The notes beneath the pieces were generated by a model. The model was not told the DNA's origin. It was given only the letters and a program-made list of their open reading frames with translations, and made no database searches. Made by a program: the position numbers and the translations under genes. 64,000 nucleotides of DNA from Psilocybe cubensis (Eukaryota). Below, piece after piece: positions 1 through 64,000 of this stretch (its first letter is position 1; each line of letters begins with the position of its first letter). Location: assembly GCA_017499595.2 (NCBI GenBank), contig CM039010.1:372001-436000 (forward strand). The letters are read 5' to 3'.

Positions 1-1349
1 TCGCGGCACTCCAGTGGTGCAGGCCTGCTGTGACACTAGTGACTACTGTGACTCGGAGAGTAACAGCAGTTCCGTAGCGGCACACGGAAAAGGTTTCGAA
101 AGGAAGCTTAGAGATCAAATAGACAGGTTAAAGTACTCTGTATTCAATGCTGGTTTTCTAGCTACTACATAGCTGTATTTATACTGTAAAGAATAAGGTG
201 TCCAAAAGAAGTAGACAAAGCAAAAGATAAAAAAGGGTTAATTGGAAGACACATAAAGGTGGAGTAAAAGTCAGTTTCAAGGAGAATAGAATGAAGGAGT
301 AGGAATATAGAATGGAGAAAATGAGCTAAAGGAGTGTGTGTATCGGGTGGACGGAACGAAGGTGAAGTCCACAGAAACAAAAGTTAAAGATAAGATAAAA
401 AAGATGATTATCGGGGTGTGGGAAACAGACCGGAACATCACATACGCCCTCCGGGTATTGTGCAACAATGCCCAACAAAATACGAGTGAAATATTGTTAA
501 ATGAGTGTGGTTTGGATTGCAATAACTGCCTGAGAGTCGTCCGCCGTAAGAATTTGAGTCAGAATGATGGAATAGGTGTGTCTCGTGGTGCGCGAGAATT
601 TAGCGCCCGTCTCGTGAAATGATGTTTGTGATGGTGAATTTCGAGTCGCGTCGCGTCGCGTTGATAAGGAGTGTGAAATCATGGTAATAATATGCATCGT
701 AAACAATACGCATGAGTAGCATTGGATGCAAATAAGAAATCGTGAATGTTGTTGTTTTGTTTGTGCGTCCTGGATGCGCAAATAATAAAGCGAGAGAATA
801 GGTAGGCGATTGCGATGTGTGATGATTGAGACAGATGAAAAGACGATACTGGTGCGATGATGAGTTGTGCAAGGATGTGGTTAATTTTGAATAATAGATG
901 GCGTGCACGAGATAACAACTTCGCGGTCGTGAATCGTGACATGAGGTGTGCGTGATAAGATGATTTAAATGATAAAGTGATTAGGAGCAATGAACGGTTC
1001 AAAAGAAGTGATAAAAGTAGTAACAAATTTAATTGAGGAATCAATTGAGAGTGAAAACTCAAAGCAACAGAAAATCATGCGAAGACGGATAAGAGAAAAT
1101 AATAGAATCATAAACGAGCAATGAAAACAATGGATAAAGGAGAGGTTTGGCGACATGCAGTGGCCCGGAGAGGTGATATTGAGATAAAAAGGAAAGAATC
1201 GACGATGGCAAACAGATGCTGGAGGAACTATTGATAAGAAATGAGTGTGATGGTTGGCCAAATGAGTCTAGCGCAACGGAGTAACCTAGTATATAAGAAC
1301 AAAATTATCAGTGAGTAAACTTGAAGGGAATTTTTATTGTTTTTAGACG

Positions 1350-2224
1350 CTCTCGCCCTCCGTTATGAGTTCTAGGCATTAAAGAGCGTCATAATAATCA
1401 TTAGAATCATTGGACATCGTGTCAAAGTCTAGCCTTCACGCTGGACGTAAACTGTGCAATGAAAGCACATTGCTAGACTGTCTTTCTTTGCGTTTTTTGG
1501 TTTTTTGCTTGGGACATCAATTAGACAAGTGTCCGGAGTTTTTGCATTGACTGCACTGCTCAATTTTAGAGCTTTTAAATTGTTGCAAGTCAGTTTCATC
1601 AAAATTTTCATTTTCAGAACTTTTAGAACTTTGTGATTCTCTTTGTTTGGACTGTTTACTGTCCGATTGACCTGAGTTTGTAGAATGCGAATTGGTATCT
1701 TGCCAGGATGACTTGCTATCTTGTCCAGATTTTGATGGGCGCCTATTCCGGCGCATTACATCTTCGGAAATCTCTATAATTTGCATTTGCCCTGCAACCT
1801 CATCCCATGATAATGAATCGGGATTTAGGCCGCTGCGCCATAATTCTTTGCGGATATAATCTGCGGCTCTATCCCAGAAGCGATTTACAAGGTCACGCTC
1901 AGTGACTGATCTGAGCATATTAAATTTCTTTGTACATAGACACTTTTTGAATATAGTAGTCATATGTCTTGTCTGTCAAGCAATAAGATAATGCCAAAAG
2001 TTTTTGCTTTTTCCTAAGTCCACTGTCTTTGAGATATACTGTACTCTCTTTGACAAATTGGAAATAGGCATGCAAGTCAGCGCGGCCATCATACGGAGCT
2101 GGTCCTTGGATATAAATGCGAATAATGGTGCTGTACCTAGGACCATTGCATTGACTTTGAGGTGATGAAGAAAGGCGGCCAGAGGATTGGTGGGAAAGAG
2201 TCTCATGGTTGTGTCTCCCACCAT
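1350..2224 (-). pseudogene. Degenerate retrotransposon gag-like ORF with CCHC zinc knuckle
   Basis: ORFs 1976-2224 and 1517-1963 are in the same frame, separated by one TGA. Reading through the next TGA gives CSQCKNSGHLSN(*)CPK, i.e. C-x2-C-x4-H-x4-C. Further in-frame stops follow. Confidence 0.65.
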
Positions 2225-2370
2225 CGTGCTACCCCTTGTCCTAACCTCGATTCTATATTCTGAATCATCTTTGGACGTCTGCTGACCTATGCTACATGGT
2301 AAGATTTTGCATTAGTTTTTGTGATTGGGCGCTAACTAGTTGGGATACAGATTTTGCCTTGATAATATGT

Positions 2371-3065
2371 ATCAAGTTCCGGCAAGTATGTACAGGTATT
2401 ATTACCCTGATACTGTCTCGTCAAGATTTCAACTTGATTTTTGGAGGTCCGCCGAGCCGTGTTGCAATGAAAGTTTGTTGATTAGTCTGGAGAGTTGGGT
2501 ACTAACTAATTGCTAATCAATTTTGGCCCGACACTGTGTATCAAGGCCGCGGAACACGATAAAGTGTTGATTTGATTTTTGGACGTCCGCAAAGCCTGGC
2601 TATATTGTAAGTTCATATATTACTCTTGGGTATTAACTATCAACCATTTGCACACAGATTTGACTCAACATTATGTCTAGAGGTTTGGAGAACTAGGAGA
2701 AGGTTATGATGTGTATTGGGTATGAACAACTAACTAATTAGCTATATATTTTGACTTAACACTACAAATCATGTTCCTGCGAGCTGGAATGTTACGTGTC
2801 AGCTTCCGGATAGCTGAGGCAGCATAAAACTGGATGATATGTATTGAGCTCCTGTGAGTGGGTGAAGACCTATCAGTTCCGTCTCACTGGGGCATAACAC
2901 AATACCATTTCCCACTTGATGCTACTATATATCAAGTTCTGGCAAGTTTGGGCCCATTTCCAACTTAAAGCTATGTATCAACTTCCGGCAAGCAAGTGAA
3001 GGATATGACACTATCTATCAAGTTTTGGTGAGAAACTTGATGCTATGTATTGAACTCCGGCAAGC
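2371..3065. repeat. Dispersed degenerate motif ATCAAGTTCCGGCAAG, at least 5 copies
   Basis: Variants at 2371, 2931, 2977, 3017 and 3049 in ORF-poor, TE-adjacent DNA. Confidence 0.5.
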
Positions 3066-3787
3066 AGGGTGAACTGGTTAGTTTTGGCCATGGTTAAGCA
3101 GGGAATATAGTTTTGACTAACCTATCTCTTTAGATTTACTCTTGACATTTGGGTTGAACAAACTAGTAAGTTGGTATTTGTGATACTGCATAAACTTTGA
3201 CTGACTTGTTTTTGTAGATTTTGTCTTGTTGCAATGCATGGTTCTTGCTGTTTGCAAAACTTTGATTGAAAAGAATGTATATTTCTCCTACTACCGTGCT
3301 ACCTACTAATTTACCCTGTGTTGGGGGCTGAACCCTGTCACACCGTTTTACTGCACTTTGGGGAGGGGAAACTTTTGAAGTTTGATGCTAGAAGAGGGTT
3401 GAAAGTTTTGAAGAAGGCTATTTTTTGTTTATATATAGATTTTGCCTTTTTGGTCTAGTTGAAACACAAGCGCTCATTCTTGTACACGCACCTTGATGTT
3501 CAGTTGGTCACAAAAGTGCATGTTCTAATGTATACGAGTATCCTAGATCAAGGGACGGATTGTTGTTCTCCACATCATATTTAATGTGTAGATTGAACTG
3601 TTCAATTGTGGAGGCAACATTGGGCGGGAAGAGTTGTCCACAGACGCTGAGGAACCAGTGCCATGAACCAGTGTAATCATACTGAAGAATATTGCAATAG
3701 ATGGTGAAGATGGCAATGCAGCACAGTATGAGGTATGTGTTTACCATTTGATCCAGTGATGGCCGGATTGCTTACAACATACTCTTG

Positions 3788-3829
3788 TGCTTATGTGAGA
3801 CTGTCCAGACGGAAAGTCTCACATAAGCA
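3788..3829. repeat. Perfect 15-bp inverted repeat (hairpin)
   Basis: TGCTTATGTGAGACT (3788-3802) and AGTCTCACATAAGCA (3815-3829) around a 12-nt loop. Confidence 0.85.
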
Positions 3830-3857
3830 ATCTGGCTGATGTGCACAATTGAATTCT

Positions 3858-4237
3858 CAGCGCATCACCCAGGTGTCACACAATACTTATCAGTGCGTCA
3901 CCTGGGTGTTACACAGCGCAACACCGGAGTGCTACACAGTGCAACACCGGAGTGCTACACAGTGCAACACCGGAGTGCTGCACAATAATTATCAGTGTGT
4001 CACCTGGGTGTTACACAGCGCAACACCGGAGTGCTACACAGTGCAACACCGGAGTGCTGCACAATAATTATCAGTGCATCACCCAGGTGTCACACAATAT
4101 TATCAGTGCGTCACCTGGGTGTTACACAGTGCAACACCGGAGTGCTGCACAATAATTATCAGTGCATCACCCAGGTGTCACACAATAATTATTAGTGCGT
4201 CACCTGGGTGTTACACGGCGCAACACCGGAGTGCACA
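3858..4237. repeat. Higher-order tandem array of 14 quasi-palindromic 23-nt monomers with AT-rich linkers
   Basis: Monomer types CAGTGCATCACCCAGGTGTCACA, CAGTGCGTCACCTGGGTGTTACA and CAGTGCAACACCGGAGTGCTRCA, with six CAATAATTAT-type linkers. Confidence 0.9.
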
Positions 4238-4491
4238 AAACATTAACTTACGTTGTGCAGATACATCTATGTAATCTACTTGATTCTTTAAAGTACAAAT
4301 GGGTTTTGCACCCAACATATACAAAGCAAATCCATAGCCACTAACAAGCTAATAAACGCCTTTAAAACTTCTCATTTCAGCGCTGTTGAAGGTATCTGCA
4401 ACGTATCCCGCCTAAGGCTCCTTCCCGGCACGTGATTCCATGGAATTCCATGGAATTCTACCATCACGTCAGTAGTGCAGATGCTCTCTAA

Positions 4492-4742
4492 AAAAGCTTT
4501 TTTGGGTCCAATTAAGCACCAAACAATGGCATTTTGCAGTAAAACATTTAAAAAGCGTGACTCCGGCATTATCCGAGGCCGCAATCAATTTTCATGCCCC
4601 GCAGGGAGAAAAAATTTCCCAATTAGGAAGGTCTAAATATCATTGTCCGCTTTTGCGGATTTGAGGCCCAAAACAATGCGGATTTGAGGGCAAAAATCGG
4701 GCAAAAAAGCGGACAGACCTCTAGGGGAGCTTCCCGGGTCCT
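4492..4742 (-). mobile_element. One terminus of a TIR DNA transposon, same family as the MITE at 17768-18228
   Basis: Ends ...GCGGACAGACCTCTAGGGGAGCTTCCCGGGTCCT. About 250 nt match the reverse complement of 17768-~18025, and similarity stops near 4490. Confidence 0.85.
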
Positions 4743-5647
4743 ATGAAAACATACCCAGGCTGTTACGGTAGGATCTCAGCTTGTCTGTCAATCGGTGGGA
4801 GGAAATGGTGGGCGATCATCAAAGCCAAGTTAGTTAAGCACTGTCTAATAGTGAATTTCTCCTGAATAAGTTCTGGCTTATTTCAAGAAGTTGGTGCTAC
4901 ACAACATCTTCTGCATCGCAAAGAGGCTTTGTTGCTGCTCTGTAGGTCACAAATATAGTGCTGTCCAGTTCTAAGTAGAGGTAGATCACGAAAGAACCTG
5001 TGCCATTTATCTCCGTTAGTCCTTCTCAGATAATACGGTTCAGCCATGGACTGAGTGCGGCTTTACTCCTGTTTGCTCACAACAATGGGTACCTTACTTT
5101 TACGCTCATTGTCAGAAGCTTTTCCACCTCCTCCTACCTTCTTTGCTGTGTATGGCAGACACTAACAATAACGGGTCACAACTCTCACATCTCACTGGAT
5201 GACACAATCTGCCGCCCTTTGCATAAAGTCATCTAAGTCCCATACTAATTTCAGAATGCGGCCTAGTTCATTAAACAAATACAAAGAACATTTTGAAAAA
5301 TTTCGGGAGGTTCTTTGGAAGAAACGTACACATATAGATATCTGCTCAGAATACGATCAACAAGCCTCTTCGTTCATCAATTTCAGGAAGATGTCTCCGG
5401 AATATCCGCTGTGATTTGTGTAGATAACTCCACAAGCACCGAGTTCAGGATCTGCAAATAGATTACTGTTTCAGGTATTGCGGGAGCAGATAATGTTGGA
5501 CAAGGTAATCACCATCTTTTGTCCGTTTGACGTCTATGCTGCCGTAGCGATTAGTGGATCGGATAAGAAGAGGGCCTGAAGATGGCGTGCTGATTCTGCT
5601 GCTCGATAACAATTCTTCCCTCAAGCACCTGCTTCACTCTCTGGGCC

Positions 5648-7183
5648 ATGTCATTTCCAGCATCACCGACAGGGGATTCACCGCTTGGAGTTCCTCACGA
5701 TGCGATTGTCGCACAGAAACAAGGACAAGCTATTTTGATCTGGACAATCGGAGCGTCAGTTACTTGGAAGTACTGTTGCATTAAACGGGAAATACTGAGA
5801 ATTTACAGGTTTTGCATTTTTGGATGGGATTACATCGTCTGTCTTCCTCGAGAATATCAATTAGTTTGGAAAAGGCCCAAAAACGTATGTTGAATCCGTT
5901 GTATACTTCTAATTCTAATTTTTAACCGCACAGTTGTCAACTGCACTGTATTTAAGTAATGCATACAATGGAATGAGATATGACACGAACTAATAGTATT
6001 ACATTTTATAGCGAATCGATATTTTGGGATAGTGCAGTAAGTTTAATGCTTGTCATTCTTATCACGAAAAACGCTGAGGCGATACTAGATTTTCTATCGT
6101 CGTATCGTTAATTTCAGGAGCATGGAGTTTGTCATCTTGCCAGCGTAAGTGTTATGGATGACTTACATTCGTTTTGAGAGCTTATCGTCGATGTTATTTT
6201 GACAGGGATATTTTTCTTTCAGCCTGTTGCAGGCTTAATATCCACCATCATTTCTCAACTCATTTTAGGAGGAAGAGTCTATGCAGTACGTAGCTGCACG
6301 TATGAGATATTCCCAGGTGAGCGTCACTGACGTGAAGGTTAGATATTCTCAAAAAGCAACACCATTGGTATACCACTTCTGACAATTCTTGTGGTCGAGG
6401 CTGTCATCTGTGCAGTCGCTATCAGCAAGATTCCGCCATCAGCACCTGTCGGACTATCTGGAACACCCCAACCTCAGTGTGGTGTTCTCATTGGACCATT
6501 TGGATGGCTGGTCACATTCTGGGTGCGTAACCTCATTGAAAGATATGTTATAGCTCACTGTCTGACATATGGACGCGCTTAGACGATGCCATTACTCTTT
6601 GATACCATTACATTTGTGTAGGTCATATGGAAGTTGCTCATACGCTTAGGTATCTTACAGATTTAATTAGGCTGACGGCGTGGCGGGCGTACGACATGTG
6701 GAAAAAAGAGTTGAATATTGGAACTCACGGGTTATTCAAGATTATTTGGCGCGATGGGCTGATTTATTTCTTTGCAATCTTCTCTATGAACACCATAAAT
6801 GTTATCATATTTTTGACCACAGCAAAACCATTGCGAGCCGTCAATCTTCCGTATGTAATTATTCAGTTTCTCATACATTGTATCAATTTTCAACCTCCGT
6901 TAAATCTAGGGCAACGCTCATTCTCCAAGTCGTTTTATCCTGTCGCCTGGTACTAAACCTCAGAGAGTCACATACTCTCTCCAGCACGGGGTCCAGTCGG
7001 GTCAAAGTGAGCGGTAGCGTGAAGCTACGCTCTGTAACTTCTCATGGGGGAATATCGTCCGGTCAAAAACGCATCCAGATGGATGAATTTAACAGAACAA
7101 CAAGCTCAAAGGATGTCCCCGACAGTGGTTATACCCCTGACGCTAAAGGCGGCCATCTGCCGGAGACATGGAGTCCTGTATAG
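5648..7183 (+). CDS. DUF6533-like multi-pass membrane protein (multi-exon), paralog 1
   Basis: MSFPASP...QKQGQAILIWTIGA; FGWDYIVCLPREYQLVWK; IIWRDGLIYFFAIFSMN; LSCRLVLNLRE. These motifs are typical of basidiomycete DUF6533 proteins. Many short GT-AG introns. Confidence 0.75.
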
Positions 7184-8093
7184 CATCCAGGCTATCGATC
7201 TGGTATTTTTCTGTGTTGGTTATACGTACGTAATTTCTGGCTCGTGCTGGATATACTATGCTGATGGCATCGAACCTTCCCCAATATTTGCTTTTTGCCT
7301 TCTATGCGAAACGTCATTTGATCCCAGTATTTTCGATGTTTTGACGCTTTGAATCGAATCCTAGAAAATTGCTTTAGTATGAAACTATGCAACGAGTCCA
7401 GAAACAGAATCGAAGGCAGGTTGACATCCTCAGAGGAGCCTCTCATGGTCGCCAGCACTCGCGCTTACTAGCCATCGGACTCGAGGAATTTACGGAATGC
7501 AATGACAGCAAGTGATAATCAAAGATCGTTATGTCGGATAAATATAAAACCCAAGTTGGATCGCTGTGAATTTAACCCGGTAATGCTCAGCTATTCAACG
7601 TCCACTGCTTGTAGGCTTAACTCCTCAAAGGCCTTGGCTGTTTTGCAGCTGTTTTTTCGGCATACCTAGCGGACTTATAACCATATCAATTATTGATAAG
7701 CGATCATCAGAGCGAATCATCATCAAAATGAAATTATAATGACTCACGGACTCACGACTCTCATGCGTTTACCGCGAGGCAAATTGTTGAGCAGATACCA
7801 AGTTACCTCTCTACGTACTCCAAGCTCAACCTTTTAAATCGTGCATCTTGTATTACTACAATACTTGCTACGTTTCTTTGAGTGTAAGCTCTATCATATT
7901 TTTTTACCATTGAAGCTCAATGATCGGCGGGTTATGTAAGCTTTTGTAATTCAAACGACTTGCCATTCTTGCCATGCGGGACCGGCAACGAACACCTTGC
8001 TTGGCACATTCACGAATCCCAGGCCTTACAAGACGCGACATTGATGTATTTTACTTCTCTGTAACCAACACCACAACGCCTTTCACAACCGGC

Positions 8094-9969
8094 ATGCCTA
8101 GCATGCGCCTCACGATCCTTCACTTGATCACTTTCTTTTCTTTCTTCACCAGCTCCTTTGCACAAACGGCGTACGCAAACGATTTCGTGGACCCTGATTA
8201 CATTTTGGCAAAAACCTACGGCAATCACACGTATCTCGCTCGGACAACCGCCGTTTCATGGGCCAAAACTCTAGCTGCGAAGGGACCTTGGTGTGAGTCG
8301 TGCTTTTCTTTCAGTTACATGAATCCAGGAAGGTGAACATTCCATAGCTGTTATAAACAAGGCTGCCACCCCGCCTTCAGGGGATAAGCATGATTTCATG
8401 AGTTGGGCGCCATAGTAAGGCGTGTCATTTTTAGTGCAGTATAAATAAGCTGAACACAAGCTCGTTACCCTTTTAGCTGGTGGCCAGACTGTTCGAATGC
8501 GGGAAATACAACCGCATTGACTCCTGAGCAAAGTGTGTAGACCATTGCGCGTCGCTTCCCCAAGTATATACTGACATGTACAATCAGTTTGGGTGACATG
8601 CACTTATGTCAATAAGGATGGACAATTCAACCCTGATGTTCGCCTTGTGAACAATGTCGGCGACTTCCAAGACTTTGCAGAGGCGTCCTTTTATAACGCG
8701 ATTGCATGGGCGATGGATGTTGACGATAAAGCTACATTTGAGGCAAACGTCGGTGAGCTCGCTGGGACTAGCAGACGCACTATGTCAAATTCTGACTCGT
8801 TTCAGTCAAATTCATCAGCGCATGGTTCCTCGATCCGGCCACGGCAATGAACCCGAACCTGAACTTTGCGCAAATGCAGCGCGGACCAACAGGGCAAGTG
8901 GGAAGTCGTACTGGAGTATTGTGAGTCCAGTTTATGTATCCTACCTTTCACCTGTATGAAATGGATATGCAGGGATCTCAAAGCCATGGCAAAAGTGGCG
9001 TCGGCAGTGTTACTTCTTCGCAAAGGGAAAAGTACCGCATGGACGGCAGATATTGACAATCAGTTCATTGAATGGTCACGGAAATATATAACGTGGCTTG
9101 AGAACTCCGACCTCGCTATCAAAGAGAGGGAGTCGAAGAAGTAATGTTCTCTCATCCGTTTTGCTTGACGTTCTATCTCATATGCTTGGATAGTAATCAT
9201 GGATCCTTCTACTACAACCAATTGGCTGCTATGAAGCTGATTGTAAATGATGCTGCTGGTGCGAAGGCAGCAACGGACGATTATTTCAAAGGGATCTACC
9301 TGGATCAGATTTCGGCGACTGGAGAACAGGTAAATTTTAACTGAATTGACCATCAAATGCTTATTAATTGTCCGGCTTAGCCGTTGGAAGCAGCGCGTAC
9401 TCGCCCGTATCACTATAGAGCCTACAACCTTGCTGCTATGATCGTGAGTCGTCTATCTAACTCTTACGTCCTGTTCATCGTTAACTATTACTTAGACCAA
9501 CGCAAGATTGGCCAAGTACGCCGATCCATCTTCGACAGTATGGAATACGACAACCACAGCGGGTGCCACAATTAAGACTGCTTTAGATTTCGCAATGACC
9601 CTTCCTGCATCAACCAGCGGCGAAACCAGCTACACTGAAGAGCTCTATCCTGACGTAGCCGCAGTTGCTTCCGTGTACGGCGACCCGGATGGAAAATATC
9701 TGGCTTTTTTGAAGAAGGGTGATCCTAAATTCATTGCTCAACCTTACATTGTGTGGAATCAACCATTCGCCGAACAAGAAACGGGTGGTCTGCCTCCTAC
9801 CAACACTGGGAAGGGCAATTCGGGTCCCTCCACTCCCAAGCCTAAAAGCGGCAGCAACTCTTCAGCTGACGCGACGAGTGACGCTATAAGTCATGTCTCC
9901 TCATCCTGGATTATTACTTTCATTACCTGCGCGTTAGCGCTGGCAGTTGGGATTTCTGGTAATTTTTGA
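8094..9969 (+). CDS. Secreted, probably GPI-anchored alginate-lyase-fold polysaccharide lyase (PL38-like)
   Basis: Signal peptide MRLTILHLITFFSFFTSSFA. Motifs KHDFMSWAP, DGQFNPD, WFLDPATAMNPNLNFAQ, NHGSFYYNQ and PLEAARTRPYHY. Ser/Thr-rich linker and hydrophobic C-terminus. Alternative ATG at 8103. Confidence 0.8.
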
Positions 9970-12573
9970 TGGCACACTAGCATCTCGCCATAATCCTGTC
10001 CTGTATGTTTTGTAACGTATGTAGACGTTTATTTCGCCATGTAATATGATCATACATACCCATTCTGTATCAAATAAATTGCCTAACAATCACAGCTTCT
10101 GGCTTCGAGTCAATGTAGACTTAAATAGTTCCATAGGCGCCCATGCACCGGAGCCCATCATTCATGCTGAGGCATTCATAATGGCGTAAAACGTTATATT
10201 TTTCCAGGCGTGTAACACTTAGCTGTTCTTGCCTACGTGCCGCTCTCCTTCACAGATATCGACCCTTTACTGGAGTTGTTTCAGAGCCATGTGGGACAAT
10301 ATTTTGAAGGAGGAATTCAAACAGAGCGCCCTTTGGCTATACGTAAGTCCCAAAGGTCCTATGCTTTTTCTCCTTGTGGTACTGCCCGGGTTTCAGTAAG
10401 CATAACGCGTCAAGAACTAAATTTCCCTCACTGTACCCAATATCAAAGCGGGAGTCGGCATCTGAAAAGAGTAATACATTCGTAGCCTAATAATTCTTTA
10501 ATAATCCTCGTATGTACATAGGAGATGTCGATCTTTGACCTTGTAACAAGGTGCTGTGGACTGCGGCGCGGCATCTCCGGTCATTGACAAAACGGCAGTA
10601 TGATCAGTATGTGTTGATCGTTAAAGCAAGGCTACAACATGGCTCTCCTTCTGTACGGGGGCCGCTTCATAAAGTTGTTTGAGTTATCGCTGAATCATAA
10701 TGTCCGCTAGGCTTAGTGGTAAAAGGTTTCTAATCCGATTCTTCAGTCAGACAGCTGACATACTAGCAATTCACTTGATTTAATGCAATAGAGAATTGAG
10801 TTCATTATACTTACGACTTTGCTCGGCAGCTGAGATACTCATGCTAATTGCATCAATACAGTAGATATTGTAGAAATTTCCGAATACAATACTCTCAAGT
10901 TGTATATCTCCCAGCGCTAAGCCCAAGGGTAAACTGGATCTGGAAGACGATAATACGCAAGTAGTATCTGACGCGACATTAACAAAATTGAAGGGGATCT
11001 TGGCGATTTGTGTGAGCTCACAGGGTTTTAAAGCGCCGAATTTTTCACCTAAGTTGCACAAAGTTGCACAATTGTGCGAAAGCGGTCTAGGCTCCCGATC
11101 TGAAGTCACCTTTGTACTCATGGAGCTTGAAGGTGAAAGTGAAGACGGCCAAAAAGGCTCAGCAGTCTGGAAGTGCCTTCACATACCATCTTTGCCAACT
11201 CAGGTCCGAACCGCGTAAAAGATGGGTATCATCGTAAATTTGTAGATCGTCTGGGATGGAAAACAAAGGATGAATGTACCAATCCAAATGGTCATGTATC
11301 TATCTATTCTTTCTTTTCGCTTGCGAGTCGCGACAATTGTTTTCTCACCCTATTTCCAATCTAATGACCCAGAGCCCTTGAAGTGTGATGATATCTAGTG
11401 AGTAATTAAGACAAATACACGCGTACCTCATAAGGCGGCCTCATTGATGACTCAATTATGTGGAGCATCCTTCATTATCATTTACTACAAGTCATCTGTT
11501 ACTTTCTAGAAATGATTCCTCTTGGATCTATTAGTAACTAATAAACAGTGAAGAGGTAGAATAAATTGTCCGTAGTTTGTGATAATCATTGACAGCATGC
11601 GAGCTCAGAACTGTCACTGCTTACTTATTGGAAAGGTTAGATAGAGTGAACAGCCCTTTAGTTTGTAAGAATCAGTAAGAAATGTGTATCGAAGAGTTAC
11701 AGGGTTTGCCAAGGTATTGCGGGACCTTTAAAGTGAGCAAAGCGGCGTTCTGTTGCCTGACATGGGAGAACAGGGACAACGACAGGAGACGATAATAAGT
11801 GATGGAACTTGGATGGAACAAACGTTGGCCTAACGGCGATAGTCGTGTTAAGTTGGTGTAAAGTCAGCAACCGTTCTTCGGTGCGGTTGGTGCCTAGTTT
11901 GTGGTCACGCGTGATGCACGGTCGGCCGGTCAAGGGCGGCAATTTTGACACTCCGACTCAGGCTCCTCGACCTTGTAACTTGTCTACAACCTCCATATTC
12001 CGCTGCACATACCTGGCTTAGAAACGATCAGTACTGTCAACTCTGCTACTGCGGTCATGAAGGCTCCGCTCGTTACGTTGATGCCACGATTGGCCAAGCC
12101 TTTTCGGAAGCATAGTCGCCTTTCGGTCATCCTGAATGTCAAGGGCTCTGGGCTTGAAGCAGCATGTGCCGGAAGTCCAGTACTTGCGAGAGACGATATG
12201 CAGATCCTTGGTTGCACGACAGAATTCGAAACCTCAATGTGACTCAATGAAATTGTGAGAGTGTTTTGTTATACGTTTTCAGTTCTTCAGTTTATATTAT
12301 CATGGTTCTCTCGCAGTCAAAATCTTCGTCAACAAAGTAATCTGGACTACTAGTCAATTCGACAGTAAATTAATACAATACAACACTTTGGTTACAACAC
12401 TTGACATTAACTTTGAAGGTTTCATCAACATAACAAAGCGAAGGAAGATGACTATCACGGACCGAAATCAATTAAGTGTTGGGGTGGGAGGAGTGGTTGG
12501 CTGGGCTTCAGTGATGCTCGGGCTTTGACTAATGAAAGAGAGCTAGGTAAGCAGGTTACCTTTGCATCAACTT

Positions 12574-13216
12574 TGCACTCACGTCCAGACGACAGTGGAT
12601 GTGCGCTCAACTAAGAACGGAGATTGGTCGATGACTGTATGATAGACCCTCTTCGCCGTCAGAACAGTCGGTTCCGCCTTGAAAATAACAAAGGTAAGTC
12701 CATGTCATATCTCAGGAAGAAGTGTTCTACTTACTGCGTAAACCGTGACAAGCGGAGTGAGAAATAGGAGGATGTGCTTAAGCTGCATGATGAAAGATGG
12801 GACGGGGCAGTAAGGGAAACAAATTGGCTAGGTCTGGGTGTTTATATTGGATTGGAACTCGGTTCTTACGATTTTGAATCGAATCTAGTTTTATCCCCTG
12901 AATCGGGATCCCGCGACGTCGGGGGGAGAACCCTTCAATGCGTCGTCCTAAAGTGGTGGTAATCCCCAGAGGATGACCTGACGATGAGATGTTCCTGGAC
13001 AGTTTAAGAGAACATGGAGATGGGGCTCGTTACTCATCATCATCAGGAGGTACGCTTTCATTTTCATACGCGTAAATGTCTCCTGAAACTTTCTCACAAA
13101 GGAACAAACCCAATTGATGAATAAAATATTGTCCGGATCCGGTTCTTTGACGTCTTGGTTCAAGGCTATAGGCGTCCGTTTTGAGGCCAAATGGGCAAGC
13201 CAGGTCTGATATAAAA
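12574..13216 (+). promoter_or_regulatory. Laccase promoter: TATA box and candidate metal-response elements
   Basis: TATAAAA at 13210-13216, ~60 nt before the ATG. TGCRCNC matches at 12574 (TGCACTC) and 12602 (TGCGCTC) could be chance. Confidence 0.4.
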
Positions 13217-13277
13217 GAGGCACTGTGTTTCGCGATTAGATTTTGGTTGTACCCTAAACCATCTCTCCAAAACTCCT

Positions 13278-15577
13278 ATGCGTGCAACTTATACTTTTAT
13301 TGGGATTGTGTACGCCGTGGGCGCCCATGCCTTCATAGGTCCTTCCGCCAATGTATACGTCGGAAACAAAGTTATTTCTCCCGACGGTTTCAGTCGCTCG
13401 TGTGTTCATTGTGATATATGTCCATTGTCTCTCGAGGGCTAAGGTCTGTTTCAGCGCCGTATTGGCAGGAGCTTCCGCCAGTTCCCTTACGTTCCCGGGA
13501 CCAGCTATACGTGCTTACAGGGCAAGCACCTAGCACCTCGTATCGCGTTGGCACCCACCCCTTACTGACTGTATAAACCCTCTAGGGTGGCAACCTGAAT
13601 TTGAATGTTATCAACCAACTGTCCGATACCAGTATGCTCACTAGCACCAGCATTGTATGTTATATCTTCCTATATCTCAAGAAAACATTCGAACTGAAAC
13701 CTTGATTCAGCATTGGCATGGATTTTTCCAAGCAGGCAGCAGTTGGGCAGATGGGCCTGTCGGAGTTACACAATGCCCTATAACGCCTAACCATTCCTTC
13801 CTTTACCAGTTTTCTACCGCTAATCAGGCGGGAACCTTTTGGTATCACTCTCACTACTGTACGTCTCTGATACCTCCGTTCGTCATTTTAGCTTACGAAT
13901 GACTATAGCGACACAATACTGTGATGGCCTTCGTGGAGCTATGGTAGTATATGACCTTAGAAATGAGCCACATAGGTCGCTGTGGGTATCACTTTGCTTT
14001 TTAGCTGTGGTATCACTTTGACTAATTATAAACTGAACAGCTATGATTTTGACGATGGTATGACAGCGTCGATCCTCATCATCTATTTTGACATGACAAC
14101 TTACCCGTTTGTATATTTCAGAGTCTACTATCATTACCCTGGCAGACTGGTAAATAGGCTGTTTAAACCCTTTAATATACGCAAGGTGATGTTCTAACTG
14201 GAATGTTTTCCCATATAGGTATCATACCCCTGCGCCCATTGCTGGTTTAGTCCCTACGCCTGACGCCACCTTGATCAACGGAAAAGGCCGCTATGCTGGC
14301 GGTCCCACCGTTCCTCTCTCGGTGATCAGGGTTCTTCCCGGTGTCCGATATCGATTCCGCTTGGTGTCACTCTCTTGCGACCCCAACTATACTTTCTCTA
14401 TTGATGGTCATTCTTTGGTCAGTGCCGTGTTGTCTTTTATATACACTGGCGGCTAACGACACATGGCTGCAGACTATCATTGAGGTCGATTCAGAAAGTG
14501 TCCAACCCCTGGTGGTAGATGAGATCCAGATTTTCGCCGGCCAGCGTTATTCCTTCATTTTGCGCACTAACCAACCAATCAATAATTACTGGATTCGTGC
14601 AAACCCAAATATCGGTACTCAGGGCTTTGCTGGTGGTCTAAACTCTGCTATTCTCCGCTATTGGGGGGCGCCTAACATTGACCCGACCACAACTTCATCC
14701 GTCAGTGCACCATTGGTCGAAACAAACCTTCATCCATACAGCAACCCCGCTGCACCCGGAGTTCCCACCGTTGGTGCTGCTGACGTTAACCTCAACCTCA
14801 ACATCGTCTTCGACTTTGCATCTCTGAAGTTCCAGGTCAATGGCGCTCCCTTCTCAGAAGCCACCGTGCCCGTTTTGCTCCAAATTCTCAGCGGTGCTAC
14901 CACTCCTGGAAGTCTTCTTCCGGCGGGCTCTGTTTACGAGCTCCCTCCTAATAAGGTCATTGAAATCTCCATGCCAGGAGGATCGATCGGTAGTCCGGTG
15001 AGCTCTATTGGCTTCAAGCTGGTTTCAATGCTGACGTGTGTAATGTATACAGCATCCCATTCATTTACACGGAGTGAGATTCTTTCCCTTCTGTCTCTTT
15101 CCAGCAACTGTGACACTGACAATACAACCCCTTGATAGCACAACTTTGCGGTAGTGCGAAGCGCTGGAAGCTCTGTGTATAACTACGCTAATCCTGTCAG
15201 ACGTGACGTTGTCAGTCTCGGCTCCTCGACAAATGACAATGTCACGATCCGGTTCCAGACTGATAACAGCGGCCCATGGATTATGCACTGGTATGTTTGT
15301 TGCTTAGTTCATGCGTGGGCTTCTCTTATTTTTTCATTAAAGCCACATCGATTGGCATCTTGAGATGTAAGCTTCCTTTTCTACGAGTTCCAAGCCAGAT
15401 TTTGATCATATTCCAACAGAGGGCTCGCAGTGGTCTTTGCAGAGGATATCCCCGGGATTGCAGCTAGCAGCCAGCCAGGTCAGTTTCTGGTAGAAATTCT
15501 AAGGTGTACAAGGTGTACTAAAGCACTCTGCAGCTGCCTGGGATCAACTATGCCCAGCGTTTGAGGCAAACCATTAG
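13278..15577 (+). CDS. lcc: Laccase (multicopper oxidase, AA1_1), multi-exon
   Basis: Signal peptide followed by FIGP. Copper-binding motifs HWHGFFQ, FWYHSH, HPIHLHG and HCHIDWHL (assembled across introns). Also GVRYRFRL and NYWIRANP. Ends [13 protein letters not shown]. Confidence 0.95.
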
Positions 15578-16149
15578 GCTTAAGGCGAAAGAAAGGACAA
15601 TATATCTATATGGATGTTTATTTACAAGAAAGAAAATCATTTGTATTCTACAAGATACTTCTGATTGTACTCCGACATATGTGTTGCACATGGTGCCCAA
15701 GTCAGTACCACTATCATCTGATGCACGTAGATGGTATCACATACCAACGCGAACCGCCGGAGGTTTAAATTAATTTCGAAGAATTTCTTGTTTAAATTAA
15801 GGCAAACACATTGATATAAATAATATCGCTATAATTCTAGAGCAAGATATTTATCGCTGTAGGGTACTATCCAGGTGCAAATCAAGACCGAATGAGTATC
15901 TTTCGACCTTTTGATCAACTCCAGGCTACGTACATAGGACCAGTGCACCTCTTTATGAATGACTTTGTTGAGCAACGGCACTTGATCATATCACCACTAA
16001 TTGATTGATTTACGTTGCTCAGATCTACCCAACAATGGAACCCCCGTCGTGTTAATATACACCCTGTGATATGAAATAGCTCTGCGACAAGGAAGTGGAA
16101 TCCGAACAAACGTGCCGCCGCACATCCCATCCATTGACCCGATCAGTAT

Positions 16150-17596
16150 TCAATATATCATAAATTCCGCATGATATTCGACAGTGCATTCGACAGTAAC
16201 GACAGGATTTAAAATCGGAAACCCGTCCATTATGCATTTCGCAAATACTTCTTGCCACTGACAGATCCGCTTGTGCTGATTGAGAGTTAATGGGGTATAA
16301 GAGTCCCGCCCCATGAAAATATGCGGACAGATATTCAGCTTTTTTATCCCCTGGTAGATCCTTGAGGACAAAAGCTCGTCTAGTGGTCCAACACCTATGA
16401 ATTTTAGAAAGAGATACAGGCTCTCGAGTTGTGGCGAGAAACCGTAAACAGGAAAGCCTATGAGGAGGTCAACTTGGATGGTCTCGAGTGACGCGTGCGG
16501 TACCGATAATTGCTGCGCTTCCAAGAGGGCAAAAACCATTGCAAAGGGGTTCCCTTCATTGAAGACTTTAAATTTGAAATGTAGCGTTTTGAGTTGGTTG
16601 AGATTTGTGATGTCAAAAAGCAAGAGTTCTGCTGTAGGAGTGTAAGCACGGGTTGAAGAAGATCTTAAAAATAAACTCAAGCATTATTGGTACTGTTTGA
16701 ATGCAGAGATATTCTAGCTTGGGCGTATGGGCAAGGAGTTCTTGTATACACACGGGGGGTTGTGACACTAACATAGGATTGATTTGGATACTGAGGGACG
16801 TGAGTTGAGAAAATGCTTGCCCTATGATAATAGGTGTAAGCGTAGTGATCCCGATCATTTGCAGGAGCTCGTAGTAGCTGATAGTTTTGGCGTCAAATTT
16901 GAGCAATCGGAGCTGGATAGGTGCGGTTGATTCAGCTGTATAAGGTTGGTTGGGATTATCGATAAGGATGTTTCCAAATACCAGACTCTTGATATTTGAA
17001 CCGTGAAAGAGGTCTCCAGGGATATCACAAATATTGTAGATCCGTATTTCATAAAGAAAGGAATGTCTAAGCAGATCAACGAGTTGTTCCCGGATATTCT
17101 CTCCCAAGGATCCCCATGGGACTGATACATAGTCCATAAAGTCAAGCGAAAGCGCATACTTCGTTTCTTGGTTATGCGGTGGGAGTCTATACAAATGTGC
17201 GAGTATCAAATCCAAAAATCCATCTTGAAGAAAGGTTGTATGGGGCCCTTGGAGTGATCTAGACATTGTTCTGACAGTGAAAGAGGTGATGAAAGTGTGC
17301 ACCCCAGGTAGAGTTTTCAATTGCAGTCCAGACCTGACAAGAGCGGAAAGTTCTCGTATTCTCCTGGTCTCCCAAACAAATGAGGAGCTTTCGGTGTCGA
17401 AATTAAGAGACGAAAATCGTAGTCTGTTGGCCGATCTTCGACATTCACGCGAAAGGAGTGCGATCGATGAGATCAGTTTTGAATTTGAACTTTCATCAGC
17501 TTTCAATAAAGTTGCGTCGACTATGGTATTCACGATTTCAATTGGAAGTCGGATTGGATCCAAGTTCTGAATGTGAAGTTCCGAGTTTACTGTCAT
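16150..17596 (-). CDS. F-box-like hypothetical protein, possibly disrupted at its single intron
   Basis: N-terminal LPIEIVNTIVD F-box-like motif and LRR-like segments (FSQLTSLSI, PKLEYLCI, QLKTLHF). Two overlapping ORFs in different frames need a junction near 16633-16681. Confidence 0.55.
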
Positions 17597-17767
17597 GGTG
17601 GTGTCGCAGAAAGCTTGCAAATCCAAAAATTCACATAATATCGTAAACAACAACACCTAAAGTTGTTCCCACGCAACCACAGACCACAGGTTTTGCGTTC
17701 ACCATTGATGGAAGGATGAAACTCGACAATAAAAAATCTGTAGATTTCTCGTTTGATGTTGTTAACC

Positions 17768-18228
17768 AGGACCCGGGAAGCTCCCCTAGAGGTCTGTCCG
17801 CTTTTTTGCCCGATTTTGGCCCTCAAATCCGCATTGTTTTGGGCCTCAAATCCGCAAAAGCGGACAATGATATTTACTAATTTAGACCTTCCCAATTGGG
17901 AAATTTTTTCTCCCTGCGGGGCATGAAAATCGATTCCGGCCTCGGATAATGCCGGAATCACGCTTTTAAATGTTTTACTGGCAAAATGCCATTGTTGGTG
18001 CCTAATTGGACCCAAAAAAGCTCTTTCAGGGCACGGTTTCCCATGGAAGACGTGATAGAAATTTTTCGAAAAAATCTTGTCCAATTGGCCCTAAAATCCG
18101 CAAAAAGCGGACAATGCTTGGGTCAAAATGCCCTCAAATCCGCCAAAAGTAGGACAATGATTTGGCCAAATTTTGGCCCTCAAATCCGCAAAAAGCGGAC
18201 AGACCTCTAGGGGAGCTTCCCGGGTCCT
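17768..18228. mobile_element. Intact MITE (461 bp) with long TIRs and an 8-bp target-site duplication
   Basis: TIR AGGACCCGGGAAGCTCCCCTAGAGGTCTGTCCGCTTTTT at both ends. TSD TGTTAACC at 17760-17767 and 18229-18236. Internal repeats of CCTCAAATCCGC(AAAAGCGGAC). Confidence 0.95.
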
Positions 18229-18591
18229 TGTTAACCACACTGTAGATACTGCCCAGGTTATTGCTCACAATAGCGACGACGAAATATTCATATCCACCGT
18301 ACCTCAGCTAGGTCCGTCACGCGATTTCTACAGATCAGCTAGTGAGAAACGGTTTTGAAACCTAAGCCTTGATACCAAGGTGTCTTTATTTGAGAGATTA
18401 AAAAATAGGATCTCAGACCTCGCTGTGATGATCAACCCTGCAGAGTGCAAAAGGCACACTACCAGGAATTCTTACATTCGTCACATCATTTTCCCTCTGT
18501 ATAGCGGCCAAGACTATCACCCACGGGCAATATAAAAAAATTTCTAGACAGCGGATTGCTGGAGGTGATAATTCAGTGTTTGTTTGGCATT

Positions 18592-19137
18592 TGTCAACGA
18601 AACATTGTTTTTAGATTGACCTGGTCGATAAACAAACTCGAATGTCTCCGCACTTAATACACAGTTCACCAGCCAAAGACAAGAAATGCGGGCGGAGATC
18701 GGAGACCAAATCACAAATCTGGAGGCTCTTACAACAAAATACACAAATGCCAAAGCACTGGTAACATAGATTGCAAAAACAAAGAGGCTAAGACGAACAT
18801 ACAAAGAAGATACACTACTACGAGATTTGGAAGAAGTAGAGGATTAGAGTAGAGGGAACAAACACACAAAGCGGTCGGAAGGACTGCGAAGACAAAAGGA
18901 GATTGAGGAGAAGGAATATACTAGAAGGGAAGGAACTGCCTAAAGGAGGCGCCGGAGGCCGGAGGTGCTGGGCCAAACACTGGCAGCCCGGGGAAAGGGC
19001 TGGGTCTAGAGGGGGGACGAGAGGACCCTCCAAGACGCAGGAACAGGCCAATAAAAGCAACTACGGGCTCAGGAAGCCTATAGGTAGATTAGCAATACTA
19101 CGCCAAGGGAGGGGTCCTCCCCTCAGAGGCGCTAACA
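18592..19137 (-). mobile_element. Possible solo LTR
   Basis: Bounded by TGTCAACG...CGCTAACA (TGT..ACA, 6/8 inverted match), ~550 bp, with a GC-rich, strand-skewed interior and no credible ORF. No TSD found. Confidence 0.3.
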
Positions 19138-20528
19138 TAAAACAAAACAAAAAAAAAACACAGTTCAGCAATTTCCTGGAGGTCTTTGGGATCCAACCTG
19201 TCCTCCCGGAATGCACAGCTTATTTGACACGGCTTCATTCACGAGGTACGGATTCTTAAAATTCATGATATATGGCAATTATTTGAGTATAAGTCATGAT
19301 GTCGAACCTTTAGTTGAACTTAAATAAAACAATAAAACAACATGTAAAGCAATGGCTGTTTGGCCTTGCTGTCAAGTAAGGCTCCCAGTTGCGCCACCAC
19401 GGTCAATTCGGCATGACTTGCTTTTCATGATTTCATTCCATTTTCTTTTCGTCTCATCCCTCAGCTCCCTAATTCAGATCATTATGCTCATTTGTTAGAA
19501 TGGCTCTGAATTAAAGGTAGGTTGAGATCCCTGAAAATATGACAATGTTTCTTCCTCTACTCCTGGAAAGCATTACGTACACGTGCCAGATAGTCATAAT
19601 GACATTCTTTTCTGGAAGCTTTGGTATGTCTGTTGTTACACGGTATACAATCGTATTCGATAGAGCAAAGACTTTGCGACTTCATTCAAAGAAAGCCAGC
19701 GCCACGAGGAGTCAACCGCAGGTTGACGACGAGTGGCACTGGCCAATAGCATATTTTCTGTCCTTTTCAGTAGCAGCAAAATTTTACACCATGATGCTCT
19801 CTGTTTGATTCTGCCAGTTCAAGAAATGAGTTGAATTGCTGTGTTAGCACTTAAGTTTGAAAATGCACAATTAAATGGTGATAATTAGTTAAAAGCCCAT
19901 AAGGACCAATAAGGCCCATTCGCGTCAGCGAATCCTAGTGTTCAACTTACAGCAGTCGTCACCCGCAGTGTTGCTAGTCTGGGGGTTCGTCTGTTCCTGA
20001 AATAGGGGTGTGAACCGGCTTCACCTCGGCATCTTCGGAGCCGGGAAACAGTGCTGGGGCTTTGTCAGCTGATGTGATGTTATCAAACCTCCCATGCCCC
20101 TTCCAGCTTGAAGCAGCAGCACATTGCACAGTCAGGCAGAAAGCCCAGGGGTCTACGTTTAGTCACTTGGTCGACCATTTACGTTTCTGGGTTTTTGTGG
20201 ACCCTTACCTTTCTTTTCCTTTCGTCGGTGTGCTTGTAGTGCTAGGGCCGGCCGACGGAGCAACTGTACTCTTCCGTTCGAGTTTGTATTTGTACCTGGA
20301 GATTGTGTCATTGACGTTGACCAGGCCTCTTAGACGTTGTACCATTACCATTCTCTCCGACCCTCCGACCATACACATATACTCGCATATATACGCACAT
20401 CTCGCCTCCGACAACGACGACAGACACGACACGATTCGCCCACAGAACCCACGATAGCACACCGTTTACTTGGATAGACAACGATTAGACCTGAGGGGAG
20501 AGTAGAAGAGAAGAGCTGAATAAGAACC

Positions 20529-23500
20529 ATGGCGAACAACGCGCCAGTACAGGCTTTCAAGCGCCCCACTGCTGGGGCGGCTACAGGGGCGGCGGCACCA
20601 CCGAAGCAGTTCGAGGACGACGCGCGGCCGTATATCATTGTGGATGATATTGGAAAGGGAAGCTTTGCGACGGTGTATAAGGGCTATCACCAGGTGCGTG
20701 TCGTCGATCTCTCATTGTCTGCCAGCTAACTCTAACCTTCGGGTTGGATTCGCTCAGGACACGAGGCAGACGGTCGCGATTAAACAAGTGAAGCGGGACA
20801 ATTTGACGACGAAACTATTCGAGAACCTTCAAAGCGAAATTCAGATACTCAAGTCCCTTTCGCATAGGCATATCACGAAGCTGATAGACATTGTGGTAAG
20901 CTCCCTTCCTACACCTGGACAAACAGCAGAAACAGCAGTCTAAACGCCATCCCCTGGATTCCCCTCGCACGCAGCGCGCAGAGAAACATATTTACCTCAT
21001 TATGGAATACTGCGCTGGTGGGGATTTGACCAACTACATCAAGAAGCGCGGGCGCGTCGAGGGTCTGGAGTATGTGCCCGCGCCGGGTGCCGCGCTGCAG
21101 TATTATCCGCACCCACGAACAGGCGGTCTCGATGAGGTTGCGGTGCGCTGCTTCCTACGGCAGCTAGGGCGGGCGCTTAAGTTTCTGAGGCATAGGAATT
21201 TGATTCATAGGGATATCAAACCGCAGGTGGGTGGTTCGTTTGTTTTTGTCGTTTTCTTGTTTTGGCTTGTCCGTTACCCTTTTCGGCTTCACCCTTTGGC
21301 ACCACTCACCACTGCACTTAAACCACAACCACCACTACCTTTTTCGCTTTGGAATTGGACCAAGCCGACGCGAATCATGTCAGGCAGGGAATCAACCCAA
21401 AGCAAACCTCCCTTTTTGCACTCCTTACCTTCCATCCAACTCCATGTTCAAAACGAACCAGTTCGCATCTTCTGCTCCCATCCTTGCCTTCGCTTCATTC
21501 ACTTCTTTGCTGTCATCCCTGCCTTCGCTTCATTTGATTCTTCGTACTTTTCATTCTAACTAATTTTCATAGAACCTCCTATTAAACCCAGCCTCCCCCG
21601 AGGAACTCGCGCGGGGCCACCCGCTCGGCGTGCCAATTCTCAAAGTTGCAGACTTTGGTTTTGCAAGAAGCTTGCCGGAAGCCATGTTAGCTGAGACGCT
21701 TTGCGGTAGTCCGTAAGTCCGTTCACTTTCTGACCTATACGTCTATCTTATCTTTTTTGTGGACAGCCTCTACATGGCCCCCGAAATTTTGCGGTACGAG
21801 AAATACGACGCTCGGGCGGACCTGTGGTCCGTCGGTGCCGTGCTGTATGAAATGAGTGTCGGCCGCGCGCCATTCAGAGCACAGAACCACATCGAGCTGC
21901 TGCGCAAGATCGAGAGCTCTAAGGGCGTCAAGTTTCCGGACGAGGATGCTTCCGACAAAGACCACAAGGAACGGGGAAGTAAAGAGAGAGAAGGAGGGAA
22001 AGACAGGGGCGGCAGCGCGGACCTACCTGTGCCAGAGGATATCAAGGCGCTCATCCGCAAGTTGTTGCAGAGGAATCCGGTCGAACGGGCAAGCTATGAA
22101 GAGTTCTTTGGTAGTCGGGCGATGGTGCGGAGCAAGTTTCCGAGGCCACAGCAAGCGGTGGGCGTGGATGCATCGGCTTCTTTGGGTGCTAGTAAGTGCT
22201 CATCTGGCGTGTATGGAGACGGTGAATCTGACTTGGAAACATTGTAGGTAATGGCCAGAGCCAACACGCATGGCCGAGCGGGCGTCCACCGACGCCCGAG
22301 CACCACCGCATTATCCCGCCAGAGGTTCTCGACATGAACGCCCTGATCCCACCGAGCCAGATCAACTTCCGACAACACCGAACCATCGGTGCAGCGGGCG
22401 GCGTGGGTGCTTTAGATGTGGGCGTCGAGGTACATCCTAGCAATGGTGCCCGCGCAGGAGCTGGCCTGGTTATCAGAGACGCATCGCCTTTATCTGGTTT
22501 GACGACAGGGAATGGGAATGGTAAGAAGAAAGCATGGGCGGGGACTGTGTTAGGCCCTGGTGCTGGTGCAGGTGCCCGACGGCTGGACATGGAACTGGAG
22601 AGCTCGTATATCCCGGGCGAAAGCGAGGAAGACGGGAATCTACGGCGGGAATACGTCCTTGTGGGGGATAAACGCGCGGTAGAGGTATTTAAGACTGTTG
22701 ATGGTGTGTCTCGTTTTCTGATTATTGCCTACGACTTCTGGCTCTGACGGAGCACAATGCAGAAATATCGTCCGCGCAACCCCCTCCTCGGAGACCACTA
22801 CATGACCGGCGCGCGCAGACGTTCGACAAGGACTACAATGCCCAAAATCTTGCGGGCCCATCATCTGCTACTCCCTCGCCGTCCAACCCATCGCATTTCC
22901 CACAACCTTCCTATGCAACTAATGCTGCCGCCTCGCCCCTCTCTCCAATTACGAACACCACAACAGTGATGCCTATACCTACCACTTCCACACCTACGAC
23001 CCACTCACCCATGACGTTTCCTCCGCCGCCCGCTGTGCTCGCTGGCACACCAATTTCACCGATCGCCCCGCCACTCTCGAGTTCGCCCTCGCGCGCGGCG
23101 ACGAACGCGCTGAACCGCGCCCTGAGCATCGCGAGCAAGAAGCTGTTTGGTCATGGGCATGGGCATTCCGCGAGCACGGGCACGAGCAGCCCGGGGGCTG
23201 GACCCAGTGGGACAAGTAACGGTACTGCTGGGCCCAGTGGGAGTGGGAACGGGAAGCACCGCGCGTCGCCTTCGCTGGATAGCGGTGCACCGACTCCTGG
23301 AGGCTATTTTAGCAATAGCGCTCAGTCGTCACCGCGCCGGATGAATGGTGGGGCTGTCCCGCTGCCTGGTGACGATGCAGATGCTGCTCGCGGTGTGGGC
23401 ACTGGAGGTGGTGGTGTAGGAGGGCCAGGGGAAGTGGCCGTGACAGAGAGGGACCCGATGGAGGAGGAACTTCTGGCGTCGCTGGAAGAGCTGGCGCAGA

Positions 23501-24529
23501 AGACGGATGTGCTGACGCGTTGGGCGGATCAGATGTACGAGTATGTCAAGGCGATTCCACAGAGTACGTTCTTCCCCTATCTTTCTTTTCTTGTATTGAC
23601 TATCTATCGGATAGAACCTCTCCCGGACCCATCTAAATTCACGCAACGCGAAGGAGAACCAGACAAGCACGCGCGTCGGCGGAAACACGCGGACATGGAG
23701 GCAGAGTTCAACGCTGTCACATGTGTCGCGGTGTACATGCTCCTCATGTCCTTTTCGCAAAAGGGCATTGACAAACTGCGCAACTTCCAGGAACACATGA
23801 GTATGCGTTTCCCAGAGGGCGACTTTGTGGTCAGTGAGGGGTTTGGTGAAGGTGTGTGTCTTGGGGGCGTTGGGTGTGAGGGAATGGTGCTGATTTTTTT
23901 AAATAGCGCTCAATTGGTTCAGAGAACATTTTATCAAGTGTAATGAGCGTGCGGAGCTTGTGAAAACGTGGCTACCTGTCACTTACGATGGACCAAAGAG
24001 CTACCTCGATCAGCTGGTTTACGACCGTGCGCTTATTCTCGTGCGTATCTCTTGTCATATTTTCTGTAATTTCGCTCATGTTTGTTCCTTTTGTTCATAT
24101 ATACTCTGTGCTCTCGACATGTAGAGCCGGACAGCTGCTAGGAAAGAACTACTCGACCAGATGACGACCCCGGACGAATGCGAAAAGCTATACGAGGAGT
24201 CGCTGTGGTGCTTGTATGCGCTGCAGGACAATCTTTTGCAGAGCGGAAATCCATTTATGGACGAGGATCGCGAGACGATAGCTACTTGTCGGTCCCTTTC
24301 ATGTTGTTCTGTTTTGACTGGTTTGATAATTGATAACAATTTAGGGATCAAGCGGACGAAGCTGCGCCTCGTGCGGTGTCGTGCTCGTATGGCGATGAAC
24401 CACCACGACAGGGTAAACGATGCGCGTGCGGACCATAATCTTGCGGATGTGATGCGTATCCCGGCGCCGTGGGATGCGAAGCCGACACCCAAGGGCAGTC
24501 CGTTGCACGTTAATACAACGCTGTCGTGA
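20529..24529 (+). CDS. ATG1: Serine/threonine kinase Atg1/ULK1 (autophagy), multi-exon
   Basis: [58 protein letters not shown] and DLWSVG. C-terminal tMIT-like region ([21 protein letters not shown]). Confidence 0.93.
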
Positions 24530-25068
24530 TTATCTTTTTCTCTTCTTTTTACTGGTTGTGTGTTTTCTTTATCTGTGTTCTGTTTTTTGATTTCGGTTCT
24601 CATTCCTCCGGTCTTGTACTTTATCACGATAGATGTCTTGTTTTGCCCCGCCTCGTTAGAGGCAAGGTGGAACATCGTCACTGCTACTTACTTGCCTCGT
24701 TCCTCTTCTTTCATTTTTCATCCCCTATTACCCCAAAGCCTCCAAGCTCTTCTTTTATCTATTTACCACCTGCATTACTTTTGATATCTGGAACGAACAT
24801 TCACATCCACATTTCTCTACCCTTCCCTTTCCCCATTCATTGTCAACCAATCAAATCACTATCACTGTACTCTGTACTGCTCTGTTTTGAATAATCTTTA
24901 ACACCACATCCTTTTTTTGCTTGTCTGTATTATTAGTAGCCCTGCATTCTTATCACTTGTTTGTACGATTTTGTAATTTTTTGAGCATCTTTCCCTGTGT
25001 TGTATTACTTTTATTAGAACAAGGTGTATTGATTTTCTCAAGTGAACGATGGTTGGAAAGGTTACAGC

Positions 25069-26084
25069 TTAAAAATCAAATGTCTTGTTGAGATCTTCAT
25101 GCAGGAGCTGCTTCATCCCTGGAGGGAGGCGGGGTTCATCTCCGTCAGCAATGTACCCTAGTTAGTTGAGGATGAGATTTAACTAATAGTTGACAACTAG
25201 ATATTGACGTACTAAATGGCATCTCGACGGATTCTTTCGCGTTAAATCGGATTGTGGGGTGATCCTGGCAGGGATATCACGCTATTCCTTCATGGTGAAG
25301 GAGAGAATGTGCTTGACTTACGATGTAAGGTATCTCTTTCAGAGGGATTTTATCGTGAACGACAAGCTTGGTAACGCCGAGTGCAGTGTCTGTCGTCATT
25401 TGCACGGGTCCTAGGTGGCGAGTGGGGAATCCACGAACCCGTAGCTCAGAGGTACGGTCGCGCGGTGGGTCGTCGCCTTGCAAATACGTGTTAGACGTTC
25501 AGTCGATCTCGAAAAGAATGATTGCCCACCAAGAATACCCTGTTTTCTCCGACACAGGTACATGAGCTCTCGTAGCTTAACGGATGTGAATCACGGAACG
25601 AGGACATACCCCGAACAAAAACCATTCAAATCGACCGTCGCCGTCCTCTGGCGCAAGTTCGCTTTCGGCTTTGGGATCGAGTAAGCAGACTTTGTCGAGA
25701 GGGATGCCCTGGGTTTCCATAAGGCGCATGATGCCGTCCCTGTGCGCGGAGACCTTGGATAGGCTGGGATCGGAGGCGGCACTGAATGCATTGGAAAGAA
25801 AGTCGCAGGATGACTTGGAGAGAGACGTGAATTGGACGTGGCCTTCTGGACCAGCGAGCATGCGCATGTGCTGCAAAATACGCATTATTATCGTCAAAAA
25901 TTATTTTAATTGAAGATATTGGTATACCGCGTATTCGAGTTCAACCCAAGGTGGAATCGCCTTCGTGGTCTCCTCATCGTCCTCCATATGTTCTGCGTTG
26001 TATTGATTGCTCGTTTTAGAGCGTATGTACACAGAAGACAGAGATCGGTATATGTTGCGGACCTATCACGTATGTGAATGCCAT
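25069..26084 (-). CDS. SFM1: SPOUT-family protein arginine methyltransferase Sfm1
   Basis: Spliced: MAFTYVIEHMED..WVELEY..HM; VCLLDPKAESELAPEDG..FEWFLFG; GDDPPRDRTSELR..RHLGPVQMTTDTA; EMPFRY...PGMKQLLHEDLNKTFDF*. Confidence 0.85.
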
Positions 26085-26425
26085 TGTAGTCGTAGATTAT
26101 GGGCAGCTTATGGATATTGTAGTCCCTCGTCGTCGGTATTCAAGTTGATAACAGAAAAAAATTGTCAAGCAAGACGTTCGGAGATGGCCGAACAGCGTCC
26201 AGCGCGTGTAAACTCGAACCGTTCTTCCTTCTCAAATCTTACTATATTGATGAATCCAGACCTCTTCCTCCTTGTTACTTGGTCAGGCTAAAGCGATATC
26301 TTAGACGCCAACACCTCATCAACTTGCAATCTACCTCGACAGTATGTATGCCAATCTGTTACTAGGACGTCTATTCAATATCCATTTTCAGAAAATTATA
26401 TGACATTGTGGGGTTAGGCGTGCAT

Positions 26426-27690
26426 CTAATTTGCGGTCAGTCTGCTTCTTTCCAACGCACTATGCACGATGGTGGAAATCAACTGGTCATAATCAATGCC
26501 GATACTTTCGGCAAGCAGAGGAAAGTCAGAGTACCCAGGTCGCAATCCTGCGAGGGGGTTGACCTATTGTCGACAAGTGAGTAATCAAGGATATGAGAAT
26601 GTATGGTGATGCTTACCTCAATGCAGTTGGGAACAGCGTTAGCATCTTTTGAATCATAGCGGATGTCCACCCTCCCTCCGTCTCTGCATCCGAGCACTTT
26701 CCAAGCCTTGACAGCAACTTCAGCCGCCCGTTGAGCTACGGGATTGCTTGAAAGGTCCATGTTAACATGTTGTGGGTTGGCCCCCGCTCCTGCACGCTTC
26801 ACGCTATTGCTGTATACCTCCAATTCAAGTAGTTCTGGGTCTTGGTTGTCGACAATAGTGGCCGGGTCAATGGGGCAATTCGGGTTGTCTTTCAAGAATA
26901 CTATCTCACGTACGCCAATGGCTCGAGCGTTGGAACCTGTCCCAAGGATGCCTACCGTGAACTCACGGCCGCTCAGGAAGCGTTCAATGAGTATAGTCTG
27001 TGTCGGATACCGCAGTGACAGGTCCTCGACTACTTTTGCGAGTTGCTCATAATCAGTGACCTTGTTCGCTTGTTGAATGCCAACCCCGCTGCCCTCTGCA
27101 CTCGGTTTAGCGAATAAAGGAAATGTTTTTAATGCCTGACTGTGCGGCGAGCTTTGGATCACGGATTCAACAGACATCTCGGCGGCTTTGGACCATGCGT
27201 TCCTGGGCGGCACACACGCATATGGTGCGGAAGGTACGCCGTAATGCTCCAAGACCATCTAAACGCCTACAATTCAGTATATGCTCGCCATGTCAAGTAC
27301 GAATGTCAGCCGTACCTTTGTTTTTGCCTTGTCAAGACACAACCCAAGCGTCGCCGAATCCGAGAATGTGAATGGAATACCCCAGGCCTCCAGCAATGCT
27401 GGCACCTGAGCCTCTCGTCCTACGCCCCCGAATCCTTCACAGATGTTGAATACGATGTCCCAGTCTGGCTTCGATTTAACAAGCACTTTTGTCAGGGCTT
27501 TCAGACCACCAATCATTTCAACTGTCCCAAGTTTTCGCAAGGACGCTGCGATTCGCTGAATCGTTTCGTCGAAATCGAACTCCGCACATTGTTCAGCAGA
27601 ATATCCTAGCGCTAGCCATTCCTCTCGAGAGTCATATGTGAACGCAATTTTAAGGACAGGGGTAGGCATTTTGGCTCCTTGTGCAAGCAT
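26426..27690 (-). CDS. D-alanine-D-alanine ligase-like ATP-grasp enzyme (3 exons)
   Basis: IAFTYDSREEWLALGYSAEQCAEFD, FNICEGFGGVGREAQVPALLE, LDKAKTK, FPLFAKPSAEGSGVGI, LIERFLSGREFTVGIL, GCRDGGRVDIR and IEVNPLAGL. Two ~50-nt introns. A TATAAA close upstream suggests the true start may be the ATG at 27669. Confidence 0.88.
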
Positions 27691-28568
27691 AAATTTTGCG
27701 GCCGTTTATAACGAGAGTTGCTGGGGCTCAAAGGTCCAACGCCGCATGTTGGGTGTCAACAAAGTAATTTATCCTACTTAAATTGTCGTGATAAACGTAA
27801 CTTCTTACACTTACTGGTAAACAGTTACCCTCGAATCGATCCTAGGACTTGTTTAAAATGAATATGTATGGCTTCGCATTGACTGTGCGGACCAATTCCC
27901 GGCCCGCCTTATCGGAACAACGCCGCGTCAGTATCGTGTTTTTCCTTCGATCAGATCCTCAATCCAAGATGTCCACAAAGCTCGCCATATCATGCACTCG
28001 AAGTGGCTCCAAAGCACACGTTGCTCGAATACTGAAGGTCCCACGCGCCATGAAATCTTTTACGGCGGCCTATGACGCGCATACGTCGACTTAGGTGGGG
28101 TAAATTCCTCGGGATATTGGTGAACTATGGCATTCTAACACCATGAGTTAATACTGATCACTTTTCAATAACCTCAATGTTCCTTACAGCATGCAACAAC
28201 TGTTCCTTAATTTCCAGGACTTCGAGAATAAGATGGGGAACACTTCAGCAATCTCGGCACACATGCATACATCCGTTAGACAAAGTTAAGACGGCAGAGA
28301 GCTCAATCCAATGCACTAATTAGCCTAACGATGTAGCATACGTTGCTAGAACACTCTTCTCTGAATTTCCGCATCTGCCAATTTGTGGCAAGTGGAACAA
28401 AACCCGGTCAGAAAGCAATTCAACAAATTGAATTATTTTGCTCAAAAATCTATTTAGCCGGGCCTTTTGAATCATTAGCGTTTCAATCAATTACTCCCCA
28501 AGATTTTGTCCAGTTCAACAACTCCCATTTTTTTCACTGCACGCTTGGACCTTATCCAGCCTTTGAAT

Positions 28569-30251
28569 ATGTTCGGGTCAATGCTACCCAGATATGGATT
28601 AAGAAGCATATTTACTTCTTCAACACGGAGCTTTCGTGCTGTAGAAGGGGAGGCGATAAAACCCATTCATCGCGCCACTTACCTCCCTGACCTTGCTCCA
28701 GGAGATTATACTGTCACCAACCCTCATCCCAGCATATTTGACCTCCAACAGGCCAATAATGTTTCCAACTCCCCATCACATATAACTGGAGTGACTGGAG
28801 TAAATCTTGATATACCCTACTGGAAGGCGCTCCGACCTTGGAAAGATGTAGAGGAGGACAAGTTTCTCAGTTACCAATGGCAGGTATGCGATAGAATGTG
28901 ACATCATTTTTTCCCTAACGTTTTCTGTAGGTTTCAAACAGCGTACAAGGGGAGAAGAAACTTCGAGAATTTCTTGCTGACGTGCTTCCCAACAATATCC
29001 CTTCATCCAGAACTAGAGTTGGAAACCCGAATGTCGCGCCAATTACCACAGCGTATGCATTCATAGAAAGCGTCTCTGATGCGATATCCAAAGCTCCCAT
29101 GGCTATTCGATTGACACCGCATATATTGAGCGTCATTGACTGGTCGGATCCTGTGAACGATCCTATTCGGCGCCAGTTTATCCCGTTAGGAAGCGAACTA
29201 TTACTCGATCATCACAGGCTAAAGCTTGATTCTCTCAACGAGGAGCACGATTCACCGGTTAAAGGCTTAGTCCATAGGTATCCCACCAAAGCCCTGTTTT
29301 TAGGTACGTTTATTGGTGTTGTAGAAAAATGGGTGCTAATATGTAAGTACAGCAACTTCTGTATGCAACGTATACTGCCGGTTTTGCACTCGTTCCTATG
29401 CAGTTGGAGCCAATACTGACACTGTGACCAAAAACTCTCTCAAACCCACAAAGCGACGCTGGGACGAAGTTTTTAACTACATAGAAAATACTCCCCAACT
29501 CAACGATATAGTGGTGTCAGGAGGCGACTCCTTCTATCTTTCGCCTGAGCAACTCTACGACATCGGAAAGCGTTTGCTTGAAATCCCACACATCAGACGA
29601 TTTCGGTTTGCGACAAAGGGCCTGGCAGTTGTCCCATGCCGCATTTTGGACCCTCAGGATACCTGGAGCGCTGCTTTAATCGCAATATCTGACATGGGAA
29701 AGAAGATGGGCAAGGCGGTTGCTGTCCACACCCATTTCAACCATCCAAATGAAATTACTTGGATTACCAGGCTGGCTGCTCAAAAGCTTTTCGAGAATGG
29801 GGTCACTGTGCGCAACCAGACAGTTCTTCTACGCGGAGTCAACGATAATGTGGCGGTAATGAAGAGGCTCATACAAAATTTGGCGGATATCAACATTCTG
29901 CCCGTAAGTTTCCTGACTCTGCTCTTGTACCCGCGATGTCTCCGACCTGTTCGTTTTTCTGTATAGTACTACGTTTATCAAGGAGATATGGTGCGAGGTG
30001 TAGAGGACCTTCGGACGCCGCTGTCAACAATACTTGATCTTGAAGCACAGATTCGTGGAAGCATCAGTGGCTTCATGACCCCACAGTTTATTGTAGACCT
30101 TCCGGGAGGGGGTGGCAAGCGTCTGGCTTCATCTTACAAAGATTACAACAGAATCACCGGGGTGTCCACGTTTGTGGCTCCAGCTGTTACGGGGGATCCC
30201 AACACCGTCTTCAAATACCATGACCCAGTATGGAGTATTCCAAGTCATTAG
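28569..30251 (+). CDS. KamA-family (lysine 2,3-aminomutase-like) radical SAM/PLP enzyme, full-length copy, 4 exons
   Basis: FLSYQWQ, DPIRRQFIP, SPVKGLVHRYP, CNVYCRFC (CxxxCxxC, 29364-29387), SGGD, HTHFNHPNE, NQTVLLRGVND and DLPGGGGK (PLP lysine). The Arg/Ser-rich N-terminus lacks acidic residues and resembles a mitochondrial presequence. Confidence 0.92.
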
Positions 30252-30396
30252 GCTCACGGGGTATTCAATACTTTGATATTGAACTGAATGTAGAAAAAGA
30301 AAATATGAATTATATTACAAGTTGCTACAAGTTAAGACTTCATTACAACATTAAGACCGGGTATTAATGAGAGTGGATATAATGGGTGAATGCCAA

Positions 30397-30968
30397 TTAG
30401 GCAATGGTGATTTTCTTTGGTGCAAGCTCCGGTGTGGATTTCGGGAATGTCACGGTGAGAATACCGTTCTCCATGTTGGCTTTAATCTCCTCACTCTGTA
30501 CAAATTCAGATAAGTTATAAATTCTAAGATTCATGCCAATATTCTACCAACCTTGACACCAGCGGGGAGCTGGAGAGTACGAGAGAACTTGCCAAACTGT
30601 CTCTCGCGCACGGCATATCCGTTCTCCTGGAACTCCTTGTCTTGCTTAGATTCAGCAGAGACAGTCAGGCGATTGTTGTGAACATCAATGTTCACATTGT
30701 CCTTGACAAGTCCAGGAAGTTCAAATGTGGCCGTGACAAGGTTCTTCTCAGAGTCTTCGTGGAGGTCCATCCTGTTTGACATTTGTTAGATTCATCCAGA
30801 TATTGTGAAAGTGGGTGATGCTTACCTTGGTCTGAAAGACCTCACTGCGCCATCGCCAGCTCCGTTTCGTTGCTGGACTTGATTTTTGGGCACGCCTTGA
30901 CGAGCGAAAGCCTCGTCAAAGAGGCGGTCGAAGTCGTAGAATGGTTCGTAAAAGAAGACGCTAGACAT
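30397..30968 (-). CDS. Small heat-shock protein HSP20, copy 1 (3 exons)
   Basis: MSSVFFYEPFYDFDRLFDEAF; PRMDLHED..VTATFELPGL; ERQFGKFSRTLQLP; KANMENGILTVTFPK (alpha-crystallin domain). Confidence 0.93.
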
Positions 30969-31131
30969 TTTGTGTTGTGTGTTGTGTTCAGAGAGATGCT
31001 TGTTACTGCTGGTTGAGCCTTCAATTCTCCTCTTTATATACCTCATTGAAAATGCTCTAGACAATACTAGAAATATATTATTGGTGAACTGCAGACCTTT
31101 CACGGCCTTCCAGTAATTGGCGCTCGTCATG

Positions 31132-31144
31132 GAAGGTTCCAGAA
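31132..31144. promoter_or_regulatory. Heat-shock element, HSP20 copy 1
   Basis: GAAggTTCcaGAA: three alternating nGAAn units upstream of the TATATAAA box. Confidence 0.8.
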
Positions 31145-31669
31145 CATTGAATGGCAAGAAGCCTAAAGCCGTTCTGCCGCCTTTGCAATCTCGCAGCCAG
31201 CCTTGATAAGGCCAAACTTGGTTTCCAAACGCCCCACCCTCTAAGCTACGCCAAACCAATGCTGGTTTAGGATACACTACGCACAGCATCTCTCCAATTC
31301 AGCTCACCCCCATTTTCCATTTTTCCGAGAAAACCATCGGCTCTTCTACTCTTGTCTCACTCTTCCCTCACTCATGTCTGCCTCCATCACCTCTCACCTC
31401 TCTCCCACCAACGAGGCGCATTCCACGCCTATCCCTGCTATCGCCCAGCGGTTTTGAGACCGTGATGACGCAAAACCGCTCTCATCTGGACGCCATACTA
31501 GGTCAGCCATTTGAACAGAAAGCATTTTACACGCCAATACTCACTGTTATAAATGCCTATCCTACTAGACCCGCCATTTCCCTCGTAGTTTGCTGTCAAG
31601 AGTGGCTTTGAGACCAAAATGACAAGAAATGCGCCCTCGCCTGCGAATCTGGCCAAACAGCAGGGATGG

Positions 31670-32215
31670 GAGGTGATGCACAGCCACGGGAGGTCTATGG
31701 AAGAGGTCTTTCAGTCAGTCGCATAACAGGTATTGTACATGCCGATACTCACCGTGATGTACTTCTAACATATTATACCCGCCCTCGCCCTCATAGTCCG
31801 CTGTCAGGAGCGCCGTTGTCACTGAGAAGGGGAGAAATAGCCCCACAGCTTTGCTGGATCATCATAGCACCAAGTCAGTTACTTACACACGGGTAATGCA
31901 CCGATATTCACCTTTCAACGTGAATATCCAACGTGCAAAGTCTGCCGCTCAGCATTTCGCCAAACGATGAGGAGGGGGTGCATGGCACAGCCACGGGACG
32001 TCTCTGGAGAGGTCAGTCAGTCAGTCAGTCATTCAAAGGGGAAACGGCCTTGCAGCTTTGCTGCGTCAACATGGCATCAAGTGAGATAACTACACAGAAG
32101 ATTCAGCACTGATATTCACCTTTCAGCATGTCTATCCAACATGGAACGTCTGTCGCTCAGCGTCTGGGCAAACGACTGGGAGGGGATGTGTGGCACAGCC
32201 ACAGGAGGTCGGTGT
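31670..32215. repeat. Degenerate tandem repeats, ~200-300 nt period
   Basis: GCACAGCCACRGGA at ~31678, ~31985 and ~32193. The ~120-nt block CAGCTTTGCTG...GATATTCACCTTTCA...GCTCAGC appears at ~31846 and ~32053. Confidence 0.7.
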
Positions 32216-35200
32216 GGGGTGATGATGTTCAGCTCTGCCATACTTCCCGTCTCCTCTTTCTCCACCATTGCCCTCGTCTTTCGTTGTCAAGAGCGGGCTC
32301 GTGCAACGCACAAAGCAGGATTCGAGCGGCCAGAGCTAACACTTCATCGTGTCCGTGTCATCCTTACCATCATGTGTGTTACTGACCATCATGCGCGTTT
32401 AGATTCGCAAAACCAGGTGGGCGACGAGAGGGCGGGGCAGATCCCTGGAACGCCGACACCGTTTCCATGAAGACGTGTCTGTGTGTACGATGCAAGGCGA
32501 GTCAGTGTCGTCAGTCTCAGAGGATGGTGCTGCCACTTACCATCGTCTCGCGTTGTTGCTGCATCAACAGGGAGGTGTTATGAGGAGTCCTGGTGTGCAT
32601 CGCGTGAGGTGTAGGCTTACTCATCGTTGCTCCACTGACCATCCTAGCCTCTCGATTTGTGGGGCGGGTGCAGAAAACAGTGCTGCTGGCACTGCGAGGC
32701 AAACTCGACATCACAAGGGCGGATAGTCGTTGTTGTTTTGCTGGGTCAAGATCGAAGCGTGGGCGGGGTGTGTTCAAAAGAGTTCAGCGGCGCCGTGCTG
32801 GCAAGGTGCGTCAGCGTGGTCTATGACAGTCATAGTATTGCGACTTACCGTTGTTGCGCCAGCGTGACCATTGTTCTGCACATCCAGTATCGAATCAACC
32901 TCTGCATATCAACATCCACCCTCAACACTCACCATGCCGTTGCGGTCTGCGGGCAAAGACTCGGACAGAGGAAGAGGGTCGTGATGGTGTTCTGTCAAGG
33001 TGCGCCATCAACGTTCTGCGTATTGTATGGCTGCCGCGTCCATCCGCCTAGGTTGAATCAGCACTAGCGCATCCTTGAAGCGATGAAACTCACCCCGTCG
33101 CAGTCTGCTCTGCATTGTCAAGACTCTGTAAAGCACGCCGTCAGCGTCGTCCTCGATAAAAGAAACATAACTGCTTACCGTGAGGAGGAATGCGAGACAA
33201 CCGGGAAAAGCTGAGAGCGGACAAGCCAGAGAAGACGAGGGGATGAGGGAATGAAGGATGCCAGCAAAGTGCGTGCTATTTATATACCCGCGTGGTTCTA
33301 CCGGTACGCCTGTTACATGTCGTAAGTAGTCCGAATATACAGATTTTTTTTTTTGTCTTGCTTGTTAGTGCATTTTCGGGTTACGAAAGGTGCGAACGGT
33401 GTCTTGAGATGGCAAATTGAATGGCTTGCTCCGTCTGAAAGCTAGATCTGTGGGGTCGGAATTGTATGAAAACTTGCAAACGGTTGCATTTCGGGATTGA
33501 CATTGAATCAGATATCAATGTCATAAACTCTACAGCAACATTACATTGATTTCAAGGCTGAACAAAGAATCACAACACCGTGCATAGGCAAGTGCTCGTA
33601 TTCAATACTGAGTAATTTACTGGAACTTGTGTTACAAGCCCTACTGCCCCAAAGTGGCCCGGAACACAAATAACGAGAATCCATGAAACCGCCATCCAAT
33701 CTCTCCAACCCATCTTCGAAATTTTGAAAATCCTCATTGACTCGGGAACAGGTACGTACACCCATATCTCAAATCGTACGTACTCGACGGAAAACTCGCA
33801 TTCTAGCACTCCCGGTGTGCGGACACATGTTCTGGAGTCGATACAACGAATCCATCTTCTGTGCAGCAACAAATTGAACGCCGCTGTTCTTGCTAGTGGA
33901 CCTGCCGTTATGAATAGCCAAGGGTATTTTGGCTAGGGTATTTCCGGAGCCAAATTCAAGGGAAACCGTTTGAAATGGTTGGAATGTTGATTTGGGAGAG
34001 GAGGCGGGGATCCGGTTGCACAGGAATGGATTGTGTAGTTTTGGATTATCCGTTGGTTCGACGGCTGAGGGGGATGCAGTGGGATACTTTGGAAACCTCC
34101 ATGAGCTGGATATAGGTATGTGATCACTGTTCAAGGCGTTATTTGCATTGAATGCAAGAATGCGCATTCTCGGCGCTTAATTGGTGTTCATATGAATTGT
34201 AAACTTGTATATTGCTCACCGGACACGGTGAGTCTCAAAGACCTACAGACTGTCCAGGGAGTATCCATACATTGAATTAGGGGCCCCCTGTCATTGAAAA
34301 ACGCGTATTCTAGGTAAAGGTGTTATTTCAATAATGAGGGCATCCGAATCATGACTACTCAGAACAGTACGCAACCAGACAAAATTTTCGACTTTCCAAC
34401 GGTTCATCCGAACATCCATGACAGCCTTACACTATACTCAACGTACTCTACCTCACCGAGTCCCGGGAAGAACGCGGAATCGATGTAGAATTGCACGGCA
34501 TGTATATCGCATGCACAAATGCATTTCGTTGCACTCATTTCGCAGAGCTTCTAGGTCGCGTAACGGAAGTTTAGCCGAGCCGAGTAGGTACCCTCTAGTG
34601 CCCGAGAAGACCCGCAATGGAAAAAGACGTTGGAAATAGGCTGGAATTGCGAAATGGGTGAGGGGGAGGATGTGGACATGTACGTGAGTTGAAATTGTTG
34701 ACGAAATTTTTGAGATTGTTGACTTGGGATGGATTATTTGAGTACGGTAGGGTGTGATACATAGTATGAGAGTACAGGGAATTCTGTGGAATAGCTTTGA
34801 GATCGAGGTAATATTGTATTGCGCTCTGTTTTGTGCTGAAAGTGCGTTTGGGCGCTTAACACTTTTGGATGTCTCGAACTTTACTCAGCCGGCGCAGCAC
34901 CTACATATTTCATTTTATCAGGTACTATACGTAGTAATACAGCCCTCCAATACCCTAATATACCATAGAACGTCCCAGACGATCAAAATATGTGATATAC
35001 ACAATTTCACGGCTCGCCCTGAACATTTCAAAGTTTCCGGTATTTCCACACCGCCACAAGCCGCTACCTCTTCAACCATGCAACCCAGCATCCATGGTAA
35101 CACGCTTGACCCCCTTAACCAACGGAAATACAGGAAATGGTCGCTGTACGTCTGCCACGTCGTTTCGACGAGCCTGCATTTGTTGGAGTTGCGTACATCT

Positions 35201-37037
35201 TCCAGCGGGCATCTGGGCTCTTGAGCTCTGAGTCACAACGTCATTCGCTAGCCGAGAGGTACTAGAGCAGTCTATATTAAGGCTCAGGCAGAATGGAAAC
35301 GACTGAAATGAGGTAAAACGATGAATCGGGGGAGGAGGATGACATTGCTTTGCATGTCTTAATATAATGTTATTACTTTGCATGCTTACTGGTGGCGTTT
35401 CTAGGATATTATATCCTTGCCAGTAGACCATATAGCATACCTTGGAGTGCTTGGATTAGCGTACAACTGCTCGAGTTACTTGATTATCCGGTTAGATGTT
35501 ATTTATGACATTTTGATTGTAAATTCCACTTCATTCCTCAAAGTACGGATATTTCTAATGATTTCATGCCTTTTTGACATTCTACGGTGCACTGTACACC
35601 CCATAGACACCCAACGAAGGTCTCAAGTGTCTGAATTCGAGTGCCACGTCATTACAATTCGCGCACTCGACTGGAAACTCTCCCTTTCAAGGCATTTCTC
35701 TTGACATGTTTTGTATTCGTTGACTTATTCATTAGGTGGTCAAGTCACTGCAAAAATCCAATACGATTCAAACGCCTCACATACTCTCGAACCCATAAAC
35801 TATCAGAGCGTAAGCTCCAGCGAGTACTTACGTAACTGTGAACCTGAGAGTCAGATCTAAGGTTAGTTTAAAATTGTAAAGCAAATCGGGAGCGAGTCGA
35901 CTATACCTAAAGCGGATTTGTAGGAAGCAGCGGCGCTTATTGGATGTTACAGCACTTTTCGCTGTACCGTGTCGTCATTGAATTAATTTTTTGATACCCG
36001 CGTGGCTTGGTGTAAATTTGAGATTCACTGAGACGCGTCGGACGTGTCGCGTCGCATTCAGGTGACCTGAGTCTTGTTTATTTTCGGACCTTGCACTACG
36101 CGTTTTGGGGTTGAGGAAAGCAGCGTGTTTATAATATTCAGGGTTCTGTACGTAGGTGAGTTGGTTCTGAGCCGTATGCACGTAACAAATGTCGAGCGTT
36201 GTGAAGCAACAGTCAACAAAACCACGGAGTTTTACACGAATGTGGATGTCCAGGTCTAACCTGCAAGGCTTTATCAATGCCCAGCGGATGCTAGACATAC
36301 AAGAGAGAAGACAATTACTCCAGTGTTTGGCACGATTGCAACGAGCATTTTTCAAAGCCCATGGATTGTTGAAGCTGGGAGGACTTGTAATCAGTATACT
36401 ATTGAGGAAGAATTTAAATCAAGAGTAATACAAAGGCTGCAAAAGGGAGGCAAAAGTGCAGATTGTCAAGGCCATCTCAGAATAAACTTTATGGCATTGA
36501 ATTAAAAAAATTACAAAAGTTCGTAAACTTCGGAAACGAGGTTCGGTGAAGCAGGACTAGTAGTATAATTGATGAAGCTAGAGAAAATGGCCTGAGGTGC
36601 TAATAAAATGCAACACGACTCTTGGCAGAAAAAAAGGTATAAAGAGGGAGCCAGATTTCATGAACACCAGCTGTGCATTATGCCCTGATGCTGGGGGCAT
36701 GCTATTCCAGTCTTTCGTCGTCCAACCCTATTCATTGTTTGTGTGTGCCAAACATGGACTTTGAAATTTGATCTCGCATCACATCTTTGCTTTAACCCAC
36801 CACCATGTGTCAGTTTTTTAATCTTTTACCAAGGCTTTCACATTACTGACAAGGCATTGCAGGCTCTTTTAACTGCCGAAAGCAACACGAATGTAACTTT
36901 ACGTCTAACGTCAACTGCTGTTCTGGAATTTCGAAGCTGTGTGTGGACGGTTAGGGGTCGTATCGAGGCTGAGGGTCGGGTAAGTAAGTTGATTACTTTG
37001 CGGGGATTTGGATGTGCACTGACATGTTTTGTAGTCA

Positions 37038-38350
37038 GAATGCTCCGACGCAATGTATCGCTTTCCCGCGGCCGGCCTCGCTCACAGCTGGCATTTGGAA
37101 GTTGGACTCGACAGCTAGGGTTTTAGAAGGCTGAAGTGCTGAGGTTCTGGTAAGCAGGTTTCTATTCAAAGTTTCGGGCATATTCTGACCTCTATATTGT
37201 AGGATAGACACTACGTATCGATTTCCCGCGACCGGCACCATGCCAATTGAGCAGCGAGGGATTGTGTTAAGGATGGAGAGTTGGTAAGTGTATTGACTTT
37301 CAGTACTCTGGGTATGTTCTTACTTTGTTTTGTAGCGACGCAATATATCTATTTCCCGCGACTGACTGTTCATTGCACCACACCAAGGGAGAATGTGGTG
37401 GTAAGTACATCGAGTCCCAGTGCTCTGGACATGTGCTGACCTTGATTTTGTTACCCAGAATGCCCCGACGCAATATATTGTCTTCCCGCGACCGCCTGAT
37501 CTCCATCGGAGGAATGAACTGGTGAGTACATCGTGGTTTAATGCTCAGTACAAGTTCTGACATTGTTTTAGTAGCTAGTATGCTCCAACGCAACGTATCG
37601 CCTTCCCGCGACCACCCCTTCCTGTCCATCTCCAACCTTACTCTACCACAATGTACCGAGCTCCCGCAACCCACGTATCACCTTACATACTCGACAGCCA
37701 CCGCCCATTTTTATGTAACAATGTCTCGCAAGCTGGGAAAGTTGTATTGATGCCATGTTCCCCCACGACGGCCTCGATGCAATGCATGGAATTCCCACAA
37801 ACGCTCCGACGCAATGTATCACCGTCCGGCAAGCTGGATGCGTTGGACTGGTTCCCCCTTCCTCGACATTGTGTGAAGACAAACGAACGACTTCCCGAGG
37901 TCTCGACATGACATACGAGTCCCCGCCAACCATGTTCTTTGCTCCGACGCAACCTATCTTCGTCTGGCGAGCTGGACACGATGGGTAGGTGCCCCTTTCC
38001 TCCAACAAGTTCCCGATGCCTTGCCATGACGTATGGAGTCCCCGTCAACCTTGACGCAACGTATTGCTGTCCGGCGAGCGGCCTTGTAAAATTCCTGCGA
38101 ACCATGCCCTTTGCGCCGACACAACGTATCGCCGTCCGGTAAGCTGGACGCGTTGTTAGACTGGAGCCCCATTCCCTCAACAAGTTCCCAATGCCTCAAC
38201 ATGGCACACAAGTCCCGCCAACCGTGGTCTTTGTACTGACACACCGTATCGGTGCCCGGCGAGCTGGACGCGTTGGATTTCTGTCCCCCCGACGCGACTC
38301 GTGGAGTTATCAAGGAATCGCCGTCATGTTGTTCCGACTCAGCGTATTGC
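37038..38350 (+). repeat. About 11 degenerate repeats of GCTCCGACGCAAYGTATCGC; probable decayed repeat-protein gene
   Basis: Copies near 37040, 37208, 37335, 37460, 37580, 37802, 37940, 38051, 38112, 38232 and 38331. The first copies are separated by GTAAG/GTGAG...AG intron-like blocks. Confidence 0.75.
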
Positions 38351-38838
38351 CTTTGGGAGGTGGGAGGAAGGAAGGTCTCTGTCAAATCCATGAAGCACGA
38401 CCCGACGATCCGTTCTGACACGTTACGCAGACACGACATATCGCTGTACGATGACTTTGCGCACCTGCGAGCATCCTCCACATAGGCCGGTATGTGCTTT
38501 GACTCTATGCTGGCGAATATGTGGTTGACTTGCTACTTTCCAGGGGGCTATGGACTTGCACTGTTTTGAACTCAGGACTTGTGTTTGTAGGTTTGGTGGA
38601 TTTGACTTGGACAGGTATGTTTTTTCTCGAGTAGATAGACCGGTTACGCCCCAAATTGGCCTTCGGGCGGGGCTAACCTCTGCTTGTACGATAAATTGAA
38701 GGTGTTGGAATGCATGGACTACGCTCTTTTTTTGTGCTATAATTAGATCTCTACATTTATCCGAGTAAAAACTCGCCAGAAAAACACGCAAGCGAGACAA
38801 ATGTGCTCAGTTATCTAGAACTAGAATTGGAAACCCAA

Positions 38839-40039
38839 ATGTCGCGCCGTATAGAAAGCGTCTCTGATGCGATATCCAAAGCTCCCATGGCTATTCGATT
38901 GACACCGCATATATTGAGCGTCATTGACTGGTCGGATCCTGTGAACGATCCTATTCGGCGCCAGTTTATCCCGTTAGGAAGCGAACTATTACTCGATCAT
39001 CACGGGCTAAAGCTTGATTCTCTCAACGAGGAGCACAATTCACCGGTTAAAGGCTTAGTCCATAGGTATCCCACCAAAGCCCTGTTTTTAGGTACGTTTA
39101 TTGGTGTTGTAGAAAAATGGGTGCTAATATGTAAGTACAGCAACTTCTGTATGCAATGTATACTGCCGGTTTTGCACTCGTTCCTATGCAGTTGGAGCCA
39201 ATACCGACACTGTGACCAAAAACTCTCTCAAACCCACAAAGCGACGCTGGGACGAAGTTTTTAACTACATAGAAAATACTCCCCAACTCAACGATATAGT
39301 GGTGTCAGGAGGCGACTCCTTCTATCTTTCGCCTGAGCAACTCTACGACATCGGAAAGCGTTTGCTTGAAATCCCACACATCAGACGATTTCGGTTTGCG
39401 ACAAAGGGCCTGGCAGTTGTCCCATGTCGCATTTTGGACCCTCAGGATACCTGGAGCGCTGCTTTAATCGCAATATCTGACATGGGAAAGAAGATGGGCA
39501 AGGCGGTTGCTGTCCACACCCATTTCAACCATCCAAATGAAATTACTTGGATTACCAGGCTGGCTGCTCAAAAGCTTTTCGAGAATGGGGTCACTGTGCG
39601 CAACCAGACAGTTCTTCTACGCGGAGTCAACGATAATGTGGCGGTAATGAAGAGGCTCATACAAAATTTGGCGGATATCAACATTCTGCCCGTAAGTTTC
39701 CTGACTCTGCTCTTGTACCCGCGATGTCTCCGACCTGTTCGTTTTTCTGTATAGTACTACGTTTATCAAGGAGATATGGTGCGAGGTGTAGAGGACCTTC
39801 GGACGCCGCTGTCAACAATACTTGATCTTGAAGCACAGATTCGTGGAAGCATCAGTGGCTTCATGACCCCACAGTTTATTGTAGACCTTCCGGGAGGCGG
39901 TGGCAAGCGTCTGGCTTCATCTTACAAAGATTACAACAGAATCACCGGGGTGTCCACGTTTGTGGCTCCAGCTGTTACGGGGGATCCCAACACCGTCTTC
40001 AAATACCATGACCCAGTATGGAGTATTACAAGTCATTAG
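38839..40039 (+). pseudogene. 5'-truncated duplicate of the KamA-family gene; reading frame intact from a new ATG
   Basis: Lacks exon 1 and the start of exon 2. Keeps CNVYCRFC, HTHFNHPNE, DLPGGGGK and both downstream introns. ATG 38839 (MSRRIESV...) is in frame. Confidence 0.75.
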
Positions 40040-40184
40040 GCTCACGGGGTATTCAATACTTTGATATTGAACTGAATGTAGAAAAAGAAAATATGAATTA
40101 TATTACAAGTTGCTACAAGTTAAGACTTCATTACAACATTAAGACCGGGTATTAATGAGAGTGGATATAATGGGTGAATGCCAA

Positions 40185-40756
40185 TTAGGCAATGGTGATT
40201 TTCTTTGGTGCAAGCTCCGGTGTGGATTTCGGGAATGTCACGGTGAGAATACCGTTCTCCATGTTGGCTTTAATCTCCTCGCTCTGCACAAATTCAGATA
40301 AGTTATAAATTCTAAGATTCATGCCAATATTCTACCAACCTTGACACCAGCGGGGAGCTGGAGAGTACGAGAGAACTTGCCAAACTGTCTCTCGCGCACG
40401 GCATATCCGTTCTCCTGGAACTCCTTGTCTTGCTTCGATTCAGCAGAGACAGTCAGGCGATTGTTGTGAACATCAATGTTCACATTGTCCTTGACAAGTC
40501 CAGGAAGTTCAAATGTGGCCGTGACAAGGTTCTTCTCAGAGTCTTCGTGGAGGTCCATTCTGTTTGACATTTGTTAGATTCGTCCAAATAATGTGAAAGT
40601 GGGTGATGCTTACCTTGGTCTGAAAGACCTCACTGCGCCATCGCCAGCTCCGTTTCGTTGCTGGACTTGATTTTTAGGCACGCCTTGACGAGCGAAAGCC
40701 TCGTCAAAGAGGCGGTCGAAGTCGTAGAATGGTTCGTAAAAGAAGACGCTAGACAT
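40185..40756 (-). CDS. Small heat-shock protein HSP20, copy 2
   Basis: Same 572-nt, 3-exon structure and motifs as copy 1. Confidence 0.93.
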
Positions 40757-40920
40757 TTTGTGTTGTGTGTTGTGTTCAGAGAGATGCTTGTTACTGCTGG
40801 TTGAGCCTTCAATTCTCCTCTTTATATACCTCATTGAAAATGCTCTAGACAATACTAGAAATATATTATTGGTGAACTGCAGACCTTTCACGGCCCTTCC
40901 AGAAATTGGCGCTCGTCATG

Positions 40921-40933
40921 GAAGGTTCCAGAA
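40921..40933. promoter_or_regulatory. Heat-shock element in the divergent HSP20/aquaporin intergenic region
   Basis: GAAggTTCcaGAA. Confidence 0.8.
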
Positions 40934-41354
40934 CATTGAATGGCAATTGCCGAGGTTTTGGTCTGAGAATGAAAATTGAAATGGAAGGCACTGCCGAAGC
41001 CGTTCTGCTCGTCTCGCCGACGGTAGAATTCTTGACATTTTTTTGGCTAGGTATTCGGATGCGACATGCACATACTATTGATATGTGTATTCCACTCAAC
41101 TAAACTGGAGGTTAGTCAACTGCTCTGCCGACCCAAAAGCGAATAATTGACTCATAAGCGGGGCTGGAAGCATGCTAAGGCAATACCACAATCTGTCTGG
41201 TTGAAGAAAATCGTGACAGCCGAGCGGGCAAGAGGAGGTTCTAAATTCCGTTCAAATTCTGGCTGACGATACGCCTCCTTTATGAGCAACACACCAAGAC
41301 ACACAACTTCACTTAAGGTATATACTTTACACACATCATCGTTCAAGCTTTACA

Positions 41355-42547
41355 ATGCGGGAAAACTTTCGGTGGTCCTCCATTTCTGCAAACTTGGGCG
41401 AAGATATAGCAGCAGCAGCGTTCGAATTCATCGGGACCGTATTTTTTTTGCTTTTTGGTCTCGGTGGGATTCAAGCAGCAGCAGCAGCGGAAAGCACTAT
41501 CGATAACGCTCCGTCAACGGGGATGATCAGCCACATCATGTACATCGCAACGTGCATGGGTCTGAGCTTGCTCGTATCTGCATGGTTGTTCTTCAGAGTG
41601 ACTGGCGGTCTGTTTAACCCCAACGTATCTCTTGCGTTGTTTCTAATTGGAGTACTTGGTCCGGTGCGATTTGTGCTTTACTGTATCGCACAATTGGTTG
41701 GAGGAATTGCCGCGGCTGCGATTGTCAGGTCGTTGACCTCTGCACCTTTGGGCGTCAAGTGAGTGCCCGTCTTATACCAAATGAAGCGTAATGGTCTGAG
41801 TCACACTGACTTATTCTCTCCAGTACATCTCTGACTCCCCAAATCAACAGTGCACAAGGCGTTTTTATAGAAATGTTCATTACAGCCGCACTCGTCATAG
41901 CTGTGTTGATGTTAGCAGCTGAAAAGCACGAAGCTACCCCCTTTGCTCCAGTGCGTTCTACTCCAAAAGTAACGCCGGGAATCTGAATTTCTTATACGCA
42001 AATTACATCGACTCAGGTTGGTATTGGCCTAACATTGTTCGCGTGCCATCTGTACGTTAATGCACTAATGTAATCTTGGCGGATTCATTCACCTTACCTA
42101 GCTTTGCCGTTTATTATACGGGTGCTTCCATGAATACAGCAAGATCATTTGGACCCGCCGTCGTATCCGGTTTTCCGGTCCCAAATCATTGGATAGTAAG
42201 GGGTTTCATTTTATTTATCACTAGAATCCTAGTGCCGATCTTTTCTTTGTTTTAGTATTGGCTGGGGCCTTTTCTAGGATCGATTCTTGGGACAGGCATT
42301 TACGCATTACTGAAGCAGTAAGCAGTTTTACATGGTTCCTGTAATAAGTATAGATATTGAAAAATGTACTAGCTACCATTATTGGGACCTTACTCCCCAT
42401 CAAGCTACAGGAGACTTTGAGAAATCCCCAGATGATCCTGTCGAAGGGGCTAAGCGAGCGCTGACGGGTAAGGAAAACAGGGATGATGTTCAACGAGACG
42501 GAGCAAGTGAGGGTACAAGTGGATTTGGAAATGAGGAAAGGGTGTAA
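41355..42547 (+). CDS. Aquaporin (MIP family) A, multi-exon
   Basis: EFIGTVFFLLFGLGG, TGGLFNPNVSL, YCIAQLVG, EMFITAALV, YTGASMNTARSFGPAV and HWIYWLGPFLG. Confidence 0.92.
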
Positions 42548-42649
42548 TCGCACACTTGTTGCAAGATAATGAACGAAATAGTCTAGCTGATGACAGGGCT
42601 AACAAGAGTCTTTAAACAAGCTAGTAGAATAATATGAGAAAAGTAGTCT

Positions 42650-44967
42650 CTACGTGAAATGCCTTAGCGAAGTTTCCACAATTTCTCCAATGGAAATAAT
42701 GGCTTCCTCTTCCATATTTCGCCCTATTAACTGGATGGAAATCGGAGCGTCTCTGAATTTCTCGACTTCATCTGTATTAAATATGAGTAACCATAATAAA
42801 ATAAGATATTCAAATCTTACAAAACTCATAATTGGCCTTGTCCTGCTCTGTAAAGAATGTATGGGGCAGCTTCTTGACATCCAAAGCCGCATCAACCGAG
42901 AGGCCAGTGGGAATAGCAAGTGAGGTATAATCAAGTGCATTCCATATCATGGTATAGCTTGGGGTCCTAAGTTACTTCAGCATCACAAATTATGGCAGAA
43001 GGCCGGAAAATTTCTCACTTTGCCATTCCATGCGGGGGAGCGACATGCGCCGCACATGGAGAGATGATGACATCGACAGGTCGTCCCGTTCCAGTATATG
43101 CAGCAGTAGAGTTCCAATGGTCCAAATACTCCTGTCTCAGCTCTGTACGTCGTCGTTGTACCTGCCATAGCTGATACGCGGTGACAGATTCAGCTTTGAC
43201 AAATGGTCGTACAGCCGGCCCTGAGAACGGCGCGCGCTCAGCGGTGGTGCTCATGTTCTGGATGAGCGGCTCCCCAGAAGGGAGAACGGAGGTGTGATAG
43301 TCCTCGTATGCGCCCGCGGCCCAAATGTCTACCTGGTAAATACTTCAGTAAGGTAGAAAGAATTGAATTTTTGACAGAGCCATACTAAAGTTTTATAAAT
43401 CTCGCCGTGCTTCAGAGGCTTCCAGTCGATTACTACAAATCCATTACTTAATCAGTTGTAGCTCATTGCTAAACACGTAGAGTCGCAGTACTCACCATTA
43501 TGCCCTGCACGTATTAAAACTGATTTCGTGGTTTCGAGTGCCCTGATAATAGGAGGGTGAGGAAGCTCGACTCCATCATGCCAAAGGATAGCAAAACATA
43601 GTCGACCACCGCGTCCATGGTCAGAAAGTTGATACTCTTCGTCATTCCAAGGTTTCCGAATCACCAGCGGGTCTTTCAGCCATGCCATCTGACTAGACAC
43701 CGCTTCCATAAATATTTTTATCCCAGATAAACTGTTCGATAGAGGTCCCAGAACTGATAGAACCGAGTCCTGGCCTTCAGAGGTGTTGACACATCCGGCG
43801 TAGGGGACTCGTCTTTGTGAAGGACTTAAACCATATAAGCCATTGAATGCAGCAGGGATTCTGATAGATCTGTGCGAGACTAAATAAATGGACCAAACAA
43901 ATAATCTGTCAAGCATACCCTGCTATATCTGAACCTACGCCTTCAGTGGTTTTCAAACGTGAGAATTATGCTGATAACACAGAACCGAGCTACTTAGTAC
44001 CTAAGGGGCTACCTCTCAAGGCTAAATCTTATATTAGACGTATGAAGGAAGTTAAAATCATACGAGTAACTTTCCTATAAGAGCGGCTTCGCCTCCAGAT
44101 GAGCCACCAGCAGTGAGTGAACGGTTATGCGGATTGAGAGTTCGCCCGAATACGTGGTTAAAAGTTTCGATCCACTGTTTGATTACAAGATCAAATATAA
44201 TGCAATAAGTCAAGAGGACTGAAAATCTTACCATAAGAGTTTGCGGAACATTGGTTTTTACATACAAAACGGCACCGCATGCTTCAAGAATATCAGCCAG
44301 AACAGCATTTCTATCCGCAAATTTGCCAATCCATGAGACATATCCTTTCGAGGAATGACGGGGAAAAATTAGGAGGACCAACGGCCTCATAAGAAAATAT
44401 GGAAGCATACCCAACGTCGACTCTAATCCCTTGATATTGACTTGATCCTTCAAAGAGATAGGTAGCCCTTGAATACTTAATGAGGTTCACCACGAGAAAA
44501 AGTAATTCAATAAATTACCATGAAGCGGACCAACAACCCTCCCTGTCCTTTTCAAATGGTCGTCCAGTTCAGCAGCCCGAGCTACTGCGCGTTCGATGAA
44601 AATTTCCGTAAGGCAGTTCACCTGCTCGCCGCAAAAACAGGCCAATCTTAGTGATCAGTTCAATCGGGACGACCAGACTGAACAAGGAACATACCAGCTG
44701 ATGCGCAATAATGGCTCTCTTTGAAAATGCTATCGTGACTTCGACGGCTGTCCACTTGCCAGTTGCCAACTTTTCAAGCAGAGCATCAACGTCAGAATTA
44801 GTAATCTCTACTTCCTTCGCATCGAGCAGGCCACTCTTCTCAGGAAAGTCCATCACATTTAGTGTGTCTTTCGATGGCAGGTTTGTTAGGATCCATTCCT
44901 TTGGAATCGAGGCTGTCTGACGTTTCTTCTTTTCGTCGACTAGTTCTGTCCAGTGCTTTGACGCCAT
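42650..44967 (-). CDS. Amidase-signature family enzyme (acetamidase/general amidase), many introns
   Basis: ISLKDQ, VLYVKTNVPQTLM, FGRTLNPHNRSLTAGGSSGGEAAL, GVGSDIAG/SIRIPAAFNGLYG and PISIQLIGRNMEEE. Confidence 0.9.
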
Positions 44968-45744
44968 ATCTTGTAGGTATGCGCTGTACTGTATGATAGA
45001 GAATAAAGGCCTTGCATTTGCTGCTTAAATAGCCAAAAAACAGCCTCGATGACAGATCAAAAAATCCGGCTATGAAAAGTCTGCGCGAGTCTCTGGACGT
45101 AGCATCTAAACATCATAGGATCCCCACTGCTTGTGAACCCTTCCTAACCAGAAACAGGTCAACGAACTAATGAAAAAGGTAAACAAGTACTTGTGTGTCG
45201 TGATCCTCGAAGCTTATCCAATGCGACGATCGCAAATTACTTGGAATGGTATACTGCGTTTGTCATGTTGGGCAAAACACGAATCTTCCCGAGGCCATCC
45301 CCGAGTCCGGAGCCTAAAACATTCCTCAATCGAATTTTGTGTTACATGCTAACTCCAGCCGATACGGGAGCTTTTCCAGTGAAATTTTTGTATCAATGCG
45401 GCGCATGACATTATGCGTAGTGGGAGCCAAGAACAAGTAAGGTGCTATCGTTGAAAATCACCGTTTATTAACACTCAAACTGTGCACAGTAAGATGTGGA
45501 AAGATCATAACTAGGGAAAATACATTCAATCAGTAGGCGTCATAAACAAGCATCGTTAAAGAGGAAAAGACTACATGCAAGAAAATCGGGTTTGAGGTTA
45601 CGGATTCAAGAAATGAAAAGATATGAAGCAACGTTACTGCAAATGAAGATCGTTCGTATCTCGTTGGCGATATTGGGAGGTTACTCTTCAGCGCCAGGGT
45701 ATCATGAAGTTACAAGTAATGGGCCGTTCCACCTCGCCTTCTGA

Positions 45745-48284
45745 TCACTTCTTCTCCTTGTCTTGGTCGAAAAACGCAACAAGCTGACCAATGGGAACCT
45801 TCCCAACAGGTTTAGGCATAGCAATAGGCTTCATCAACGAATCTCTGCTCTGCTTCCTCAACACCAGCGGGTCCACAAATTTGCCGCTTCCTGCCCCTAA
45901 CCCGCTCACCATCCCATCACCCGTCCCACCGCCGTTCCCTGCACCGTGGGCTAGGGTCCCCGCGCCTGTGTTCAGTCGCTCCGTCGACTTGGACCGCGTG
46001 CGCAGTGGCGCGACGGACGGCGGGGCGAGCGCAGCAGTTGGAGTCGTCCCACTTGCACCGGGAATACTCGAGAACCCATAAGCAGACTGCGCGCGAAGCC
46101 GCCTGTTCGAGAGCGGTGACGGGGATGACGACGTCACTGATTTGTAATCGCCCTTGCCCTGCCCACCTGTAGCGTTGGCGTTGGCGTTGGCGTTAGCAGA
46201 GGCCAATTTGGCGGCGGCAGATTTCCCAATAGTTTCCCCTCCAAATTCATTCTCTTCATCGTCATCATCGTCATCATCAGTAGAGGACTTCAAAGCGGAC
46301 TTCGGGGTACTGACGCGCCTGGGCTGCTGTTGGGGCTCCGAGGCGTTGGATGATAGATCGTCTGGTGGTGCAACAATAGGTCCGCCCAGAGCCACAGTGT
46401 ACCGTTTTCGCGGTGTCGGGCTCACACTGGTCTGTCGTTTACCGGATGCCTTGGGAGGCGGCAGACCGCTACTCCCTGCATTCGAGTTGGTGGTTGCAGA
46501 GGGCGATGGACTCACTGCTCCCGCGCTTGAAGTGGGGTTGGCGGACATCGGAGTAGGTGACATCGTTCGTCCATAAGACGAAGTTGAGGAAAACGATGTA
46601 GTGGAAATGTTGGTGGATGCTGCTGAATACAGACTAGTACTGGTCGCAGGGAGCCCGGAGATTGCCAAGCCTTGAGAACGGCGGCGCGCTGCGTTGATCG
46701 AGCTGGGAGGGGAATTAGGAGGAGAGAAAGCATCGGGCGGCGAGGTGTAGTCGCCTTGTGGGTATGGCAGCCGTGTACCGGAAGGTGTCTTTGTCGATGC
46801 CAGAGGTGGACTGGTGGATTCTAGAGCAGACGCAGATATACGGCGATGGTGTGGGGTGGTGGGTAAGGAGGAGCCAGTATGTTGCTGTTCCACAATGACG
46901 GAAGATGTCGTCGGAAGTGGAGGAGAAACAGAGGCCTGCTGAGTTATGGGACCTGATGACAACCTCGAAGGCGCGGTCGCAAGTTTGGCCATCTCGCGTC
47001 CCAGTTCACCTACACGGCCTTGGAGCTCTGTCATTCCTTCCCTGATCTCCTGGAGTTCATGAGACACCCCGGTAGGCGCCTCTTTCTGATTTTCTTTTTC
47101 AACCAACCATTTCTCCACATCATTCATTCGCTCTTCGAGGGCGCGAACGTGTCCGACAGTCCATTTTTCTAGCTTTTCAAATCGTTTTGCTATGGCTAGA
47201 AGCGTTCCAGGCATGTCTACTGCACCCTGAGGATTAAATTGGACATAAAGAGGGGGCGCCTCCCGCGAAGGGGACGCGGAGATACTGTCCGCAGAGCGCA
47301 TAGGCGAAGGTGTGAGATTTGGAGGCATGTTCGAGAGACTGGGACGTGAAGGAGTGGGCGATTGGGGAGAAGAAGGAACCGGCTTTCTCTGAGGAGGGGC
47401 CACGGGTATATTGAGGTTTGAGTAGGCAGGGTCACTAAACTTTCTCGATGCATTAGATGGCCAATCCTTTTCCTTTTCTTTATCCTTTTCCTTTTCCTTC
47501 TCCTTTTCTTTGCCTTTGAGATTCTTCTTATTGTCCTTCTCCCGCGCCTTGGCATCCTGAATAACCTGTTGAGCGGGCGTAAGGGGCTCCTTTGTCGGTG
47601 TCAGCTTGTTCTTTGCCGCTGTCCACCAATTGCTCTCCTTCTGCGAATTTGAGGGCGATGGCGGATTCGGGGTGCTCTGTGAACGTGAAGGGGGAGGTGG
47701 CAATGATTTTGCCGTCTCCATCATTGCCAGAACGCGTTCTTCGACGAGCTTGCGCTGCTGTGCCTCACGCGTAAGAATCGCCTCTGCCTCCCGTCGACTC
47801 CGGTCGCGTTCTCTCTCGGCCTCTGCTTCTAGCTCTGCATCACTGGGTAAAGGAGATTTCGGCCCAATTCCTCCTACGAAGTGGTTCATCCGTTGAACAA
47901 AGCTGGCAGCCAGATGCGAGACGGATGAGGCCGGGGATGGAGACCTATGCCATTTGGCTGGGTCGTCGTCGTCGTCGTCGTCGTCTGAGCCATCGTCTGA
48001 GCCGTTAGGGTCTATTCCCGTTGAAGTGTCCATGATAAACCCCTGACGAAGGGGCGACGGTGGACGCGGTGAGGTCCTGCGCGCTCCTTCAGGCTGCATG
48101 CATAACGAATGTAATTCAGCTGCCTGATCAGAGGTGATCCATTGATCGTACTCACCAATGCCAGGGATCCTACAGGCGAGGTCATTCTTCTCTGCTGCTT
48201 TATTCCATCTGCAGATCCCTGTCCCGGTGGCTGCAGATTGTTGCTCGAAGACTGAGTCGAACGATGAGACGGTGAGCTCGCCAT
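45745..48284 (-). CDS. Low-complexity Ser/Pro-rich hypothetical protein with coiled-coil
   Basis: 784-aa exon plus a 5' exon (ATG 48284, GTGAGT donor near 48154). Globular islands KRFEKLEKWTVGHVRALEERMNDVEKWLV and GKVPIGQLVAFFD. Confidence 0.75.
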
Positions 48285-48807
48285 CCTGCTATCCCGCTTT
48301 CATCATAGTACACGCAATTAGTTGGCAAGTTCACAAATTTGGACGTCTTCACTTACTAGCTATTAGTTGTTTCTATACTCGGTGGACCGTTCCCGCATCC
48401 AATGCTGGATATACCTACCTTTGACGGTCCCCTAGGAAGGTGAACTTGATGTGTGCGCTCTCAGCCTCTCCAGCCCATGTTTGGTCCTCCCGTTGTCAGC
48501 TTTGGCTTGTAACAATAAACAATGACCACTAGTTTTGAAGCTCCGAATCAACATTACATTGCCGTGGCCGGAACAACTTTTCTAGAACCTTTCTCAAATG
48601 TCTCTCGGCGAAGCAACGAGTTCTCATAGCATATTGGTACCCCCTTTCTCGATATTTCTAGAGGTTTTCTGACTTACGCGTTAGTAATCAAGTAATTCTG
48701 ATATCAATGTTACTAGAAGCCTCGTGAAAGGTGCTCTGTAGGGTATATATGCGACGAATGAACCCCTCTCGAAGGCATCAGAACAATCCTCAGTCACCAT
48801 AAACCAA

Positions 48808-49383
48808 ATGTCGAGCGTTTTCTTCTACGAACCTTTCTACGACTTTGACCGCTTCTTTGACGAGGCCTTCTCATCTCGCCAAGGAAACTCACGAAACCAA
48901 GTACAACAACGAAATTCTAACGGTCAGTCTGGTATCGTGCGGTCCTTCAAGCCAAGGTAAGGTCTCGGTCAACAGCAAATTGTATTGTTATCTGACTTTC
49001 TTTTCTAGAATGGATCTTCATGAAGACTCCGAGAAGAATCTTGTCACTGCGACGTTTGAGCTTCCCGGACTCGTCAAAGAGAACGTGAACATCGACGTTC
49101 ACGATAATCGCCTCACTGTCGCTGCCGAGTCTAAGCAGGCCAGCGAGTATCAAGAAAACGGCTATGCCGTCCGCGAAAGACAGTACGGAAAGTTTTCGCG
49201 TACCCTGCAGCTCCCCAAGGGAATAAAGGTTGGTAATTTTATACGCAATTTTTGAATTGGGGGACTCACGTTTCATGATTACAGAGCGAGGAAATAAAGG
49301 CAAATATGGAGAACGGTATCCTTACCGTCACTTTCCCAAAGTCGTCGCCCGAGCTGGCCCCAAAGAAAATCACTATTGCATAG
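48808..49383 (+). CDS. Small heat-shock protein HSP20, divergent paralog (copy 4)
   Basis: MSSVFFYEPFYDFDRFFDEAF; RMDLHEDSEKNLVTATFELPGL; same intron positions as the other copies. HSE-like TTCtaGAAccTT at 48580. Confidence 0.92.
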
Positions 49384-49535
49384 GAACAATCTTAAATCCT
49401 TCACTATTTTTGTTGGAGGGTACCTATAATTGTATTATAAACTTGTATCCAATTGTAATATAACGTCGCATATATATTTTAATCCAATACAAATTTATAA
49501 TCAAAATCGATTATGGTTGAAACTACACAATTTGA

Positions 49536-50720
49536 TTACACCCGTTGCTCACTTCCAAACCCACTAGTGGATTTACTTGCCACGTCTTGTTCAATATCTT
49601 CACTCTTTCTTTTACCTGTCAGCACTCGTTTAACCTCTTTAACGGGATCGCCCGGCGATTTTTCAAAGTCCCGTGTAGCTTGGTGTGGAACAAGATTCCA
49701 ATAGCGGTAGCTATCATAGTCACTTGTCTTTAGAACTGATGCAGAAATCTGACAACATTGCTTACTGCTTCAATATTGCGTAAATGGACGCCCCGAGAAG
49801 TGATCCTAGAAAAGGACCAAGCCAGTACTGAAATAAAGGAATGATTCATGCATGAGATCCTCAATAATAACTGAAATTACTTACAACCCAATGATTTGGG
49901 ACTGGAAAGCCAGACACGACGGCTGGTCCAAACGATCTTGCTGTATTCATGGCAGCACCCGTGTAGTAAACGGCAAATCTGATAGGATGGTAGGGTCGGC
50001 ATGAATCATAGATATCAGGTTCGTAAATAAAGCGCACAGATGGCACGCGAACATCGTTAATCCAATGCCAACCTGTGTAAATATAATCTCAGTGAGAATC
50101 ATTACTCGAGTTCCAGTAGCCGATTTAAGACGTACCGGTGCGAAAGGGGTAGCATGGTGCTTTTCTGCTGCCAGCATCAATACAGCAATGACGAGTGCCG
50201 CTGTGATAAACATCTCTATAAAAACGCCTTGGGCACGATTTATTCCTGGAGCTAGAAATGTACTGTATATAATATCACAGTGTAACCATACCTTCCATAT
50301 AGTAGTAGGAGCATAAACTCACTTTACGCCTAATGGTGCTGCAGTCAATGATCGAACAATGGCCGCCGCCGCGATCCCTCCAACCATTTGTGCAATACAA
50401 TAAAGCACAAATCGTACCGGACCAAGTCCTCCGACTAGGAACAACGCCAGAGATACATTGGGGTTAAACAAACCGCCAGTCACTCTGAAGAACAACCACG
50501 CGGATACAAGCAAACTTAGGCCCATACATGTTGCGACGTACATGACATGGTTAACCCCCGTTGATGGTGTGTTATCTGTGGCGCTTTCTGCTGTTGCTGC
50601 TTGAATGCCCCCCAAGCCAAAAAGTAAAAAGAAGACGGTCCCAACGAATTCAAATGCGGCCGCCTCTGCGTCCTCTCCAAGGTTTTCAAATAATGAGGAC
50701 CGCTGGAAATCCTTCCGCAT
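49536..50720 (-). CDS. Aquaporin (MIP family) B, multi-exon
   Basis: MRKDFQRSSLFENLGED..EFVGTVFFLL, GGLFNPNVSL and YTGAAMNTARSFGPAV. Same exon structure as aquaporin A. Confidence 0.92.
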
Positions 50721-51377
50721 TGTATGTAAAGCAGAGTTTGAATCGTTATGTATGTAAAGTGGATTGTTGGAATGAAGTCGTATCTGAAGTTCAAATATCC
50801 CTTTCACTTCACTAATTTATACTAAAAGGAACCGAATAGCAGAAGCGAGATCTCCACAATAACTCAAAAAATATGGAGCTCTAGCAACACGAGTTTCAAT
50901 GCAGCTCGGATTGTTAATGAAAGTTTCATAACTGTATCACCAACATGGCTTTATATGACGCAAAATATTTCTCCAACCGTTGATAAAGGCGTCATAAGGT
51001 GATGCGGTGCTCCATCAGCGAGGCTGGACGCCAACCTGATTCATGGTCGGCTTCGCTACAGGCGCTTATCAGACTTGATGTTCGCAATAGCACGACTGTC
51101 CACTAACACTTTAGCTCAGAGATTCCACATTTCATGGATAGTGTATCCTCAATACCAGTTAATAACAAACACCATTGGTTTGGCGTATATGTCAACCTTT
51201 ATGAGATATTTTAACAGCTTAGAGGGTGGGGCGTTTGGAGTGTGAAATATAGAAAATATTTCAGACTAAACCAAGTCTGGCCTTTTCAAGGTTGGCCGCA
51301 AGATTTCAAAGGCGGCAGAACGGCTTTAGGCTTCTATTTCACACTCAGACTAAACATTCGGCAATTGCCATTCAATG

Positions 51378-51490
51378 TTCTGGAACCTTCCATGACGAGC
51401 GCCAATTTCTGGAAGGGCCGTGAAAGGTCTGCAGTTCACCAATAATATATTTCTAGTATTGTCTAGAGCATTTTCAATGAGGTATATAAA
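51378..51490 (+). promoter_or_regulatory. HSP20 copy 3 promoter: heat-shock element and TATA box
   Basis: TTCtgGAAccTTC at 51378-51390, a second TTCtgGAA near 51407 and TATATAAA at 51483-51490. Confidence 0.8.
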
Positions 51491-51554
51491 GAGGAGAATG
51501 GAAGGCTCATCCAGCAGTAACAAGCATCTCTCTGAACACAACACACAACACAAA

Positions 51555-52126
51555 ATGTCTAGCGTCTTCTTTTACGAACCATTCTACGACTTCGACCGCC
51601 TCTTTGACGAGGCTTTCGCTCGTCAAGGCGTGCCTAAAAATCAAGTCCAGCAACGAAACGGAGCTGGCGATGGCGCAGTGAGGTCTTTCAGACCAAGGTA
51701 AGCATCACCCACTCTCACATTATCTGGATGACTCTAACAAATGTCAAACAGAATGGACCTCCACGAAGACTCTGAGAAGAACCTTGTAACGGCTACATTT
51801 GAACTTCCTGGACTTGTCAAGGACAATGTGAACATTGATGTTCACAACAATCGCCTGACTGTCTCTGCTGAATCAAAGCAAGACAAGGAATTCCAGGAGA
51901 ATGGATATGCCGTGCGCGAGAGACAGTTTGGCAAGTTCTCTCGTACTCTCCAGCTCCCCGCTGGTGTCAAGGTTGGTAGAATATTTGCATGAATCTTAGG
52001 ATTTATAACTTATCTGAATTTGTACAGAGCGAGGAGATTAAAGCCAACATGGAGAACGGTATTCTCACTGTGACGTTCCCGAAATCCGCACCGGAGCTTG
52101 CACCAAAGAAAATTACCATTGCCTAA
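51555..52126 (+). CDS. Small heat-shock protein HSP20, copy 3
   Basis: Inverted, near-identical copy of copies 1 and 2 (572 nt, 3 exons). Confidence 0.93.
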
Positions 52127-52615
52127 ATGGCGTCCACCAACTGTATCCATTCGAACTCATACCCCGTTTTCATGCTGTGTATTTGTAATGAAGTTGTAAT
52201 TTGTAGTATCTTGTAATATAATTCACATTACACTCGTACTCCGGAATTTGAATACGAAGCAAAACGTTCAATTCGATATAAGCCACGGCAGAGGAAGCCA
52301 ATTTGCTATAATGCAACACCAACGATGGATATGCTTCTTGTGTCTTAGAAAAACCTTCTGCGATGCTCACTTTAAAGGCCCCAGTCTCAGCATAGTGCGG
52401 ATAATTGTGATTCTCTTAATCTTTGCCTGTATTGGTGTACTTGACAACGGAATTAGATTTGCACGGACTGATTCCGCGGTAGTCAATGAGGGTATTGAGG
52501 TGATTTTCGAACCTCGATGACTTGCTATTCGCATGTCTTCAGAGCTGTCGTTCATACTCAGAAAAAATATATTAGCACGAATATATTCAAAATCTAGGGA
52601 AATACAAAAATGTGA

Positions 52616-53312
52616 TTAAGCGGCCATCATGGCCGCCCTCCTCTTTTCAGAGACTTGGATAAGATATTTGATAGTTTCCCTAGCACTATCCAACAGACTA
52701 CAGATCAACACCATCCCGTAGAACATAAAGATGACTATACGCACGTGGCAGGACCATCTTTGCCTAAGCTCTGGCCAGCTAACTCTCTGGCCATTCGTGC
52801 TTTTTCGAGAGCAGGGTTCAACTTTGGGGGTAGTCGGACCACCAAAGGTTTTCTAGCCTCTTCTTCGGCAGGAGTGAGGAGTTCAAAGCGAGGTTCTGGA
52901 CGTCCTTTGTCTTCTAGACGTTTTGCACGAACTTTGAGGCGCAGTTTCATGCCCATATGTCCCAACGTGTCGGCCGGGGTTGTGTTGAGGTATTTATCCA
53001 AGCCGCCTTTCTATAAAGCCACGTTTGAATGATCAAGTCAGGGATTCTTGGTTTGAGAGAGCATTTAAAAGCAGGGCACACCGTCTTTATCGTCTTGAGC
53101 GCTCTCGTCGTCAACTTCATACGAACATTCTCTCCCAGTATCTCCGAATATATGCGCTTTTGCTGAACGTTAGGCAGCCATGAACGACGCGTTTTGTGTT
53201 TCGAGAAAGGGACGTTGTTTCCGTATTGTTTCATCTTCCCATGGAAAAGACCATTTTGAGAGCGCTTGAAGGGCTGGGATACGACGTCCCACAAGGCTTT
53301 GCTTGGGAACAT
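52616..53312 (-). CDS. MRPL24: Mitochondrial ribosomal protein bL28m (L24)
   Basis: FKRSQNGLFHGKMKQYGNNVPFSKHKTRRSWLPNVQQKRIYSEILG..MKLTTRALKTIK..GGLDKYL (L28 family). The last exon boundary is approximate. Confidence 0.85.
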
Positions 53313-54826
53313 GTGGCTTGATAGTCGAGTTCCTCCAGTATCGTCGTCGTCGTCAGCTTCCGACGCGGCGACTCGTTTTTTATTTGTTGTTATTTGGAAC
53401 AAAATCCGTTGGCCTTTCCGATGGCTCTGATCCGAGTCTTGTCTCTCACTGCATTCGCCAACACAAATTACTATACAATTTTCGATGCCCAACGATCCAA
53501 CGTTTTTTTGGAGAACCGTTACAGTTCCCTGCCTATCGATATAAGACGCGTTGACTCAACCTCGACCATTGCCGGGATCTCTTTTTGTGCAATACTTTAT
53601 ACTCTCTAAAAGTAGAACAAGGTCCAAGAAGTGTCTGTGAAACTCCTGCTCGACATGGGATCCAAGCGGGATACTATAAACAGCAATTTTTGTCCATTGT
53701 ACCTTTGTTGAGAAAGAGGAAGTAACCCCTTATCACTGAAGAGTAACACTTTCTTGTAAGTCAGCAATCGCTCTGGACCTCGGTCCCGTTTTCAATTCGA
53801 TTCGTGAGCGCTGAAGCCATGTGACAGAAACCTACGCAGCTTTTAGTGTCGAGGATACCTACTCAGTTCAACGGAGACGACACCCGAATGTTTACAGATT
53901 CCGGAAAAAATTGGGAGAGTTGGTAGCTGTTGGTAGGTGGTCATTGTTCTCCTCTGAGCTTTTCAATCGTCGTGGTTATTTTCATACTTTTGGCTATAGT
54001 GGCTTTGAACTGCGCAACTATGGCACCGATGTGATGTCTTTTTTACAAGGACTGAGAAGCCCCGAATGTCAAAATGGCATCGACGCTCCCACCATGCAAC
54101 ACGCTTCGAGATCGCACTTTTACCGTCATAGAGAATAAGAGCAACATCGAAAGATTATTCAAAACTTTTCGGCGAAACTGAACGCGTAGTAAGCTTGTGT
54201 GATTGTGCCCAACCACTAAAGTCTCTATAATTGGATCCCATTTTGCACGGCACATGCACTGTTTGAGTGAGTAATTTCTGAAGCTATTTGGCGTCTCCGA
54301 ATAATCCTATCTTTCAGTTATGATTCCAGTAGGTTCATTTTTGTCAACCAACAAATAAATAGGACTGCCTTCCGTATCAAAGTCAAAGGAAATTGAAATC
54401 CTTTGCATGGTCCTCAGTTTCCATGCATCGCCCGCTTTATGTACCAGATTACGGATTTTCTCGGGGAGTGTGAGAGTATCCCTACACCTTAGCAGCCAAG
54501 AGCAGGTTTCAAAAACGTGAAATGCGAGAAGCGTAAAAGCTAAATCTAGATCATGGATGAACCAAATCCGGAGGTATCGGGGCCTCCGGCTAGATGCCAT
54601 TCCCTCCGGACATGGAAAATGTTGTACGTATCGCCCAATCTTACGCACCAATCGACCCTAGCCGCTGGAATGGCTGAAATCTATATAAATCTGGCCGCGT
54701 TCGGTTTGCGTCTTTTTCCCGACACCCATTTTCTCCCCCTTGAAGTGTCCATCGATTGTGGCCTTCTTCCTCTGCGCTTTTGATAGATTCAGGGTGCTCA
54801 ACGTTCATTCGTTATAATTTATTCAC

Positions 54827-56298
54827 ATGCCGGCCGAAAGACGAAAGAAATCTACCAAACAGCAGGAGACTGGAATCGGTGAGTCTCAAATGGCAGCGCG
54901 CCGTCTCAGGAAATTGACCCACCCATCAAAGACCAAGACGCGACGCGTTTGACAACACAGCAAGAGTCCAGAGTGGAGCTCTCACACTCGCCAGTATCGC
55001 CGGTAACAGAGGACTCCCTTTCATCGCCGCTCTCTGACTCGATTGCGTTTAAATTCGAGCAAGATGTTTCCGAGCCTCGACGAACCTTCCACGGCAGAAA
55101 GAAACCAGTTGATCACATTCCCCGTCCACCAAATGCCTTCATTCTCTTTCGCTCTATGTTCATCAAAAGCCGGCATGTCTCCACTGGAGTGGAAACGAAC
55201 CACAGCACGCTCTCGAAGATCATCGGCCTGACCTGGCAAAACCTTCCGGAAGAGGAACGCCAGAAATGGCATATCAAAGCCAAGCATGCGCAGGACGAGC
55301 ACAAACGTCAATTTCCTCAATACTCCTTCAAGCCTGTTCACACCAAGGCAAAGAACGGCGAACGCAAGAAAATTCGCGAAGTTGGCCCCAAGGACCAGAA
55401 ACGCTGTCAGAAGATAGCAGAGCTATTGGTTAGCGGTACGAAGGGGGAAGCCCTTGAGGCAGCGATTCACGAGTTTGACAAGACCCATGTTCCTGAAATC
55501 ATTACGCGTTTTGACACGCCCATTACTGCGAACAGCTTTTCGCCGACGTCTGTCTCTCCAGCGGAACGACAACCTAGCCCTGCCGTTTCGCTTAAAAGAA
55601 AAGTAACACCTAACATTCTCGATCGCACCAAGTCTTCTCCCCCTCGTCCAAGCATAACTATACCATCATCCCCCAAAGAGGAACCCCACGAGGCATCACC
55701 TGCCATACCATTCTACGAAAATTCACTCTTTACTAACCCCCAACCTTCGTTTGTAAGTTTAAATTTGTTTACATTATTTTAAATCTGATCAGCTTCACTC
55801 TAGGATTATGACACGTTCACTTTCTCTACTTCACACTCCACTCCGACTATTTACCATGGAGAGGCCTACACGCAGGACGTTAGGCCCGCTGACCCTTCGT
55901 TTGACTCACCCGTGACTCAAGACCCATCTATGTTATTCCCACCTGCCGAATACAGAGGCGGAGAAGAGTGGACACGGCAAAGCTCACCTCTTTCGAACGC
56001 GACTGGTAGCATGCCCTCGACTCCTTCTCATCTAAGCATTCCATTCCCAGAGCCGTATAGCACGTTTACTCCAGAGGCCGCTTCTGATTACGCTTCCATA
56101 CACACCCCCTTCCCCGACTATTCGAACTACTCCTATGCGGCGATGTCAGAGCCGGTATATGAAATCAAAGACTCCCGAACTTCATCTTCTGGGTTCCACG
56201 CATTCTCATCAGAAGCAGTCCAGCAGGCGCCTACTATGCTTCGAGACGATGTGGACTTTTCCACGCTGATGCACTCGCTCACCTCGTATTCGCTTTAA
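54827..56298 (+). CDS. HMG-box transcription factor (MATA_HMG/Rox1-like), 3 exons
   Basis: HIPRPPNAFILFRS...LSKIIGLTWQNLPEEERQKW..A...HKRQFPQYSFKP, followed by a Ser/Pro-rich tail. Confidence 0.88.
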
Positions 56299-56828
56299 TT
56301 CTTTTGTTCTGCACTAGGATATCAGAAGCGCCATAACTTATGGTCTATGTATTCGTCTAGGTTTGACGTTATCTGTTCCCCCCTTTTTTTTAGTTTACTT
56401 CTAGGCATCTGGCGGGTGCCCGCTATGGGCATCAACCCGCTTTGTTAAACATACTATCACCGGAATGGCCCATGGATTGTATCGAGGGCTGTACATGATA
56501 CCCGTCATCGTATACCATTATATGTAACACGCATTGTACTTATTCCTTCTTTACAACCTCTTAACGTCAGTAGCTGACGTACCTTATCTGTACTATGTAC
56601 CACATTTTCTTTTCATGAAATAGGAAAACACGTAATTCTATATTAATCTTGTCTGATGACGATGTCAAATGACAAATAAGAAAGGCTTGCTTTTTGATGG
56701 AGTGTTAATAAAACTTTAATCCACCGGGACCGAGGGTCATACATGAATTCGTACCCCCGTTTCCAACAAGAGATGGGCGCGCCCTCTTTTGATGATATGT
56801 TATTGAAATTTACAACATTAATGAATAA

Positions 56829-59025
56829 CTACACTCTCTTTGAGTCCGAGACGGCGACATTGGACGGTGTCCCGAAACCGGGGTGCGTGTGAACTGGCCC
56901 ATTGAAGTGCTTTCTTCCCCAAAACGCCCAGGTGAACCCAACAATCAGCATGATACCCCCGATTGACACTACGGAGTAGTTCATGTTGAATTGGGTAACA
57001 GGGCTGGCAGTAGGCAGGATGAACAGAATGCAAATAAAGACGATGAACTGCATCAAGGGCAAATTTACGCGGGATTGTCAGTAACGCAACTCAATTGTGA
57101 TAGGTATGCGCACCGCAAAGCTAGCCAAATTGATCCACCACGACCATTGTCCAAGGTGAAAGGGACCGCGTTCCTTCATTCTTGGGATAATTCAATTAGA
57201 TTTTAGCAGGCATCTCCGATGATATGACGGATGTAAGCATACGCTGATGGCCAAAAGACCCTGATAATGATAGGTTGCAAATATCCAAGCATGACCGATA
57301 TTGCTGCAGACGATAAAATTGCATTGAACTGGGGAAATTGAGCTGCCAGGCACGATCATTGCGGAACGAATATGGGCGCTTACCGCAATAATGGAGCCTA
57401 TGTAAGCGCAAGATATAAGGCATCCTATCAAGACAGACAACCAGACCCCGACATATGGCGCTTGAAATCTATTCAAAGACATGAAGTGGCGCTTCATCGG
57501 AAACGCCTCATCACGGGCCAGCGCATAAAAAAGTCTGGAACTCGCTGTGAATGCGGTGGCAGCGGCCATGAACTGAGCTAACGTGATAACTGTAAGGCAC
57601 ATCAGTGTCAGTCGTCGTCCGACGGCATCAAAATACAGCTGTGCGATGGGGATGGCGTAGGATGTAGACTGTACACTTGCAATACTTTGCACCGAGAAAA
57701 GAAGGGCGATCATATAGGCCAGTCCGACCACCCATGAGCCAACAATGCTCCCGACAACGGCTACAGGCGCGAGGAACTCTGCACGACGTGCTTCTTCAGC
57801 GACTTGTGCTGCTGTTTCACAGCCCTCCAAAGTATATACTGCCTAGTTCACATATGCACTGAGTTCATATTTAAAACAATAACGACTCTATTGTATTACC
57901 TGCAAGAATCCGAGCAGAACAACAAATCCCTTCGATTGCCATCCTGTAAAGCTAACCAGTGACATATTAACATCATTCGCAACCAATATACTGCCATAAA
58001 AATTCCTTACTTTTCGTAATCCGTGAACACAAAGGCACCAGAGTTCTATAACTTGCTTATCATTTTAATGCATCAATTGGCCTGTAATTTGAACATACCT
58101 TGTCGGGTGCTTTGACAAGAAGTGTGATGACAAGCACCAGTGTACCACCTATTGTCCACCACATATTAAATGAACTCATCCGACCTATGGCCTTTGTTCC
58201 GACAGTGTTCAAGACGCCGGATGCAACATTGACGCCCCATGCAATAGCGGCAATCTCCACGCGCTTAAGTGTAGTCTGTTGCCCTATTTCTACAAGTGAC
58301 GCGATATATAATGCTACACTATAGGAGGACCTAAACAACTCCAAAACAGATTATTACAGATCCGAGAAACTTACCTCAAATTACCAGATGTTCCTGTGAG
58401 AACCATAGCAATCGTATATATCCATCCAGTACAGACTACCAAGAAAAGTCAGCGCTCAGGATGATTCAAATTGGAATATGACTTAGGCGCACAGCCAAGC
58501 GCAGGAGCGTCAGGTTTCATTTTGCAAACCCAAAAATATAAGCCTCCCATGGTTGGACTGTTATGATTTATTATTTGACATTTCATATCACAAGGGAGTC
58601 AATGACACATACTATGCGCTGCAAATTTCTGCCAAACTCAAAGCTATGAATAACATGAACAATGAGCATATCTCAAAGTACACGCTTCAGGTGGTCAAGC
58701 TTCGAAAACATCAAAGAAAATCACACACATTCCAACCCCAAAAGAGTCCTGTTGTGAGTCTAATTAGCATTAGTGTGAACAGAAATGGGTGCGAATTCGC
58801 ACCTAGGGGACCGCCCGAAAACAAGCCCGTCTGAAATGCGCTACTCATTCCCGTCAATATTCCAATGGCACAGAACGACATGCCTAGGACGCCGAAGAAG
58901 GACATCTCCCTTCTGAATTCGACGCGATAGCCTAGCTCCCGGAGACGCTTATTGGATTCATCGCCATCTTCATCATGCAACCCATCCTCCACCTTCATCT
59001 CTGCCGTTGGAAGAGAGTCTTGCAT
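56829..59025 (-). CDS. APC-superfamily amino-acid permease (GABA/choline transporter-like)
   Basis: LRELGYRVEFRREMSFFGVLGMSF, SGGP, LAEICSA..PTMGGLYFW, EGCETAAQVAEE, ASSRLFYALARD and MNYSVV..WGRKHFNGP. Confidence 0.88.
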
Positions 59026-60245
59026 CTTGATTGCGTCCGTCAATGGGATTCTCGAATGGTACCGAGAGAACCAGGATAACCCATCCTACCCTCCATGCAA
59101 GATGCGTGTGACTGTACCTCGTGGCAATCTTTGGATGGTCCCACTTATTTTAAGTGCATTGTGAGGTTGTTTTCATTTTACTGGCGGGATATTGATTGCG
59201 GCATGCGCCATTTGAAATTGTGCTTGGACTTCATCAATCAATTAGAGGGGAGTCAGGACGGCCCTGAATCTGCACGCCTTCACATCTTTTACCTTCGATT
59301 TCCTTAGGTAATTACAAATGATCGTTTGACCTGGTTGAAGAATCCTGGCTCCATTGATTCTTACCACAGATTATCTATATCAATTATCATTTAGTCCACC
59401 GTACAGGGATGGCTGCCCAGTGCCACTTTGATCATGCCTGATTGGATGTCTTGCGCTGAAGCGGAAATACCATTGTCACTTGACCCACACGGACCGGTGC
59501 TGTGATACGAATGCATATTGTTAGCGCCCAAAATCGATAATCAGAGCCAGTTTGAAGTTGTCGTTTGGTAAGACATCGGTGTTACATCGCTCAAAACAAT
59601 CATACTGACTTGACTCAAGACTTTTGACATTGATTAATACAGTCCATGTAGTCTGGAGAAAGCCGTCCGTGTTTGTTTGAGCTGATCATAACTTGACAAT
59701 GATATCAGTATTCTTGGTTCATCATTTACTCCACAAACAGGATATTTGACAAGGGAGTGTAAGTTAGTACGCAAAATGAGTACGTTTGTAGTGAGCAGGT
59801 GTAGTTGGTAGTTAAAGCACTAGGTACTCCATTGACGATTACCCAGTAACTCTTTTACAAAACATTCAGACATGCACAACTCTGTTAATTATAGTTCCAG
59901 GAACAGGCTTAAAGTCAATTTCATCTACACACGAGGTTTATTTTGAGATATTTATCAAGAGTGGGGTGATTACATTGTCATACATAGCCATACTCTATGC
60001 ACTACCATTATGAATCTGTTTCAAGTTTTGATATGTATACTTCACGGCATGATTTCTGAAATTGGGCATGGGGCCTGATAGCCAACAGAGCATGGAGGAG
60101 AAATCGGCAACCAGTAATACCAGGGCGCTGTACGATTTGGTTGGTTTTTCTCAGGGAATGAAAAAAATGGTGGTATAAAATTCCTCACCTCAGGAATTTG
60201 TGTATCCCCTGGCTTCATAGTAATTTTTCCACTATCGAACGAGAT

Positions 60246-61769
60246 ATGGCTGCTCCAGGACCATCCGGACCACCAGTTGTTGTTGGAGGACCTCCATCAA
60301 TACCACACAGTGCACTGGTTCAGCAAAAACAAGGCCAAGCTACTACGATATGGGCGATCGGGGCGTACGTTGATCCAACCATTATCCGAATCGTCTCCGA
60401 CATTAATGCCACCGTAGATTTTGTATTTTTGGATGGGAGCTTCTTCTATGCCTTCCTAAGGAGTACAGGTTGATATGGAGGAGACCGCTTAATGCAAGTC
60501 AGGAATGTAAAATCTTACTTGATCATTGATGCTGACTGGCCTTTACCGACAGTTCTCTAGTATTTTGTACTTAGGTTCGTCATAATATCACTCGGATTCT
60601 GCTAACTTCATATCGACATACACATACATAGCCAATCGATACTTTGGAGCACTTCAGTAAGCGCAATATTTCTAAAGAGAATCTGACACCCGTGGATTTC
60701 ATTACGCTTTAATAGACTTTCCTTCGTGGTCTCCTTGGTAGCCAACGCCTGGGGTCCCTCGGCCTGTAATCGTGAGTAATAAGCGCCCGTTCGCTACAGG
60801 TGTTGTAGAAAATTCCTCATAACTTTTCTGGATAGATGTATATTTGTTTGAACCAGTTGGTGCTCTTATTTCGACCGTGATTTCGCAATTGATATTGGGG
60901 AGCCGTGTATACGCTGTAAAAATTTCTGTTTCTAAACCGTTTCTTAATCTGACATATCCGAAATTCAGATTTATGGACAAAGCAAACCTATAGCAGCACT
61001 ACTGGGGGTAACACTGGTCGTTGAAATAGTCATTGGAGGGATATCAATCAGCACCACTTCCGCACGACCTTCCGTTCCAGGTCCCCCTTCTGCCCAACCA
61101 CCCTGCGGCGCGTTGATGGGTCCCTTTGGCTGGCTTCTGGCATTCTGGGTATGTTTTAATGATCAAAATGGGTTCAATATTTACCACCTTGCCTACTAGG
61201 TTATTCCTCTTCTGTATGATAGCTTGACATTCATGTAAGCATGCGTTTAGCTTCAAACAAGGATTAAAATGCTTATATCTCTATTTTGGTAGCCTCACGG
61301 CATGGAAGGCATATGACTTTTGGAAGAAGGAAGTTAATACACCTCTTTTCTCTGTCATGTGGCGTGATGGCATCTTATATTTCTTTGCCATTTTCTCCAT
61401 GAACGCAGCCAATGTGATAATATTTCTTACCGTTCCAAAAGCCTTGAGAGCTGTAAACTTGACGTCAGTGACTCATTCTCAACTTTTTAAAGTGATATAA
61501 AACTTACGAATTCATATGATGATAGACCAACGCTCATTTTAGAGATCGTTCTGTCTTGCAGACTCGTCCTCAACCTCAGAGAATCACATGGCCGTTCTAC
61601 ACCCCGTCCCTACTATCCCAAAGGGAGCTCCAATGGAAGGTTGCGCTCTGACTCGAGCCGTGGAAACGGCACTTCTACCGAAGAAAAAAACACGAGTAAT
61701 TTTGAGGATACAGATATAACTCTCCAACCAGCTCGCAAGTTGGACACCTACAACTCCAACATAAAAATA
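60246..61769 (+). CDS. DUF6533-like multi-pass membrane protein, paralog 2
   Basis: QQKQGQATTIWAIGA; GWELLLCLPKEYRLIW; WRDGILYFFAIFSMN; LSCRLVLNLRE. Exon pattern matches the 5648-7183 gene. Confidence 0.75.
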
Positions 61770-62700
61770 ACTCAGCTTCACGAGCAATGGAGAGCGTAGC
61801 AACATATTAGGAAGAAGAAACCAAGGAATCAGAATGGGACTTCATTATGCTATTTATATCATAAGTTGGTGTAGTTAACATTGAGGCCTTCAAGAGGCTT
61901 TCACTGTCTTTTTGAATGGCAATAGATTCCGAGTCTATTAAATTTTAATCAAGTTTGCCAAAATCAGAACTGGGTTACTCTGCGGTACCTTTTTTGCAAA
62001 AGAAGCGTTGTTGTTTGTGACTACTGGCCTGTCTAGCCCTGTCTTAAGGTTCGGGTACGCAACAACTGAAGCCTAGAATCCATAGATTCGAGGCAAGCGT
62101 CATCACGACCAGCAAGCATATGACTATTTACTTGTTTGACCGTGTACGTGATCTTCACTAGTTCTTTAAATTGTGAGTGGAAAAATTCCCAAGATTTGTC
62201 ACCTTACCTACAAGTGACAATATCCGGTAACCTAGGCGGTATTACGACGTCTCTCACGGGACTGGTCAGTGCCAAAGTGCCGTGCAAGTTTGTAGCAAAT
62301 TTTCTGGAATGCCAGACCTTTCACCATCAGATTTATACTTGATTCAATTAAGTCTTTATATCTCTTATCGTTTTCTGTCTTGCTTGTTCAGCAAATAAGC
62401 ACCCAGTGTTGCAAATATGAAAGTCGTTGTGTCTTCAATCCGCGACAGTCCGACAGAATTGTGAAGAATCAACTATTAATTAGCCTGCAGTTCAGTCGAC
62501 AGGGAATTTCTTAAGAACGCCGACGACAGTCTCCACTGAGATGATCACCCTGGTCGACCTTCAGCCGTGGTCATGGAAAATTGAATTGAACATTCGTAGT
62601 TCACGTCTCAGGAAATTCGAACGCGACTACTTTGATTTCGTGTGTTAATTGCGCATAAAAGAGGACAGCTCAAAGTCTGAATACTGCATATTTGCCATCC

Positions 62701-64000
62701 ATGCCTTCTCTCATCGTTGACATCATTAATGCGCCTTTGACACAGCTAAAATCTATATCAGTAATGCAAAAGCAGGCTGAAGCAGGCCTGATATGGATGG
62801 TTGGAGCGTATGTTTTTTCATTGAGCTCTCATTCCGAGCCAGCTTGACCTTTCCCTAGGTTCTGCATTCTCGGATGGGAGTTCATCATTTGCTTTCCTGA
62901 CGAGTATAGACTGATTTGGAGGCAGCCTATGAACGTAAGTGTATCGTTATGCGCATGGCTATGGTCCTTCTACTGATGAGACATAGACTTCAAGCGTCTT
63001 ATACCTCTGTGTGTAGCATGTGCTATCGAATTTGTGGTACAATTTTATGACTACAGTTCTTTATCAACAGGCAATCGATATTTTGGACTTGTCGGGTAAA
63101 TACTCAGTGTACCTGAGCTTGAGATCAACTTTGACTTATTGAATCATTCCTCAAGATTTTGTCTTGTGGTATCACTGACAACCGATGTATGGGGACCTTC
63201 TGCATGCAAACGTAAGGCATGCTGGCACCGCATAGCTGAAACCTCGTTCTAACGTTTCGACTGTATTAGACATATTTATTTTTGAGCCTATCAGTGGTCT
63301 GATATCCACCGTCATTTCTCAGATGATCTTGGGTTGCCGGGTATACGCTGTAACTATTCTCGCTGCATGGAAGAGATATAATAATGACGTGCCGGTAGCT
63401 GTTTAGGCAGAACAAGGCGATTGGTATTCTGCTATCATTAAACTTGTTGGCAGAGGTCATCTTCAGTGGAATAGCCGTCAGCCATGTCATCCCACCAATA
63501 CAGTCAACCACCATGCCGGATAATAATCCTCCATGCGGGGCAGTAGGCGGACCTTTTGAATGGCTTATAGTGTTTTGGGTAAGAAATTATACAGGGAATC
63601 TACTTTTTGCCCAACTGAAGTAAATCCATTTTCATCAGGCAGTACCACTGCTCTACGACACCATAGTTTTTCTGTATGTGAATCTGTAATATCAGAATAT
63701 TTATATGACATACCTTCTATCTTGATAGCTTAACAGCTTGGAAGGCGTTCGAATTCTGGAAGACAGACGTAAAATCACGCTTCTTTGAAATTATATGGCA
63801 CGATGGCTTCCTATACTTTTTCGCCATTCTCTTCATGAACATTGCAAATGTTTCAATTTTCCTGGCAGCCCCTCCGATTCTACGTGCAATTAATATTGCG
63901 TTTGTTTTCTATTAACTCTAAAATATGACAGTTAATCTGACTATATGATATATGTAAAGGCCTACGTTGATGTTTCAAGTAATTATTTCCTGTCGATTGG
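62701..64000 (+). CDS. DUF6533-like multi-pass membrane protein, paralog 3 (runs off the window end)
   Basis: MPSLIVD..QKQAEAGLIWMVGA; GWEFIICFPDEYRLIWRQP; IIWHDGFLYFFAILFMN; IISCRL. Confidence 0.72.

Follow-up and report, generated by a model that had tools for sequence, protein, structure and literature searches.

The window analysed here is a 64-kb stretch of the Psilocybe cubensis contig CM039010.1, and positions 26426 to 30251 of it are occupied by two neighbouring genes that encode a Ddl-like ATP-grasp ligase and a radical SAM protein of the KamA family. The ligase gene lies on the minus strand and encodes a product of 377 aa. Its exon 1 (27316..27669, aa 1-118) specifies an N-terminal motif, KIAFTYDSREEWLALGYSAEQCAEFD, that is common to bacterial ligases linked to kamA. 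Exon 2 (26617..27258, aa 119-332) encodes the ATP-grasp core (Pfam PF07478, Dala_Dala_lig_C, 1.5e-20), and exon 3 (26426..26563, aa 333-377 and the stop codon, the last base of which is 26426) starts with VNPLAGL, directly after the NCIE that ends exon 2. The two introns (27259-27315, 57 nt, and 26564-26616, 53 nt) both have GT..AG borders and are both spliced out in contig 1 of run X1. The protein of this gene model agrees letter for letter with the database entry P0273, annotated by NCBI as 'D-alanine--D-alanine ligase [Psilocybe cubensis]'.

The KamA gene lies on the plus strand and encodes a product of 507 aa. Its exon 1 (28569..28883, aa 1-105), which encodes an Arg/Ser/Thr-rich N-terminus, is followed by exon 2 (28931..29303) and by exon 3 (29353..29903), which carries the radical SAM core (NCBIfam TIGR00238, 1.9e-38; Pfam Radical_SAM, 3.9e-07) and the motif CxxxCxxC in the form CNVYCRFC (29364-29387). 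Exon 4 (29967..30251) encodes YQGD and VD, which contain the equivalents of Asp293 and Asp330 of lysine 2,3-aminomutase (LAM), then the motif PGGGGK with the PLP lysine (30102-30119), and ends with the stop codon, whose last base is 30251. The three introns (28884-28930, 29304-29352 and 29904-29966; 47, 49 and 63 nt) are all of the GT..AG type, and the three corresponding joints are found in both X1 and X2.

All five introns of the locus are absent from the contigs of X1 and X2, with joints at exactly the modelled borders. X1 and X2 are two public runs whose RNA nature is only presumed, and it is the splicing of their contigs that counts; X3 contigs are unspliced across the region. The original prediction of two intact, intron-containing and divergent genes, one with the ATP-grasp/Ddl motifs and the other with CxxxCxxC and PGGGGK, is thus borne out. 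That prediction also placed them on either side of a single intergenic region of about 880 bp: the region is indeed single, but it measures 899 bp from ATG to ATG (27670..28568). This spacer presumably serves both genes as a divergent promoter region, and a spliced transcript piece with a joint at 27764-27824, GT..AG on the plus strand, also comes from it.

The public model of the KamA gene (P0001) lacks 17 residues that bear the iron-sulfur motif. As the joint 29304-29352 is present in X1 and X2, the Cys motif is retained in the KamA mRNA, and the automatic annotation, by skipping this motif, conceals the nature of KamA. A second copy of KamA, truncated at its 5' end (equivalent of aa 150-507), lies at 38851..40039 on the plus strand within a duplication of 2096 bp (29063-31157 = 38851-40946, 99.2% identical). 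Its frame is open and differs from KamA at 3 of 359 residues. The 30 long open frames seen between 14 and 48 kb include genes for a multicopper oxidase, an Atg1-like kinase, an SFM1-like methyltransferase, an HSP20, an MIP channel and an amidase. A natural-product cluster was considered and rejected: no NRPS, PKS, P450, transporter or regulator was seen among these 30 frames, from which short exons may escape.

KamA-type aminomutases are known from bacteria and archaea, in which they feed osmolytes, antibiotics, lysine fermentation and the modification of EF-P. Even without its 17 missing residues, P0001 reaches 205.3 bits on the family model TIGR00238 and passes the cut-off of 199.2 bits, as do the proteins of Neurospora (220.4 bits), Orbilia (228.6 bits) and Physarum (232.4 bits). 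The fungal KamAs pass this family model only and miss all NCBIfam equivalog cut-offs. Among the equivalog models, AblA (TIGR03820) scores best on them: it gives 220-247 bits on the fungal and Physarum KamAs and 406-491 bits on KamAs of the bacterial cassette described below, all below its cut-off of 525.4. Of the six KamA models, that of EpmB gives the lowest scores on them (146-166 bits, cut-off 369.3).

The CxxxCxxC and PGGGGK motifs of KamA align to Cys125/129/132 and Lys337 of PDB 2A5H via the paralogue P0002. These cysteines, SGGD, the PLP lysine and the equivalents of LAM Arg134, Asp293 and Asp330 are found in KamA of the window, in 18/18 eukaryotic KamAs and in 24/24 ligase-linked bacterial KamAs, with the exception of one fungal row in which the PLP lysine is gapped. 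The alignment to 2A5H stops at residue 338 of 416, and only positions 3-26 of the 127 of Pfam LAM_C are matched (23.7 bits, cut-off 26.7). Asp293 and Asp330 of 2A5H are presumably the residues that bind the lysine side chain (epsilon-ammonium) in lysine 2,3-aminomutase, and glutamate 2,3-aminomutase has non-acidic residues at these two positions. The retention of Asp at both therefore argues against glutamate as the substrate of KamA, but not against arginine or ornithine. In the Arg/Ser/Thr-rich N-terminus, the first acidic residue does not occur before position 26, so that this region looks like a mitochondrial presequence; the ligase carries none. If KamA were mitochondrial, the aminomutase and ligase steps would lie in separate compartments.

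The ligase has the fold of Ddl but is not a true Ddl. On the Ddl subfamily models, the complete P0273 protein reaches 122.4 and 109.2 bits, far below their cut-offs (243 and 245.65), it is only 17-25% identical to Ddl, and its residues 1-65 and loop 226-290 do not align with any solved Ddl. Its predicted structure (pLDDT 89.1, pTM 0.90) retrieves only Ddl enzymes as top Foldseek matches, with TM-scores of 0.6-0.8. The catalytic residues of Ddl (K97, K144, E180, R255, D257, E270, N272, G276 and S281) correspond to K114, K169, E210, R314, D316, E332, N334, G338 and S344 of the ligase, and these nine are all invariant across A3, an alignment of 32 sequences. In E. coli DdlB, His63, Tyr216 and Leu282 are residues of the D-Ala pocket; in the fungal ligase, His63 is replaced by Glu78 and Leu282 by Asp345, and in the alignment of the ligase family the residue next to the conserved loop lysine is Arg, Ala, Lys or Glu, not Tyr. 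Taken together with the peptidoglycan-free nature of fungi, the sub-cut-off scores and the changed pocket residues rule out a true Ddl function, which the original prediction had called implausible. Nor do its scores assign the ligase to RimK, LysX or EpmA, and the PylC model TIGR03909 gives 19.2 bits on its exon 2 (cut-off 248.3).

Relatives of both proteins are encoded side by side in bacteria. Of the 57 loci from bacterial metagenomes that extend 1300 nt or more upstream of the ligase gene, 53 harbor a KamA homologue that ends just upstream of this gene on the same strand. The usual order of the operon is kamA-like gene, Ddl-like ligase 1, Ddl-like ligase 2 and GNAT, to which a GNAT-deacetylase fusion is sometimes added. 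In one locus (L016), Radical_SAM, LAM_C and Dala_Dala_lig_C are even fused in a single open frame of 786 aa. When 301 genomes of Pseudomonadota were compared to a fungal KamA, a Ddl-like ligase gene was found to adjoin 7 of the 8 best matches and 11 of the 30 best loci, and a scan of prokaryote genomes with a single fungal ligase gave only one relative (L001, 28%). The fungal ligase shares 43-49% identity and the N-terminal motif with bacterial ligase 1, and the fungal KamAs are about 33-40% identical to those of the cassette. The motif and the bacterial Ddl-like subfamily encoded beside kamA had both been put forward in the original prediction; the former proves to be common to the bacterial homologues in alignment A1 and the latter exists.

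Genes for KamA and for ligase 1 lie immediately side by side in the fungus as in the bacterial cassette. The two arrangements nevertheless differ in several respects. The fungal genes contain introns and are divergent instead of operonic, and the fungal KamA is longer at its N-terminus by some 145 residues. The window is also devoid of ligase 2, GNAT or deacetylase: a tblastn search of it with two ligase-2, two GNAT and two GNAT-deacetylase proteins returned nothing but a weak match of ligase 2 on the ligase gene itself. The fungal module therefore retains only two of the four or five genes of the cassette. Literature searches gave no description of a cassette of kamA, two Ddl-like ligase genes and GNAT, and nothing on a fungal or other eukaryotic KamA or on a pair of KamA and an ATP-grasp enzyme. 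Passages of PMC5169069 include Pfam Dala_Dala_lig families among the profiles used and do not mention a KamA-ligase pair.

Both trees, which were built with a 'quick' method and carry SH-aLRT support only, relate the fungal proteins to this cassette. In the ligase tree, the 28 fungal sequences sampled are all united in a single clade (SH-aLRT 100). This clade branches either next to or within a set of 29 bacterial ligases linked to kamA, and it groups with ligase 1, apart from ligase 2. This topology is consistent with the bacterial origin that had been proposed for the fungal ligase. In the KamA tree, rooted at L082 (the one EpmB included, external to all other rows), the 18 eukaryotic KamAs, i.e. 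17 from fungi and one from Physarum, also form one clade (SH-aLRT 100). This clade is sister (98) to the ligase-linked KamAs of bacteria, with TIGR03822 proteins and EpmB outside. Its stem is very long (3.85 changes per column) and the sample excludes canonical LAM/AblA and the glutamate and arginine 2,3-aminomutases, so that the sister relation is weaker than its value of 98 indicates. KamA too thus looks like a derivative of the same bacterial cassette, as judged from these sequences.

The original prediction is upheld at each point that sequence data can address. These data suggest that KamA and the ligase probably form a two-enzyme module of bacterial-operon descent, which would convert lysine to beta-lysine and then form an amide at the expense of ATP. 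Several known systems are close to this scheme. In the AblA/AblB system of methanogens, which makes N-epsilon-acetyl-beta-lysine, and in the kamA-yodP system of Bacillus, the product of lysine 2,3-aminomutase is made into an amide by the enzyme that a neighbouring gene encodes. The fungal pair would thus resemble them in the production of beta-lysine by a KamA-family enzyme and in the formation of an amide by the product of the adjoining gene; however, their second enzyme is an acetyl-CoA-dependent GNAT whereas that of the fungus is an ATP-grasp ligase. The PylB/PylC system follows the same logic: lysine is first rearranged by a radical SAM enzyme, and the resulting compound is then linked to another lysine by a Ddl-like ATP-grasp ligase. 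This is a functional analogy only, as PylB is outside the KamA family and is not PLP-dependent. Ddl and Van ligases share with the fungal ligase their three-domain fold and the residues for ATP, Mg and phosphoryl transfer, and differ from it by the low identity and by the N-terminal region and loop mentioned above.

Taken as a whole, the proposed pathway can be viewed as follows. KamA, equipped with a [4Fe-4S] cluster, S-adenosylmethionine and pyridoxal phosphate, would shift the amino group of L-lysine from the alpha carbon to C3, leading to beta-lysine. The ATP-grasp ligase would then phosphorylate a carboxylate, which would be attacked by an amine as in Ddl, leading to a beta-lysine-containing amide. 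The product might be a beta-lysyl dipeptide or isopeptide in which the partner is another basic amino acid. Fungi would have retained the first two genes of a widespread bacterial operon as a working module, would have added introns to them and would have set both head to head on one promoter region.

The distribution of the two genes in fungi bears on this model. Linkage was judged from database locus tags or from the equal size of the contigs bearing both genes. These suggest that KamA and ligase genes are linked in six further cases: in Psilocybe cyanescens (CVT25_008063 and _008065), in Galerina marginata, where the members of each of two pairs are on equally long contigs, and in three Orbiliales, i.e. 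Orbilia ellipsospora (TWF694_002675 and _002676), Dactylellina haptotyla (H072_4 and H072_5) and Arthrobotrys musiformis (TWF481_000211 and _000209). The linkage in other fungi, which the original prediction proposed to survey, is thereby indicated for other Agaricales and for Orbiliales. In Xylariales sp. AK1849, the two genes are on contigs of unequal size and look unlinked. Homologues were taken from three lists of the best 120 proteins each. Among the matches listed, KamA is present without the ligase in many Pezizomycotina (Neurospora, Podospora, Colletotrichum, Pseudogymnoascus), and the ligase is present without KamA in many Aspergillus and Penicillium species and in lichens.

These distributions, the situation in Xylariales sp. 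AK1849 and the housekeeping types of the flanking genes (Atg1-like kinase, SFM1-like methyltransferase, HSP20) would fit with two functionally unrelated neighbours. KamA would then serve a conserved fungal function independent of the ligase, such as one in lysine or stress metabolism, possibly in mitochondria, the ligase would act on other substrates, and their adjacency would be a leftover of joint transfer or due to chance. This alternative appears unlikely. As each list holds the best 120 proteins, absence from a list does not mean absence from the genome. Furthermore, the two genes are neighbours again in two fungal phyla and in the great majority of the bacterial loci, one of which carries a fusion, and the closest bacterial relatives of both fungal genes are genes of the cassette.

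A module that makes beta-lysine and uses it for amide formation is therefore still preferred, and the beta-lysine might in principle be destined for a protein. KamA would supply it, and the ATP-grasp enzyme would couple it to its target, either a protein or a small carrier peptide. Such protein modifications are carried out by EpmB/EpmA on EF-P, by RimK on ribosomal protein S6 and by LysX on LysW. EpmB, a paralogue of KamA, makes beta-lysine for an ATP-dependent amide ligation by EpmA, a paralogue of lysyl-tRNA synthetase and not an ATP-grasp enzyme, and ATP-grasp enzymes of families other than that of the ligase modify proteins. However, the fungal ligase has a Ddl fold with small-molecule Ddl enzymes as its nearest solved relatives and matches none of the three modifying enzymes, the EpmB model is the weakest of the six on the fungal KamAs, and no carrier ORF is evident in the window, all of which makes such a role quite improbable. 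An aminomutase acting on arginine, ornithine, glutamate or another substrate, and thus an amide of a different beta-amino acid, would accord with the failure of the fungal KamAs to pass any equivalog cut-off and with their low identity to cassette KamAs, but seems just as doubtful, as the acidic residues kept at the Asp293 and Asp330 positions in all eukaryotic and cassette KamAs count against glutamate, though not against arginine or ornithine.

The beta-lysine module can tentatively be given a fuller history, which we regard as possible rather than probable. A fungal ancestor may have taken up kamA and the gene of ligase 1 jointly from a bacterial operon, and the pair may now yield a beta-lysine metabolite (a dipeptide, an isopeptide or a polyamine-like amide) that would be new to eukaryotes, in mushrooms and in many ascomycetes. 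KamA and the ligase are also a candidate case of two operon neighbours that entered eukaryotes jointly and are still adjacent. As both enzymes are small and soluble, the fungal pair and the bacterial cassette make the cassette product as well as the fungal beta-lysine chemistry testable. If the proposed module is real, no eukaryotic pathway before it would have relied on a radical SAM aminomutase of the KamA type, and it would provide a tractable entry to the chemistry of a bacterial cassette found in many phyla.

The ligase and KamA genes are divergently oriented, with 899 bp between their start codons. The Ddl-like ATP-grasp ligase is encoded on the minus strand by three exons (27669-27316, 27258-26617 and 26563-26426; 377-aa protein), and the radical SAM/PLP aminomutase KamA on the plus strand by four (28569-28883, 28931-29303, 29353-29903 and 29967-30251; 507-aa protein). 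The introns of the window DNA are short and follow GT..AG. All five introns of the two genes are joined at the exact predicted borders by contigs of two public sequencing runs, X1 and X2, which belong to one study and whose type was guessed as RNA (contig depth being no measure of relative expression). Therefore, both genes are transcribed and spliced. Contigs of another public run, X3, are unspliced through this region. The original prediction of two intact, intron-containing divergent genes separated by about 880 bp thus stands, with complete gene models and a slightly longer spacer. The ligase model is letter-for-letter the same as the public protein P0273 ('D-alanine--D-alanine ligase [Psilocybe cubensis]' at NCBI). 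The public model P0001 (490 aa) describes this KamA gene too, but leaves out 17 residues (ATSVCNVYCRFCTRSYA; region 29304-29420) that include the whole CxxxCxxC, so that the database entry has no iron-sulfur motif. As the 49-nt intron 29304-29352 is removed in the X1 and X2 contigs, the KamA mRNA keeps this cysteine motif.

Additional splicing was seen around the pair. X1 and X2 contigs skip 61 nt of the spacer (27764-27824, GT..AG on the plus strand), in X1 within a contig of the minus-strand ligase mRNA; this splice may come from a KamA leader extending upstream or from a plus-strand transcript of its own. Between the two genes of Psilocybe cyanescens there is one locus tag, CVT25_008064. 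One X2 contig has three more plus-strand GT..AG joints (26341-26392, 26434-26518 and 26576-26627), which overlap the ligase 3' end, together with 7 base differences; it could represent antisense transcription, a different allele or a paralogue.

Relatives of the ligase belong to a bacterial cassette. An alignment of ligase homologues, used to scan metagenome contigs, gave 601 stretches matching a pattern, 591 of which encode a relative, and the best 80 loci were analysed. Fifty-seven loci have 1300 nt or more upstream of the ligase: in 53 of them a same-strand KamA homologue ends just before the ligase, in one KamA lies further upstream behind a GNAT-deacetylase gene, and in three it is absent; the KamA gene end is at the contig edge in 13 of the 23 loci with less than 1300 nt upstream. 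A bacterial Ddl-like subfamily encoded beside kamA-like genes, as put forward in the original prediction, is therefore real. This ligase (ligase 1) is usually followed by a second, distinct Ddl-like ligase (ligase 2) and a GNAT acetyltransferase of ~160 aa, and some loci also encode a 584-766-aa protein with GNAT and histone-deacetylase-type domains. Of the models, AblA gives the cassette KamAs their highest scores (406-491 bits, under its cut-off). In one locus (L016, 5684-8041), a single 786-aa open frame holds Radical_SAM, LAM_C and Dala_Dala_lig_C, possibly as a genuine fusion, possibly through a sequencing error. Two ATP-grasp ligases are apparently fused in several database proteins of 655-708 aa; P0428, for example, has two Dala_Dala_lig_C stretches.

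No homologue of ligase 2, GNAT or the deacetylase was found anywhere within the 64-kb window, nor any NRPS, PKS, P450 or transporter among the 30 long open frames located between 14 and 48 kb. This argues that the module, as read from the sequence, is just two genes, in agreement with the minimal cluster without an NRPS first envisaged. The flanking genes encode an Atg1-like kinase, an SFM1-like methyltransferase, an HSP20 (directly after KamA), a MIP channel and an amidase. The HSP20 gene and the last 358 codons of KamA (its 3' three quarters) lie in a 2096-bp direct duplication (29063-31157 and 38851-40946; 99.2% identity, 17 differences). In the second copy the first 149 KamA codons are missing, yet the frame stays open (3 of 359 residues differ), with an in-frame ATG 12 nt upstream of the border. 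The HSP20-bearing segment (30302-31157 and 40090-40974) has a third, inverted copy (~94% identical) at 51337-52229; therefore, at least two copying events have affected the small heat-shock gene region within 22 kb. One arm of an inverted repeat (41351-42549 and 49534-50724; ~1.2 kb, 75% identity) overlaps the MIP (aquaporin-like) frame 41286-41759.

Linkage in other eukaryotes was read from names and contig sizes in protein search output, with the best 120 matches listed per search. These data suggest that the ligase and KamA are linked in Psilocybe cyanescens (CVT25_008063 and CVT25_008065, respectively, both on an 8589-nt contig), in three Orbiliales according to their locus tags (TWF694_002675 and TWF694_002676 in Orbilia ellipsospora, H072_4 and H072_5 in Dactylellina haptotyla, TWF481_000211 and TWF481_000209 in Arthrobotrys musiformis) and in Galerina marginata, in which each of two pairs lies on contigs equal in length. 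The expected synteny thus has signs in six cases but breaks down in Xylariales sp. AK1849, where the contigs carrying the two genes differ in length, so that they are not neighbours. Weighing this exception with the six apparently linked cases and the bacterial cassette, it is unlikely that the ligase and KamA are unrelated neighbours. All the named KamA homologues among the best 120 matches are fungal, apart from a Physarum transcript and a record named Quercus suber, and they include many Sordariomycetes, Leotiomycetes and Dothideomycetes; the ligase matches listed include many Aspergillus and Penicillium species, lichens, Metarhizium, Chaetomium, Amanita, Mycena and Calcarisporiella.

Four eukaryotic KamAs, including P0001, pass the TIGR00238 cut-off of 199.2 bits (205-232 bits) and reach no equivalog model among the NCBIfam models, scoring 220-247 bits on AblA (cut-off 525.4), 185-217 on TIGR03822 (396), 164-195 on glutamate 2,3-aminomutase (650), 156-198 on arginine 2,3-aminomutase (600) and 146-166 on EpmB (369). 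Aligned with the lysine 2,3-aminomutase (LAM) 2A5H, a fungal KamA paralogue (P0002) keeps the three cluster cysteines, Arg134, SGGD, Asp293, Asp330 and the PLP Lys337; the alignment stops at residue 338 of 416, and the LAM C-terminal domain is therefore missing. Asp293 and Asp330, which we take to hold the lysine epsilon-ammonium, are Asp in all 18 eukaryotic and all 24 cassette KamAs of a 59-row alignment. Considering both these columns and the sub-cut-off scores, another amino acid as substrate of the aminomutase is quite improbable. Positions 1-25 of KamA, with four Arg, many Ser and Thr and no acidic residue, look like a mitochondrial presequence; the first strand of the ligase begins at once, with no leading stretch. 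If the KamA N-terminus is indeed a mitochondrial presequence, the two steps would occur in different compartments.

Exon 2 of the ligase matches Pfam Dala_Dala_lig_C (1.5e-20), and its best sequence match among solved structures is a Ddl (72 bits; first 65 residues and 226-290 unaligned). Its AlphaFold model is confident (32-sequence alignment; pLDDT 89.1, pTM 0.90), and Foldseek gives only Ddl or Van-type ligases as top matches to it (TM-scores 0.6-0.8, identity 17-25%). The Ddl residues for ATP, Mg and phosphoryl transfer are kept and family-invariant on a 32-sequence alignment (K114, K169, E210, R314, D316, E332, N334, G338 and S344). In the alignment with Ddl, His63 and Leu282 of Ddl are replaced by Glu78 and Asp345, and the residue following the conserved loop lysine of the family is not Tyr; His63, Leu282 and the loop Tyr of Ddl presumably shape the D-alanine pockets. 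Since the phosphoryl-transfer residues are kept and these pocket positions changed, the ligase looks catalytically competent and built for substrates other than those of Ddl. The two extra acidic residues near its pockets would suit a cationic substrate. A true Ddl, already judged implausible in the original prediction, is ruled out by these altered positions and by the scores of the full-length ligase on two Ddl subfamily models (122.4 and 109.2 bits; cut-offs 243 and 245.65).

In a 63-row tree ('quick' method, six ligase-2 sequences as root), the 28 fungal ligases all fall into a single clade (SH-aLRT 100) that adjoins 27 of the 29 bacterial kamA-linked ligase-1 sequences; the other two branch below this join, where support is 88 and the branching partly unresolved. 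Ligase 2 sequences are far from the fungal ones. In an earlier, narrower tree, the fungal sequences had formed a grade below the tightly sampled bacterial ones, which wider sampling resolved. A search of 301 Pseudomonadota genomes with P0002 matched 149; a Ddl-like ligase adjoins KamA in 11 of the 30 best loci (7 of the 8 top ones), and 12 of the other 19 proved on scanning to be TIGR03822-type proteins. In the 59-row KamA tree ('quick' method, with no canonical LAM, glutamate or arginine aminomutase among the rows), the 18 eukaryotic KamAs (17 fungal and Physarum) form one clade (support 100) on a very long stem (3.85 changes per column). Its sister group (98), itself a clade with support 97, comprises the 24 ligase-linked bacterial KamAs and two others; TIGR03822 proteins and the single EpmB fall outside this grouping. 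A bacterial origin of both genes agrees with these trees, and so would a joint transfer, but they prove neither the direction of transfer nor a single event. The suspected acquisition of the ligase from bacteria thus agrees with its position beside kamA-linked ligase 1, but the direction of transfer is not proven by the tree. The ligases of Amanita and Mycena fall among those of ascomycetes, apart from other Agaricales; among KamAs, a Psilocybe/Galerina clade is next to Pseudogymnoascus, and Physarum next to Orbiliales. Such placements may reflect fungus-to-fungus transfers or old paralogues, those of the Amanita and Mycena ligases hinting at the former.

Drawing on family chemistry and gene linkage, the following scheme is rather probable. 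Using its family's radical SAM/PLP mechanism, KamA would turn L-lysine into beta-lysine. The ligase would activate a carboxylate as acyl phosphate and couple it to an amine, yielding a beta-lysine amide. Ligase 1 would be the enzyme acting directly on the KamA product, because it adjoins KamA in bacteria (53/57) and is alone retained by fungi; bacterial ligase 2 and GNAT would extend and cap its product. Ddl couples a small amino acid to another molecule of the same kind, and PylC couples rearranged lysine to lysine; by analogy, a beta-lysyl-(beta-)lysine type product would be a first guess. The logic of making a beta-amino acid and then an amide is already known from AblA/AblB, EpmB/EpmA and PylB/PylC. 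Weighed with both this likeness to EpmB/EpmA and the low EpmB model scores, a protein-modifying system has little probability.

The enzyme families of the ligase and KamA are already known. A full-text literature search, with most subscription journals outside its scope, found no paper on a eukaryotic KamA-ligase module. What is new is the presence of a KamA module in a eukaryote, the correspondence of this module to an uncharacterised cassette of bacteria and the persistence of the KamA-ligase pair across two fungal phyla.
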